64,000 nt of DNA from Elsinoe ampelina (lineage: Eukaryota). Positions 1 to 64,000 of this stretch are shown here, piece by piece. A program made the position numbers and the translations under genes. The notes under the pieces were generated by a model. It worked only from the letters and a program-made list of their open reading frames with translations. It searched no databases and was not told the DNA's origin. The stretch spans positions 671,392 to 735,391 of the forward strand of contig ML992505.1 in the NCBI GenBank assembly GCA_010093995.1, read 5' to 3'. The stretch's first letter is position 1; each line of letters starts with the position of its first letter.

Positions 1-411
1 CATAAGTCTGCACTGGACGCTGCCGAATCGGGTGGACACTGGAGCGTTGCAAAACTGCTTCAAAAGCACAGACACGAAAAGGAGCGAGAACAGCAGAGTG
101 ATATCAGCGAAGACATGACCTCTGACATGCGGGACGCGGTGTGGCAATTCATGAGCGAAAGATGGAGTGGATTTGGCCAGTATCGCCACGGCTCTTGCGA
201 GCCTCTGGACGCCTGCGAAGCAGAACACAATCACGCGAGCAGTGATGGCCATGAAAGTGAGTTCGGCAGCGAAGATGGTTCCGAACCCAGTCTGGGCAGA
301 TGCAGCGAGTCCCAAGATGACCGTATCCATAGTGATGACGAGGACAATTGCGACGTACAGCTTGCCGAAATCTACACTAGCAGCGACGATAACAGTGCCA
401 ACGCTGGATAG
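1..411 (+). CDS. 3' end of a probable ankyrin-repeat protein (5' part outside window) with acidic tail
   Basis: Frame 1 is open from base 1. SALDAAESGGHWSVAKLLQKH resembles an ankyrin repeat and is followed by a D/E/S-rich tail; stop TAG 409-411. Confidence 0.5.
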   Translation, partial: HKSALDAAESGGHWSVAKLLQKHRHEKEREQQSDISEDMTSDMRDAVWQFMSERWSGFGQYRHGSCEPLDACEAEHNHASSDGHESEFGSEDGSEPSLGRCSESQDDRIHSDDEDNCDVQLAEIYTSSDDNSANAG

Positions 412-743
412 TAGGCACGACTTCGAAGAATATTGGAATTGACATCTCGGGTAGTGTCGCTGGGTATATCCATTCCGAAGATACACGCACCTCCTCCCAA
501 GGACACTCGGCTGTTCGCCCGTCCAGCGGTGCCGCTAGGAAGCATGGCCAATCCTACAAATGTGGAGGTGGGCAAGCGCTCATGGTAATCGACTAGTCTC
601 GTGGAGGGTTCGGCAACAACGATGGAGCGTACAAAGCACAACGTAAATGGCATAAGTAAAGCATCACAGGCACCATGGAATGGCAAGCGCGTGGAATCTG
701 GATGACGTGATCCCTACCTGGCGACTCCACTGGAAGTCGACTG

Positions 744-1962
744 CTATGAGAAGAACTTGCTATATGCAGCCTTTTCCTTCTTCTGTCTCTCCACCTGCCT
801 CTTCTTCGTCGCAGCAACCTCATTCGCGATCGCGGTATCGTTCGGAGCGAGCTTAGCAGCCTCCTCTAGATCCTTCAGCGCCTCCTCCTCATTCTTCAAT
901 GCATTCCTCGCAATAGCCCTCCTGAACAATGCCTTTGCCTTGTCTGCATCCTTGATCGTCTTGACAGCCAGCGCATTCGATCCGGACTTGTCCGCGCCGT
1001 CATAGTCCTTGAGCTTGTTCTGAAGCAGTGCGCTGTTGCAGTGGAGGTTGATCTTGAGGGCATCCAGCTGAGCACCAGTGTCCGGGCCGTCGCTGTCGAG
1101 AGGTTCTGGGTATTCGTGGAGGTAACGGAGACCCTTCTGGTACTTGGCCAGCCCAAGATCCAGGTCTCCAGCCTTGAACGCTTTTGTACCCATCTCTTTC
1201 AGATCCGTGGCGATTCTAATGATCTCCTCACCCTTCCACTCTCCATCCGGCTGCTGATCTTCTGGGAAATCCTCGTAAGGGTCGCCAGACTTGTCGGCCG
1301 CACGCTTGGTAGCATTCTCATAATCCTCGCCAGACAGCTCGCCACAATCGTCGATCGTGCAGTCGCGGACTGGCTTGTCGCTGGAACCAGTAGCAGTCTG
1401 CTCAAGGGTGCGGACGACGTTCTTGCCCTGCAGGACCTCGCCGAAGACGACGTGCTTGCCGTCCAGATGAGGCGTAGGGACTGTGGTTATGAAGAATTGA
1501 GATCCGTTGGTGCCAGGTCCTGCATTGGCCATGCTGAGGAGGAAGGGCTTCTCGTGCTTGAGCTGAAAGTTCTCATCGTCAAACTTCTCGCCATAGATGC
1601 TCTCGCCTCCGGTGCCATTGCCAGCTGTGAAGTCACCACCCTGAATCATGAACTGCTTGATGATGCGGTGGAATGAGGATCCCTTGTAGTGAAGGGGCTT
1701 GCCACTCTTTCCCTCTCCCTTTTGACCTGTGCATAGTGCTCGGAAGTTTTCGGCTGTCTTGGGGACGACTGTAGCTCGTTAGATCGAATGCTCATCACTG
1801 AAAGTCAGGTGACATACTGTCATTGTACTGTGCAAGTCAGCCTCCAGTTCTGGTTTGAATTGAGATCACAATGGGCTCACTTACCAGCTCGAATGTGACA
1901 CGACCCTGCTTCGCCTTGCCAATGCTGACGTCAAAGAAGACGCGACTGCGTTTAGCTGCCAT
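744..1962 (-). CDS. CPR6: Cyclophilin-40 type peptidyl-prolyl isomerase with TPR domain; exons 1962-1885, 1827-1818 (10-nt microexon), 1768-744
   Basis: [62 protein letters not shown] plus C-terminal TPR (KALFRRA); GT-AG introns with CTGAC/CTAAC branch points. Confidence 0.95.
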
Positions 1963-2187
1963 GGCTGCTGTGTGTGCTTGGTCTTCGTCAAGAATATGTG
2001 AGGATTGTGAAGCTGAATTGAGGTGGTAAAGTCAATTGCAAGCTGTGGTTGATGTTAGACACTGTTAGACACGGATGGAAACTTCGAGCTGACCGAAATT
2101 CAAAGTTCTGCCCCGCGATCTGTGGTCTGTGCGGATTGCGGCCTTGAGATGACCTCCGAGCATCAACGCAGATGCAGGATTGTTTGC

Positions 2188-2925
2188 TCACTCAAGCAGG
2201 GATGCGGGCAAGATGAATTGCTTCTCAATCTTGCCTTTGATCGTCGCGTCTTCCGGCAATTCCAAACCAGTCGGATTCTTCATTGGAGGTGGACTTGTGT
2301 CAATCTCAATCGTAACCTTGGCAAGTCAGCAACCGCGTCGCGAATCTCAAAAGTGAATGAAGCCGCATGAGAGAATTACCACGCCATCTTCGCAGCTATA
2401 ATCGACACCTACCGGACCATCATTGATTAGAGCGACATCCATCATCGCCTGGAAAACACCATCCTTGACTCTGTCCTCTCTATACTGCTTCTGGACTGTC
2501 TGAAAGAAGCGGTCGTACAATTCCTTCGCGGGACCTGGTGGCGCAGACTTGTGAAGGTCTGGTTTGTTCTTTTTCGTGCCTGCCAGCAGAGTGAACTGAG
2601 ATACTGAGATACATCAGTCCTGTCGTGCATGATCATCCCGTCCTGCATACCGCAAAGGATCTCGCCTTCGATTTCCTGCACATTCTTTTTCCACTTTCCG
2701 CCCTCGTCGTCGTCCCATAATTTGACCTTCAAGACTTTGTTCGCCATTGACTCCACTTCCTTCAGGGTATCGTCTTTTGCCACACCAGCAAATATCAATA
2801 AGCCTTTTTCGATAGATGATATAAGCTTGCCATCCACTGTGACGGAAGCAGACTTTACTCTTTGCAGTACAGCTAAAATGGTCAGCTGCACGCCATAGTG
2901 ATCTGCAAGGGGACGCACTCTTCAT
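2188..2925 (-). CDS. DTD1: D-aminoacyl-tRNA deacylase, multi-exon
   Basis: MKTVLQRVKSASVTVDG...SQFTL...GVFQAMMDVALINDGPV motifs; last exon VTIEIDTSPP...SLLE* (2316-2188). Confidence 0.9.
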
Positions 2926-3351
2926 TGTGTAGATTTGCCCGCCCACGTCTGTGTAACACTCCGCGGAAGTCTCTCTTCACCGCTTGATGATATCGTTAAT
3001 GAAATGGGTAAAGCTGTCTGGATCAGCTGGACAAATGCATTAAACGCAAATAGAAACGCGTCTGAAATTACGAAAGAAACTTGTGTACATGTGACAGAAC
3101 CAAAAATGAGTCTCATGATCGCATAGAGACTGAAGCTGGAAGATCCTCGGCTGTACCCGTCGTTGCGGCGCGACAACCTGTCGCATTGCCTGTATGCAAG
3201 ACCACCCTTGTTGTATTCTGCAGGCATAAGCGCCGCAATCACAGCTGGGTTTTATCAATCTTTTGTCGTCCCCCATCGCGACGTATAACAATCACAATCA
3301 CTCCACCGACCTGCGACTCTCTACTTCAAATATACTGGACCCTCTTTCGTT

Positions 3352-5352
3352 ATGGCGGCTCGGAAGCTCCAACAGGAGATCGATAAGGTACAACCGCCAG
3401 CAAGTTCACATGAGGTGGGACTGACATTGGACAGACCTTCAAAAAGGTAGATGAAGGTGTGGCAGTGTTCGAAGGCATCTACGAAAAGCTCCAAGCATCG
3501 ACGAACCCATCACAGAAAGAGAAGCTCGAAGATTCGCTGAAAAAGGAGATCAAGAAGCTGCAAAAGTCACGAGATCAAATCAAGCAATGGGCGACACAAA
3601 ACGATGTGAAGGACAAGGCGCCTTTACAAGAAAAGCGGCGGTTGATCGAACAAGTATGAAGCTCTTGTGTGTATACGGCTCAAACTGACCAGGACAGCAA
3701 ATGGAGAGATTCAAGGCAGTGGAAAAGGAGATGAAGACGAAAGCATATTCGAAAGAAGGCTTATCAGCGGCAGCCAAGTTGGATCCCAAAGAGCAAGAAA
3801 AGGCCAACATGTGCGACTTTCTCTCAGGACAAGTGGACGAGCTTGAACAGCAGATCGAACGACTGGAGACGGAAGCTTCGACGTTACAAAGCGGCATCAA
3901 GAAGGGCAAGAAGGACACCTCGAAAGCCGAGCGGATAGCGGAATTGGAGGGGAAGCAGGAACAACATCGATGGCACCAAAATAAGCTGGAACGATTACTA
4001 CGGTCGGTGGAGAATGGAGGAATAGAGGTTGATCAGGTCAAAGAAATTGAGGACAGCATCAAGTACTATGTGGAAAACAACACGGAAGTGGACTTTGTGG
4101 ATGACGACACGATATACGACGAGTTCAATCTGGATGAGGAGGATGGTCTTGTGGGCGACACGGACAGAGTGTCATCACAAGATGCACAATCGATTCAGGA
4201 TGATGGACCAGAGTATGAAGAGCGGCCGAAACTGGCACCATCGATACCGAAAGCAAAGTCAACGGAAGCTCCGGCGGCACAAGCACGAAGACCATCAGTA
4301 CAACTCAAATCACCTCTACCAGCGCTGGCGACGCTACATACAGCACCGGCGGCAACGACGAGTGGACCAGCGAAGGACACAGGGATGAAGCCGGCACCCT
4401 TACCGACGATACCGACGGGACAACCACTGAAGTATGCATCTGCAGCAGCGGCTGCGGCAGCCAGCGACAAGGCAGGTGTAGGTATCGCACCATTACCACC
4501 TCCACCACAGACAGCAAAGACGAGCAGCTCCAATTCTCCCTCGACAGCCCTATCACAACCTGCGACGATTGCTCCATCACCTCAACAAGTACCTCCCGCC
4601 AAGCCGGTCAAGCCAGCAGAGTCAGTGGCAGAGCCATCACCAGCACCAACACCAGCAAAGCCTGTAGAGAAACAGTCAACACCTGCACCAGAAGTATCGA
4701 CGCCGGTCATCGAACCTCCGCCAGGACTGTCACACTCGAATGGTACCACTCCTATCACGAATGGTGATGCACGAGAGGAGGATGAGATTGAGTCGATATG
4801 GCACCTCCCGTCAAGTCTGCAAGATGTGCTTGGATCGTTCCAGGCAGCCAAGGCGAGAAATGCTGCAAACAATCCAGCAGACGAGCGCATGTTGGCGGCG
4901 TCACGAGCACAATGTCCATCACCGTTGGACGCGGAGAAGCCGAATCACTACAAACCACAAACGCCATTCGCTTACACGCCTGCACACTACCCACAAGAAC
5001 CACTACAGATCTTTGACGATCCCCGACTATACAACAGGATCGACCCAGACACTCTCTTCTATGCCTTCTACTACCGACAAGGAACGTATCAGCAGTACCT
5101 CGCAGCAAAAGCGCTTAAGAGTCAAAGCTGGCGGTTTCATAAGCAGTACCAGACATGGTTCCAAAGACATGAGGAGCCCAAGAATATTACCGAGGAGTAC
5201 GAGCAGGGGACCTATCGGTTCTTCGACTATGAATCGACTTGGTGAGTTGACACTATTACGTGGATATTGAACGTTGCTAACCAATGTCCAGGATGAACCG
5301 TAGAAAGGCCGACTTCAAGTTTGCTTACAAGTTCCTCGAGGATGATCTCTAG
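3352..5352 (+). CDS. NOT3: CCR4-NOT complex subunit Not3/Not5, 4 exons
   Basis: MAARKLQQEIDK|TFKKVDEG N-terminus; MERFKAVEKEMKTKAYSKEGL; C-terminal NOT box (TLFYAFYY..SWRFHKQYQTWFQRHEEP..W|MNRRKADFKFAYKFLEDDL). Confidence 0.95.
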
Positions 5353-6095
5353 TGGAAGATGCTTTTCCCGGACGATGAATGATGGGTCACTCTGCTCTGG
5401 TAGTGTTTACGGGTCGCTTCAGGTTGATGTAGTCGGCGAGAAGCAAATGTGATGAGCTTGACGAGGACTGTCCAGATGTCCGAAATTTCCGGTCTCTATC
5501 GTACGTACGTGACGACGCATCTCCATCTCAGGCATCCACATCCCAGCCATGCTCACGTATGCCAACCTCTCCATGCTGAGTCCGCATATGAATAATGACG
5601 AGTTATCTCCATGACTCGGCTGTAACAATCCTTGCACCAGCCATGTGCTGACCTTGTCTCACGTTTTGCTGCGGTCAGATGGTCTGCGGAACCACACGGC
5701 CAGGCGACACTTTCAGCTCAACCTGAACAGCCTCAGGGAATCCGTTCAGGTCCTCGCATAATTTCAAGACTCTCTTTATCTCCTTTCCGCCATGTCCGTT
5801 CGTAACCTCACGTAACCCAAAATACCTCATCAAGATTACGAAAGGTCATTCTGCATCATTCCAGCAAGGGCCACAGGCAAAACTACCCGCAAACCAAAGC
5901 CCGCTGTTTCCGCGCGTCGGGGCCATCGGCGCCCGTCTTCTCCCTCTCACGCCCCGAACCAAACCCCCATCAATATCCAAGGGTCCGCTGTCCATCCGCC
6001 GTGATATAATCCACGCATTCCACCCGGGGGGCGCGTCCCACGTCAAACACGCAAACACCACCCATTGAAGCTCAAGAAATGGTCATGCAATTGCC

Positions 6096-9000
6096 ATGGA
6101 ACAGCTACAGATCCACAGTCGGGTGAGCACTCCCCTCCAGCTCTAAACTTTTGATCGGCGGGCAGACAGCTGACAGCTAATCGCAGAGCTACATCGTGAG
6201 ATGGATCAACGTCAACGCCGGGGAGTCTATCTCCTGGAGCTTACAACCGCACAAGAAAGGTCTCAATTTTGGCATCTTCAAGCATCCCGGTGGTAAAGGG
6301 GCTGCGAATAATCTGCCCACGTCAGCGACGCTGGATGTACCACCTACGCCGTCCGAGCAGGGGTTCAAAGAGAGGAGGAACTCGACGGCGAAAGAGAATG
6401 ATGTTTCCGCGGTGGTGGACAAGTTGCAGGGCGTAGGGCTCAAATGCGTGTCATGGAAGGGGAAGTGTGAGGCCGATCTGGTGTCCATGGGGAGGTACGA
6501 GGTGCAGGACGGAGAAGGGGGGATGTACGGGCTTGTGTTCGACAACACCTTCTCGAAAACAGTAGCGAAAACCGCGACGTTTGTCCTCATGACGCATCCG
6601 ACTACTGCGCCGCCGAAGTCTGGTGCGCAGCTGAGGTACTCCAATGCGCAGGCTGCGACAAGCTCGACTAGTGTGGGGAGGAGTCCGAGTTTGCGACCCA
6701 GAACGGCGTCGAATGAGTCCTTGATTCAGGACGCGAGGTCGATACCGTCGATCAAGATACCGAGGAGGGAGAGTGCGACGTCGGTTGCCAGTGGGTTCTA
6801 TACCGGGACTATGCACAAGAAGCGGAGGAAGAAGAATCAGGGATATGCGAGGCGATTCTTCTCGTTGGATTTTACATCTTCGACGCTGTCGTATTATCGC
6901 AATAGTCATGCGTCGGCGTTGAGAGGGTCGGTGCCGTTGTCGCTGGCTGCGATCGGGGTGGACGAGAAGAGGAAGGAGTTTAGCATTGATTCTGGAGCTG
7001 AGGTCTGGCATCTTCGGCTGAGGAACAAGAAGGACTTTGAGGCGTGGAGGAGGGCGCTGGAACGAGCGACTAGTTCTCCTGTTGGACTGCCGTCGCCTGT
7101 TGGTCCGAGGTCGTCGAAGAGTCTTGAAGAAGGACAGACGCCGGTCTTCAGCGACCCATTGGCTGATCGAGACTGGCTGCGTGTTGAGCAGCTCGTGGGT
7201 AGAGTGTCGGGAACTCGCGATGCAGTTAGGAGACTTGCACAAGACACGGATCCAAAGTACACTACCACCAACAGCCAGCAACCGAGCAGCTCACCTGGCG
7301 CGTCACCTGTGGAGGCCAATCCCTTTTTCCAGGACGTCCCGGACAAGGAGGGCCAGAAGCTACCTTTTTGGAAACGTAAGCCCAGCTCTGGCAATACAAG
7401 CACCGAAAGCAGAGCGAGTCTACTTCGGAGGAGCTTTTCGGCGCAGAGCACCGTGCCGGCACAGACAGTCCCAAACGGCCCAACATCACCAGCTCTGTCT
7501 ATACCAAAGATCCGAGCGCCGTCGACGAATGGTGTCAGCGAAGATATCCACGAGAGGTGCATGGCTTTGCTACGTGATCTGGATGCTACGGTTTCTGAGT
7601 TCTCTTCTCTTCTCACAGAGTCCAAGGCGCGGAGACGACTCCCAATCAGCAAGACAGCCTCACGCATGTCTATGGAATCCTCAGCATCTGCAGATGACTT
7701 CTTTGACGCAGCCGAAGCGCCAGATGCTGCACCTCAGATGATCTCGATCAGGAACTCTGATGAGCTTGCATCGGAGAGAGACGACTTCTTCTCCGACACT
7801 GAATCTGTTGCCTCGAGCACGACAGAACCATCGGGATTCCTCGAACACTCTTCTACTCTACCAGGTACACTCTTTCCGTCTCTTCCAAAGACGCCTCTAC
7901 CTTCGACGATACCAAAAGTTTCCCCTCGAATTGCAATTCCCCCACCTCGGCAACCTCCTCCATCTATCGTCTCATTCCTGCGCAAGAATGCTGGCAAGGA
8001 TCTCTCGACTGTTGCTATGCCAGTGACAGCCAACGAGCCGCTCTCCCTCCTGCAACGTCTTGCTGAGCCTCTCGAGAATGTTTCTCTACTGTCTTTGGCA
8101 GCTTCCGCCTCTACTTCGACAGAAAGACTCCTCTATGTCACTGCCTTTGCAATCGGCACTCTTGCTGCGAATCGTGTCAAGGAACGTGCTGTTCGCAAAC
8201 CCTTCAACCCCATGCTTGGCGAGACGTACGAGCTTGTTCGGCCTGTTCCGGGTACCAAAGGCACCTACCGCTTCGTAGCAGAGAAGATCCAGCACCATCC
8301 TGTTCGTATGGCGTGGCAGGCCGACGATGTTGCAGGGAAATGGAGTGTCGCGCAAACCCCAAGACCAGTGCAGAAATTCTGGGGTAAATCTGTTGAAGTC
8401 AACACCGAGGGCCGTATGAGGGTCGTCGTGTCTCCCGGCCAGGAAAAGGGCAAAGAGGAGAGGTACAGCTGGGCTCAACCCACTGCTTACCTGCGGAATG
8501 TCATTGCGGGAGAGAAATATGTCGAGCCAACGGGCAGCTTGACTGTGGTCAACGAGACGGAAGGTGGCAAGGCGATAGCCACATTCAAGGCATCCGGCAT
8601 GTTCTCGGGAAGAAGCGAGGAGGTGACCGTCGTCGTCTACGGACCAGATGGAGAGCAGACCGGTGCGGGACTCGTGGGGACATGGACCAAGGAGCTGAAA
8701 CGTACCGACACTGATGAAGTCATCTGGAAGGCTGCAGACGTGGTCAAAGACGCCGGCAAGAACTGGGGCTTCTCCATCTTCGCCGCCAGTCTGAACGAGA
8801 TGACTGGCATTGAAGAACAAAAGGTCCCACCCACCGACAGCCGTCTCCGACCAGACCAACAAGCTCTAGAGAAAGGCGAGCTGGACGCTGCAGAAGGCTT
8901 GAAGGCTCGTCTTGAAGAACGTCAACGAGGCCGGCGAAAGGTCATGGAAGCACACGGTCGCGCTCACGAACCCGTTTGGTTCCAGAAAGTAGACGACGAA

Positions 9001-9102
9001 GGGGACGAGGAGGTTTGGCGCCTCAAGTCGGGCAAGGAAGGATATTGGGAAAGACGAGAGAAGGGCGATTGGAAAGGGTTGGTGGATGTATTCGAGATGT
9101 AG
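6096..9102 (+). CDS. OSH3: Oxysterol-binding protein, Osh3 type (GOLD-PH-ORD); intron 6123-6186
   Basis: MEQLQIHSR|SYIVRW GOLD start, GLVFDNTFSK, PH domain (KKRRKKNQGYARRFFSL), ORD (KPFNPMLGETYE, EKIQHHP, PTDSRLRPDQ). Confidence 0.92.
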
Positions 9103-9241
9103 CATTAGCATTACCCTTAAACATGAAGATCCTGCCCGTACAATCCTGACTCGTCATCCCCTCCCCTCTCCTGCCCACCGCTCCATGCCCTACAGTCTCC
9201 CCGTCTCCCCACCTCCCTCGCCACCTTCCCCCTGCCCCTCC

Positions 9242-9646
9242 TCACGATCCTCCACCTGGTGCGCTCTCCTTCTCCAACCGTTCAAACAACCCCCTCCCCA
9301 CCTCCTCCCCGTGCCAACACCGCGTCACAGCCCCAATCTCGATCCCCCCGTACACATGCGCGAACAGATCCCCCCCGCGCGACGGCTCCCACTTGACCTC
9401 ATCCTTGACTTTGGCCAGATCCACCTCGGCGACGACGAGATCGGTCCGGCCCGAGAAGTATTTATCGTAGGTGCCGAGGGATTGGGAGGCGGTGGAGAGG
9501 TGGATGTAGCCGTCCGTGAGGTCGATGCCGGAGCCGGTGAAGTGGCCCGTGGATTTCCAGGTGGTGTAGAGGGGGGAGGGGAGGATTTTGAGGGCTTTGC
9601 TTGGGTGGTTGGTGCGGGACATGGTTGGGGTGAGGCGTTTGAGCAT
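9242..9646 (-). CDS. DUF952 family protein, intronless (start may be the ATG at 9622)
   Basis: D.TDGYIHLST..Q...KYF...DL...KWEPSRGGDLFAHVYG matches the DUF952 signature. Confidence 0.8.
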   Translation of the reverse strand: MLKRLTPTMSRTNHPSKALKILPSPLYTTWKSTGHFTGSGIDLTDGYIHLSTASQSLGTYDKYFSGRTDLVVAEVDLAKVKDEVKWEPSRGGDLFAHVYGGIEIGAVTRCWHGEEVGRGLFERLEKESAPGGGS

Positions 9647-10743
9647 GTATATGTCGTCGGTGGTGGGTGGCGGAGGGGGGATGGAGGGGGGGATGGAGGA
9701 AGGGGCGTGGGCGGGAGGGTCCGGGGAATGGGAATTCTGGGTGGTGGGGGGCCGGTGACCTTGCTTCGTTCGTCTTTCAGTTCTTACTTCTGTTTACGTG
9801 ATCACTGCTTGTGAGTCCGTAGTAAGTGCGTTTGGAGCATTAGTGGCTGTCGTTCACGAGTGCCTGACCTCACACTGGCTGCTGTAGTGTCTGGTGGACC
9901 GTGACACTCATGCTTCTTGTCCCCTCGATCTACAGCCACCAGATCCCGGCACGCCACTGACATGCATCGACAACGCCGCACGCACCTCAGCAAGATCTTG
10001 ACGGGTGCTTGGGTAAAGCTTGATCTCGCATATTCAGATCCCTGGGACTCTCAAACTTCCAAACCATGAGCCCGTCGTGCATTGCGGCTACAGTAAAGCG
10101 GAAGAGTCTTCTCCTGAGTTTCCCCCCTCCTCGATCTGCCGGAGCAAGGTTTGGTTGTCACATCTTGCTTGATGGTAACACGGCTCACATCACACGGTGC
10201 ACCTGTGACTGGACCCGTCTGGAGAATGTTTCGTAAAGGTAGGGCATCGGAGGAAAAGTGTGCTGGTGGACACGATGGAGCTTGCCACACTTCTTCACCC
10301 ACCACGATCATTGACGAGGAAGGCTTCTTTTCGTAAGGCATGGCGGATCAACATCCCTGAACAACGAGGATATCATGCCGGACGATGCACCTAGAAATGC
10401 CCTTCGAACGCCACTTGCGAAATCACCATGTCCCGTCTCCCCACATGGCGTGTTTCGGGATCCTGGACAGTGTGGAATTCTGCACAGGGCCCAGCTCCAC
10501 GTGCGATCATCTGTGTTCCTGACGGTGCCTCTAGTTTCAGAAAATTAAGCTTCGGCATGGTAGATCCGTACCTGACGTGTACCTGTCGATTTCAACCGGG
10601 GGTAAGACTAAGTGAAGAATGTGAATGGCCGTGGTTTAAGTATCTGCTCTCTTGCCTGTTGAGCTTGCTACCATACAAGACAGATCTTTCTCACCACGCA
10701 TATCACCAACCTGTCAAAACACTTTCGATATATTTCATCCAAA

Positions 10744-11302
10744 ATGTACACCCTCCTAACCCTCACCTCCCTCCTCTCCCTCACCACCGCCCAAACCCTC
10801 AAAGCCTCCTTCACCCAATACGGCGCAGGCGACACCTTCGGCTCCCCCAACTGCAACACCAACACCGCAGCCTGCGGCTTCTACACTTCGCCCGGCTACT
10901 CCGCCGCCGCCTCACAGAACCTCTTCGGCGTCGGCCCCGGTGCAGGCGCCGGTCCGGCCTGCGGAACCTGCTACCGCCTGACAGCCAACACAGACAGCTC
11001 GGGCAACCGTCTCTCCAACGCCGGGAACAGCATCGTGGTGCAGGTGAACAATCTCTGCCCGGCACAGGGAAACCCGTTGTGCTCGCAGAATGGATTGTCG
11101 GGGACGAACCAGTATGGAGCGAATGTGAATTTTGATTTGTGCACGGATTCGGGGGCGGCAAAGGCTTTGTTTGGGAATTCTGGGGTGGGGTTGGCGGTTG
11201 GGACAGCGGTGAAGGTTTCGTGTAGTGTGAGTATCTGTCCGCACAGGGGAGAAGGAAGTGCTGACACTGTGATAGCAATGGAGCGGAACGGTTGTGCACT
11301 AG
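10744..11302 (+). CDS. Secreted GH45 subfamily C / expansin-like double-psi beta-barrel endoglucanase; intron 11227-11275
   Basis: Signal peptide; ASFTQY..ACG..AAASQNLFG..GAGPACGTCY..IVVQVNNLCPAQGN..TNQYG..FDLC..VSCS|QWSG, collinear with PcCel45A-type enzymes as I recall them. Confidence 0.8.
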
Positions 11303-11814
11303 GTTGTGGTGGGAAGTGGTTGACGAGGAGAGTTGGCAGGAAAGAAAAGAGATATGTGGATAAATTCCTTGTACACAGTAGAGAACAGAAGCAATGCTTA
11401 AGTAGCAAACTGCATGCAATACAGTACCTGATAATCTCATGCCACGTCAGCGTCAAACATCGGTCAAGTGCCTTAGGACTGTCGACGCTTTGTGGCAAAC
11501 CACACTGGATGGGTCGAGTCTGAGCTCGTCAGACTCTCTCGCCGCTGAAATTCGGTAACATAGAGCGCCGTCAGATTGGTTGATAAAAAGGATGCGCGAT
11601 TAATTATCTTGGAGGACATGTTCAAATTGTGAGAGAATGAGCAATCGTGCCAATGTAACGCCAAAAGTTGAAGCCATACGGCTAACGGCCCGCATCCCCG
11701 ACCTCACGTCCTGCTCATGAAATTTCCAAGCCCATCGCCAACTCCTTTGCGCCAACTCTCACAAACACCGACACGTTCCCCAACCATCCTCACACTTTTT
11801 TCCAACAACCGACC

Positions 11815-12477
11815 ATGCCTCTGATCCAATCCTCCCAAGACCACCTCCCCCGTACGCCCCCTCTCCCCTCCTCGCTTCCCCCTCTAACACCCCCAGACAT
11901 CGACGGCCCCCCCTCCCCCACCTCCCTCAACACCGCCAAATCGCTCATCGCATCCGAACTCTCCGACCTCACTCTCCCACACCCATCTCTCCGCCCTCTC
12001 CCCCCGCCCACCTTCACCCCCGCCATCACCTCCTCCCTCACCCTCCTCTCCACCTCCCAACCCCTCCCCAAACTCGACTTCTCCCGCTACGAAGCCCCCT
12101 CCGCCCCGGACGAGGGCGCGAGCAAAGAGGAATGGACCAACGCTTTACGGTCGGCGTATATCTCCACGGGCTACTTGTCGAGTCGGACGGAGAACCTCTC
12201 TCTTCTCGAGACGTTTGGGAGGAATGCGTGGTTGGTGGGGAATAGTCAACTGGAGGACGTGTTGCGGGATTTGGAGGTAGAGGTTAAGCAGGCGAAGGGG
12301 GAGGTGGAGAGGGTGCAGAGCGAGAGGGAGGGGATGCAAGGGAGTGTGCGAGGGGAGTTGGAGGAGTTGGAGCGGACGTGGAGGGGCCAGGTGGGGAGGT
12401 TGTTGGAGGTGCAGGTTGCGGCGGAGAGGGTGAGGGGGGAGGTGGAGAGGAGGAGAAGGGAGGGGAGGGGAGGTTGA
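11815..12477 (+). CDS. SPF27: BCAS2/Spf27 (Cwf7) pre-mRNA splicing factor; probable in-frame 45-nt intron 11852-11896
   Basis: LDFSRYEAP, ENLSLLETFGRNAWLVGNSQLE and ELEELERTWR motifs. Confidence 0.85.
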   Translation: MPLIQSSQDHLPRTPPLPSSLPPLTPPDIDGPPSPTSLNTAKSLIASELSDLTLPHPSLRPLPPPTFTPAITSSLTLLSTSQPLPKLDFSRYEAPSAPDEGASKEEWTNALRSAYISTGYLSSRTENLSLLETFGRNAWLVGNSQLEDVLRDLEVEVKQAKGEVERVQSEREGMQGSVRGELEELERTWRGQVGRLLEVQVAAERVRGEVERRRREGRGG

Positions 12478-12886
12478 GGGAGTAGAGCCGAGGGTGTATT
12501 GATACGCAGGTACGGAAATGGTCCGAGGAGGCCGCGGCATCTGAAACAGGTCCGAGACGCTGCTTGAAATCGAGGGGGTCGAGAAGGCTGTGTTGGTCAC
12601 AGAGCCTGCAAGAAGCGTCAAGGAGGCGTCTCCCTTCAAACGGGTGTAGAGGGAGGAGCTGTCTGGCCGTGGATGACTTTGTCGCACCCTCAAAGCATCC
12701 GGGCAAGGAGGAAGAGGGCGCTGTTCGCTTTGTCGACAGGGGCATGTTAGCACCATGGAGAACATATGTTTATCAGATGTGGTCATCATAAGCTTGCAGA
12801 CATGCACACAGCGTAACATTTGATCATGGTATCTTCTCCACATCAATCATAACCCATCCTCGACTCCTCGCTCCCCCTCCGCCCCT

Positions 12887-13961
12887 CTACTCAGGCGGCA
12901 CAAACGGCTTGACCAACATCCCACTAAAACTCTCCAACTTCTCCTTCCCCCTGACCTCCTCGACCAAAAGCGGCATCTTGACCACATTAAACTCCTCATA
13001 CAACTCCTCAATCTGATCCAAATACTTCTTCTGCATCTTCCTCCTCGCATTACACTGCTCACACGGATTATCCTTCTTGGGAAACAACAACTGATTCACG
13101 ACAATCGCATGGGTATCGATCTCATAACTCGCCAGTTCCTGAATCATCCTCTCCGTCTCGTACAGCGATAGAAACTCGGGGATGCAAACGCACACAAACG
13201 TCGTCATGTCTGCATTCTTGAACTGGCCGTTGACTTCGGCGATGGTCTCCCGGAGGTCTTCCATCTTTTTGAGGACGTCGTCGAGGGACTGTCCATTGGG
13301 CAGCCCGCCTCGGGCGCCGAGGACGGAGTTGAGCATGGGTCCGAATTGGGAGGAGAGTTGGGAGAGTTTGGCGAGGGCTTTTTCCATGACGGTGGGGAAT
13401 TGGAGGAAGCGCAGCGTGTGCCCTGTGGGAGCGGTGTCGAAGATGATGACTTCGTAGGAGAGGGATTTTACTTGTTTGAGGACTTCGGCGAAGGACATGG
13501 CTTCGTCTACGCCGGGGATCTGGGAAAGTCAATGTGGTGTCTGAGTTGCATAGGATGGGTCGTACGCTGAAGGCAAGGTCTTGCATCATGCCGCCCATGC
13601 CCCCTAGGCCTTCCATGGCTCGTTCTGCGTCTTCTCCGCCTGCTGCGAGGAGGTCTTGAATGCTGCCATTGGGATCGATCTCCATGGCGCTTAGATTGTC
13701 GAAGCCGTTTATCAATCTGGCGTCTTTTCCGAACTTTTGGTTGAAAGCATCTGACAGGTTATGCGCCGGATCTGTGGAAATCAGGAGGACTGATTTTCGG
13801 TGTTTCGCCATTTGGATCGCAAGACTGCATGATGTGGTCGTCTTTCCTACACCTCCCTTACCACCAACGAAGATCCAGCGGAGTGTCTTCTGGTCCAAGA
13901 TTGATTGGAGTGTAGGTTCCATGACATCCTCGTCGGCGTTGACCACTGCTGCGGAGGACAT
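12887..13961 (-). CDS. GET3: Tail-anchored protein targeting ATPase Get3/Asna1; intron 13565-13520
   Basis: [19 protein letters not shown]-loop, [29 protein letters not shown] zinc site. Confidence 0.97.
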
Positions 13962-14304
13962 GGTGGCGGGGCGTGCTGTTCCAAGCGATGGTTGATTTAC
14001 TCTCGATTGAAGCGATCAAATCTTCGGTGTATCAAGTAAGGTGAAACCGTGCCGCTTCTCAATTTGAGCGTCTTCTTTGGTATAGGTGGCTCTACGTGGG
14101 CAGGAAGAAATCAAGGACAGCGGGGAGAGCTCCATAGACAAGGGTTAGGGTTTCAATGACGTCGAGGTCAACAACTGAGCATGTGAAAGTTGGATATAAA
14201 CAACCACGTGCTCGATTCGAGGCCAAAGTATATTATGGTAGACTTACTTCAAGAATGCTGATATAACTCACCACCATCCTCCGGGATCCTTCGCAATCAT
14301 CAGC

Positions 14305-15708
14305 ATGGAGAGCCGCCTCCACCAACCTTTCCTCTCGACCCTCACTTCCACCACTACCGAATCCTCCCTCCGTCGGCCCAATTACTGGACATCCAATCCC
14401 TCTTCACTGATCAGCTCGTGTAATATCTCCTCCGTCCTTCTTGGTACCGGCGCCTCAATTTACCACTCCATTGCTCCGATTATTAACGCCACCGAACACG
14501 AACTCATCCTCGTCACGTGCTTCTGGGCTCGGTCTGCGTCACTGGATGTTTTGCGTGAATGTCTCCTGCATCTGTCTGACAAGGGGCTCATGGCAGGGAG
14601 CAGAATTCGCGTAAGGATCTGTCTGTCTTCAGTAGGATTGTTGCAGAAACTGTTTCACACGCAGAGTCTGCATGGGTATGTTTATCCTGCAGAGGCATGG
14701 GAGGGGAAGCTGGGACTGCCGAAACCTGGGGAACTGCAGGGTCTGGATCTACAAGTGAAGAGTATCTTCGTCAAGCCATTCAGTGTCATGCATCCGAAAT
14801 TCATTGTGGTGGATCGGAAGAGGGTCTTGTTGCCGAGTTGCAATGTCAGTTGGGAGGATTGGTTTGAGGGGTGTATAGGGTTGACAGGGGTTGTGGTGGG
14901 TCAGTTTGTGGAGTTTTGGCAGCGGTTCTGGATTCATACGAAGGATGATCTGAGGCTTGAAGGCGTCTCGATAGATGGCGGGGACTTGCCATTCGATGTA
15001 TCTACAGGTGGCAATCTTCCAGCTCAGATCAACGTGAACTCGACAGACACGCCATGCGTTTTTTTACCATCACCGCACAACATCGATCCCAAGTTTCGTT
15101 TGCCTTGGCAAGGAGCTGCACTGCCACCGAACACGCCTCTTAACGTATTCCTGCTTGCCGCTTTTAAAACCGCACATCGAAGTGTGTACATACAGACGCC
15201 GAATCTGACATCCCCGCCGGTACTGTCAGCACTCCTGGATATGATGAATCGAGGCGTGGACCTTCATATCGTCACCAGCGAACGGCTGATGATTCTGGAA
15301 CAGCTAGTAACTGCGGGGACGACCACATCGAGGTGTGTGAAGAAGCTGATAAAGCGATGTGAAAAGAAGCAGCTGAAGAAAAGAGAGAACGTTGATGGAG
15401 CGGCTGAGGAAGGTAGAGCATTCATATCGGGGCGGCTCACAGTCGAGTACTACGAGCCATCCAAGGAGGACTCGGGCGGAGATCGCTTCGGAAAGGAACC
15501 GGTCCAGTCACATCTGAAGTTGACGATCGTTGACGAAGAGCTAGTCGTCCTCGGAAGTGGTAATTTGGACCGTGCAAGCTGGTACACCAGTCAGGAACTC
15601 GGAGTGGCTTTCTACTCGAAGGACTTGGCTTCTGGACTGCATGGGACCCTGGGAAAGATCTTGGAGACAAGAAAGAAATTGGTGTACGACAGTGGAGAAG
15701 CTACCTGA
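14305..15708 (+). CDS. Phospholipase D/nuclease superfamily protein with two HKD motifs, intronless
   Basis: HPKFIVVD...SCN and HLKLTIVD...GSGNLD; IQTPN motif. Confidence 0.85.
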   Translation: MESRLHQPFLSTLTSTTTESSLRRPNYWTSNPSSLISSCNISSVLLGTGASIYHSIAPIINATEHELILVTCFWARSASLDVLRECLLHLSDKGLMAGSRIRVRICLSSVGLLQKLFHTQSLHGYVYPAEAWEGKLGLPKPGELQGLDLQVKSIFVKPFSVMHPKFIVVDRKRVLLPSCNVSWEDWFEGCIGLTGVVVGQFVEFWQRFWIHTKDDLRLEGVSIDGGDLPFDVSTGGNLPAQINVNSTDTPCVFLPSPHNIDPKFRLPWQGAALPPNTPLNVFLLAAFKTAHRSVYIQTPNLTSPPVLSALLDMMNRGVDLHIVTSERLMILEQLVTAGTTTSRCVKKLIKRCEKKQLKKRENVDGAAEEGRAFISGRLTVEYYEPSKEDSGGDRFGKEPVQSHLKLTIVDEELVVLGSGNLDRASWYTSQELGVAFYSKDLASGLHGTLGKILETRKKLVYDSGEAT

Positions 15709-15712
15709 AAGG

Positions 15713-17233
15713 CTAGTCATCTTCGCTACCAGAACCGTCATGGATCATTCCATCCAAAGGATCCGTCTCTGCAGCCAGAAGTGGTGCTCTCTCACCCTCG
15801 GGCCGCTTGAAGTGGCTCGCGATGCTGAGGACCAGAACACTCAGGCCATGGACGAAAGTGCTGGACAATACTACAAAGCTAACGATAGGCCAGATCAGCT
15901 CGATCGCCAAGTGCTTCGGACTGTAGGGCTTGCTGTACTTGGGCGGATGCGGCAGAGGAGATGCTGTACCAGTCTCCAGCATAGCTCGAGCTTCGATAGC
16001 CAGGAAGAGAGCGCCCAATCCCATCGGACCGAACCAGCCACAGAATATGGCCTCGTTGAAGGTCCGGATGTCGGGGGTGAACTTGTAGACGGCCAACATG
16101 ATTGGTATCCTCCTGAATAGTAATACCAGAACCGCAAACAAGGTCAACTTCCACGGTGTGAGCATGTATGTAATCTCTCCCTGCGTGAATGCATGCCATG
16201 GTATGATCGTGCCAAAGTAGACAAACATGGCACTGTTGAGCATTAGGTCCACCACTTCTGGTAAGTGAGCAGATTTGATCTTCTTCTGGAACCAGCCATC
16301 TCGAGCGAAACCATATCCGGCACCGAATGCGACCAGAAAGTCGTCAGATCCAAGTGTGCTCCCAACACCTACACTAAGCAGTGCGAGCAGCAGGTAGAAG
16401 ACTGTGAGGCCAGCCTCGTCGACATACTGTCGTTTTTCACTGAAACGGAGGACTCTGTTGAAGAAGGTGCCTATAATCAAGCCTACAGCTGTCCCGAATG
16501 CACATTGCCACAGGATGGTGACCAGGAAGTACTCCCGAGCTGCCTCGCCAAAGTTGGTGCTGAGAAGAGCATAGAGACCGATGTAGAGGAAAGGAAAAGA
16601 TATGCCGTCGTTGCAACCTGTTTCTGCTGAAATCAAGTTTTTGACCCTTTTCGGTACTCGCTCGCTGAATTGGCTGTTTGACAGAATGGAGGCAGCCAGT
16701 ACAGGATCTGTAGGTGTCAAGCATGCGGCTATGGTGAGAGCGGTTGCAGCACCTGTCTGGAATAGGAGATGAATCAGAAGAGCACAGAAAAGCCAGCCGA
16801 ATGCCATGACAGGTCCTACAAAGATTAATATAGTCTTACAGCATAGGATAGTCAAGTACATACCCAGCATCATTGCTACACTCTTCCAGTGGCGTGTCGC
16901 ATAATGCTTTGGTAGCTCAATACCAACCGTAAAGACTTGAATACCAACGATGACCCTGGTGGTTTCTTGAATGATGTTGTCACCCCATCCCCAGCTTTCC
17001 TTGTTGCCCTGTCCGACTTCATCAATACAGCGTAGGCCATTGCATTCATTCGGATTGATCCATCCTAAACCTCGAGGTCCGAGGATGATACCGCCGAGTA
17101 GAGCGATGGGTGGTTCAGAGAGATGCAGTCTATTCCGGATGAATGTAGCAAATAGTGTATACGCAATCAAGAATGTCGACAATATCAAGTATGATCTGTG
17201 TGAAGGCGTTGCCTCAATCTGCTTCCACGCCAT
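15713..17233 (-). CDS. CPA1 Na+/H+ antiporter (Nha1/Sod2 family); in-frame 48-nt intron 16863-16816
   Basis: LTPTDPVLA, SAETGCNDG, LGSDDFLVAF and GWFGPMG motifs; many TM segments. Confidence 0.9.
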   Translation of the reverse strand: MAWKQIEATPSHRSYLILSTFLIAYTLFATFIRNRLHLSEPPIALLGGIILGPRGLGWINPNECNGLRCIDEVGQGNKESWGWGDNIIQETTRVIVGIQVFTVGIELPKHYATRHWKSVAMMLGMYLTILCCKTILIFVGPVMAFGWLFCALLIHLLFQTGAATALTIAACLTPTDPVLAASILSNSQFSERVPKRVKNLISAETGCNDGISFPFLYIGLYALLSTNFGEAAREYFLVTILWQCAFGTAVGLIIGTFFNRVLRFSEKRQYVDEAGLTVFYLLLALLSVGVGSTLGSDDFLVAFGAGYGFARDGWFQKKIKSAHLPEVVDLMLNSAMFVYFGTIIPWHAFTQGEITYMLTPWKLTLFAVLVLLFRRIPIMLAVYKFTPDIRTFNEAIFCGWFGPMGLGALFLAIEARAMLETGTASPLPHPPKYSKPYSPKHLAIELIWPIVSFVVLSSTFVHGLSVLVLSIASHFKRPEGERAPLLAAETDPLDGMIHDGSGSEDD

Positions 17234-18252
17234 GCTGCGAGCGGTATCCCTGACTGCTGATGGCCAAGAAGCCGAGGGTGTAGATGAAACTAACTATCAT
17301 GTGTGGCTGACGGATGAAAGTGGAGAGACAGACCGTACGAGTAAGTCGTGGCAAAAATTCAAGCTTGACTGTACCGTTGGAGGTCGAGGTTTGAAGCTCT
17401 GGGGGAGGAGCTTGAGGTCAGACATCTGGTTGATGACGTTTAACCCGAACGGGAGAGATCCACCCCAGGAAACCTTACGATTGACGCCTTTTGTCGATCC
17501 TTTTAACCAAGCTCTTGGGGTCTTTTCAACGGTCGGTGGGATGATCACTTTGATTGATCACTCATGGTCTTTTGAACGAGACATGCTCTCGACCATGCCT
17601 GCACATCAACGTCGTAGCAGATCATAAAAGCGCCGCAAGCAATAATTCTCCCAAGCATCAATCTATTCTTCAGCTGCCACGTAAGATGTGAATGAAGCCC
17701 TTCCCCGACGCCCGAGCACCAAGAATATCATCCAGTGGTACGATCGCATTGTGGTCTAGCGCTGACATCAAGATCCCCGTCTTTTCGACCGCAGCAAAAC
17801 TTCGGACTCTACACATCCGACACGGCATTCTTTTTCACGAAATCTGGTCCAGCAGGTCAGCCATGTTCGAGGTGGAACCCCATTACTGTTACAGATGTGC
17901 CATATCTAACGGAGTTCCCGCGTGACAGGTCAGCTTCACCCGTGTGCGGGCAAGTATACTATTCATGCCCATCTTCCTTTCTTGTCAATCAGATACCATA
18001 TCCGGAGCTCAAAAACGATTAGAGTCGCTAGATAAGGTCAAAACGTTTGCCGGCTTGTTCAAGTTCACACCGTTTGTCGTCGTTTTCACCTTATTCACAA
18101 GCAAATAGCCAACGGTTGCCTCCAACACAACCGGGAAAATGATTGTCAATAATATTTCTTCCTCCGCCGGGGTGAGACATACGGAAAGTCGTAGCTACAA
18201 AAGTGGCTCTAATCACCAGGCTGTCACGATTGATCAGACTACGACAACAGCC

Positions 18253-19455
18253 ATGTCGAAAAGGACTCTTTATACGATTGTTACACCTCTACCGGCTACC
18301 ATAACAAGAGAGACTGCTGTTAGGGCACTCCATGATCATGCAGAGGTGGGGGCACATGTCTGTGTGAATGAGCACCGCTGACAGAGATAGATGATCCAGC
18401 TGAACCCATTAGTGATCAAGCATTCAAAGTGTCGACCACATCCTCTATCAGCCCCCGACGAGTTCCACGCTACCTGGTATGAGTTGACCGACAAGATCAG
18501 CTACTTTCCCGGCATCAAAGGCAAAGTTTCATACAAAGCTTGCTTTCATGACTTGCCCACTGGTTTGCAGACACATGTATACGCTCCTGCTGGACTGGAC
18601 ATTAAAGAGAAGTGGACTATTGGAGGCAATGAGCCTGGAGAACCAAGACAAGTGTTGGAGCTTGGACTTGTCGGGGTCCCAAGAGATGGTCTATACCTAC
18701 GAGAAGATGTTGACATGACATGCAACTTCTTCCTCACCGGTTTTGTCAAGAAGACACTCAAGAAGGCACATTCGGTCCTGGTCGATCGACTCGTAGTCAA
18801 GGCTGATCTTGAGGATGACAAGCATGCTCGCAAACAGTATGCTGCTCCAACACCAGAAATGCACCGACCATGGACTCCATCAATCAGGTCAGGGTCAACC
18901 ACTCTCAGGAATGACTCTGCGCAGACCAGCAAGACGACATACGACCTGCTCGATCTACCTGCGCTTGATACCCATCGTCCATTGATCTCCGATTTCCGAC
19001 AATGGGATGACCGCAGCCCAACAATGGCTTCGACACGCTCGACAAGTACGAGATCCAACTCAACCACGAGCCGAGCAAGGAAGCATATGCATCGAATGAG
19101 TCTTCAAGGCCCCATGATGAATATGTCATACCCCGTCTTGCGCAGTCCAGAATTCGAGGAAGAGGATCCTTATGATCTCTACACCAAGCCGGTCAACATC
19201 TACGAGATGCCTCACCAATCGAATAGTATGGTTGAGCTACAGGCAGTCGAGCTTCCTGCCGATGACGGAGCTCAACCAGACTATGTCCGACAACAGAGTA
19301 TTCACGAAGATGCCATTCGGGAGTTTTTGGAGAAGCCGCACACTGCATGGCCACCACGCAGAGACAGCAGCATGTATTCGGAGAGGTTGAATCCATTGAG
19401 AAGTCAGCCCGTCAAAAGTCGACTTCGGAGTCAGAGATTTGAGCTGGAGGGTTAA
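18253..19455 (+). CDS. Conserved fungal hypothetical protein (DUF7053-like N-terminal domain plus disordered tail); intron 18346-18390
   Basis: TPLPATITRETAVRALHDH..|MIQLNPLV...GLQTHVYAPAGLDIKEKW...LYLREDVDM.CNFFLTGFVKKTLKKAH pattern. Confidence 0.7.
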
Positions 19456-20203
19456 GATGTAATATTTATTGGTTTCTTGGAGCGTTCTTGCGAGACTATA
19501 CCCCATCATCTCCCATGTCTGTAAAAACATGTAATAATACTTTTCCTTTTCCTGTCATGTCAAGTGTCACACGTGTTTCAGAGTTTTCTCACCGGAATAC
19601 GAAGGCCTTACGGCCCCCGCCGACCATACAAATTTGGAACGCCATCAAAGTAGTCGGCCTGAATGTAATCTCCCGTGCCACATTGAATTTCCGTCAATTA
19701 CTGTGCCTTCTCCTCAGGAGCGAGGTATGTCAGTTGAGATGGAAATCACCTGCAATTGCCTCAATACTTGTGCAAAAGATGTACCGTGTACGAAGGATGC
19801 GCAAGCAAGGACCATGGTTCGTGAAGATCAATGCGGGATGGGCGAAGCAAATCTGTTTCAGGGCAGATCAGACGTTGCTGTGCCAAAAAATAGCTCGCCT
19901 CTGTCAAGAGACCCCACAACCGTTGCGCTGTACGAACAACCTAAAAAGTATGGTCAGAGCAAAGAACACTACTATTCGGAAATATCCTGCATATGCATCT
20001 CGTCTATCATCCAAATCTCCACCATTCATTATAAACATCAATAGTCCTTGTTACCACAATTGTCTTACGGAACCGTCACAGAATTGACCCTCTGTGTCAC
20101 ACTCCGATTGGTCCTCTGGCAAAGATCGCCCCGGGCGTGGCGGCACGTTTGGGGCAGTTCATGCACCTTCTGATCCAAGGCCGAGCCTGAATTACGAGGC
20201 ACA

Positions 20204-22094
20204 ATGAGAGAAGTCAGCACCGCTTCCCAGTACAACTCTGCCTGGAAACCTCCTCGCAAAGAATACGATCCTTTCTTTCCTTCATCACCTTTCAAATCGC
20301 ATCCATCGCCGACAACCCCGCCATTTGTTTCGACCCAGACACATCTTCTGAACACTCCGACGCGAAACGGTCTTACTCTACCTCAGTCAACCATGTCAAA
20401 CGGAAACGGGGACAGATGGGGACCTCCACAGGGTCATGATTATTATAATGTACCTCCACCACCTCAGCAGTCCTATCATATGAATCATCAAATGGACGAC
20501 CGGTACCAGGATACTTCATATGGCGGGCACGACATGGGGTATGGGTATCAAGGGAGTGAACCCTCGTTGCGGGACAACCATTTCAACCGGAACAGTTATT
20601 ACGAGAATGGCGCATACCCAGATATATCACCGTCGCCTGCAAGGCTTTCACGACCGGAATTTGACGCTATTGATCCACATTCGATTGCGGACGGACCGGA
20701 CGAGAGGGACGACTTTCCGCCTACGAGAGATTCGCCTGGCAGGAAGAGGCTGTCCAAGATTCCGGTGATTGGAGCTGCTGCTGTGGGATCAGCTGGGTCA
20801 TACTCTGCGGTAGGCCAAGGTGGGAGCTCACAAATGCTGGCGAACCCTGGGGGAGAGAAGGCAGCGTGGAGAGACATGGACAATGCTGAGAGAAAGAGCA
20901 GGAAGCGCAAGATCTGGATCGTTATTGGTATTGTCCTCCTTCTCGCCATCGCCGGTGGTGTCGCTGGCGGCATTCTGGGTACGCGCAACAATGGCTCATC
21001 TGGATCGAGTGGATCTTCGGCGGGTTCCAGCAGCAGGTCTGATGGGCTCAATGCTGATTCCAAGGAGATCAAGGCTCTTATGAACAACAAGGATCTTCAC
21101 AAGGTCTTTCCAGCCATGGACTATACCGCATTCAAGACCCTCTATCCTGATTGTCTCGTCGACCCACCCAGTCAGGACAATGTGACCATGGATATTGCTG
21201 TCCTCTCCCAGCTCACTCCTGCTGTCCGTGTCTATGGTACAGACTGCAACCAGACCGAGATGATCTTCACAGCTATCGACAGGCTCAATCTTAACCAAAC
21301 GATGAAATTGTGGCTTGGTGTCTGGATTGATGGCAATTCTACTACCAATGACAGGCAGCTTACCCACATGTATGACTTGTTGAAGAAGTACCCTCAGGAT
21401 CACTTCCTTGGTGTCATTGTTGGTAACGAAGCCCTCTTTCGTAAAGAGATCACCGAGACTGCCTTGACTACGCTTCTCGGCGAAGTTAAGAGCAACCTCA
21501 CTGGTATGGGCATCAACTTGTCTGTCTCTACTAGCGATCTCGGTTCAGCATGGACCCAAGGACTGGCTGCCGCATCAGATCACGTTATGGGCAACATTCA
21601 TCCCTTCTTTGCTGGTGTACCTGCCCCCGATGCTGCAGGCTGGACATATGTCTTCTGGCAAGGCAACAATGTCGCCATAGCTCCAGAACCGACAAATGCA
21701 GCCGCAGGTGCTATCCCCAGGAACATCATCTCCGAAGTTGGCTGGCCAAGTGGAGGTGGTAATGACTGCGGTACGACTGCGCAGTGTACTGCTCCTGATC
21801 AAGGCAGTGTCGCAGGTGTCCCAGAGATGAATCAATTCATGGACAACTGGGTCTGTGGTGCCAACAATAACGGGACAATGTACTTTTGGTTCGAGGCCTT
21901 TGATGAGCCATGGAAGGTCAAATTTAACACTGCGCAAGAACAATGGGAGGGTAAGTTGACCATACCATCATATGCTAGATCGTGACTGACATGCCACAGA
22001 CAAATGGGGTCTCATGACCATCGACCGCAAGCTAAAGCCTGGTATCAAGATTCCAGACTGTGGCGGCAAGACTGTATCGCTGCCTTCGGCGTAA
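20204..22094 (+). CDS. btgC: Type II membrane GH17 endo-1,3-beta-glucanase (BtgC-like); intron 21951-21999; start may be the ATG at 20393
   Basis: Single TM after [44 protein letters not shown]. Confidence 0.88.
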
Positions 22095-23116
22095 GGAAAA
22101 ATATTCATATCACGATCTAATACAGCGTCACCGCTAGTCGGGACGGCAGCACATGTATGGGGAAGGCGCAAAAGTTTTGAACACGATCTGGGCGGTGTCA
22201 TTGGCATTTGAATGCGAAGATTGAAATGACTGTCTCTACGGAATGGGTAGGGTATGAGGATCTGTATATAGTGATGAGGGGAATGGATTTGGGGAGATCA
22301 AAACTAAATCTCGTGGCTGCGCGTCGACGTGTCTGCGTGTCTGTGATGGCAATTGCCAAACACTTACTGATGCACTGGCTGGCTGCGTGTCATTCTATTT
22401 AAAATATACTGCTGAACGATCCACTGATCTCAGCTGTCAAAACTAATCAAGCATGCTGTGCCTGAGGATCTCAAATCATGATCGACGCGACCGTTGAAGC
22501 TCTCTCCGAAAAAGTTGCGGCACTTGCGTCACTTTGGTTTTTTCGCTGGTTCCGTCGGCTTCAGATTCCTCCCCGCCTTTCTTTTTGGATTGCCTGTCAA
22601 CCCACGAGCTGCCACACCTGCACAAGAGCTCCTCAGCGACCAGGAAAAAGCATTGATCATGCGTCCGACTGAGAATATGCTGCTTCCCACAGTGATGCCT
22701 CCGAAATCAGTACAGCAACGTCAACAGCATCGAGCTCTCACATTTCTCACCCACTCACCGCCTTTGACCGTTACCCAATCGGGAGCAATCTATGGGATTC
22801 TGCTGGGCGTGGTCAAGTCATTTGGGAAGTCGAAAGGATACAGAGGGTCCAAGCGCGTCCTGACCCTCCAGCACCCCCATGCAGCTCCTCACACGCTCAT
22901 TTCTCATCTTATGAACCTTGCACATGGTCATGACTTGTTCTCAGTCTTCTTTCGTCACTACACTTCAACCTTCTCGCTGATTGACAGCTCACACACTTGC
23001 AACACTTGACATTCTCATCTCCCCCCTCCAGCCACTCCGCATCCGTCACTCCCTCAATCAACACCCCGACGACGACAGCATCACGACCCTACCCTCTTCA
23101 AGGGTGACCTCCAGCG

Positions 23117-24994
23117 ATGCCGTCTCCTCCAAGGCGGTCAACACGCTCCGCCAACCCTCCCTCAACAAAGAATAGCAACTCCAGCTCCTCTTCCGTCTCC
23201 TCCTCCCGTCCCGAGCGCAATACCCGAGCGACCAAAAATACACCTCCCCTGAACGAAGAAGAGGCGGACAACAATGACGCATCAGACGTTGAAGAAGATG
23301 GAGGTGACGAAAAGACAAGATGTATATGCGGACAACAAGATTACCCCGGTCCTCCTTCTACCGACGAATACAAGTCGTTGTCAGAAGAGAGCGGGAGTCT
23401 GTTCATCCAATGTGACAGATGTAAAGTCTGGCAGCATGGAGGATGTGTCGGTATCATGAATGATGATCAGGCCCCAGACGAGTACTTTTGCGAGCAATGC
23501 GAAAAGAAAGATCACAGACTCCATACCGACCAGAAGGGGCAGAAGTATTCAATGTACCTGCCGGTGGTCAAGATACATCAGACATCTCGCAAGGAGTCGA
23601 TGAACAGATCTCATGATTCTACACTCAAGAGGGATCGTGATGCTTTGGCTAGACTGGCTGCCGAGGATCTTCATGGTCCCAAGAGGAGGTCGACTATGAA
23701 CAGCAGGCATACCTACGAGGAAGAGGAGCTTCTTAGGCAGGTCATTGAAGAGTCCAAGCAGGAGCAAGATACTGGATCTCGAAAGGGAAAGCGTACCCGC
23801 GATGAGAGTGAAGAGTATGTGGCTCCACCTCCTGGCTTTGCCCAAGCTGACCAATCCAGTGTCAAAATCGACATTAAACGTCAACGCACAGGGTCTGAAT
23901 CGCTTGACACAACACTCAATGCAGCCTCACTCGACTTTGATTCGGAGGACGAGAATGGAATGCCGACAAAGTCTGCCATCAAGCGCGCAAGAGCAGCAGC
24001 TGCCGAAACAGCCCGACAGAAAGAGATGCGAGAACGGGATCGAGTGCGAGAGGCTGCTCGCGAAGAGGCTGCTGGACGGAGACAAGCTCGAGCAGGTCGC
24101 AGACGCGGAGATGAAGAGGACGATCTACCAAGACTCCCGACAGGTCAATCAACCAAAGACTCACCCGCCGCGTCACGACAAGCCTCCCCGCCCGAAATCG
24201 AAGTCACAGTGCCTAGCAGCTCCCACAAGAAGAGCAAGAAACCCAAACGGACAGGCAGGAACCAGTATACCAAAGACCGCGAACGAGAAGCCGCCCGACA
24301 GCAAGAGCGCGAGACGTCTCCTCGATCAGCCAAAGGAAATAGTGCGTCATCTTCCGGCGGCGAAGAAGGGAAGCTCGACACCGCACCCTCAGGCGGCAAC
24401 GCCAGCACCGGCAGCGGTAACCACAGCCCCGCCTCCCTCTCCGCCGAAGGACAACATCCCATCAGCAATGGGGAAAGCAAGAGCCACAAGAAAGGCAAAC
24501 ACAACGGCAAAGGTAAGAAGGAAGAGCGAGACAAGGAGCGAGAGCGGAACAAGAACCCCCTCCCCGAAATGGAGCGGCAAACAAGCTGGATGCTCGAATT
24601 CATCGGCCGCTACCAAGCCGAACGCGCCTCCCGACCTGACCCGCCCTTCGGCTTCGGCCTCATGGCTCCCGGGCTCGTGCAAAGACTCAGCCAAGGACGA
24701 ATGGTAGAGGGTCAAGGTCTAGTGAGGAAGGGCACACCAACAAGTCATCCGTTATCTGCTGGTGAGGAGGCGAAGGAGGGTAAGTCCGCGGAAGGGAAGA
24801 GCAAATCGGAGCTAGGGTTGATGCCGAAGGATGAGTTTGAGAAATTGGATCGAGAGGGGAAGGTCCAGGAGATGATGAGGGGGTTGAGTGAGTGGCGACG
24901 GGTCTTTGTCAAGGATGAGGGGGCTGGGGAGGGGTTGTTGACGCCTGGTGGGAGGGAGGGGGTGGGGCTGGGTGTGGAGGTCGGGGGACGGTAA
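23117..24994 (+). CDS. PHD-finger chromatin protein, Cti6-like; probable in-frame 45-nt intron 23815-23859
   Basis: TRCICG..FIQCDRCKVWQHGGCVGI..YFCEQC PHD; KRRSTMNSR motif. Confidence 0.8.
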   Translation: MPSPPRRSTRSANPPSTKNSNSSSSSVSSSRPERNTRATKNTPPLNEEEADNNDASDVEEDGGDEKTRCICGQQDYPGPPSTDEYKSLSEESGSLFIQCDRCKVWQHGGCVGIMNDDQAPDEYFCEQCEKKDHRLHTDQKGQKYSMYLPVVKIHQTSRKESMNRSHDSTLKRDRDALARLAAEDLHGPKRRSTMNSRHTYEEEELLRQVIEESKQEQDTGSRKGKRTRDESEEYVAPPPGFAQADQSSVKIDIKRQRTGSESLDTTLNAASLDFDSEDENGMPTKSAIKRARAAAAETARQKEMRERDRVREAAREEAAGRRQARAGRRRGDEEDDLPRLPTGQSTKDSPAASRQASPPEIEVTVPSSSHKKSKKPKRTGRNQYTKDREREAARQQERETSPRSAKGNSASSSGGEEGKLDTAPSGGNASTGSGNHSPASLSAEGQHPISNGESKSHKKGKHNGKGKKEERDKERERNKNPLPEMERQTSWMLEFIGRYQAERASRPDPPFGFGLMAPGLVQRLSQGRMVEGQGLVRKGTPTSHPLSAGEEAKEGKSAEGKSKSELGLMPKDEFEKLDREGKVQEMMRGLSEWRRVFVKDEGAGEGLLTPGGREGVGLGVEVGGR

Positions 24995-25495
24995 TGGTGT
25001 AGCGGTAGGGGAAATGAATATTACTCGCTTCAGGTCGTTTCAAGGCACACCTTTGAGGCTATTCACACTATCACTTGAATCTCCGCTGGTCGATTCTCCG
25101 TCAACGCGAGGGTGCATCTGTCGGATAGACGATACGGTAAGTTCTCTCCTCAATGCCGACGACATACCAGGACTTCAGGTGAGTACATCGCCCCTTTTGG
25201 ATCTACACCACCCTCTCCTCTCCCTGCACCGGCAAAGCCAGCCCAACTCCACCCATCTCACCCCATCCCACCTCCGTCTAGATCACCTGTACCCGCCGCT
25301 CCCGGTGATCCTCGCTGCAAGACCGGCATGCCACGAGTACCTCCGCCCTTTCCGCCCGTTATCTCAATTGTGCCTGTACGCACACCATCGTACCAAGCGG
25401 GCACCGCGCCGACCCTTGACGTGAGACCGGGATCACGTGTGGGATCATTCCCGGCCTATATCTATGGGTATCAGACACTGCGCAGGCCGGGGCGG

Positions 25496-25569
25496 GGAGC
25501 AGGCATGGAGCAGGCATGGAGCAGGCAAGGAGCAGGCAAGGAGCAGGCAAGGAGCAGGCAAGGAGCAGG
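25496..25569. repeat. 11-bp minisatellite GGAGCAGGCA(T/A), six full copies plus a partial
   Basis: Read directly: 2x GGAGCAGGCAT, 4x GGAGCAGGCAA, then GGAGCAGG. Confidence 0.95.
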
Positions 25570-25763
25570 ACCAATGCGGACATTGAGCCCGTGGAGGTTG
25601 CGCGGCGATGGACAGCTGTTGGTCACTGTGCTTGAGCTGGCGCGTTAATGATGGATGTGGTATGGGTGAGGGAGGGGGGTGGAGAGGTGGGACAACCGCA
25701 TGTCACGCAGGTACACCCATAACATCGGCCGAGACACATTTTGACGGTCCATTGATAGCGACC

Positions 25764-27583
25764 CTACATCCTGAACACGCCGAATTCCGTCTTCTTCTCC
25801 TCTACACTCCCAGTCAAGGCAGCGTCCAATGCAGCGCCCAGCACTCTTCTAGTATGGCTAGGCGGTATAATACCGTCGTCCCATAGTCTCGCGGTCGAAA
25901 AGGTACTCTCGCTCTCCCTCTCAATACGCTCCTTCAGCTTCGGATCGACTTTCTTACCCACAGCCTCCATCACAGCACTCAACTGCTCCGGACCCATGAC
26001 GCTCGTCTTCGCCGTCGGCCAAGCAAACATGAAACGAGGCGAATACGCTCTTCCACTGTCACAGGTCAGCATCAAACCCCCCCTCACTCAGCGAAGACGA
26101 AAAGCAAACTCACCACATCCCATAATTCCCCGCCCCAGCACTCGACCCAAACACGACCGTGAACTTGGGCACCTCCGCACACGCCACCGCCGTGACCAAT
26201 TTCGCGCCGTTCTTTGCAATGCCCCCCTTCTCCGCGTCCTGACCCACCATGAAACCCGAGATATTCTGTAGAAACACAAGCGGGATATTCCGCTTCGCGC
26301 AGAGCTGGATGAAATGCGCCCCTTTGAGACTACTCTCGCTGAACAAGATGCCGTTATTCGCGATGATACCCACTGGATGACCATAGATGGTCGCGAAACC
26401 CGTGACCAACGTCGAGCCGTAGAGGGGTTTGAATTCGCTGAACTCGGAGCCGTCGACGATACGCGCGATGATCTCGTGGGCGTCGATTTGGGTTTTCAGG
26501 TTGGTGCCGAGGACGCCGCCCAGCTCGTCGGGGGAGTGGATCGGCTCGGACCAGGAGGTGATGCGGGACGGGTTGGGGCGCCGGGGGTAGTTGAGGTTGG
26601 AGACGGAGCGGCGGGCGAGGATGAGGGCGTGGGCGTCGTCGACGGCGAGGTAGTCTGTTACGCCGGAGATTTCGGAGTGGAGTTGCCCGCCGCCGAGGGA
26701 TTCGGCTGAGACGACTTCTCCTGTCGCGGCTTTGACGAGGGGCGGGCCGGCGAGGAAGATGTGCCCTTGTTCGGCGACGATGATGGTTTCGTCGGACATG
26801 GAGGGGACGTAGGCGCCGCCCGCGGTGCAGGGGCCCATGACGACGGAGAGTTGAGGGATGCCTGCTGCGGACATGCGGGCTTGGTTGTAGAAGATGCGGC
26901 CGAAGTGGTCGCGGTCGGGGAAGACGTCGGCTTGATGAGGGAGGTTGGCGCCACCGCTGTCGACGAGGTAGATGCAGGGGAGGCGGTTTTGGTGGGCAAT
27001 CTCTTGGGCTCGGAGATGCTTCTTTACGGTTAAAGGGTAGTAGGTACCTCCTTTGACGGTGCTGTCGTTTGCCACGATCATACAGAGGGTTCCTGATACG
27101 GTTCCTATGCCTGTGACTATGCCAGCACCTGGAGTGTCTTCACCTGGGTAGACAGAGTGTCCTGCTAGAGCAGAGAGTTCGAGAAAATTTGTACCAGGAT
27201 CAATAAGGGCTGTGATACGGCTGGACATGTCAGGGATAAGATAGATTGCATGGGAACGATACTCACTCTCTCACCAGCATCTTTCCCTTTTGAATGTGCT
27301 TCTCCCTCGCCTTCTCCGGTCCTCCCATCGCCGCCTCCTGATGAAGAAACTCAAACTTGTGACATAAATCCTTCATGGCTTTGTCATTCTCCTGGAATTG
27401 ACTCGAGTTCTTGTCCACAGCAGACTGTATTATCGACACCTGCTTTGCCTGAAAAGGGCTGGTATATGTCGCCTCCCCCCTTCGCTGCACCACTGTCCTT
27501 GGAGCAAGCCATCTGCTCGGACTGCCCCGACATACACTCCTCACGCACCTCATATGTGACCGTAAGCATATTGGAGCAGCCAT
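25764..27583 (-). CDS. mccB: 3-methylcrotonyl-CoA carboxylase beta subunit, mitochondrial; exons 27583-27267, 27220-26114, 26055-25764
   Basis: Arg-rich presequence; [52 protein letters not shown]-terminal FGVFRM. Confidence 0.95.
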
Positions 27584-27831
27584 GATGACATTCAAAGAAA
27601 TTACATGGAAATTTTCACATCCAGACTGACCTGATCTAATACAGTGTTTACCTGCTCGGCTCAAGACGTCGCCAGGACCTTGCCGAGCTGTTCCCCATGG
27701 GTGACAAAGCCGATGAAAGCCGCTCCTGCCCTTTTGTGCATGAGGGTCAGTCTTGAGCCGAAACAACTCTCGGCTCTGGATATTTTCTAATCTGTTTCTG
27801 TTCCTTTCATTTGTTTATTGTTTGAGCAAAG
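27584..27831. promoter_or_regulatory. Bidirectional mccB/ivdA promoter with 12-bp inverted repeat (27656-27667 / 27750-27761) and clustered TCGGC/GCCGA half-sites
   Basis: 248 bp between divergent ATGs; TCGGCTCAAGAC and its reverse complement GTCTTGAGCCGA. Confidence 0.6.
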
Positions 27832-29169
27832 ATGAAGTCTATGCAAGCTGCTCGTTCTTTGCTCCGTGTTCAGCAGACAGCGCTGGGCGGTGGTGCGGCG
27901 AGAGCAATCCCCCGCCAATGGCACAGGTGTGCGTCTACCAAACATCCAAAGGGATTTGTACCGCCGACACAGGAAGATCTGGATGAGCTGAGAGAGCGGA
28001 CGATCGAGTTTGCACGAAGAGAGATACCGGAAGAGGTAGCAGCCAAGACGGATCAAGGAAATGAGTTTCCCATGGAGATGTGGCAGAAGATGGGAGAGGC
28101 AGGGTAGGTAGATCCGCATGTCACGAGGGACCTGGCTGACGAGGATAGCTTCTTGGGAATCACAGCAAACGAAGACTATGGAGGACTCGGAATGGGCTAT
28201 CTATCACACATCACAGTCATGGAAGAGCTGAGTCGAGCAAGTGGATCAATCGCATTATCATACGCAGCACACTCCCAACTTTGTGTCAACCAGATTTGCT
28301 TGAACGCAAATGAAGAACAAAAGTCAAAGTACTTGCCGAAGCTCATATCTGGAGAGATGGTTGGAGCGTTGGCCATGTCAGAAACAGGTGCAGGGAGTGA
28401 TGTGGTCAGCATGAAGACGACCGCGAAGAAGGTGGATGGCGGGTACCTTTTGAATGGCACAAAGTACTGGATCACCAACGGACCGGATGCTGGACTCGTT
28501 GTTGTCTACGCAAAGACCGAGCCAGATGCTGCTAGCAAGGGAATCACGGCTTTCCTCGTCGAGACCCAGACCAAGGGCTTCTCGGTCGCAAAGAAGCTGG
28601 ACAAGCTGGGTATGAGAGGCAGCAATACCGGCGAACTCGTATTTGAGGATGTGTTTGTGCCAGCAGAGAACGTCTTAGGAGCTGTGAACAAGGGTGTAAG
28701 AGTTCTGATGGAAGGACTGGACCTTGAGCGGTTAGTGCTCTCAGCTGGACCTCTCGGATTGATGAAGGCTGCACTGGATGTCGCCTTGCCCTTTACCCAC
28801 GAGAGGAAGCAATTCGGCACACCTATCGCTCAATTCCAATTCATCCAGGGTAAACTGGCTGACATGTACACCAAGTACAGAGCAAGTTCGGCCTTTACCT
28901 ACAGTGTGGCCAAACAGATTGATGAGAGTCATGAAGACCCTATCATTTTGACTCAAGACTGTGCAGGAGCTATCTTGTATGCTGCAGAGAGGGCGACAGA
29001 GTGCGGAATGGACGCCATCCAGTGTCTTGGAGGGACTGGCTATGTCAATGAAGTGGCCGCTGGACGGATAATGCGGGATGCAAAGTTGTACGAGATTGGT
29101 GCAGGTACAAGCGAGATCAGAAGGATGGTGATAGGAAGGGCATTCAACAAAGAGTATGCCTCACGGTAA
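27832..29169 (+). CDS. ivdA: Isovaleryl-CoA dehydrogenase, mitochondrial; one intron at about 28104-28148
   Basis: [70 protein letters not shown]. Confidence 0.95.
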
Positions 29170-29659
29170 TGAAACATATTGTATGTCTGCCTGATGTGTC
29201 TACTCAAGGTGGAATCGACTTCCGCAAAATGTATCTCCGCACGATTGTGGCTTGGCGAACACCATGTCCAAAGCTTAGCTACGGACGTTACTCTGATTCG
29301 CTGACGTGTTGGTCTCCTGCCGATCTTCCCGATCTCGTGCTTACGGCCGACGCCATTCCGTCAGTTTCTTGCACCGCCCGAGTTTCTGCAGACAAGGCCG
29401 CAAGATAAACCCCCTTTTGGGATGGATTTCTGCGACGCTGTTGACGGTAGGTCCGACTGTGGACGGCCGTAACGATGTGATGAGGATTGAGGTAGGTGAG
29501 ATGGAAAGGTATAAAGATGTCTATGGGGTCCACGAATGTAGCTGTATCCTCATCATCCGATTCCCAATTTCAACCACTGCTTAAGACTGTCAAACCTCCA
29601 TCAAAAACAATCATCGACGAGCAGGACATCATCATAACCCATCACATACACCTACCATC

Positions 29660-30112
29660 ATGTGCTGCCAAAACAAAGCCGTTCGCCAACAGCAGAGAGC
29701 TGCCCGCCGCGTAGCAAAGTTCAATGCTCGCGCTGCATACTATGGCTACCAACTTCAACCCAGCGATCATCCCAACAATCAAATCGTCCTTGCAGAGACG
29801 CCCATGAATGTTCACCATCACACACGACGCGGATGCTGCGGACGCGAACGACGAGGAGGGCCTATTACAGCACTCTTCAATGGTGTAGTCGCCATTGTCA
29901 ATGCAGTTCAGGACAACCGCGAGAAGAAGAGGTCTGCTATTGAGCGGGATGTGCTTCCTTCAATGCGATCACAAATGGGTGGGCTTCAAGATGAGAAGGT
30001 CCGTGTAGCTGAGCTCGAGCGGAGTAGCGAGGATCTGACCAGGAACGAGACTGAAGATCTTGAGATCAGAGATGAGCAATTGCCAAAGTACGAGGAGGTG
30101 CAAAAATTGTAG
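29660..30112 (+). CDS. Small hypothetical protein (150 aa) with N-terminal MCC and C-terminal LPKY motif
   Basis: Good start context (CCATCATG), protein-like composition, amphipathic GGPITALFNGVVAIV segment. Confidence 0.55.
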   Translation: MCCQNKAVRQQQRAARRVAKFNARAAYYGYQLQPSDHPNNQIVLAETPMNVHHHTRRGCCGRERRGGPITALFNGVVAIVNAVQDNREKKRSAIERDVLPSMRSQMGGLQDEKVRVAELERSSEDLTRNETEDLEIRDEQLPKYEEVQKL

Positions 30113-30303
30113 AATGTTCTCGTTTTCTTGTATTATTAGAAGATATCCATCACGATCATGATCAATATTATAATCAGTTGCCGAGGCACATGCAAATCCC
30201 CCGCCCAGTTGAACTTCCCCGTCGGCGATTGAGCCAAAAACCTTGCCATCTCCAGCTTCATTCATCTCCGACTTCCGACCATCGCGTAGAATGATCCAAT
30301 GAC

Positions 30304-32816
30304 ATGGCTACGCCTCCTCCAAAAGATGTCCTAGGGGCGAATACGGATGGCGGAGTATCGAAGAGTCAACAGAAGAGAACTTCCAGAGCTTGCTTGGTCT
30401 GTCGCGCAAGGAAAAGTAAATGCACACTGTAAGTTACATCATCCTCGAGTCGAAAACCGAACTGGAGCTTGGAGCTTGGAGCTTGGGAAGCCGATAACCG
30501 GCAATCAGTTGAGACTTGCGATAGTTTCAGCTCCACAACAGCTTCGTCTGGGGTTGATCAGGGCGGGATCATCGCTGACTTGTCGTAGAGATTCACAGGA
30601 TGGTGCACCACAGCCGCCATGTCAGAGATGCAAGCGGGAAGGAAAGGAATGTGTTATTGGCAGCTCGAATCGTGGTGGGCGGCGGGTGAGAAAGAGTACT
30701 CTTGCTGCAAATGAGTGAGTGTTTCGAAATGATTGGAGACCTTTACTGATGAACTTGTGATAGACAAGATGAAAGGTCGCAGTCGCCAAAGCCAGGAGAG
30801 GAAAGCGTCAACTCGACAATATTTTCCATCGAGACGGCGCCGACAGCTCCGATGAATGGTGTTCCATTACCGCCGATGCAAATTGATCCAGCGCTGAATG
30901 GATACGGACAGAGTCATAAGTTGCCTCCGCCGGATGCTCAACCAGGCTCGCGATCATCAAGCGACGATGTGCCTTTCAACGACCTGCAGAATCCATCGGA
31001 TGCGTTGAGCATTCTTGCTCACATAGCCAACGGCAACCACGAAAGCCGGACTTCCTGGAATGATACATCTCGGGTAGTCCAACAAGACAGTAACTCATCG
31101 GCTTGGGGTATCGGCGAACCTACAAAGGCCGTACTTGTCGACTATGCCCCGCTCAGAGACGGCACGCTGAACTACCAAAAGATCGCTTCTCTGGTAGAGC
31201 GATATCACAGGAACTATCATCCATACTATCCTATCGTACAGAGGGAGACACTGGATACCACTCATCTCACAAGAACCATCCAGGAGGAACCACACTTGTT
31301 AACCGCAATTCTGGTCATTTCTTCCAAGGATCTGTTGGATGATCAACGCATCTACAATGTCTGCTCAGAGCACATGCAGGCCCGAGTCTCCGCTCTTGCC
31401 GCTGGTAGTGCTTGTGAGGTCGAAGCTGTTGAAGCGCTTCTTCTGCTAGCAGAATGGACGCCCTATGCTTCACGTCGACAGGCTGGGAGTGTCGGTAGAG
31501 GTGAGGAAGATCGAGAAGCGTGGATGCATGTCGGGATGGCGCTGCGCATGGGCTACTATCTCAGTCTCGACAAGACTGCATTCAGAATTGCCGACCCCAA
31601 GGACCCTCTAGGACTTCGAAAGCGACTAGTGTGGACTGCCTGCTTCGTCTCGGATCGGCAGATCTCAATTCGAACAGGAAGAGCTTTCTGGTCGAGAGGT
31701 CCGAGCCCTGGTACCGCGGTTCGCAAAGATGATTTCCCCAGTCTTTACCCTCAAGGACCTGGCGAGGATGATTATGCCACCATCTTTCAAGCGACGCTGG
31801 AACTGACCATGCTGTTCAGCAATGTTCATGATGTTCTCTACAGCAATCCAAGCGGTTTCCGGTCTCACATGTCTGGTGGCTACATCCGATACATTGACGA
31901 CTTTCGAAGTGCCATCTATGGGTGGAATAGTGTCTATGGTACCCTCACGTGCTCACAGAATCTCAAGGCTACTCTCGTCATGAGCTACGACTATCTCCGG
32001 CTATATACTAACGCCTTCGCCTTTCACGCGACCATTCAGCGTGCACTACCAAAGACAAAGGACGGCAAGCCATCATTCAGCAGAGTATTCTACAACAACG
32101 TGGGTGCTGTCGGTGATGCCCGTTTCATATACGAAGGACTCGACGCTGCGAAGAGTCTGCTAACTACCATGAACAACTTTGTGGATCCTGAAAAGTGAGT
32201 TTGAGCTGTCAACTTCTTCTTCGCAACTTGGCTGACCCCGACTAGATCTCTCCGCTACATGCCACTCCGTTTCTACCTGTACACGGTCTATGCTGGCGTC
32301 TTCCTCTACCGTGCTCGTACCGTGGGCGTCATGTCTCCCGAGGAGGACTCGTCAGTGAAACGTCTTGTCAGGCAAACAGTGGCAAAGCTCGAAGCTGCCT
32401 CGGTCGGTGAAGGACATCCCGGTAACCGATACTCTCAGCTGCTTAAACTCCTCTGGGATCGAGTGGACCGCAAGCGTAGAGACGCCGGGTCTCTTGCTAC
32501 CATTGTTGACCCTTACCGTCCAGGTGGAATCTCAAGCAACAGCGGACTGGGCAGCCAATCGACCGGCTTGAACCACGACACACCGAGTCGGTACAGTAAC
32601 GACATGGAGAGTCCTGGTATGACAGAAAAGATGGGTGACTTTAGCTGGACTGACCTGGATGCTATTGGGAACTTTGCTGTCAATGGTAATGAAGGGATGA
32701 ATCTGGACGGTAGTAATGACTGGTGGGCTTCGGGGTTCTTGCCGGCGGACAACAACCCTTTCGGTATGGGTATGGATCTTACCATGGGCGATGCCAATTG
32801 GGGACTTCAGCTTTGA
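30304..32816 (+). CDS. Zn(II)2Cys6 transcription factor, Aro80-like; exons 30304-30428, 30589-30714, 30764-32194, 32246-32816
   Basis: RACLVCRARKSKCTL|..PPCQRCKREGKECVIGSSNRGGRR cluster; LQNPSDALSILA; fungal TF middle homology region (AVEALLLLAEW); acidic aromatic C-terminus. Confidence 0.88.
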
Positions 32817-33497
32817 TCAAAGAAAGATATGCTTGTATGATAGATACCCGCGGTTGCCTGGCGCTGAGTGGTGCTGAACATGTTCGTCTCTTCTCTCATC
32901 TTGCTCGACAGCCAATTGTCGCCATTTCACCAGCGGTGAGAGCATCTCTCACGTCCATCGTCGTTCATCTCACCTCCTGCATCACTGCACGAGCCTTGTC
33001 TTTTAAGGCAGTCGGTAACCCAGCTACACCACCCCCACCATGATGACATGGCCACTGTTCAAGCAATCCTTCGAATGCTTAACTTTCATCATAATTATAT
33101 CCGCTCAATATGCTAATACCATCTGCTCGATCTTTCTACAATCATCTCGCCCCTCTTCTCCGTCTCCCGGAAAACAATTCCGCCCCCTTCTTGACCCGCA
33201 AACGTCATCGGGATCTGCCCCCTCTCTGCCCACGATTCAAAGCCCGACATCACACAAAGTCCAATGTGGGGTGAACCGGGACCCGTTCTCAAAAAGGCAG
33301 CCGAGACCTCTCTGTTCCCGACGACATTGATCTGCCGAGGGGTAATTATTTTGTTTGATCTGTTTCTCATTGCTCCGTCTCTTACACATTGACATTTGGG
33401 ATTGATTCTGAGAGCAAAGGACGACAGAAGTGAAAGTAGCAGACATAAAAGAAAGACCGGGAATCTCAAGAGCGGGGAATCCTGCACGAAAAGTCCA

Positions 33498-34662
33498 ATG
33501 GCGTCTCAAAAGCCGGCTGCGTTGCTGGTTGGTGGCATTACGCATGCGAACAAAGAGTGGGAGGAGTTTGGCAAGGATGTAGAGCTGCTGGTAAGTTCAA
33601 TCAGCCGTTCGTCGATTTCTTCCGTGGACTTGTGGCGGTCCGGCAGCAAAGGGTGGGCATGGAATGGCCTACACCAGATGGCCCACAAAGTCACAGCCTA
33701 CGGAAAATCACGACGCGCAAGCAGACATACGATCAACCTAACACATCATCCAGGAATACCGACAAGGCAACCGCACCGAGTTCCTCGCGGACCTCAAGTC
33801 TGGCAAATACTCCAACGTCACCTACCTCTACCGCTCCAACGAATCCCTCTCCGTCACCGGCCCCTTCGACCAAGAACTCATTTCCCTCCTCCCTCCATCC
33901 CTCAAATACATAGTCCACTCCGGAGCAGGCTACAACGGCGTCGACGTCCCCGCCCTCACCGACCGGGGCATCGCCTTCTCCTCCACCCCCATCGCAGTCG
34001 ACGACGCCACCGCCGACGTCGCCCTCCTCCTCATGCTGGGCGCCCTCCGCCGCGTAACCGTCCCCTTCACCGCAGTCCGCAAAGGGGAATGGCGCGGCAA
34101 AGACTTCAACCTGGGCCACGACCCCAAGAAGAAAACCCTCGGCATCCTCGGGATGGGAGGCATCGGACGGGCGGTGGCGAAACGGGCAAAAGCCTTTGGC
34201 ATGACGATCCAGTACCACAACCGGTCGCGACTGAGCGAGGAACTCGAGGACGGGGCGAGGTACGTCTCTTTCGACGACCTACTGGCGACGTCGGATGTGA
34301 TTTCGCTCAATCTGGCGCTGAACCCGAGCACGACGCATATCATCGGGGAGAAGGAGTTTGGGAAGATGAAGGACGGGGTGGTGATTGTGAACACGGCGAG
34401 AGGGCCGATTATCGATGAGGCGGCGCTGGTGGAGGCGTTGGATAGTGGCAAGGTTTTCAGTGCAGGGTTGGATGTTTTCGAGGAGGAGCCGAAGATTCAT
34501 CCCGGGCTGCTCAAGAATGAACGGGCGGTGTTGTTGCCGCATATTGGGACCGCGACGTGGGAGACGCAGAAGGATATGGAGTTGTTGGTGTTGGAGAATT
34601 TGAGGAGCGCGATTGATGGCAAAGGGTTGGTGACGCAGATTCCGGAGCAGAAGGGAAAGTAG
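33498..34662 (+). CDS. D-isomer-specific 2-hydroxyacid dehydrogenase (glyoxylate reductase-like); intron 33591-33753; possible alternative last exon ending at 34729
   Basis: GAGYNGVDV, LGILGMGGIG Rossmann motif, IVNTARG, GLDVFEEEP, LPHIGT. Confidence 0.92.
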
Positions 34663-36194
34663 GTTGACCTGTTTCCTTTTGGGACAAGGATATCTGCTGA
34701 TGAGAGGTAGATTGAAGAGTAGACTTTAGATAGCGGGGTTTCTTTACATGGTTTTTTTTTGGTGCTCACTTGGAAGGATTTCGCTGATGGTTGTCCCCTT
34801 GCGGCACGAGATGTACATGAGATGCCGCAGCATCAAAGGAGCAACATGTTTCCGAGATGGACGTGGTCGTGAGAGGTCCAGACAGTGCATTGACTGTATA
34901 GGCGATCTACACCAACGTCTTCACAGCGATATGAATCACGTATAGTCTCCTTAGGCCCGAGTGTCAAAGTCACCTCAAATGAGTGCATGTCCAATCTCCA
35001 AGGGTCCTTGAGCCGCATCCCAACCCGTGATGATCCCTCTGCCAGTGCCAGGCTCGGAAGGGCTCGTACTTTGAGACATGCAACACGATTGAGGCGGTGA
35101 GAACCACTGTCCTGGGAATATGCCACGCCGCCATCTGTTGGTCGACTGTGCCGTATGTTGTCATCTTAATATCAACCCGTGGCATCCGGAGTGGCTCGCT
35201 GTCGGGAGGATCTGCCAAGTAGTGCGGCGGTGGAGGTGTTGTCAATTCCACGCCGCATGGTTAGGTCAGGTCAGCTCGCTGATGCCTGCCTTGATCCTGT
35301 CTCGTGTCATTTCCTGTCGTTCCATTGATGACTTGACTGCCAGCCATGGTTGGTAATAAAGAACCCTGCATCAGGTGCTTGAATCGTGATTGAAGAAAAA
35401 TCCAAGCTGCTTGGAGCTGACATCCAGCGCATCTCCCGGCTCGGATACCGGGGCATATCAGAGCCGCAGATTGCCTGACCCTCCACGGGAATACCTCGCA
35501 AGGCAATTGGAGATTGGAACCTGACCCATGGGGAAATTAGGCCAGCGAAGAGAGACACAATGAGATCCGTGAACGACATGGCATTGGGTTTCTTGAACTA
35601 CGCGACTCGACAAACAAACCCTCGTTTGACATGATTCGTGTTGGCGAAAAGCGGCGCGAGATTCGGAGATCAATTGCCATTTCAGATGGACAATTCGCCA
35701 AATTGGCGAAGCCGCAATCGACAGAAGCTACGAGGGGGAAAGGTGAAACTGGCACGACTGGAAAGCCAAAAGGTGGTGGATGAAGTTTGGGACATCGGAT
35801 GCCGTCCACGCTAGTGTATATCAAGCTAGGCTGATCTATTCTTGGATCGACGCAGTTGGCTCTCCCCTTCTATCCAATCACTCTTCCACGTCTGTTGAAT
35901 GTTCCCATCAGAGTGGCTTGAACCTCCCAGCGAACAAGATCCACGCATGCCGGCATGGCTCAGGTCGAGCTATTCACCCGCTGTATCAACCCATGGCCTC
36001 AAACGTCATAGCCTCGACGCCGCACGCTTGTTGATCTTTTGGTATGAGGGCTGATAGTGCCTAAAGCCTTGTGTTGGTATTTCGCCAACTCTTTTTTACT
36101 TACCCCTTTCCCCAAATCTTATGACGAATCATGGTGTTCATTTGATCCTCAGCTGTTCTTTTGCTTTCTAGGCCTTGCATGGGAGGTTGAGGTC

Positions 36195-39100
36195 ATGGCG
36201 GGCACACCTTCGATGGGAGATGTGTTGATGTTATCACATACGGCGAAGAGTATTGGTAAAGCTTTTGGTATCAAGGCTGTCGGGGTACCGCAAGACTTTT
36301 TTGAGGTTGAACGGGAGACTCTGGGATTGGCGGATGCCTTGAAGTTACTGGCTTACATTCTGGAAGAGGATGAGACGATATTGCATGCTCCGGAGAATGT
36401 TCAACAAGCGATATTTACCGTTCTAGCATCGGCTCAGGTGACTTTACGGGATCTGGCTGCATTTGTGGAAAGATACAGCACGTTTACGAGAGGAAAGCCG
36501 GGTGTTTCTGGGGAGAAGACATGGTCGAAGGGGGTTCTCACAGATTGGACGACACTACCATGGACGAGAGATGGAGGAGACATGACTGCTTTGAGGTCTC
36601 TGTTAATGATGCATTGCACGACCATAACGATGACTACGCAAGCTGTACAAGGGTAAGATGCTCGCACTTGGGTAGACACGATGCTGACTTGGACAGTCGA
36701 TCAGCCGAACGACTCTCAAGTACAGTCTTACCACTAGCTGAGAAACTAGAAGACATTCACGAGGATATACCCGGACGACTTAATCAGCAGCTTGAGGAAC
36801 TTCACTTCATCTGTATGACAATCATGCACGAGCAGCGAACACTGGCAATCGCTACAAGGAACGAGCTTTTTTCCCCTCAAGTACAAGACTTTGACATGCC
36901 AACCCCAGTATCACCAATGGCGAACCAAAGTCTGAGCGATTTGGGATTGCCATCTCTGCAGCAGGTCGAGACATTGACTTCGGCTCCAGTGGTCGGTAGC
37001 AGATCAACACGCCATGACCGGAGCGAGAGTCTGACCCAGTTGTACGTCGAACGAGATACAGAAGGCTGGAAGGTGCGGAAACGATCTTCATCTCAATACT
37101 CGGCAGCAGATGTGGAACCTCAAGCACGTCCCAGATCACAGCTGGTCGACCCGAATATACGAAGTAAACGAAGCAAGAGTGCTGACGGGCCTCCGAAATC
37201 TCGATTCCCAAGATTTGCGAGGGACAGCACTGCATCACCAATGCCGAGTATCAATACCGATTTCTCAGATACAGAGAGCCAACGAGCACCACCCACTCCT
37301 CGACGGCTGCAGAAGAGACGACCTCCACCGAGCAAGCGGAAATCAATGCCTTTACCAGACAGCATCGACTTTGAGGTGCATGGAAGGAACGATCTCACTC
37401 GTGTCGACTCTCGAGCTTCTGCCGTGTTTGACGATATGCCAGAAGAAGGTCCACCACGACTACCCACACCACCAAGATCGAGATCAGGCACGGATACTCT
37501 ACTTGACTCGCTACCTTCCGAGGCCGACTTTATGGAAAATCTCCTGAGAGGTTCGGTCAAGATGTTCGACGAGCGAGGACGTCTGGTTGAGGCTTTGTCG
37601 AGCGAGCCAAGAACTTTGAAATCTACCTCAAGCATTAACACGATCATCAGCAAGGCTTGTCGGATATTAGTCCTGCGGAGGAAGAGCGAGCCTGGCATCG
37701 GCGGCGTCTGGAACACGTCCATCTGGATCATTGCTTCAGACTTTAGCGTCCGTCTCGAACAACCACTTCAGATGACCCTTCAGCCACGAGCGATTGCCCC
37801 CCATATCGCTGTCAAGCTGCCAGAACGAGTGGCACTGACTCTACCTTGCAAGATTCAGTATCATACGCCGGTTTGGGGTTGCACCACCGAATCATCAGGG
37901 ACAACTTTGCTTGCAGAAAGAGTAACATACACCTTTCTCAGCGCGCAAGCCGCCAGTCGCTTTCAGAGTGTCATCTTCGGACAACAACTACTGGACAGCT
38001 TTTGCATCGAGCGAGCTACAGTCATCAGACCTGGTGGCAGTGGCAAGAGCTTCTTCTACAAAATGCTCGGTACGGAAGAGCAAATCTGTGGTCAGCAACG
38101 GATACGGCTTTGGGAGGACCACGGAGACGTCACACCCTCGAATACTGCGGGTGGTGTGCTTGGTCTGATGCATGTGCAGCCCTCCTTCGGTCAAGGATGG
38201 GTCAAGTGGTGGGTGAACTCTTCAAGAGTCTCCCAGATCAAGAACAAAAGTAACGGTGTCGTTGAGATTCGTGGTATCGACTGTCTGGTCACGAAGCCAT
38301 CTTCTCGGCCACTGAAAGCAGTCGACAACTTTACTCAATGCTCACTTCTGGCTGGCGTACCTGTCTCTGCCTTTGATGCGCCCAGCTCGCACGTCTCTAG
38401 TGAGAGGCCGAGCACATCAATGAGTAACAGGGAGGAGATGAGGTCACGGCACTCTCCTTCACCCTCCTTTAACACACCTCGACAGACTGAGGAAGCTCCT
38501 CCGCTGCCACATATCGATCCTCTCCGCGCTCACAATCCTCGATCGAGAACGTCTGAGTCAAGGAGTCGAAGCGGGAGTAGGTCAAGGACTGAGACTACCA
38601 CGCCAGTACCAGCAGATCCTAGCGAGCCTGTCCCTGCTGTACGGTCAGATAGTGCACTGATGGCAGCAACGACCAGATCATCAAGTACACCAAGCAAGCA
38701 TTCCCGTAAGCTATCAGGTAGCCGCTCAGCCACCACGCTCAACTTGCCACCGCCTCCTACGCTTGGCAAATGGGATAACCCTATCTCGCCTCGCAATTTC
38801 AGAAGCCGCAAGTCAGCCGACACACCTCGGACCCCTTCCCATCTCACCTCAGACTCTGTCCGCCTATCCTCCCCGCCAATGCCTACTCCCTCCTCGGCAC
38901 CTCAAGTCCGCGCCACATCCCGTGCAGAATCTCGCCTCGACTACCGCTCCGAATCCCGCGCCGCAGCACGAGACTTTGACAGCATGTCGTTCGTGTCACA
39001 ACGATCCAAAGCCACGACGACCATATCGACGAGATCAAAGGCCAAGTCATGGCGAGGCGGAAAGAGCAGGGATCACCGGTTCACAAAAGAGCCAAAGGAA

Positions 39101-39220
39101 GAGAAGAAGAGGAGTGTATATGGCATCAAGATATATTTCTCCACGGACGATGACAAGAGGCGGTTTCTCACGCATGTGGCGAAGGCAAGGGAGAAGTCAT
39201 TGGCTTTGCCAGACTTCTGA
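36195..39220 (+). CDS. Large hypothetical protein with fungal Helo-like/STAND-type N-terminal helical domain, S/P/R-rich regions and a central globular domain; intron 36653-36696
   Basis: SMGDVLMLS..IGKAF..FFEVERE..LADALKLL N-terminus; long open frame after a GT-AG intron. Confidence 0.7.
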
Positions 39221-39770
39221 TAGCTCATGCAAGTGTAGCAGATGTACATACCCCTCCGCACAATTGAAAGCATGCAACAACTACGGCGGCATGTTCACCG
39301 GAGGCTTCGCTCGTCAGCAGACCAAGCGCATGTGCCCCAATGCCTGGGTGTACAAGTACAGTTCTTTGTCTTGATGTTTGGCGTAAATTTGGGAAAGAAT
39401 GCAAACAGATCTCATGTGGCAATTTTGCCACTACATGGAGATGGGTGTGCCAATGCCATCCTGTCACTTGTGATGTGGCAAAATTCTTGCTTTCAACCAT
39501 CCAACTACTCACTCGCTTGACGCAGAGATTGGACCAATCTCGCCCGCACCGTTCAACGTTTGTAGCTCATAGCGTTCGCTTCAAGCTTATGAACGGTTTG
39601 GAGTCGACGGGTAGAGCAACCAATACGTTGACGGTCAACGGTCAAGGCGAATATACCATCAAATTAGCCTTTCTGTCTCTCTCAATCCTGCACCACACTA
39701 CACGGCTTGCGTATGTCAGGACGCGGCACGAAATCCCGGTGATAGTGGATGGCCGCCATACAACATTCTC

Positions 39771-41051
39771 ATGGACAAGCAGACGCTTAAAGCACACATC
39801 GATGAACTTGCCGGGTTCGTCGGAGTATTATGCATCATTCTTCCTCTCGCGACGATAGCTATTGGTCTTCGGATATGGATACGACTGAGGGTAGCGAGCC
39901 GGCTTGGGGTAGACGACTGTATTCTTATGCTTTCGCACTTTGTCAACCTCATATGCACGGCGTTCTGGCTGTATGTCCATGTGAAGCAGAAATACTACCA
40001 GCCTCGCTCGACTGAATTGATCGATGCATTATCGACGGTAGGTGAATCATCCAGTAATTATCCTTCCACGCTAACACTGCAGCCCCTCGTCATATCAATC
40101 GGAGCATATGTCGCATCTTCCGTGTTGGTCAAGATCTCCATCGGCCTCTTTTTCCTCCGCATTGCGCAGCGAAAGTGGCAAAAGTACGTCGTGCTGGGGC
40201 CGACCATCCTTTACACATCTTTCCTCATCATATCCCTCACCATCGTCTTGCTGAGATGTGGGGTCCCGATCATTCCGGCAGTATTATTAGTATCAGATCA
40301 CTGTCCGATCAGTCCTCGACTCGAGCAGATTCTTGGTCTAAACATCGCCTCCATCAACGCTCTCTGCGACTGGGTCTTTGCAGCTGTACCCATTCACCTC
40401 CTCCTGACTTCCCAACGTTTGAGTCCAGCCGCCAAATTCTCCAGCTGCTTCATCATCGGCCTTGCAGTGGCTGGTAGCATTGTCTCGATTGTCCGACTTC
40501 CGTACTTTGCCGATTCGAGCTTCGGTCCTACATTCTTCGAGACTGGTCACATGGTTATCTTTCTTTCGGTCCTGGAGACAGCCGTCGGGGCAATAGCGAT
40601 CAGTCTGGTCACTCTAAAACCGCTTCTACAAATGCGAAAGAAAAGCCAGCCGAAAGTCAGCCACGTTCCTGCAAACGCAGTCTTAGCGGAAGGGCAGCGA
40701 CCGCTCGGGAGTGCAGACTGGATGTATTCCGCCTGTGTTTCGAAGAGTGTTTCGAAGACGCAGTCGAGCAAGGTATTCGATTTGAAGGGCGTTCGCGGCT
40801 TGGGAGTTCTACCGGACGTGTCAATGACAGAGACGAATGCATCGAGGGATGATGAGGTCGTGCTGCCGGCCACTCCTGCTGCCTCGTATCGACAGTCATA
40901 CACGATGATCAGAATCCCAAATAGGATCATGCCTCCTATTGAGGAGGTTTTGCGTGATGGGGCGCGAAGAGGGAGGGAGAGCTATCCTTCGGTCTCCGAT
41001 GGGACGACAAGAGTGGGAAGCATGGATGGCCCTCCAAAACCCGTGCTCTAA
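39771..41051 (+). CDS. PTH11-like/SAT4 rhodopsin-domain integral membrane protein (no CFEM); in-frame 45-nt intron 40038-40082
   Basis: LRIWIR..LGVDD, KISIGLFFLRI, DWVFAAVP, SIVSIVRL, E.AVGAIAISL.TLKPL. Confidence 0.85.
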   Translation: MDKQTLKAHIDELAGFVGVLCIILPLATIAIGLRIWIRLRVASRLGVDDCILMLSHFVNLICTAFWLYVHVKQKYYQPRSTELIDALSTVGESSSNYPSTLTLQPLVISIGAYVASSVLVKISIGLFFLRIAQRKWQKYVVLGPTILYTSFLIISLTIVLLRCGVPIIPAVLLVSDHCPISPRLEQILGLNIASINALCDWVFAAVPIHLLLTSQRLSPAAKFSSCFIIGLAVAGSIVSIVRLPYFADSSFGPTFFETGHMVIFLSVLETAVGAIAISLVTLKPLLQMRKKSQPKVSHVPANAVLAEGQRPLGSADWMYSACVSKSVSKTQSSKVFDLKGVRGLGVLPDVSMTETNASRDDEVVLPATPAASYRQSYTMIRIPNRIMPPIEEVLRDGARRGRESYPSVSDGTTRVGSMDGPPKPVL

Positions 41052-41105
41052 TGTATCATGTCTCCGATTCCACGCAGAGGGTATCCATTCGTGATCGAGA
41101 CACAG

Positions 41106-41673
41106 CTACCGATACTGCATCTTGTGCCCTCCCCGCTTCTCCATCTTCGCCTGTCTCTTGCTCTGTCCTGCCGCGCCTCCTTCACCGCCCCCTTGCCCCA
41201 TACCTGCCAGACCTTGCCGTGCACCAGTAAAGGTCGAGTATGCGAGCCATATCGAATATGCCGGAACGACGGTATAGAGGTACCATGCCCAGTTACCGGC
41301 GAGAGCAGCCACAACCACGTTGATCCAAGTCCAATATGTAATGTCCCACATCCACTCCGTCAAGCCCTTTGCTTCGAGATCTTCGCCTGCCTTCTTGAGC
41401 TCCTGACCTGCTCCATTGTCGACGTATGTAGGCCTCGCTGTCCGCTCAAACCAGAATTCGATGATGAGAGACGGGAGGGAGATGAGGAACCATGCGAAGC
41501 GGGATCTGCTGAAGAGGAACTGGGTAACGAAGAGGAAGAAACCGTGAACACCAAGACTGATGAGATGCGTACGATTCAGGGTAGCAGCGTTCTTCGCCGC
41601 CAAAGTCTTTTGAGCTTTCTATAGCACGTCAGTCAATGTGGGAACCGATGAATAGTGCTCTTACCTGTGCCAT
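41106..41673 (-). CDS. SND2: SRP-independent targeting protein Snd2/TMEM208 (DUF788); intron 41664-41619
   Basis: MAQ|KAQKTLAAKN, AGEDLEAKGLTEWMWDITYWTW, SKRQAKMEKRG. Confidence 0.88.
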
Positions 41674-42266
41674 GTCTGCGGGGTTGAGGATGGAAGTCAC
41701 TTGCAATGTTCGCCACCCAATGCGCCGATGTATGCAATGATCAAGCTGATGCAATAACGACAATACAATTCCGAATCACCTCACGCGTGATCACATGCAT
41801 CAATGAAGCAGCTCAAGAATTCAATGGTGAGACAAAGTGGGCTGGATGACGGGGTGTTCCGGAGCCGCACTTCGCGTTGCCGCTTGCGATTGACAACCAC
41901 AACAAAGGGCCCGCACTTTAACAACACCTACAACCACGACGAGCATTCGCGCATTCAGTCCAAGAAGATCAGAGGGCGTTACGGATTATCAAGAGTCGGA
42001 TGGGGCTATCTTGAGAAGCAGCAGGATTACTCCGGTGAAGCATGTCAAAGTCCGGCGCGAAACATCTACAGCAGTGTCTGTAGCAACAACTTGATCGCAC
42101 TGCACTCTGGGGCCTAGGAAGGCATCCGGCAAGGCAAAATCAGCTGCAGGATATTCTTCCACCGGTGGACCAGACAAGCGCAGGCAAATGATCGCAAAGT
42201 CGACTTGGACCAAACCCTCACATCAGACTTCACTTTTGCGACCTTGCTCGACAGGCGCCCGCAACC

Positions 42267-44841
42267 ATGGCGGCTGTGACAGCACAGATGACGGCCCAGC
42301 TCCGGCAGTGCATATTCTATCACATGGACAACGAGAGCTTAGACAATGCAAATTTCCTCGCAGGAAGACTGGTAGCGCTGGACCCACGAAAGGATGATTC
42401 GCTACACCTGCTGGCTCTCACATACTTGCGACTGGGTCGCCACAAGGCCGCCAACGATTTGTCATCCAAGTTTGGCGCATCTGGGAAGCATTTGGGGTGC
42501 GCATATGTGTTTGCGCTTTCCTGTGAAGCGTTGGAGGAGTATCAGGATGGAGTGGCGGCGTTGGAGAAGGCAAAGGCTTTGTGGATTGGGCGCAATCACT
42601 GGAGTGAGTCGAAGCGGTGGGCGTACGGGTATTGGACTGACCAGGACGCAGACAAGCATTCTGAGACGACACGCAGGCATCTCCCAGATGCAGGAATGGT
42701 GTGGAATTTGATGGCAAAGCTTTGGAGGGGACATGGTGATCTTCACAAGGCTGGGGAATGCTTTATTGAGGCTCACAAGCTCAATCCGCTCATGTGGGAC
42801 TCATTCACCGGATTGTGCGACATCGGTGAGGATATTTGTTTTGGCATGCTTAACCAAATCTGACATGTTGCAGGCGCCGATGTAAATATATCTGGATGCT
42901 TCAAGCTGACGACAGAAATGGCGGATAGTAGCGCGACCATGGTGGCCAACAAAGACGAGACCAAGCCCGCCCCGCAAGCAGTCCCGATGCACACGAACGG
43001 GCAGGCGGCAATGTCGACACCCATCAACGATTCATTCACCACAAATGGAAAGACCAGCAACGAATGGTCATTCCAATTCCCGAAGATCAAAGGGAAGGGC
43101 ATGTTTGGCAGTCCTCCAAAGACCGCGGCGCAACCATCATGGGAGACTCCGACAACAAATGGCAACGACGATGATGTTGAAATGGGTGGCCTTGACCACG
43201 ACACTCTTGGATCGTTAAGAGATGCGCCACCAGCAGCACCGATACGGCGGTCAAAGACGCTTTCACGGCTAGGGTTCGACAGCTCGAAAGATGCTTCACG
43301 GTTACAAGCTCCCAGCCTCAAGTCATTCGGCAGAACACATTCAGACACGACAGATGGAGAAGACACGGCGTCCGTGACAAGTAGGACCACGACAGCCCAT
43401 AAGAGGACGCTTTCTGGTCACACTACAGCATCAGATACATCAGTGCAGCCGCGACGAAGTAATAGGTTGTTCGGCCAGCTGACGAGCTCGAAACCTTCAA
43501 GCAGAGGTGTGCCGGATGGAAACAGTGCAGCAACAAGGCGAGAAGATTTGAAGAAGACAAAAGCTGCCCCAGTCAAAGGCCGAGGCACATCCACAGTCGG
43601 ACGAGTGGTCAGTGGCAATCGAAAAGTCATGCCGCCTGGAGTGGATGCGAAGGATCCCCGATCTCAAAGTCGGAACAGCGTCACCATCCCGCCAGTGCCT
43701 TCCAAACCAGCAGAGACGATTGTATTGCCTGACACAGCCGCGATTGAGTCATTGTTATCATCCTTCAAGCAGTTGGGTCTCGGATACCTAGCACAAACGC
43801 GGTACGACAGTAAATCGGCTATTCACGCATACGAAGCTCTTCCGATAGTGCACAGAGACACAGCGTGGGTGCAAGGACAGCTTGGAAAGGCCTACTATGA
43901 AGCCGCAGAATACAGCAAAGCAGAGGCAGCTTTCGAGAAGATGCTGCGACTTCAGCCTACCCGCATCGAGGACACGGAGTACTACTCGACTGTTCTCTGG
44001 CAGCTCAAAAAACCTGTTCAGCTCGCTCACCTTGCGCATATGCTCAGAGATCTGGACTACGAAGCGCCACAGACATGGTGCGCAATTGGCAATGCTTTCT
44101 CCGCCACACGAGAGCATCAACAAGCCATTATCTGCTTCAAGCGTGCAGTCCAAGTTGACCCGAAGTTCTATTACGCCTGGACTCTGATGGGTCACGAGCT
44201 GTTGACGATCGAAAACTTCGATGAAGCCATCCGCGCATACCGTAAGGGTGTCGGCAAGGAACGACGAGGATATGCAGGATGGTATGGGCTTGGAAAGTGT
44301 TTTGAACGTATGGGCAAGTATGAGGAGGCAGAAAGACATTACAGGATCGCCGCCAGCATCAACTCGCAGAATCACGTGCTGTTCATCTGCATTGGCGTGG
44401 TAAGTATCTTCGCCCTTTGCTGCGGTAGATTGCTGACAATACTAGGTTTTGGAACGCATGAAGCACCGACGGGAAGCTCTCGTCCAGTACACACATGCCA
44501 TTCAGCTCTGCCCGACCTCCGCGATGGGTCGCTTCCGCAAGGCTCGTACCCTCATGACTCTCAAGATGTACCCGGATGCACTTGAAGAGCTTACGGAGCT
44601 GGTCAGCATCGCACCTGAGGAGGCAAACGTCTGGTTCATGCTCGGCAAGTGCCACAAGTCGCTGCGGAATCGTGGTGAGGCATTAAAGTGCCTCACGACT
44701 GCGCTCAATCTTGATGCAAAGGTACATTCAAATCTTGATGATCCATGATATACGACTAACATGGCACAGGCAACAATGTACATTAAAGAGGCCATGGAAG
44801 GGATTGACGACTCGGAGGAAGAGGAGAGTGACAGCGAGTAA
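42267..44841 (+). CDS. CDC27: Anaphase-promoting complex subunit APC3/Cdc27 (BimA/Nuc2), 5 exons
   Basis: QLRQCIFYHMDN..NANFLAGRL ANAPC3 N-terminus; TPRs (EYYSTVLW, PQTWCAIGNAFS, YAWTLMGHE, WYGLG). Confidence 0.93.
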
Positions 44842-45167
44842 GTCACGACGGGTTCCAGTGTAGGGAAGCGAGCAGGGACAGCTCGAGAGAGGTCCCAAAG
44901 ACAAAGCAAAGCATGGGCGGGGTGATCATTGGTATCTGGATTGACGAAGACGACTTGTATGACTATGAACATCACAGCATGGCGAGATGAAGCGTGGAGA
45001 ATATATACGAGGCATACGCGGCGACCTAGCATGCCGCCATTGGGTATCAAAACCTACTAACCTAGCTCTGTGCGATAACTAAGATGCAACTTTTCCATCT
45101 GTCCGTCCCTATTCGAAGTGCGCCAATACGCCTTGCCACCCTCCCCCTCCTTCCCAAATATTCCCCC

Positions 45168-45738
45168 TTACCTATACTCATCATAATCCCCCCTCGACTG
45201 CCTCCCATACCCTCCCCTCCCAGGATCAAACTCCTCCCTATACTCATCCCTCACCTGGCCCCCACTCTTGCCCCGCCCATACTGCCTCCCATCCTGGAAA
45301 CCCTCATCCAAATCCGTCCTGATAATCCTCTCGTCCAACTTCGTGCCCCCCACATACTTGAGACAATCCAGCGCGTCATCATGCGTGTAGTACTCGACAA
45401 AGCAGAACCCGCACGGCGTCTTCTGGAACCGATCCAGTCCCATGATGATGCGTTTGATCTCCCCGCATTTGCTGAATAGTTCGTGGATTTGTTCTTCCGT
45501 GGTGTAGAAGGAGAGGTTGCCTACGTAGAGGGTGGTGGCGGTTTTGAGCTTCTCGTCGATGTCGGGGGAAGGGGCGCGTTCGTTTGGTTCGGGGTCGTTG
45601 TGGAATTTGCGCTTGTTCTTGTACTGGGAGGGGTTAGTGGGGTCCATTGGAGGGGGAGGCAGGGCGGACTTTGCTGGTGACATAGCTGCTGGGCTTGTCG
45701 AGTCGGTCGACGGTGTTGCGTAATCGTACGGCGGGCAT
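45168..45738 (-). CDS. CBC2: Nuclear cap-binding protein subunit 2 (CBP20); intron 45669-45624
   Basis: [59 protein letters not shown]. Confidence 0.96.
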
Positions 45739-45912
45739 GGTGGTGATGTGTGTGATGGTGAAGTGGAGGCAAAGGGAGATGTGAGGTGAGGTGCAATGGT
45801 CCGAGCTTCGACGTCGAGCTTCAGATGCGGACTTGAACTTTTTGTGTTGCACGCGCCGATTCTTTCACAGCATTCTCAATGGATTGGTGAGGCTTGTTTT
45901 TACGTGGAGAAG

Positions 45913-48399
45913 ATGTCAAAAGTTACTGCGCATACGCCTGCGTGGTTGTCACGTCCGTCGACTGGATTTGAGGTCTTTCAACCGGCGGAGAAGAAGTCTG
46001 GGAATGCGCTCAGCAATGGATTTGGGAAGAAGGTCGATCACAGAGGTCCAGCGAGGACGGTGGTGAACCGCGGCACAGAGGTATTCTTTGTGGTGGAAAA
46101 CGAGCTCAGATGGTCGGATTTGGTGGCATTAAAAGAGGCAGGCGAGGGGGAGAAGGAGAAATGCTCAAAGGTGCTCAAGGCGCCCGTCGCTGGGAAGATA
46201 CAACAGCTGGTCATATCACCTCTGGGAGACTACCTGGCGATCGTCACGTCACACACAGTTCACGTCGCTGTGCTTCCGACAAAGTTCGAGACAGAGGGAC
46301 CAATTCGACTGAAGACATTTCAACTGGGACCGACAGCGCATGTGCTGGAGCAGGCGCCGCTTGCCTCTGTCATCTGGCATCCTTTTGGCGCGCTAGGATC
46401 TTGCTTGGTCACAGTAGCAACAGATGCTTGCGTAAGATTATGGGAGTTGAACACGGAGAACAGACATTCTTTCGACGAGCCTGCACTAGCCTTGGATCTG
46501 AAGAAGCTTGCGAATGCATCATCCTATGGAGAGGACATGCGAGCATCAGTCTATGGGACGAGCAAGGGGTTCTCTCCGGATCTTGTGGAGATGGAGGTCG
46601 CGGCGGCATGCTTTGGCGGCATTGGATCACCAGACGAGTTTGGATGGGCACCTGCCACACTTTGGGTAGCCATGACTGAGGGGGACATCTATGCTCTATG
46701 CCCATTACTCCCGAGCAAGTGGCAACCTGCAGCATCAACTATACCATCGTTGTCGACTAAAGTTGTATCTACGGCTTCCTTCCTGGATCGGGATCCTGAT
46801 GCTTCAGAGGAGGAGAGGAGGCAGGCAGTACAGCAGCAGAAGTGGCTGGCCGATATTGATGCACAAGAGCCTTTACTTGAACTACTACCTGGTGGCTTGG
46901 AGACAGTGGAGGTGTATCAGAGGCCGTCACATCCACCAGCGATTCCGAAGTTGCAAGGACCATTCCACCTCAGCCCAGATCCGGAGATTGACGACATCAC
47001 TGACATCCTGGTGATCGCACCCAGAGTGGATGACGAGCTTCTTGACGAGGAGGACGAGGACGAGTATGGCGAGTCGAATTCAAAGTCCGGGCTCTCAATT
47101 GGCCTGGTTTGCCTGCTCACGAAGTCGGCGACTGTCCACATCTGTCTCGACATCAATGGAGTAGAAGCGAAGTGGCTGCCATCGAGAAGGACCGCATTCC
47201 AAGCACCGGTGTCGCTGGCGGACGAGTCTAACATGCTGGTTCTCGAGAGCATCGAGCTGGACACCGATTCCTCTAATAGCTGGCCAGCATTGACGCCGAT
47301 CCTCTCAAACAGATACACCGCATCAGAGCCGCTCTACGAGGCTCATCCTGGCGGCCGATACTCTTTCTTAGTCACCCGAAGCAACGGCGTCGACTCCCTG
47401 ACCCTCACACCCTGGATTCAAAATCTCGAGGATGAATTAGCTGGACCATCAGACTCAGGCGCATCCTTCCGCATGGGACTTCTGCATGAATCAGAGCGTA
47501 CCCTAGTCACCCCCCTCATTAACATATCCGACGCCACCACCAACACCCCAGCCGCCATCTCTCTCATCGACTCCGACCTCTCCCACCTCATCCTCACCAT
47601 CTCTTCCTTCCAACCCTACACCGCCACCATCGACCTCCCTCTCCCCCTCAGCCCCACCGACCCCTACGCCCCCACATCAACCCAAGTCCTCCTCCCCACC
47701 TCCGAGGTCCGCGAACCCTACCTCCCCTCCCGCGATTTCTTCACCACAACCCAACTCCCCTGCCTCATCGACCAAACTCTCCACAACAACGCCCGCCTCA
47801 AACGCGCCGACGTCAGCTCCCAAGTCCGCCTTTCCCCCGCAACCCTCCAACTCCTGACCGAAGCCCACCGCATCCTCAGCGACGAAACCAGCCGGCTGGG
47901 TCTCGCGGCCGCCGATCTTTTCCGGAGATGTCAACGCATGCAAGCCGAGCTAGCAGAACAAGTCCAACGCGTACGAGAGATCAAAGACCGCGCCGACTCG
48001 GCCGACAGCAAGGACAAAGTCGCCACTCGCCTGCAGGCCATCCGGGACCGGGACGGGAAGCTGCAGAAGCGAGTCGAGGCCGTGCGGCGGAAGGTCGCGG
48101 GTCTCCAGGGCGGGGAAGCGAGTAAGCGGGAAGAGCAATGGGGCCAGGAAGCGCGGGACGTGGAGGCGCGGATGGAGAAGGAGTTGGAGGCGAGGGCGAG
48201 GAAGGTGAGGGAGTTGAAGGAGGAGATGGTGGGGAGGGCGAGGGAGGTGAGACGGACAGGGGATGGGGAGGCGGATAGGGTGCCGAGTGAGATTAGGAGG
48301 AAGAAGTTGGAGCAGGTCATGGTTTTGTTGGAGAGGGAGAGTGCGTTGGTTGAAGCGGTGGGGGAGAGGTTGGGGAGGTTGAGTGCGTTGGGGAGGTAG
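45913..48399 (+). CDS. NUP82: Nucleoporin Nup82/Nup88, intronless
   Basis: TPAWLSRPS.GF start, beta-propeller (ISPLGDYLAIVTSHTVH, WHPFG, GDIYALCPLLP) and C-terminal coiled coil. Confidence 0.85.
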   Translation: MSKVTAHTPAWLSRPSTGFEVFQPAEKKSGNALSNGFGKKVDHRGPARTVVNRGTEVFFVVENELRWSDLVALKEAGEGEKEKCSKVLKAPVAGKIQQLVISPLGDYLAIVTSHTVHVAVLPTKFETEGPIRLKTFQLGPTAHVLEQAPLASVIWHPFGALGSCLVTVATDACVRLWELNTENRHSFDEPALALDLKKLANASSYGEDMRASVYGTSKGFSPDLVEMEVAAACFGGIGSPDEFGWAPATLWVAMTEGDIYALCPLLPSKWQPAASTIPSLSTKVVSTASFLDRDPDASEEERRQAVQQQKWLADIDAQEPLLELLPGGLETVEVYQRPSHPPAIPKLQGPFHLSPDPEIDDITDILVIAPRVDDELLDEEDEDEYGESNSKSGLSIGLVCLLTKSATVHICLDINGVEAKWLPSRRTAFQAPVSLADESNMLVLESIELDTDSSNSWPALTPILSNRYTASEPLYEAHPGGRYSFLVTRSNGVDSLTLTPWIQNLEDELAGPSDSGASFRMGLLHESERTLVTPLINISDATTNTPAAISLIDSDLSHLILTISSFQPYTATIDLPLPLSPTDPYAPTSTQVLLPTSEVREPYLPSRDFFTTTQLPCLIDQTLHNNARLKRADVSSQVRLSPATLQLLTEAHRILSDETSRLGLAAADLFRRCQRMQAELAEQVQRVREIKDRADSADSKDKVATRLQAIRDRDGKLQKRVEAVRRKVAGLQGGEASKREEQWGQEARDVEARMEKELEARARKVRELKEEMVGRAREVRRTGDGEADRVPSEIRRKKLEQVMVLLERESALVEAVGERLGRLSALGR

Positions 48400-48530
48400 G
48401 GTGGGAGGGTGAGCGTGGCGTTGGTGTTTGGGTAGCATTAGGATAGTGGGAATGTATGATGGGATATGACTTTCATGGGTTCTGGTGGTGATTCATGTTG
48501 GTATGCTATGATGGCAAGATCTGGTATGTA

Positions 48531-48642
48531 AGGGGTATGTATGTGCGTTACATTACATGAGCTATTAGAAGTCCGGCAAAGCTAATGACTTCTCCTTTGC
48601 CCTTGCTGTATGCGTAAGAAAACAGCGCTTATCATCAACCGT
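48531..48642 (-). pseudogene. Inverted, diverged copy of the last 26 codons plus proximal 3'UTR of the 36195-39220 gene
   Basis: DDKRCFLTHTARAKEKSLALPDF* versus DDKRRFLTHVAKAREKSLALPDF*; both followed by TAGCTCATG...TACATACCCCT. Confidence 0.85.
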
Positions 48643-48652
48643 TGCGACTGTT

Positions 48653-48688
48653 GTAACATGGGCAGTAACATGGGCAGTAACATGGGCA
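48653..48688. repeat. 12-bp tandem repeat GTAACATGGGCA x3
   Basis: Read directly; lies about 10 bp from the inverted duplicate fragment. Confidence 0.9.
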
Positions 48689-49213
48689 AGGTCGATGAGG
48701 CGAAGAGAAAGGATGATGTTGCAAAAATTCACAAAAAGAATGTGGAGACACGGATATTCGAAATCCGGACCTTTTCGAATCGACAATGCAAACGAAACGT
48801 GATACCTGAGCACGATTAGTTGACCAATCACAGGCCAGGTGACGTGACTACTGACCCCTACACCATATCCCCAAGGATGAGCTTTTGCGGGGGGAAATAA
48901 AATATATATTATTCACATATCAAGCTCTCAGGTCGTACCCAAACAGCACGACCGAGATCACTACTGTAAACATGATCACTCCAAAGTCATATACGTGGCA
49001 AGCCGAGACCTGGTCCACCACAACAATAATCCTTTCGCAACTAATCCGACTTTGAGCACAAGTAATTGGATGGCTGCCCCGAATTTATTGTGGATGCCTG
49101 ATGAGCGTTGACAGTCACTTGTGCCTCACTGCGGTCTGTCTCTTTTCCAGCTTCCTTCCTGCAGTATTCGAAGCATCTCTGTTGCCAAGATAGCAAGCAT
49201 CACCGAGCACAAA

Positions 49214-50419
49214 ATGCACATCAGGGGAGTCTTCGAGTATTCACGGGCGTTTCATGCTCGACACCCGCGTCCAGTATCTTCGCCGACCACATTAGAAGGC
49301 CTTTTGCAGAGCGGCCGACTTCACACTGGCGAGGTCAATCGGTGTATTGATTCGACCAGAATTATTGTTCATCCCACTACAAGGCAGATCGCCGAGCAAT
49401 TCTTGCAACACAAAAGGGTCCACGGGACTGCAACGGAACAGCATGTATATGATACGCAGACAGGTGATGATACTGAACGCCTCATCCAGAGGCTCATACA
49501 GAAGAGACCACTTGTATTCTTCAACCCGCGTGACACCACATTGCTACGCAACCACGAACGGATCGGGAGTGCTGCCAGCATGTGGGACAGGGTCGGGACT
49601 GAGAATGAGTCGCCACAAATCAAGATGGCAGATTACCTGACGTACGATGAGATGATGGTGTCGTCTCTCATTGGCGTCTCGGGGTACACACCCTACGTCA
49701 ATGATGGTAACCGCCACAACAGGGGCAAGGTGGCAAATTTGCACTCGATTCAGTCCGAAGGGGTACAGATTGGTCTTGTTGGTGCAAGGTTCGAGCGGCC
49801 AGGGAAGATGGACTCCCTGTACGAGACTACCTCGGAACTTGAGCGAGCACCTCATCCATTCGCGAAGTCCTTCGCTGGTGACGACTTCGAAGCACGGTAC
49901 AAGGCGAGGATGAGGATCACTGTCGAGACGCTGCTCCTGGAGGCCGAGCAGAGAGGACAAGAGGCCGAGAAGAGGGCGTACGTCCATGTGGTCGGTCTCG
50001 GCCTCGGTGCCTGGGCATACCACAACGACCAGCCAAAGTGGTACATCGAGATATTCACACAAAGTCTTGCCACTTTGCGTCTATCCTGCATCCACACCCT
50101 GGAATTCGCATACATCAATGTCGACAAGGCGACTCGCGAAGCTGTCATTTCTGCAGGCACGCAGGTAGGCATCTCCTGTATCTTCAACACCCGGACTCCG
50201 AGCGCCAGGCTACAGGATGCTTCGTTACTTCTGATCACCTCTTATGCTTGGGATTCTAACTCCTATCCTGGCAATGAGTACTACATGGGTCTCTTGGATG
50301 CAAGTGGAGATCCGGCTGCCGCTTGCAGTACGGTGATAGCAGAGACTCACAACCCAGAGATCAATCCGTGGATGCTCGAGTCGATCAAGTATCTCAACGC
50401 ATCAGGTGGAGCAGATTGA
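49214..50419 (+). CDS. MavL-like (DUF4804) macrodomain protein, putative arginine ADP-ribosylhydrolase, intronless
   Basis: RL.QKRPLVF, YLTYDEM..SSLIGVS, GLVGARFE, YVHVVGLGLGAW and SYAWDSNSYPGNEY..G.L.ASGDPAAAC motifs. Confidence 0.75.
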   Translation: MHIRGVFEYSRAFHARHPRPVSSPTTLEGLLQSGRLHTGEVNRCIDSTRIIVHPTTRQIAEQFLQHKRVHGTATEQHVYDTQTGDDTERLIQRLIQKRPLVFFNPRDTTLLRNHERIGSAASMWDRVGTENESPQIKMADYLTYDEMMVSSLIGVSGYTPYVNDGNRHNRGKVANLHSIQSEGVQIGLVGARFERPGKMDSLYETTSELERAPHPFAKSFAGDDFEARYKARMRITVETLLLEAEQRGQEAEKRAYVHVVGLGLGAWAYHNDQPKWYIEIFTQSLATLRLSCIHTLEFAYINVDKATREAVISAGTQVGISCIFNTRTPSARLQDASLLLITSYAWDSNSYPGNEYYMGLLDASGDPAAACSTVIAETHNPEINPWMLESIKYLNASGGAD

Positions 50420-50770
50420 TTCATGAATCAAGCTCACATGCGTAGCATTCATTATCGCCACAGAATCAGCTGTGCCGGGTCACTCACTCAGGGCCGTGCA
50501 GCCTCGCAGGCAGCTGTCTCCTTCGAAGAAGCATTAACGTCAGACTGGATGATATTGCGTCACCTCTGGTCCGACAGCGTAGGTACAACGATCTGACAAA
50601 GACCGATATCGTGTTCGTCATCGCCTCTCACCAGTCGGAGGCATCACCACATCGGTCTCCAAGCTCCGACTCTCCCGATATCTTAGGCACCAGGATACCA
50701 AGCCGATCTATATAGACGGGACGTGTGACAGGCGACCTTGAGACATACCGCCATTACTACCAAAGCCACC

Positions 50771-51487
50771 ATGACCGCCCAAAGGACCATACCACCTCGC
50801 CGTCGCGTCGTCTCCCTCCTCCGCAAGGTCTCCACCACATCCATCCTTCCCGCCATTCCCCTCCTCATCCTCCACTCTGCGCTCACCAATAGGCTCCATC
50901 TCACCCTCGTGGTCATCCCACTCCTAACTTCCACCATACTCGGCCTCACGATCCTAAGGAAAGCCCGTAAGCTGGCGCTCCAGCTCGCCACCAACGACTC
51001 CAGCCCTTCTCCGCCTGAAATCAAGAAAGCAAAGAAGAAGGTCCTTCTTCTCTTCATCTTCGACCTTGCCCTAGCTACGGTCTACGCCATACTACTCGTC
51101 TCAATCCATGTCAAAGCCATTAAGTCGAGCAGGACAAGCATGTTGACGGCGTACGTGTGCATGCCATTGTGGGTGAATCTGTATGTCGAAATTGATTCAT
51201 GATCAAGGGGCAGAGGCTGATAGATCGACAGATTTGCGCACAGTCTTCTCGCTACGAGGATACTATGTAAGGCATTGGTAGGCTGTGTCAAGCGCAAGCA
51301 TATGCGGACGCTCCAGAGTCGTGGGTGGAAGGGTTCGAGATGTATGAAGCCTGGGGTCAATCCGTGCAGTGAGCGCGAGACAGCGGAGACGGCGACCATG
51401 TGGAATGGCAATGAGAAGGACGTGTTGTTGACGCCGACTACTACTGTGGATGATGCAAGAGGAGAGGTAGGGCCAGTGGCGGCTTGA
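50771..51487 (+). CDS. Hypothetical multi-pass membrane protein; intron 51181-51231
   Basis: About four hydrophobic segments; splicing GTATGT..GACAG joins ORF 50738 to ORF 51275 in frame. Confidence 0.6.
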
Positions 51488-52081
51488 AGCAGTGTTACAG
51501 GACGAGAATCGCCGCTCGAGACAGGTGAGCTCAGGGCGGAGGAGTGGCGAGTGTCACCGGAGTATGCTTGACATGTTAATGTGGATGAGCAGTGGACGCA
51601 GAGCAGGAGATGGGAGTGTCTTTCTTGATAGCGTTTCTGTATTTCAAACACGATTTACTTGCCGCCGCGATCTTTTCCGGAGTTGAGCTGCATACACAGA
51701 GGCTCGTTACACTGATACTTCTCATCTCCCATGAGATTATGCGCGAGCTGTTTGTTGCTCATTCCCATGGAGTCCATCCTGTTCGATAATTGTCGTTTAG
51801 ACCTCTTGGCTGGTGTCCGAGCCTCTTCACTGCAAGATCTTCTTGGTCTTTCTCACCAGTACGGGCTATCAAATCACCAGTGTCCTCTCACATGATCCTC
51901 TTTGCCTGCAGTCTGCCTCTTTCCCGGTAGTACTGATTCCGTCCATTCTCCACGTCTACATCTGGCGATTTGGGCGGCGGAGTGATCCATGAAGCCTCGC
52001 CAGTCTCAAATGGTTGCAAGGCCGATATCATGCTTGGTATAGTCCTGCAGCAGTGCTGTTCCTCGGTGTCGCCATCCTTCT

Positions 52082-52371
52082 TCATGAGTTGTCATCGATC
52101 TCTTTCCAGACTGCTTCCATCTTTTTCCGGCGTTCCTTTGCCTTTTCCCGGTTCTGCTTTGTCCTGTCCAGACGTTCCGCTCGCAGACACATGTTGACAG
52201 CGTGCTTCGCTTCGGTGCACATGCCCATGGACTTCCAGAGAAAGCCGCGGGCGTGACACTCTTCGAGGGCGTTCATGACGTCCTCGCACTCTAGATATGT
52301 TAGGTAAAGCTGATACATGCTGCCATCCTGCACATACTCTTGTTGTCCTTGGTATGCAAGTGAGGATGCAT
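52082..52371 (-). CDS. CMC2: Twin CX9C cytochrome c oxidase assembly factor Cmc2; intron 52337-52291
   Basis: MHPHLH..K|CEDVMNALEECH..GMCTEAKHAVNMCLRAER. Confidence 0.88.
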
Positions 52372-52569
52372 CGTGGAGCGTAGACACCAGGTCGAAGTAC
52401 TGCAGGAAGAGGGGCGATGTGAGGAAATACTTGGACCCTTGGGAAAGTATATCTGCACAGCATCAGATCTGGACCACTGGACACGATCGGCCAAAGTTTC
52501 AGCGCACCGTACCTGCCTCTTCGAAGTCACAGGAGTGGTTGTCTCAACTATATCATTCGCCTCCCAGAC

Positions 52570-53099
52570 ATGTCGCAACAACAGGTGTCTGCGAAGAAGC
52601 AGCAAGGCATGTCATGAGACTCTATTCACTGAACAAGCATTGACCGTCAGCAGAACTGCAAGCGCAATATCAAAATTACAAGGACACCCTTCAAGCCATT
52701 GCACAGAAAATTGGCGATGTCGAATCTGAGGTCGAAGAACACAAGTAAGGCAGCCTTTGTGCAAAATAATGGATCGAATCTTTGGCTTGCTATTCAATCA
52801 TTTATAGTCATGACTGACACTTCACAGGCTCGTCCTCGAGACGCTGCAACCTCTGCCGGAAGACCGCAAATGCTTTCGCATGATCAACGGTGTATTGGTT
52901 GAGCGCACAGTCAAGGATGTCTCACCGCAACTCAAAACAAATTCTGAAGGCCTCAAGAAGGTCCTTGACGATTTACTGAAACAATATACTTCCAAGCAGG
53001 AAGAGCTTGAGAAGTGGAAGGTAAGCAGACGGTTCCCTTGTCTGTAGACCTTGCTGACACGCTCAGATCGCCAACAAGATTCAAGTGGTACAGCAGTGA
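52570..53099 (+). CDS. GIM4: Prefoldin subunit 2; exons 52570-52606, 52654-52744, 52828-53020, 53067-53099 (first intron GC-AG)
   Basis: ELQAQYQNYKDTLQAIAQKIGDVESEVEEHK|LVLETLQPLPEDRKCFRMINGVLVERTVKDV; not captured by the ORF track. Confidence 0.92.
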
Positions 53100-53550
53100 T
53101 AGCACAATAATAAGCCATCTGGAATGCTTTGCAGTCGGATACTGGCATACACTATGTATCACCGAATCCGCACGAACCGATTGAAGCCGGTAGAGGACAT
53201 CTTCACACTCGCACAGGGCTGATGAAAACCTGAAGTGCCTGGCGAGTACAAAGCAGACCGAGGACAGAAGATCATTAAGTTCGACTTGTCCTCTGCGGAT
53301 TGTCACGGGCAAGATGAGCTCTTCACTGGCAAGAAGTGCGTACCAAGCGGCACCTCCGGGATTGTCTGGGGTCAGGCGCACGCTTTAGCAGGTTGAAAGA
53401 CGGGAAGATGATCTTTTAGGCCGCTGTGCAGGTATCCGAAAGTATCCATGGCCATGCAAAGTATTGAAAGGATAGATGGTGCTAGATGCAGGATGAGGTC
53501 GTGGATGCCCAAAGGCGAGGAGAAGGCTGTCTGCGGCCTCGTCGATCTCC

Positions 53551-53901
53551 GATTGGCTGGCGTTTCTTCGATGTCACTCAGCCGGAGAGTTTGAGCAATC
53601 GCGGCTGCGACTAAATCATGCAATGTTGATCTTACTACTGTGCTCTCTCTCTCAGTGATCATTTCATGATTGAAATGTGTGAATCAGACCACGAGCAGTC
53701 AGTCGTGTCATCACGTGTGGCTTCGTCCATGCAGCGAGATGCTCTGATCCTGACCTGCAAGCAACCATTGGATACCCGCCCTGCATTTCTTCCTTCGTCA
53801 TTGGGCATTGAAGGTATTTAACCGTGACACAATTCTATGCGCTGGCAAATCACCCTTCGATCGCATCGATTTACCGCCCGAAAAGGCGGTCATTGGGCAT
53901 T
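53551..53901 (-). promoter_or_regulatory. Cluster of CCAAT boxes upstream of HAP3
   Basis: ATTGG at 53552, 53767, 53800 and 53892; 13-bp direct repeat GTCATTGGGCATT at 53797 and 53889. Confidence 0.35.
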
Positions 53902-54347
53902 CAGCTCGCAAACTCTCGTGGTTCCTGCATGGGCTTGGCGAGCAGAAGCACCCCACGCCCGCCATCCCAACTCAGTCGCGTCGCTGGAATTTGGGACGCC
54001 AGCTGAATGATTCGAGCTTTCACAATCCACCGCACTGCTATAGACAATCTCAAGAGAAAGACAGCAAGATCGGCATAGACAGCGTACTCTGTCAAGACTG
54101 AAAATCAGCAATATCCCTACCCCAGCCCCGCCGAACGACGCGTTACACCGCTTCTTCAACCCACGTCAATCAAGAACCTCGCTAGTACCTTGCGTCAGTT
54201 GCCCGGCTCCGTAGTCGGCAGCCCATTGCTGCATCCGCATCGTAGCCCGATCAGAAAAAACAGCACGACTCGACTGCCAGCGCATCAATTACGAAGGAGC
54301 CGCAGCCAAGGATCCACCACCCATACCGCTCTCGTCAACATCATATC

Positions 54348-55873
54348 ATGTCTCAGAGCCCAAGGCCGGAAGGAGACGATGAAAAGCAGGACAAGTCCCC
54401 AGATACTGAGGGAAAGGAGGAAGGACAACAAGAGATGTCGCATGACTACCCACCAGAATATGAGGTAGATTCATCTCTGCTTGCTCTCAAGGTACACATG
54501 CTGACATGAGCAGGTCAAGGAGCAAGATCGTTGGTTACCCATAGCGAATGGTAAGTCTTGATTCCACATGTCCCCGTCATTGTGTTGCACAAGGGGGCGC
54601 GAATACGAAGAATCCCTTGGTCGACCGCATCACGAAGCGCCGGCAGCTGCTCAACATGGGGCGGCATCATCCCTCGACTCGAGCCTGGACGCCCGCTATT
54701 TCATCTCGCCAGCCACACCTCTTCTTCCCCGTCGAATCAGAGACATATCACACTCTTCGTCGGGATCAATCATTTTTCTTCTATCAGTGATCTTCAAGGC
54801 ACGCAACATCTCGACTCGCGGATCTCTAGCACAGACCACTGTTCACCATCATGTCAAGTGGCCCAGGAGGTTCTTTCATGCCGGTATTTCATAGCAAGCC
54901 CACGTCGGCACCCGAGGTGACTGCCGGCATGCGACTTCCACCAATACAAGCTCCGCCGCGATATCCCAGCCTCAGCTACACCTATTCGTCCGCGTCCACC
55001 CAATCGCCATCTTCACACGCCTCCCCGCATACGCCTTACAGCGCTCCCTCTCCAGCGTTTTCCCATGCGACCACGACGACCGCTTTACCTGCCCAGAGCA
55101 CTCCGGCAGCAGCATCCGCATCCAGGGCGTCCTCGTTCACCGCCAAGGCGTCATCGTCGGGATCCGACACCTCCTCCCGCGGTGCCTCAACCTCTGCCGC
55201 AATTCGCATCGACACCCCAGGAATTTCCGCCGCCACAAGACGCACGCTCAACAATTCTGACGCATGGATTGCTAACTATGCACCAGTCGCTCGATTGATG
55301 AAGACTGCTCTTCCTGAGAACGCAAAGGTATGTTGGCTCGATCTTCCAACAGACTTGCTCTTCGATCTCGGAGCTTCGGCAACGATGAAACAACTGCTGA
55401 CATGCATCAGATTGCCAAAGAAGCAAAAGAGTGCCTGCAAGAATGTGTTAGCGAATTCATCTCCTTCATCACGAGCGAAGGTGCGTCGTCAGAAGGCAAG
55501 CATTCTTCTCCACAGCTAATGCAACGCAGCCGCCGAGAAGTGCCAGCAAGAGAAGCGCAAGACCGTGAACGGAGAAGACATCATCTTCGCCATGACCTCC
55601 CTCGGTTTCGAAAACTATAGTGAAGCCCTCAAGATCTACCTCAGCCGCTACCGCGAAGTGCGCCCCTCCTCCCACGTCTCCGAACCCTACTGACCCATCC
55701 AGACCCTCGTAGCCCGCGGCGACCAGAAAGCAGGAGCAGGCGGACAAGGCGGCAACGCATCCGGCGGCGAGTACGACACCTCCAACCAAGACATCATGGG
55801 CGGCGCCATGGACAACACCCAGCAAGGCGACTACCCCTACGGTGTCCCCGGCGCGGCTGGCGATTTCCAGTAG
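54348..55873 (+). CDS. HAP3: CCAAT-binding complex subunit NF-YB (Hap3/HapC); exons 54348-54464, 54514-54550, 55287-55327, 55411-55480, 55530-55657, 55703-55873
   Basis: [79 protein letters not shown] histone fold. Confidence 0.95.
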
Positions 55874-56665
55874 GACTCCAGAGTGCCTTCGCCGCTGCCG
55901 ATGCCCAGGAGTGCTGAGCAGATACTACGGGACTGGATCTCGACGTGGCAGGATCGAGTGGCGAGAGAGACGGCGTTGGAGGAGAAGGAGGGAGGTGGCC
56001 TGCTTGGAGAGCTGGGGGAGGCGAGCAGCACTTGAGTGTGTCGTGCTGAGGTCGCCGGTGATGTGGAATGTGGTTACGAGAAGCACGATACGCGAGGGGA
56101 TGATGTGTGGGGGGCTGTAATGGGAGGTATTCTGATTCTTGCGCATACTTTCCTCGGACGATCCGCTGCTGTACGATAATGATGTTGAAAATGAAACTGT
56201 GATTGACCACGGGATGCGCTTTGTACAGTCATCTTTCATCCTTTCATCAATGCATGACAATGGTGGGGACGATATTTAGGGATGGATATGGGGATGCAGT
56301 GCAGTGTTGCATTTGATTTATCTAGTAGCTTTCTGGGAATGTTGTGATGGGTTTGTGAGTCGCGTGTGTTGGGGACGAAGTCATGATTGATGGCTGGTCG
56401 CGCCATGTCGTTATGTTGCTAGATCTGCATGTGCTATTGACACGCTGGTATCATGCTGTGATGGACTCGTGGGAACGTGGTGCGGAGCGTGCTGGGAGAC
56501 TCGTGCTATTGTGCTTGTGGTGTGCAAGTCGTGCTGCGAGATTGTCGATGCTGGGTATGCATTGCGGAAGATGGGTCTTTCGAAAGCTTGAGCACGAAGC
56601 TCTTGTGATGCGAGAGCGTTTCCGCAGTGTCGTCGATTGGGGGCGTACGTGAGTTGCAAGGCTGT

Positions 56666-64000: not shown

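Follow-up and report, generated by a model that had tools for sequence, protein, structure and literature searches.

A 2-hydroxyacid dehydrogenase gene with an optional terminal intron

The window, a stretch of 64,000 nt from Elsinoe ampelina, contains a gene that begins with an ATG at 33498. In the form in which its last intron is retained, the sequence and its translation give a protein of 333 aa encoded with one 163-nt intron (Table 1). Its sequence matches that of an Elsinoe ampelina protein with 100% identity. Two Pfam domains are recognised in it: PF02826 (197.2 bits against a cut-off of 25.1, 1.9e-58) and PF00389 (62.6 bits against a cut-off of 24.6, 4e-17). Judged by its sequence the product is a D-2-hydroxyacid dehydrogenase, and the family assignment of a preliminary description, made from the DNA sequence alone, was correct. 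Across 48 orthologues there is no variation at G133-M-G135-G136-I-G138, R216 (in NTARG), E245 or H263, in the numbering of exon 2: the first group we take to be the Rossmann GxGxxG fingerprint, and the remaining three to be the catalytic Arg, Glu and His. The closest solved relative is 3wnv_A, a fungal glyoxylate reductase (E 1.3e-132, with residues 1-301 of 302 aligned); other glyoxylate reductases follow at 1e-50 to 1e-52. We predict a glyoxylate (or hydroxypyruvate) reductase of the GOR1/3WNV type, with substrate and cofactor likewise predicted. The names given to orthologues in the databases conflict: glyoxylate reductase, hydroxyisocaproate dehydrogenase, hydroxyphenylpyruvate reductase and mandelate dehydrogenase-like.

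The donor of the terminal intron is laid over the end of the reading frame: the first G of GTAGGT is the final base of the last AAG codon, and the TAG after it is the stop. In the putative branch site, CTGAT matches what we take to be the branch consensus CTRAY. When 34658 is joined to 34711, AA and A form the Lys codon AAA, which is followed by LKSRL and a new stop. The preliminary description had proposed this 52-nt intron with its GTAGGT donor, GCTGAT branch point and TAG acceptor, and direct reading placed each of these elements where it had been put.

Table 1. Features of the gene and of its optional terminal intron, in positions of the window
Feature	Position	Strand	Basis
Exon 1, ATG + 30 codons (31 codons), MASQKPAALLVGGITHANKEWEEFGKDVELL	33498..33590	+	translation
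Intron 1, 163 nt, GTAAGT...CTAAC...CAG	33591..33753	+	sequence; spliced out in every contig seen
Exon 2, coding part shared by both isoforms, 2-Hacid_dh catalytic and NAD-binding domains, ...PEQKGK	33754..34658	+	translation, Pfam
5' splice site GTAGGT, within which lies the stop of the isoform that keeps the intron, TAG (34660-34662)	34659..34664	+	sequence; joint begins after 34658
Optional terminal intron, 52 nt	34659..34710	+	spliced and retained contigs
Putative branch site GCTGAT, branch A at 34700, acceptor 10 nt further on	34696..34701	+	sequence only
3' splice site TAG	34708..34710	+	joint ends at 34711
Mini-exon coding part, A + Leu-Lys-Ser-Arg-Leu + TAG (34727-34729)	34711..34729	+	translation
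3' UTR, minimum extent	34730..34993	+	contigs

Two transcript forms and two protein ends

The transcript data are assembled contigs of four public runs (X1, X2, X5 and X12). Their RNA nature is a guess, none of them being on record as RNA; their contigs are without intron 1 and were therefore taken as cDNA. In all four the end of exon 1 is joined to 33754 (joint 33589>33753, cut +1), the joint skipping 163 nt with GT..AG borders, and the interior of intron 1 (33642-33698) is covered by no contig of these runs. At the 3' side the contigs reach 34922 in X12, 34993 in X2 and past 35000 in X1.

At the terminal intron, where the preliminary description had proposed to set junction against retention, both forms were found. 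The joint 34658>34711, which skips 52 nt with GT..AG borders, is present in three of the four runs (X1, X2 and X12, from three studies) and the retained form also in three (X1, X2 and X5); taken over the runs, splicing therefore occurs but is partial. X1 and X2 hold both forms as the two arms of one k-mer bubble: a 112-nt unitig for the retained form (word depth 78.1 in X1 and 10.4 in X2) and a 60-nt unitig for the spliced form (29.6 and 6.3, respectively). The two arms together (78.1 + 29.6 and 10.4 + 6.3) approximate the depths of the upstream contigs, 117.5 and 17.9. The retained form is further seen in a 1221-nt contig of X5, and a single 1288-nt contig of X12 has both introns removed. The depths suggest a spliced share of roughly a quarter to a third, to be read as a rough indication only: the real proportions, starts and ends of isoforms cannot be read from contigs, and minor variants drop out of them. 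For the same reason, the presence of only the spliced form in X12 and only the retained form in X5 carries little weight.

These data bear on the reading that the enzyme is for practical purposes constitutively peroxisomal: its terminal intron would simply be spliced slowly, and the retained form would be unfinished or nuclear RNA that yields little protein. We regard this as improbable. X12 assembled only the fully spliced contig, as this reading would have it, but the retained form is the deeper one in X1 and X2 and the sole one in X5, in runs where intron 1 is fully out. Retention is confined to the terminal intron, intron 1 being gone from all four runs, and the retained form codes for a complete enzyme that stops exactly at the donor.

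The two forms differ in what they encode. Translation reproduces the two ends that the preliminary description had derived: with the intron kept the protein ends in ...QKGK at 333 aa, and with the intron out in ...QKGKLKSRL at 338 aa. Only one of these isoforms codes for a type-1 peroxisomal targeting signal (PTS1): the -SRL of the spliced form fits [SAC][KRH][LM], which we take as the PTS1 consensus with -SRL one of its canonical tripeptides, whereas the -KGK of the retained form does not. The C-terminus of the spliced isoform further has Lys at -4 and -6. In an AlphaFold model of the 338-aa orthologue from E. fawcettii, a monomer, the last helix spans 300-318 and is followed by coil; mean pLDDT is 90.9 for the whole chain and 71 for its final 8 residues. 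In the monomer as modelled, the C-terminal tail is probably free.

PTS1-like endings may be non-functional; -SRL, however, is canonical. A PTS1-like end without function, -SRE, is reported for plant GLYR1 in the accessible portion of PMC3850452.

Other routes past the first stop were considered and rejected. Read-through of the TAG would give VDLFPFGTRISADER followed by a stop, a product without a PTS1. A 46-nt intron (acceptor GAG at 34702-04, tail GRLKSRL) and a 64-nt intron (acceptor TAG at 34720-22, tail ...QKGKL) are both in frame, but their joints are absent from the contigs.

Hidden targeting signals in orthologous loci

The annotated orthologue of E. fawcettii (P0004) has 338 aa and the C-terminus ...QKGKLKSRL, with the same tail KLKSRL. 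Orthologue DNA was surveyed in metagenome contigs, where 26 loci were classified; 54 of 80 loci were left out, their C-terminal motif not having been located (distant or bacterial relatives and truncated contigs). There are three loci with a stop-overlapping donor and a hidden signal behind it. L002: here AA/GTAAGT lies over a TAA, the intron has 77 nt and the tail KAKL ends in -AKL. L005: here AA/GTAGGT lies over a TAG, the intron has 75 nt with a GCTGAT branch, and the tail SNRASKL ends in -SKL. L001: this locus, 98.7% identical to an Aureobasidium protein, has AA/GTGAGT over a TGA and a 144-nt intron, and its tail NKPAPTASRL ends in -SRL. Together with the E. fawcettii annotation, these loci bear out the preliminary description's suggestion that a hidden PTS1 be sought past the stop in orthologues. 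The acceptor of L001 is a weak AAG.

A strict hidden PTS1 is thereby found in 4/4 loci, counting that of the window, in which a consensus donor overlaps the stop and no direct PTS1-like end is present. The four hidden tails, KLKSRL, KAKL, SNRASKL and NKPAPTASRL, are unlike in both length and sequence. As a control the donor was kept and the next 330 nt were dinucleotide-shuffled in 3000 trials, with candidate introns of 40-300 nt. For the window, any [SAC][KRH][LM] end arose in 19/3000 shuffles, and an intron of 52 nt or less with such an end in only 1/3000. With the flanks of the four loci shuffled, a strict PTS1 appeared in 19, 64, 16 and 8 of 3000, i.e. in 0.3-2% per locus. Chance does not account for the conservation of the hidden signal among orthologues.

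Short introns in the 3' regions of fungal genes and intron retention are both common, which fits the view that splicing here is noise, or removes a neutral intron of the 3' UTR, with the -SRL coincidental and without effect on localisation. That view is very unlikely: chance yields a strict PTS1 at the low per-locus rates just given, yet one is present in every locus of this layout, while the tails vary in length and sequence and other orthologues end PTS1-like directly. Less probable still is the reading that the optional intron chiefly sets the fate of the mRNA (its stability, export or translation via an altered 3' UTR) and not the address of the protein. Splicing does alter 52 nt of 3' UTR, and a junction complex would be placed 16 nt ahead of the new stop, but a canonical PTS1 ending in four divergent loci is left unexplained.

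The remaining loci carry the signal directly or have none. A PTS1-like end is carried directly in 10/26 loci; Pleosporales-like ends, -AKI, -AKM or -ANI, are contiguous in L004 and L027. In 13/26 orthologue or paralogue loci the criteria used here revealed no PTS1, whether direct or hidden. Close relatives are among these 13; L006, for example, has the stop TGA followed by AAC and no donor. Database homologues with a tail of more than 4 aa past the conserved xEQ motif end PTS1-like in 32 of 42 cases (9 strict, 23 loose). The many intron-free direct ends are in line with the constitutive reading weighed above; against it, the short end is the one annotated in 76 of 118 database homologues (a count of annotations only), and crystallised 3wnv_A (330 aa) also stops there.

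Proposed mechanism and comparison with known systems

Both mRNA forms, the gene model, the coding outcome and the conservation of the hidden signal are established. It is very probable that one gene thereby gives rise to two enzymes, which differ in the C-terminus alone, by means of a terminal intron with the stop in its donor and a PTS1 behind it; import, cofactor, substrate, role and regulation of the ratio we infer. The 52-nt terminal intron, which this mechanism takes to be weakly used, carries the stop codon of the main reading frame within its donor. With the intron kept, translation would stop at the TAG at 34660 and yield a 333-aa enzyme without a targeting signal, presumably cytosolic. 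Removal of the intron takes out the stop as well, and five further codons would therefore be translated, giving a 338-aa enzyme that ends in -KLKSRL. Pex5 may then bind the type-1 signal, followed by import of the folded enzyme into peroxisomes, where this share could reduce glyoxylate or another 2-ketoacid at the expense of NAD(P)H. Sources of glyoxylate in peroxisomes are the glyoxylate cycle and purine breakdown.

A broader reading can be offered tentatively and with some doubt. The GOR1-type enzymes of the Dothideomycetes, and perhaps of the wider Pezizomycotina, may possess an old, evolutionarily mobile targeting module that shifts between a hard-wired PTS1 (the Pleosporales-like ends, L004 and L027) and a splice-gated one with the stop in its donor (Elsinoe, the Aureobasidium-like locus, L002 and L005). 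The gating might be regulated by conditions: one run assembled only the spliced form and another only the retained form. Such a module could act as an adjustable peroxisomal valve for glyoxylate and NAD(P)H, convergent with the light-regulated HPR of pumpkin.

The mechanism would add a 2-hydroxyacid dehydrogenase of the glyoxylate-reductase type to the short list of fungal enzymes that are partly peroxisomal via a hidden PTS1. Should the peroxisomal isoform exist, the peroxisomes of fungi would have their own route to reduce glyoxylate or another ketoacid, with a bearing on peroxisomal redox balance and on glycolate and oxalate metabolism. The deposited 333-aa annotation leaves one isoform out; the short form is also what annotation gives for most orthologues, and predictions of the peroxisomal proteome in these fungi are therefore likely to be incomplete. 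The stop-inside-donor layout (G/TAG/GT, G/TAA/GT or G/TGA/GT) is a simple signature with which further cases can be sought. A literature search found no splice-switched PTS1 for a 2-hydroxyacid dehydrogenase, although the supplementary candidate lists of Freitag et al. (2012) might include the family, and no peroxisomal isoform of glyoxylate reductase in fungi. Nothing was found on the glyoxylate reductase of Paecilomyces thermophila and nothing relevant on 3WNV, and the papers found on cryptic PTS1 signals included, by title or abstract, none on this enzyme. Gor1, YPL113C and YGL185C are all absent from PMC9513677. Yeast Gor1 is described as cytosolic or mitochondrial, not peroxisomal, in the available part of PMC6981350.

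The mechanism itself is already known for other enzymes, namely fungal MDH, GAPDH and PGK and pumpkin HPR. The present enzyme has the same domains as 3WNV and shares with it the conserved C-terminal motif ...TQVPEQK; the crystallised chain stops just after PEQKK and corresponds to the short form, and the part of the 3WNV record that was available makes no mention of a peroxisomal isoform.

A terminal-intron switch is reported for MDH of Aspergillus fumigatus and Lipomyces starkeyi (Hurtig et al., 2020, RNA; PMC7491326), and alternative 3' sites for MDH of Yarrowia lipolytica (Kabran et al., 2012, cited in PMC7491326). MDH and the present enzyme are both NAD(P)-linked ketoacid/hydroxyacid dehydrogenases. 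As at our locus, the final intron of MDH, when kept, leaves the annotated, probably cytosolic enzyme, and when removed replaces the stop and supplies a PTS1; the splice event is likewise kept over long evolutionary distances (PMC7491326). Unlike the present enzyme, MDH has an unrelated fold and family, gains one residue and depends on alternative 3' sites 4 nt apart (PMC7491326), whereas here one donor and one acceptor are seen and five residues are added.

A hidden PTS1 can also be exposed by ribosomal read-through, as described for mammalian LDHB and MDH1 and for fungal PGK/TPI (PMC4359377, PMC5133446, PMC4207609). These resemble the present case in that a PTS1 is hidden behind the stop of a dehydrogenase; theirs is said to send a minor share to peroxisomes, and a part in peroxisomal redox shuttles has been suggested for it (same sources). 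They differ in that the mechanism is ribosomal read-through and not splicing.

Cryptic PTS1 signals made by alternative splicing are described for GAPDH of Ustilago maydis and PGK of Aspergillus nidulans (Freitag, Ast and Bolker, 2012, Nature; via PMC3798809). There as here, a "cytosolic" metabolic enzyme of a fungus has a PTS1 in a splice isoform, and theirs are dual between cytosol and peroxisome; these are however glycolytic enzymes with localisation and phenotype known from experiment (PMC3798809), as against RNA and conservation here. For pumpkin HPR1/HPR2, differential splicing close to the 3' end determines the presence of the PTS1 (Hayashi et al., 1996; Mano et al., 1999; via PMC3798809). 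HPR belongs, like our enzyme, to the D-2-hydroxyacid dehydrogenase superfamily and is of the glyoxylate/hydroxypyruvate reductase type, and splicing sets its cytosolic/peroxisomal ratio; unlike ours it is a plant gene, with splicing regulated by light (PMC3798809). The switches of pumpkin HPR and of the Elsinoe gene are likely to be of independent origin.

Gene structure and its two messages

Direct reading and translation place the gene on the + strand with two exons. Joining 34658 to 34711 yields AAA (Lys) followed by Leu-Lys-Ser-Arg-Leu and a stop, and there are two possible products: a protein of 333 aa ending in ...QKGK when the terminal intron is retained and one of 338 aa ending in ...QKGKLKSRL when it is spliced out. 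As the first stop codon lies inside the 5' splice site, splicing and termination at this point are mutually exclusive. The preliminary description had placed the donor, branch, acceptor and both stops at the positions tabulated here and had predicted these unspliced and spliced ends; both the coordinates and the ends hold on reading and translation. The deposited annotation of the gene is the unspliced form.

Features of the gene, in window coordinates
Feature	Position	Strand	Reading
Exon 1	33498-33590	+	ATG plus 30 codons, translated
Intron 1	33591-33753	+	163 nt; GTAAGT, CTAAC branch, CAG
Exon 2	from 33754	+	reads ...LVTQIPEQKGK, then TAG at 34660-34662
Donor GTAGGT	34659-34664	+	opening G completes the final AAG codon; bases 2-4 are the stop
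Branch motif GCTGAT (putative)	34696-34701	+	sequence
Acceptor TAG	34708-34710	+	sequence
Second stop TAG	34727-34729	+	sequence

The use of the terminal intron was followed in Logan contigs from four public sequencing runs (X1, X2, X5 and X12), the type of which is a guess. Each run has contigs that pass directly from 33590 to 33754 at GT..AG, and the interior of intron 1 has zero contig coverage; hence, we take the contigs as cDNA. The 34658>34711 joint (skips 52, GT..AG), whose presence against retention had been proposed as a check, is found in three of the four, representing three studies: as a 60-nt unitig in X1 (word depth 29.6) and X2 (6.3), and in X12 within a 1288-nt contig that covers 33420-34922 and lacks both introns (depth 17.3). 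Three runs likewise contain the retained form: as a 112-nt unitig in X1 (depth 78.1) and X2 (10.4), and as a 1221-nt contig of X5 unbroken from 33753 to 34740 (43.2). One gene thus produces two mRNAs. The 112-nt and 60-nt pieces are the exact arms expected of a 52-nt optional segment in a 31-mer graph, and their summed depths stand at 107.7 versus 117.5 for the upstream contig in X1 and at 16.7 versus 17.9 in X2. A rough reading puts the spliced share of the mRNA at between one quarter and one third in these two runs, contig depth being a poor measure. For this reason, and because contigs lose minor variants, the spliced-only X12 and the retained-only X5 show just that the balance can lie either way. 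Since intron 1 is fully removed in the same molecules, retention is specific to the terminal intron and does not reflect unprocessed RNA in general. In the spliced mRNA the last junction lies 16 nt before the stop, and in the retained mRNA no junction follows the stop; by inference, neither isoform should undergo nonsense-mediated decay.

Two other in-frame acceptors can be paired with the same donor: GAG at 34702-34704 (46-nt intron, ...QKGKGRLKSRL) and TAG at 34720-34722 (64-nt intron, ...QKGKL), the latter end being the annotated one of the E. australis orthologue P0005. Joints for neither were seen in the contigs of X1, X2, X5 and X12. The last three of these runs share four third-codon-position differences from the window (34047, 34056, 34260 and 34263), none of them in the terminal intron or the mini-exon; by codon reading one, at 34258-34260, replaces Arg with Ser and the other three are synonymous. 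As X1 shows no difference from the window, at least two strains are represented. The 3951-nt X1 contig that carries exons 1-2 extends about 2.7 kb beyond 33300, and that following the mini-exon continues beyond 35000; apparently, transcripts of adjacent genes run into this one or lie directly against it, and contig ends are no guide to transcript ends.

Hidden and direct PTS1 tails in the family

Among the protein matches listed there are 119 homologues, excluding the window's own protein, with 67-89% identity, and 118 of these keep an xEQ motif near the end. The stop falls at most four residues past this motif in 76 (51 of which end in Lys), while 42 have a longer tail: 32 PTS1-like, of which nine fit the strict pattern and 23 a loose one (e.g. 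-AKI, -ARI, -ANI, -ASL, -SNL), and 10 that are not. In the nearest relative, E. fawcettii, the annotated protein has 338 aa and ends in ...PEQKGKLKSRL, the very spliced tail predicted in the window.

At the DNA level, metagenome contigs were scanned with the orthologue alignment, taking the best 80 of 564 relatives. The C-terminal motif was located in 26 of these 80 loci; the remainder, 54 distant, bacterial or truncated ones, stay unclassified. Five of the 26 have a contiguous strict PTS1 (L003 -AKL; L021 -SRL; L034, L035 and L037 -SKL) and five a contiguous loose one (L004 -AKI; L026 -SKI; L027 -ANL; L033 and L038 -GHL). Three show the layout of the window, with the stop inside a donor and a PTS1 hidden past it, as the preliminary description had suggested looking for: L002 (...CAAGTCAAG TAA GT..., donor GTAAGT, 77-nt intron, tail ...QVKAKL), L005 (...AAG TAG GT..., donor GTAGGT, GCTGAT branch, 75-nt intron, tail ...KKKSNRASKL) and L001, which shares 98.7% identity with an Aureobasidium protein (...AAG TGA GT..., donor GTGAGT, weak AAG acceptor, 144-nt intron, tail ...NKPAPTASRL). 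The remaining 13 of the 26 show neither a direct nor a hidden PTS1, several being near-duplicates or more distant paralogues. The close relative L006 (best segment 82% identical) reads ...AEQKKKK TGA AAC, with its stop at 2471 and no donor over it, and no PTS1 was found there. Judged from these loci, even near orthologues do not all have the hidden signal.

Four loci, the window included, combine a consensus donor over the stop with the lack of a direct PTS1-like end, and all four contain a strict hidden PTS1. Their introns (52, 77, 75 and 144 nt) and tails cannot be aligned, and the class of the final tripeptide is the only feature in common; we read this pattern as a signature of selection on the targeting signal itself. 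In a chance control the donor was fixed and the next 330 nt were dinucleotide-shuffled in 3000 trials, admitting introns of 40-300 nt with a [CTA]AG acceptor preceded at 5-45 nt by a YTRAY branch, and extensions of up to 20 residues with a canonical [SAC][KRH][LM] end. For the window, such an end arose in 19 of 3000 shuffles with any candidate intron and in 1 of 3000 with an intron of at most 52 nt; matches per 3000 were 16 for L002, 8 for L005 and 64 for L001.

The Pleosporales-like L004 and L027 and proteins P0061-P0116 carry PTS1-like -AKI, -AKM, -ANI, -ARI or -ANL ends in frame with no intron. Hence, from the sequences, hard-wired and splice-gated targeting appear to alternate within the family. 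L015 reads ...PEQSKLP with its stop at 2496, one Pro codon between -SKL and the stop and no donor over the latter; the signal here may have decayed or be exposed in another way.

Enzyme identity and predicted targeting

The assignment to the 2-hydroxyacid dehydrogenases, made in the preliminary description, is borne out by both D-isomer-specific domains of the family in Pfam (PF02826, 1.9e-58; PF00389, 4e-17). In an alignment of 48 orthologues, the nucleotide-binding glycines G133, G135 and G138 are invariant, as are R216, E245 and H263, which we take to be the catalytic residues of the D-2-hydroxyacid dehydrogenase family. Among solved structures, 3wnv_A, 'glyoxylate reductase', is the closest (E 1.3e-132, whole length), followed by other glyoxylate, hydroxypyruvate, hydroxyphenylpyruvate and mandelate enzymes (1e-39 to 1e-52). 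Database names of the orthologues conflict. From the family and 3WNV it is a reasonable guess that a peroxisomal isoform would reduce glyoxylate or another 2-ketoacid, consuming NAD(P)H.

At the sequence level, the spliced frame is shown to end in a canonical PTS1 and the feature to be conserved. The isoform interpretation is supported by RNA and comparison, and we infer localisation, function and any regulation of the isoform ratio: on established knowledge of PTS1 and Pex5, the receptor Pex5 would bind the -SRL isoform and bring it, already folded, into peroxisomes, and the -KGK isoform would remain cytosolic. The 338-aa E. fawcettii form as modelled by AlphaFold (mean pLDDT 90.9) has a coil past helix 300-318, with a lower confidence of 71 across the last eight residues; this end fits a free tail in what is a monomer model.

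Relation to known systems

The principle of a PTS1 hidden by splicing is already established; what may be new is the enzyme concerned. The E. ampelina gene is a clean, testable case that corrects the annotation, and should not greatly surprise specialists. The literature searched contained no report of a fungal glyoxylate reductase or 2-hydroxyacid dehydrogenase with a peroxisomal splice isoform; supplementary candidates from 2012 (Nature) could include the family. Yeast Gor1 is described as cytosolic or mitochondrial (PMC6981350), and hidden PTS1s exposed by read-through are recorded for LDHB, MDH1, PGK and TPI (PMC4359377, PMC5133446, PMC4207609). A review attributes PTS1s to differential splicing in Y. 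lipolytica MDH and C. albicans 6-phosphogluconate dehydrogenase and, likewise, in U. maydis GAPDH, A. nidulans PGK and pumpkin hydroxypyruvate reductase (PMC3798809), the last belonging to the same superfamily as the E. ampelina enzyme. In the MDH of A. fumigatus and L. starkeyi, the annotated cytoplasmic protein arises when the final intron is kept, and a PTS1 when it is spliced out (Hurtig et al., 2020, PMC7491326): as there described, the architecture is the same as that of the E. ampelina gene.

Follow-up and report, generated by a model that had tools for sequence, protein, structure and literature searches.

We found that the second intron of the HAP3/hapC (NF-YB) gene of Elsinoe ampelina very probably holds a conserved alternative first coding exon, hereafter exon 1b, which is used by transcripts starting inside the intron. 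The gene was analysed within a 64,000-nucleotide stretch of DNA from this fungus, referred to here as the window, and its features are collected in Table 1. Most transcripts would begin upstream, use exons 1 and 2 and lose 736 nt to give the canonical protein, and a minor class would begin inside the intron, at or upstream of position 54790, from a putative internal promoter. An RNA started in the intron offers the acceptor no upstream 5' splice site and should therefore continue unspliced past the branch point and 3' splice site; translation from its first AUG (54851) would give a 281-residue isoform in which the acidic tail and the canonical exon 2 segment are swapped for a long Ser/Thr/Pro/Ala-rich arm. 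Comparisons at the sequence level have shown that exon 1b is conserved in the manner of coding DNA across many fungi, and, as befits an alternative first exon, it has its own conserved start codon and a frame under purifying selection. The original prediction, made from the letters of the window, had proposed an alternative in-frame N-terminus in this intron; conserved coding patterns and one spliced alternative mRNA (contig L001, described below) bear it out.

Table 1. Features of the HAP3/hapC locus, including the putative alternative first coding exon (positions in the window).
Feature	Positions	Strand	Description
Canonical exon 1	54348-54464	+	ATG 54348; 39 codons, acidic N-terminal tail; joined to exon 2 in X3 and X4 RNA contigs
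Intron 1			49 nt, between exons 1 and 2
Canonical exon 2	54514-54550	+	Encodes 12 residues including DRWLPIAN, and the first base of a Val codon
Intron 2 of the canonical transcript	54551-55286	+	736 nt, GTAAGT...TGCTAAC...CAG
5' part of intron 2	54551-54789	+	Non-coding; presumed to act as promoter or upstream sequence for the alternative RNA
Alternative transcript, minimal 5' leader	54790-54850	+	From RNA contig start to ATG; contains no other ATG
Exon 1b (putative)	54851-55286	+	145 codons, Ser/Thr/Pro/Ala-rich, open through the canonical acceptor into exon 3
Motif, local form of fungal S-D-A-N-I-R-N-F-A-P	55256-55285	+	From alignment A1 and codon-level alignment
Branch-point-like TGCTAAC	55270-55276	+	Also codes Ala-Asn of the conserved motif (dual use)
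Exon 3	55287-55327	+	Common to both isoforms
Introns 3, 4, 5			83, 49 and 45 nt
Exons 4-6	55411-55480, 55530-55657, 55703-55873	+	Stop TAG 55871-73; common to both isoforms
Predicted peptide of the alternative isoform in other fungi			...SDANIRNFAPVAR

Canonical and alternative RNA in Elsinoe ampelina

RNA contigs from two studies, represented by runs X3 and X4, lacked all five introns of the canonical gene (GT..AG). The joint across intron 2 (54549->55286, 736 nt skipped) was present in both, at a depth of 208.5 in X3 and 9 in X4, so the unusual intron length given in the original prediction was correct. The canonical coding sequence has 564 nt and encodes 187 amino acids, exons 4-6 supplying the remaining histone fold and the C-terminal tail. 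The exon 2 peptide was also found in 40 metagenome genomic loci, and exon 1 differed from the DNA of a close relative (organism C) by three substitutions, all synonymous and at third positions.

The same run X3 that had canonical spliced contigs (736-nt skip) also contained a contig of 526 nt (record 6), which was colinear with positions 54790-55315, i.e., with the 3' 497 nt of the intron and the start of exon 3. Its word depth was 3.7, versus 208-396 for the canonical contigs; word depth is a poor measure, and the difference suggests that the alternative transcript is a minor form. The alternative RNA is thus represented by one contig from one study, the end of which is not the same as a mapped transcription start and which does not distinguish strand or maturity; record 6 could derive from an unspliced or partly processed precursor. 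Contigs of X4 had the canonical form only, and contig sets show presence only. Positions 54551-54789 were without cover in the X3 contigs, and neither this gap nor the absence of an alternative contig from X4 was counted as evidence. The three short pieces from X20 were uninformative for the exon 1b ORF: one spanned 55232-55399 with 6 differing letters, and the other two were less than 90% alike, one of them with loose letters resembling the end of exon 3.

Coding signal and conservation of the intronic frame

The sequence agreed with the original prediction in that ATG 54851 opens 145 codons through the branch point and the acceptor into exon 3, and that retention of the intron after exon 2 leads at once to a stop (TGA 54559-61). 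This ATG is the sole one within 54790-54853, and the frame is open for 152 codons when counted from the in-frame TAG at 54827-29. The length of the open frame alone was weakly beyond chance (P about 0.04-0.10): among 5000 dinucleotide shuffles of the whole intron, the probability of at least 145 open codons was 0.10, and 0.035 with an ATG. All three frames were fairly open in this region, the other two for 121 and 125 codons. The 3-base periodicity of the ORF was strong (chi2 39.6, p 5e-7, matched by none of 2000 shuffles), and over 54911-55270 the second codon position was occupied by C in 55-75% of cases; codon periodicity was absent in the first 300 nt of the intron (chi2 2.8, p 0.84). The frame preference of exon 1b was 19.5 log units versus 29.4 +/- 11.4 for 52 chunks of the long ORFs of the window. 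Tandem Repeats Finder reported no arrays.

Among close relatives, P0003, a protein of E. batatas, has its start at the same ATG in the intron and shares 94% identity, with 7 residue differences and one 2-codon gap. It was the sole match in protein searches with the Elsinoe N-terminus, the long arm having no detectable relatives beyond the motif. In the DNA of organism C, a 6-nt in-frame deletion at 54898, which corresponds to the gap in P0003, was the only indel of the ORF; introns 3 and 4 and the UTRs had 1-nt indels or were replaced. Divergence from organism C was 4.5% over the 54551-54789 region (11 substitutions plus a single 1-nt deletion across 242 nt) and 10.5% over 55397-56100. For 54793-55333 we estimated 35-45 substitutions (85 in the piece minus 40 up to 54792). 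In simulations that take organism C to encode P0003, 7 or fewer changed residues were obtained in 10 of 5000 runs at 20 ORF substitutions (P 0.002) and in none of 5000 at 26 or more. The surplus of synonymous changes between these two sequences is an estimate, since the substitutions were itemised up to 54792, and it presupposes that organism C encodes P0003. Frame, ATG and motif are intact in two Elsinoe-type genomes.

The original prediction had also called for a conserved open frame ending in N[YF]APVAR in orthologous introns, and N[FY]APVAR was indeed present at the intron end in 49 of 80 fungal HapC loci from metagenomes. These loci encode, after an ATG and a Ser/Pro-rich stretch, an in-frame ...S-D-A-N-I-R-N-F-A-P joined to VARIMK. 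An ATG-started ORF (M-S/P-S...) was found in 44 of them; four ran off the contig, and L079 had none. Exon 2 was located on the same contig in 40 of the 49 loci, with an intron of 229-556 nt in 39 and of 59 nt in one, L079, which implies that the exon was lost or has shrunk in at least one lineage. With 145 codons versus 32-50 at other loci, exon 1b of E. ampelina is ~3 times the usual length.

Substitutions at these loci were of the coding type. D, I, N, A and P were invariant in alignment A1 (26 sequences), and among 39 unique intron ends the variation was almost confined to third positions (Ile 0.64, Arg 0.69, Ala 0.51), that of Arg including switches between CGN and AGR. In 14 independent pairs, differences were distributed as 51/36/110 over the three codon positions, with a pooled pN/pS of 0.28. 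Length differences of the alternative exon were multiples of 3 in all 11 pairs, whereas the non-coding 5' part differed in the same pairs by 14, 1, 5, 22, 4, 0, 18, 9, 14, 10 and 5 nt, and in other fungi this part of the intron had many 1-2 nt indels. CTAAC is the branch-point consensus; at other loci GCTAAC hardly varied, third codon positions included, and was located 9 nt further upstream than here. In E. ampelina, three of the 10 motif positions differ from the consensus (N>W, R>A and F>Y), and two of these changes coincide with the 9-nt shift of GCTAAC, which suggests adaptation and not decay. We also considered SDAWIAN as a degenerate copy of DRWLPIAN in exon 2 and rejected it, because the wider alignment identified it as the local form of SDANIRNFAP. 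Compared position by position, the two motifs have only Ala -7 and hydrophobic residues at -8 and -11 in common; an origin of exon 1b from an old exon duplication is possible.

RNA evidence outside Elsinoe was provided by L001, a fully spliced mRNA contig whose complete ORF (178 aa) encodes the alternative form. When it is aligned to genomic locus L037 (92% identity), its colinear match begins 255 nt into the intron, and two downstream introns are spliced out; 117 nt colinear with the intron precede the ATG, and exon 2 is not present. As with record 6, the end of this contig is not a mapped 5' end. Among cDNA-like metagenome contigs, 31 had the canonical junction and 1 the alternative. A profile of the alternative N-terminus matched 623 proteins at E <= 1e-3 among 8000 candidates scored, and all 120 matches listed (of the 623) carried the junction, 117 by the first pattern and 3 with E for D. 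Sordariales and Helotiales were represented among the proteins with the alternative exon, and the alternative N-terminus is already present in automated annotations from three fungal classes. Judged from these comparisons, the conserved alternative exon is a wide feature of Pezizomycotina hapC and not peculiar to this copy.

Other explanations of the intronic frame

It is extremely improbable that the region is non-coding, i.e., that a C-rich frame is open by chance, that the intron end consists of splicing signals or an RNA element and that P0003 of E. batatas is a product of faulty annotation. The modest significance of the ORF length, the openness of the other two frames and the location of branch point and acceptor inside the motif would all fit this explanation, but it is contradicted already by the codon variation, which includes switches between arginine codon families, by the pN/pS value with its excess at third positions and by lengths that keep the frame next to intron DNA that does not. 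Besides, the ATG is conserved, a spliced mRNA with this ORF exists, and Rfam gave no match at E <= 1 over 54300-55500. Somewhat different is the proposal that exon 1b is functional in other fungi and in E. ampelina a decaying or neutral relic, with noise-level transcription and a roleless product. Low contig depth, the altered motif, the inflation of the exon and an ORF length that is not significant alone are what such a relic might display. We consider it very unlikely, since frame, ATG and motif have stayed intact in both Elsinoe-type genomes with a 6-nt in-frame indel as the sole one, the estimated substitutions far exceed the 7 residue changes, and periodicity is strong across the expanded part; the coincidence of motif changes with the GCTAAC shift also points to adaptation.

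Alternatively, exon 1b could be real coding sequence that is included from the upstream promoter via an alternative internal 3' splice site, and the product would be either a long protein with both N-termini or an out-of-frame target of nonsense decay that tunes the HapC level. Fused forms do occur in databases: 26 of the 120 listed proteins, 25 of them NCBI gene models, have DRWLPIAN, a linker and the alternative exon, via an internal acceptor, and a good acceptor-like site (pyrimidine tract and CAG) is present at 54770-54787, 2 nt upstream of where the X3 contig begins. However, the linkers of the fused models are dissimilar even between close relatives, as expected if gene finders pick arbitrary acceptors, and P0048, the sole fused form among unnamed contigs, is a genomic read-through. 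In E. ampelina, the X3 and X4 contigs, which report presence only, had no joint from 54550 to an internal site, and record 6 had neither exon-2 letters nor a loose end. A joint from exon 2 to 54788 would not keep the frame of the ORF and would meet a stop at 54892-94, and the in-frame TAG is 7 codons ahead of the ATG; similarly, an in-frame stop is located within 6 codons ahead of the conserved ATG in 10 of 44 other loci. The intron-colinear leader of L001 and its lack of exon 2 argue in the same direction. Inclusion via an internal acceptor is therefore very unlikely, and a first exon of intron-started transcripts is the explanation we prefer. An exon embedded in this way would account for the length of this intron, which in many fungi exceeds that of the neighbouring introns several-fold, and for three incompatible gene-finder models, canonical, alternative-only and fused.

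Predicted isoform and the CCAAT-binding complex

The predicted alternative isoform retains the NF-YB domain. Pfam PF00808 (CBFD_NFYB_HMF) scored 86.8 bits for P0003, the ortholog through which domain membership of the E. ampelina isoform was judged, against a gathering cut-off of 21.4, and 89.2 and 91.5 bits for the alternative isoforms P0009 and L001, respectively. The match starts at profile position 6 of 65 in the alternative isoform, and two canonical cDNAs match positions 1-65, the LPIAN start being supplied by canonical exon 2. By these profile matches, the alternative form is an NF-YB with a non-canonical fold start, in which ...LPIAN before VARxMK is missing. P0003 residues 133-223 aligned to chain 4g91_B (E 1.7e-44) with a one-residue gap at the replaced segment. 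The solved structure of the CCAAT-binding complex has the canonical HapC start: A. nidulans HapC (PDB 4G91/4G92 and later entries) shares the histone-fold core, and the canonical isoform of the window starts alike, whereas the alternative isoform replaces exactly the segment with which the solved chain begins. An AlphaFold2 monomer model of P0009 (13-row alignment) was poor (mean pLDDT 53, pTM 0.29, one long helix) and was not used. A search of the ESM Atlas with P0009 residues 1-48 gave generic NF-YB clusters at best (0.83-0.84), below the lead threshold.

As the rest of the histone fold is unchanged, the isoform is predicted to pair still with HapE/NF-YC, and both the beginning of helix alpha-1 and the tail would differ. 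The replacement might affect CCAAT-complex assembly, DNA binding or regulation. The original prediction envisaged altered DNA binding and a potential modulator or dominant-negative of the CCAAT complex; a dominant-negative subunit would enter the complex, bind DNA weakly and compete with the canonical one. The original prediction also placed RWLPIAN at the start of helix 1 and regarded it as contacting DNA. According to the accessible part of PMC6652802, a 7-residue DNA-binding sequence in Hap3, the residues of which are not given there, is credited to Xing et al. 1993. The accessible part of PMC7692634 assigns more than 40% of histone-fold-to-phosphate contacts to L1 and alpha1 of NF-YC and alphaC of NF-YB, and contacts of the alpha-1 start of NF-YB are not described in it.

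Exchange of NF-YB subunits as a regulatory device has a precedent in Candida albicans, where Hap31 and Hap32 each bind DNA with Hap2 and Hap5 under different iron conditions (PMC6652802, in part); these come from two genes, whereas here one gene would have two mutually exclusive 5' ends. More generally, NF-Y activity is diversified by variant subunits such as mammalian NF-YA isoforms and plant NF-YB families (accessible parts of PMC11802806 and PMC6652802). The former concern another subunit and internal alternative splicing, and the latter arose by gene duplication; in neither does an intron-embedded first exon replace the NF-YB fold start. For hapC itself, no description of an alternative N-terminus was found in the literature outside the subscription-journal papers on hapC/hap3 cloning, in which a prior mention is possible, and the accessible parts of PMC2749017 and PMC13221647 contain nothing on isoforms.

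Intronic promoters drive alternative first exons as a general eukaryotic mechanism. Like such exons, exon 1b has its own start codon, would exclude the upstream exons and joins the common exons in frame; unlike them, it is contiguous with exon 3 and is not spliced to it. For this reason its coding sequence includes the canonical branch point and 3' splice site, which would be doubly constrained, making exon 1b a clean case of splicing signals that also serve as conserved codons.

The CCAAT-binding complex (HapB/HapC/HapE) is among the most studied fungal regulators, with roles in iron homeostasis (together with HapX), redox sensing, secondary metabolism, cellulase expression and virulence. A far-reaching possibility, which we regard as tentative and rather doubtful, is that all or most Pezizomycotina make two B subunits of this complex from one hapC, the promoter-switched second subunit building a functionally distinct complex. 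The SDANIRNFAP motif and a phosphorylatable Ser/Pro arm would then take the place of the acidic tail and of the fold's first turn, and might confer different DNA affinity or bending, or different recruitment of partners such as HapX; iron, redox and secondary metabolism would thus be under an additional level of control that has gone unrecognised and that is strongly expanded in Elsinoe. The second HapC isoform, predicted in at least three fungal classes, would differ precisely where the histone fold begins. If it is real, one of two proteins may have been deleted, overlooked or wrongly expressed in knock-outs, tagged constructs and cDNA complementation.

The hapC gene and the open frame in its second intron

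Reading of the sequence at 53800–56400, with joins checked by script, gave a six-exon HAP3/hapC (NF-YB) gene with a coding sequence of 564 nt and introns of 49, 736, 83, 49 and 45 nt in order (see table). Judged by its sequence, this is clearly a HapC/HAP3/NF-YB gene, the canonical isoform showing every sequence feature of that family. In contigs of two runs with spliced RNA, X3 and X4, which came from two studies, each of the five introns was skipped at GT..AG. Hence the canonical model is real, and so is the oversized intron 2 of the original prediction, the 736-nt intron being removed by splicing in both runs.

Features of the Elsinoe ampelina hapC gene (window positions)
Feature	Position	Strand	Description
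Exon 1	54348–54464	+	Sequence reading, script-checked joins
Exon 2	54514–54550	+	12-residue peptide plus one base
Intron 2	54551–55286	+	736 nt; begins GTAAGT, terminates TGCTAACTATGCACCAG
Exon 3	55287–55327	+	Encodes 14-residue peptide
Exons 4–6	Stop TAG 55871–73	+	Sequence reading, script-checked joins

The observation of an open frame within intron 2 was also confirmed. On translation, 145 codons were open from the ATG at 54851 to the acceptor and the same frame entered exon 3, as had been claimed; an in-frame TAG lies upstream of this ATG (54827–29), and simple retention of the intron from exon 2 meets a TGA at 54559–61, the immediate stop that had been expected. Length by itself is weak evidence for coding: among 5000 dinucleotide shuffles of intron 2, at least 145 open codons occurred in 9.7%, and in 3.5% together with an ATG that far upstream, and the remaining two frames were open for 121 and 125 codons. 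The composition of the ORF is that of coding sequence. Base use varied with codon position (chi2 39.6, p 5e-7; value reached in 0 of 2000 shuffles), with C making up 55–75% of second positions over 54911–55270, and codon periodicity was absent from the 5'-most 300 nt of intron 2 (chi2 2.8, p 0.84). With training on 14 long window ORFs, a codon model favoured the ORF frame by 19.5 log units, compared with 29.4 ± 11.4 for 52 chunks of coding sequence. Searches of the region found no tandem repeat and no Rfam family.

Intron 3 (55328–55410), which separates the exon 3 peptide from IAKEAKE, was missing from the 15 metagenome loci listed, where the frame goes from ENAK to IAKEAKE uninterrupted. In organism C, a relative whose DNA is present in run X12, unrelated sequence took its place (63 nt skipped, 67 other letters instead). 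Pieces of the low-coverage run X20 at 55409–55482 and 55535–55641 were <90% alike, with 14 and 16 other letters, and one X20 piece had loose letters resembling the end of exon 3 ahead of its exon 4 match. This suggests that the run, presumed to be DNA, also contains cDNA, or a relative lacking intron 3.

Conservation of the alternative N-terminus

Protein searches gave a sole match to the Elsinoe N-terminus, a hypothetical protein of Elsinoe batatas (P0003, KVT40_007244, 279 aa), which begins at the ATG equivalent to 54851; 7 residues and a single 2-codon gap set it apart from the window ORF. Organism C DNA aligned along the entire stretch at 90–95% identity. Its sole indel in the ORF was a 6-nt deletion at 54898 that matches the P0003 gap exactly; outside the ORF, intron 4 had three 1-nt indels and the UTRs several. 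In canonical exons 1–2, 4 of 4 substitutions were synonymous third-position changes. These exon substitutions together with the in-frame indel therefore indicate that both N-termini are maintained. Approximately 35–45 substitutions were estimated in 54793–55333 (piece total of 85 minus 40 located up to 54792). Assuming that organism C encodes P0003, and with the substitution number estimated, a neutral simulation gave 7 or fewer changed residues in 10 of 5000 trials at 20 ORF substitutions (P 0.002) and in 0 of 5000 at 26 or more. Between the window and organism C, 6.6% of positions upstream of the canonical ATG (54031–54347) and 4.5% of the 5' part of intron 2 (54551–54792) were substituted, versus 10.5% in the comparison stretch 55397–56100, exons included; the lower divergence is a hint that the regulatory DNA of both starts is conserved.

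It is the distant relatives that decide, at the level of sequence comparison, in favor of a coding ORF. When metagenome contigs were scanned with P0003 as query, 80 fungal HapC loci remained, 31 of which had the canonical junction IAN-VARIMK without an intron (cDNA-like or intron-less forms). In the other 49, the intron end in the frame of exon 3 read D-[AS]-N-I-[RQH]-N-F-A-P-VARIMK, except for locus L079 with NFAP alone; orthologous introns thus carry the conserved open frame ending in N[YF]APVAR that the original prediction had proposed looking for. Exon 2 was on the same contig in 40 of the 49, with an intron of 229–556 nt in 39 (median about 300) and 59 nt in L079. An ATG-started ORF was present in 44 loci, 4 ran off the contig and L079 had none; these ORFs have 32–50 codons, starting M-S/P-S and continuing with a Ser/Pro-rich stretch. 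D, I, N, A and P were invariant across the 26 rows of the alignment of alternative N-termini (A1), and the 10-residue peptide preceding exon 3 in the window is a local form of the motif. The short L079 intron (L079:255–317) keeps ATG-TCC-ATT-TGT-AAC-TTT-GCT-CCA-G (M-S-I-C-N-F-A-P) ahead of exon 3; in this lineage the alternative exon was either lost or reduced to 8 codons.

Motif variation in 39 unique intron ends was almost confined to third codon positions, with non-consensus fractions of 0/0/0.64 for Ile, 0/0/0.31 for Asn, 0/0/0.51 for Ala and 0.18/0.18/0.69 for Arg, the last including CGN <-> AGR switches. Nearly frozen were GCT-AAC (Ala-Asn, the branch-point-like GCTAAC) and CCA-G (Pro plus acceptor), which would fit a splicing signal and codon at once. 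From 37 unique alternative exons, 14 independent closest pairs were formed (near-identical sequences and pairs >30% apart were dropped; 9 sequences were unused). Differences at codon positions 1/2/3 were 51/36/110, and the pooled pN/pS was 0.28 (Nei-Gojobori; 105 synonymous per 364 sites, 92 non-synonymous per 1130 sites). Exon length differences in 11 pairs were 0, 3, 3, 33, 0, 0, 0, 0, 3, 0 and 6 nt, all multiples of 3; the donor-to-ATG part of the intron differed by 14, 1, 5, 22, 4, 0, 18, 9, 14, 10 and 5 nt, with numerous 1–2 nt gaps between paired loci.

RNA contigs and gene models with the alternative ORF

An X3 contig of 526 nt was colinear with 54790–55315 without a loose end, comprising the final 497 nt of intron 2 and continuing into exon 3; downstream of 54790, the sole ATG is that at 54851. 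Its word depth was 3.7, versus 208–396 for canonical contigs. RNA in which the ORF continues into exon 3 therefore exists; the contig gives no 5' end, strand or abundance. At 54770–54789, 2 nt before the contig start, lies a pyrimidine tract with CAG after it (tcatttttcttctatcag), which could serve either as a 3' splice site within the intron or as the core, rich in pyrimidines, of an internal promoter. A join from exon 2 to this site would not be in frame with the alternative ORF and would reach a stop at 54892–94.

Among the metagenome contigs, L001 (1156 nt) represents a spliced mRNA of the alternative form and has a complete 178-aa ORF, MPSSSPQSS…DANIQNFAPVARIMK…, with the whole histone fold and then a stop. 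Its alignment to genomic locus L037, at 92% identity, is colinear starting 255 nt into a 494-nt intron. L001 has 117 nt ahead of the ATG without exon 2, and two introns further downstream (55 and 51 nt) are missing from it. Read most simply, it comes from a transcript starting inside the intron; L001 is a single contig, and it may instead be a 5'-truncated assembly of intron-retaining RNA.

A search with the A1 profile gave 623 proteins at E ≤ 1e-3 among 8000 candidates scored, and the 120 matches listed, whose named species are Leotiomycetes, Sordariomycetes and Dothideomycetes, all had the junction (117 by pattern, 3 with SEANIRNFAP). The start lay within the alternative exon in 94 of them (91 by pattern plus 3), and in 12 of these, among them P0050 and P0122 from unnamed contigs, the downstream intron was removed. 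In the remaining 26 of the 120 listed, a linker connected canonical exon 2 to the alternative exon. Of these fused forms, 25 were NCBI gene models (P0007, P0013, P0028, P0033, P0040 and 20 others) using differing internal acceptors, and one, P0048, was a genomic read-through. Since linkers were unlike even between close relatives and 10 of 44 loci had an in-frame stop within 6 codons ahead of the ATG, the fused models are probably gene-finder compromises. The 25 NCBI models are probably annotation errors of a systematic kind, produced by the hidden exon. In P0111 (Diplocarpon rosae, 864 aa), hapC is additionally fused to the adjacent rrn3-like gene.

Proposed mechanism and consequences for the protein

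For the second in-frame isoform with its own start, as claimed originally, sequence comparison gives good support and RNA moderate support. Two promoters would give hapC two 5' ends that exclude each other. Transcripts begun upstream use the donor at 54551 and discard the alternative exon within intron 2; transcripts started in the intron would lack any donor preceding the acceptor, and because of this the splice site would be read as codons, the first AUG giving a 281-residue protein in the window (477 + 70 + 128 + 171 nt).

From VARLMK on, the histone fold is identical in both isoforms. In alternative forms the match to Pfam PF00808 did not begin until profile position 6 of 65 (87–92 bits), whereas two canonical cDNAs matched from position 1 (about 100 bits); the alternative isoform carries the NF-YB domain and lacks the canonical start of the fold. 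HMMER aligned its 14-residue segment to 13 residues of the A. nidulans HapC chain of known structure. The alternative isoform might show weaker DNA binding, changed partners or competitor action; that it has a distinct regulatory role is a tentative and rather doubtful proposal. The Elsinoe arm is about 3 times as long as that of other loci, and its GCTAAC lies 9 nt nearer the acceptor, coinciding with two of three motif changes (N>W, R>A), which looks like a branch point relocated within coding sequence.

The nearest functional precedent is Candida albicans Hap31/Hap32, two Hap3 subunits for different iron conditions (review PMC6652802); there, the two forms come from two genes. No alternative first exon or second isoform of fungal hapC/hap3 was described in the openly accessible literature searched. 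Within that scope, this well-known subunit of a transcription factor has a predicted second isoform that is widely conserved and had not been described.
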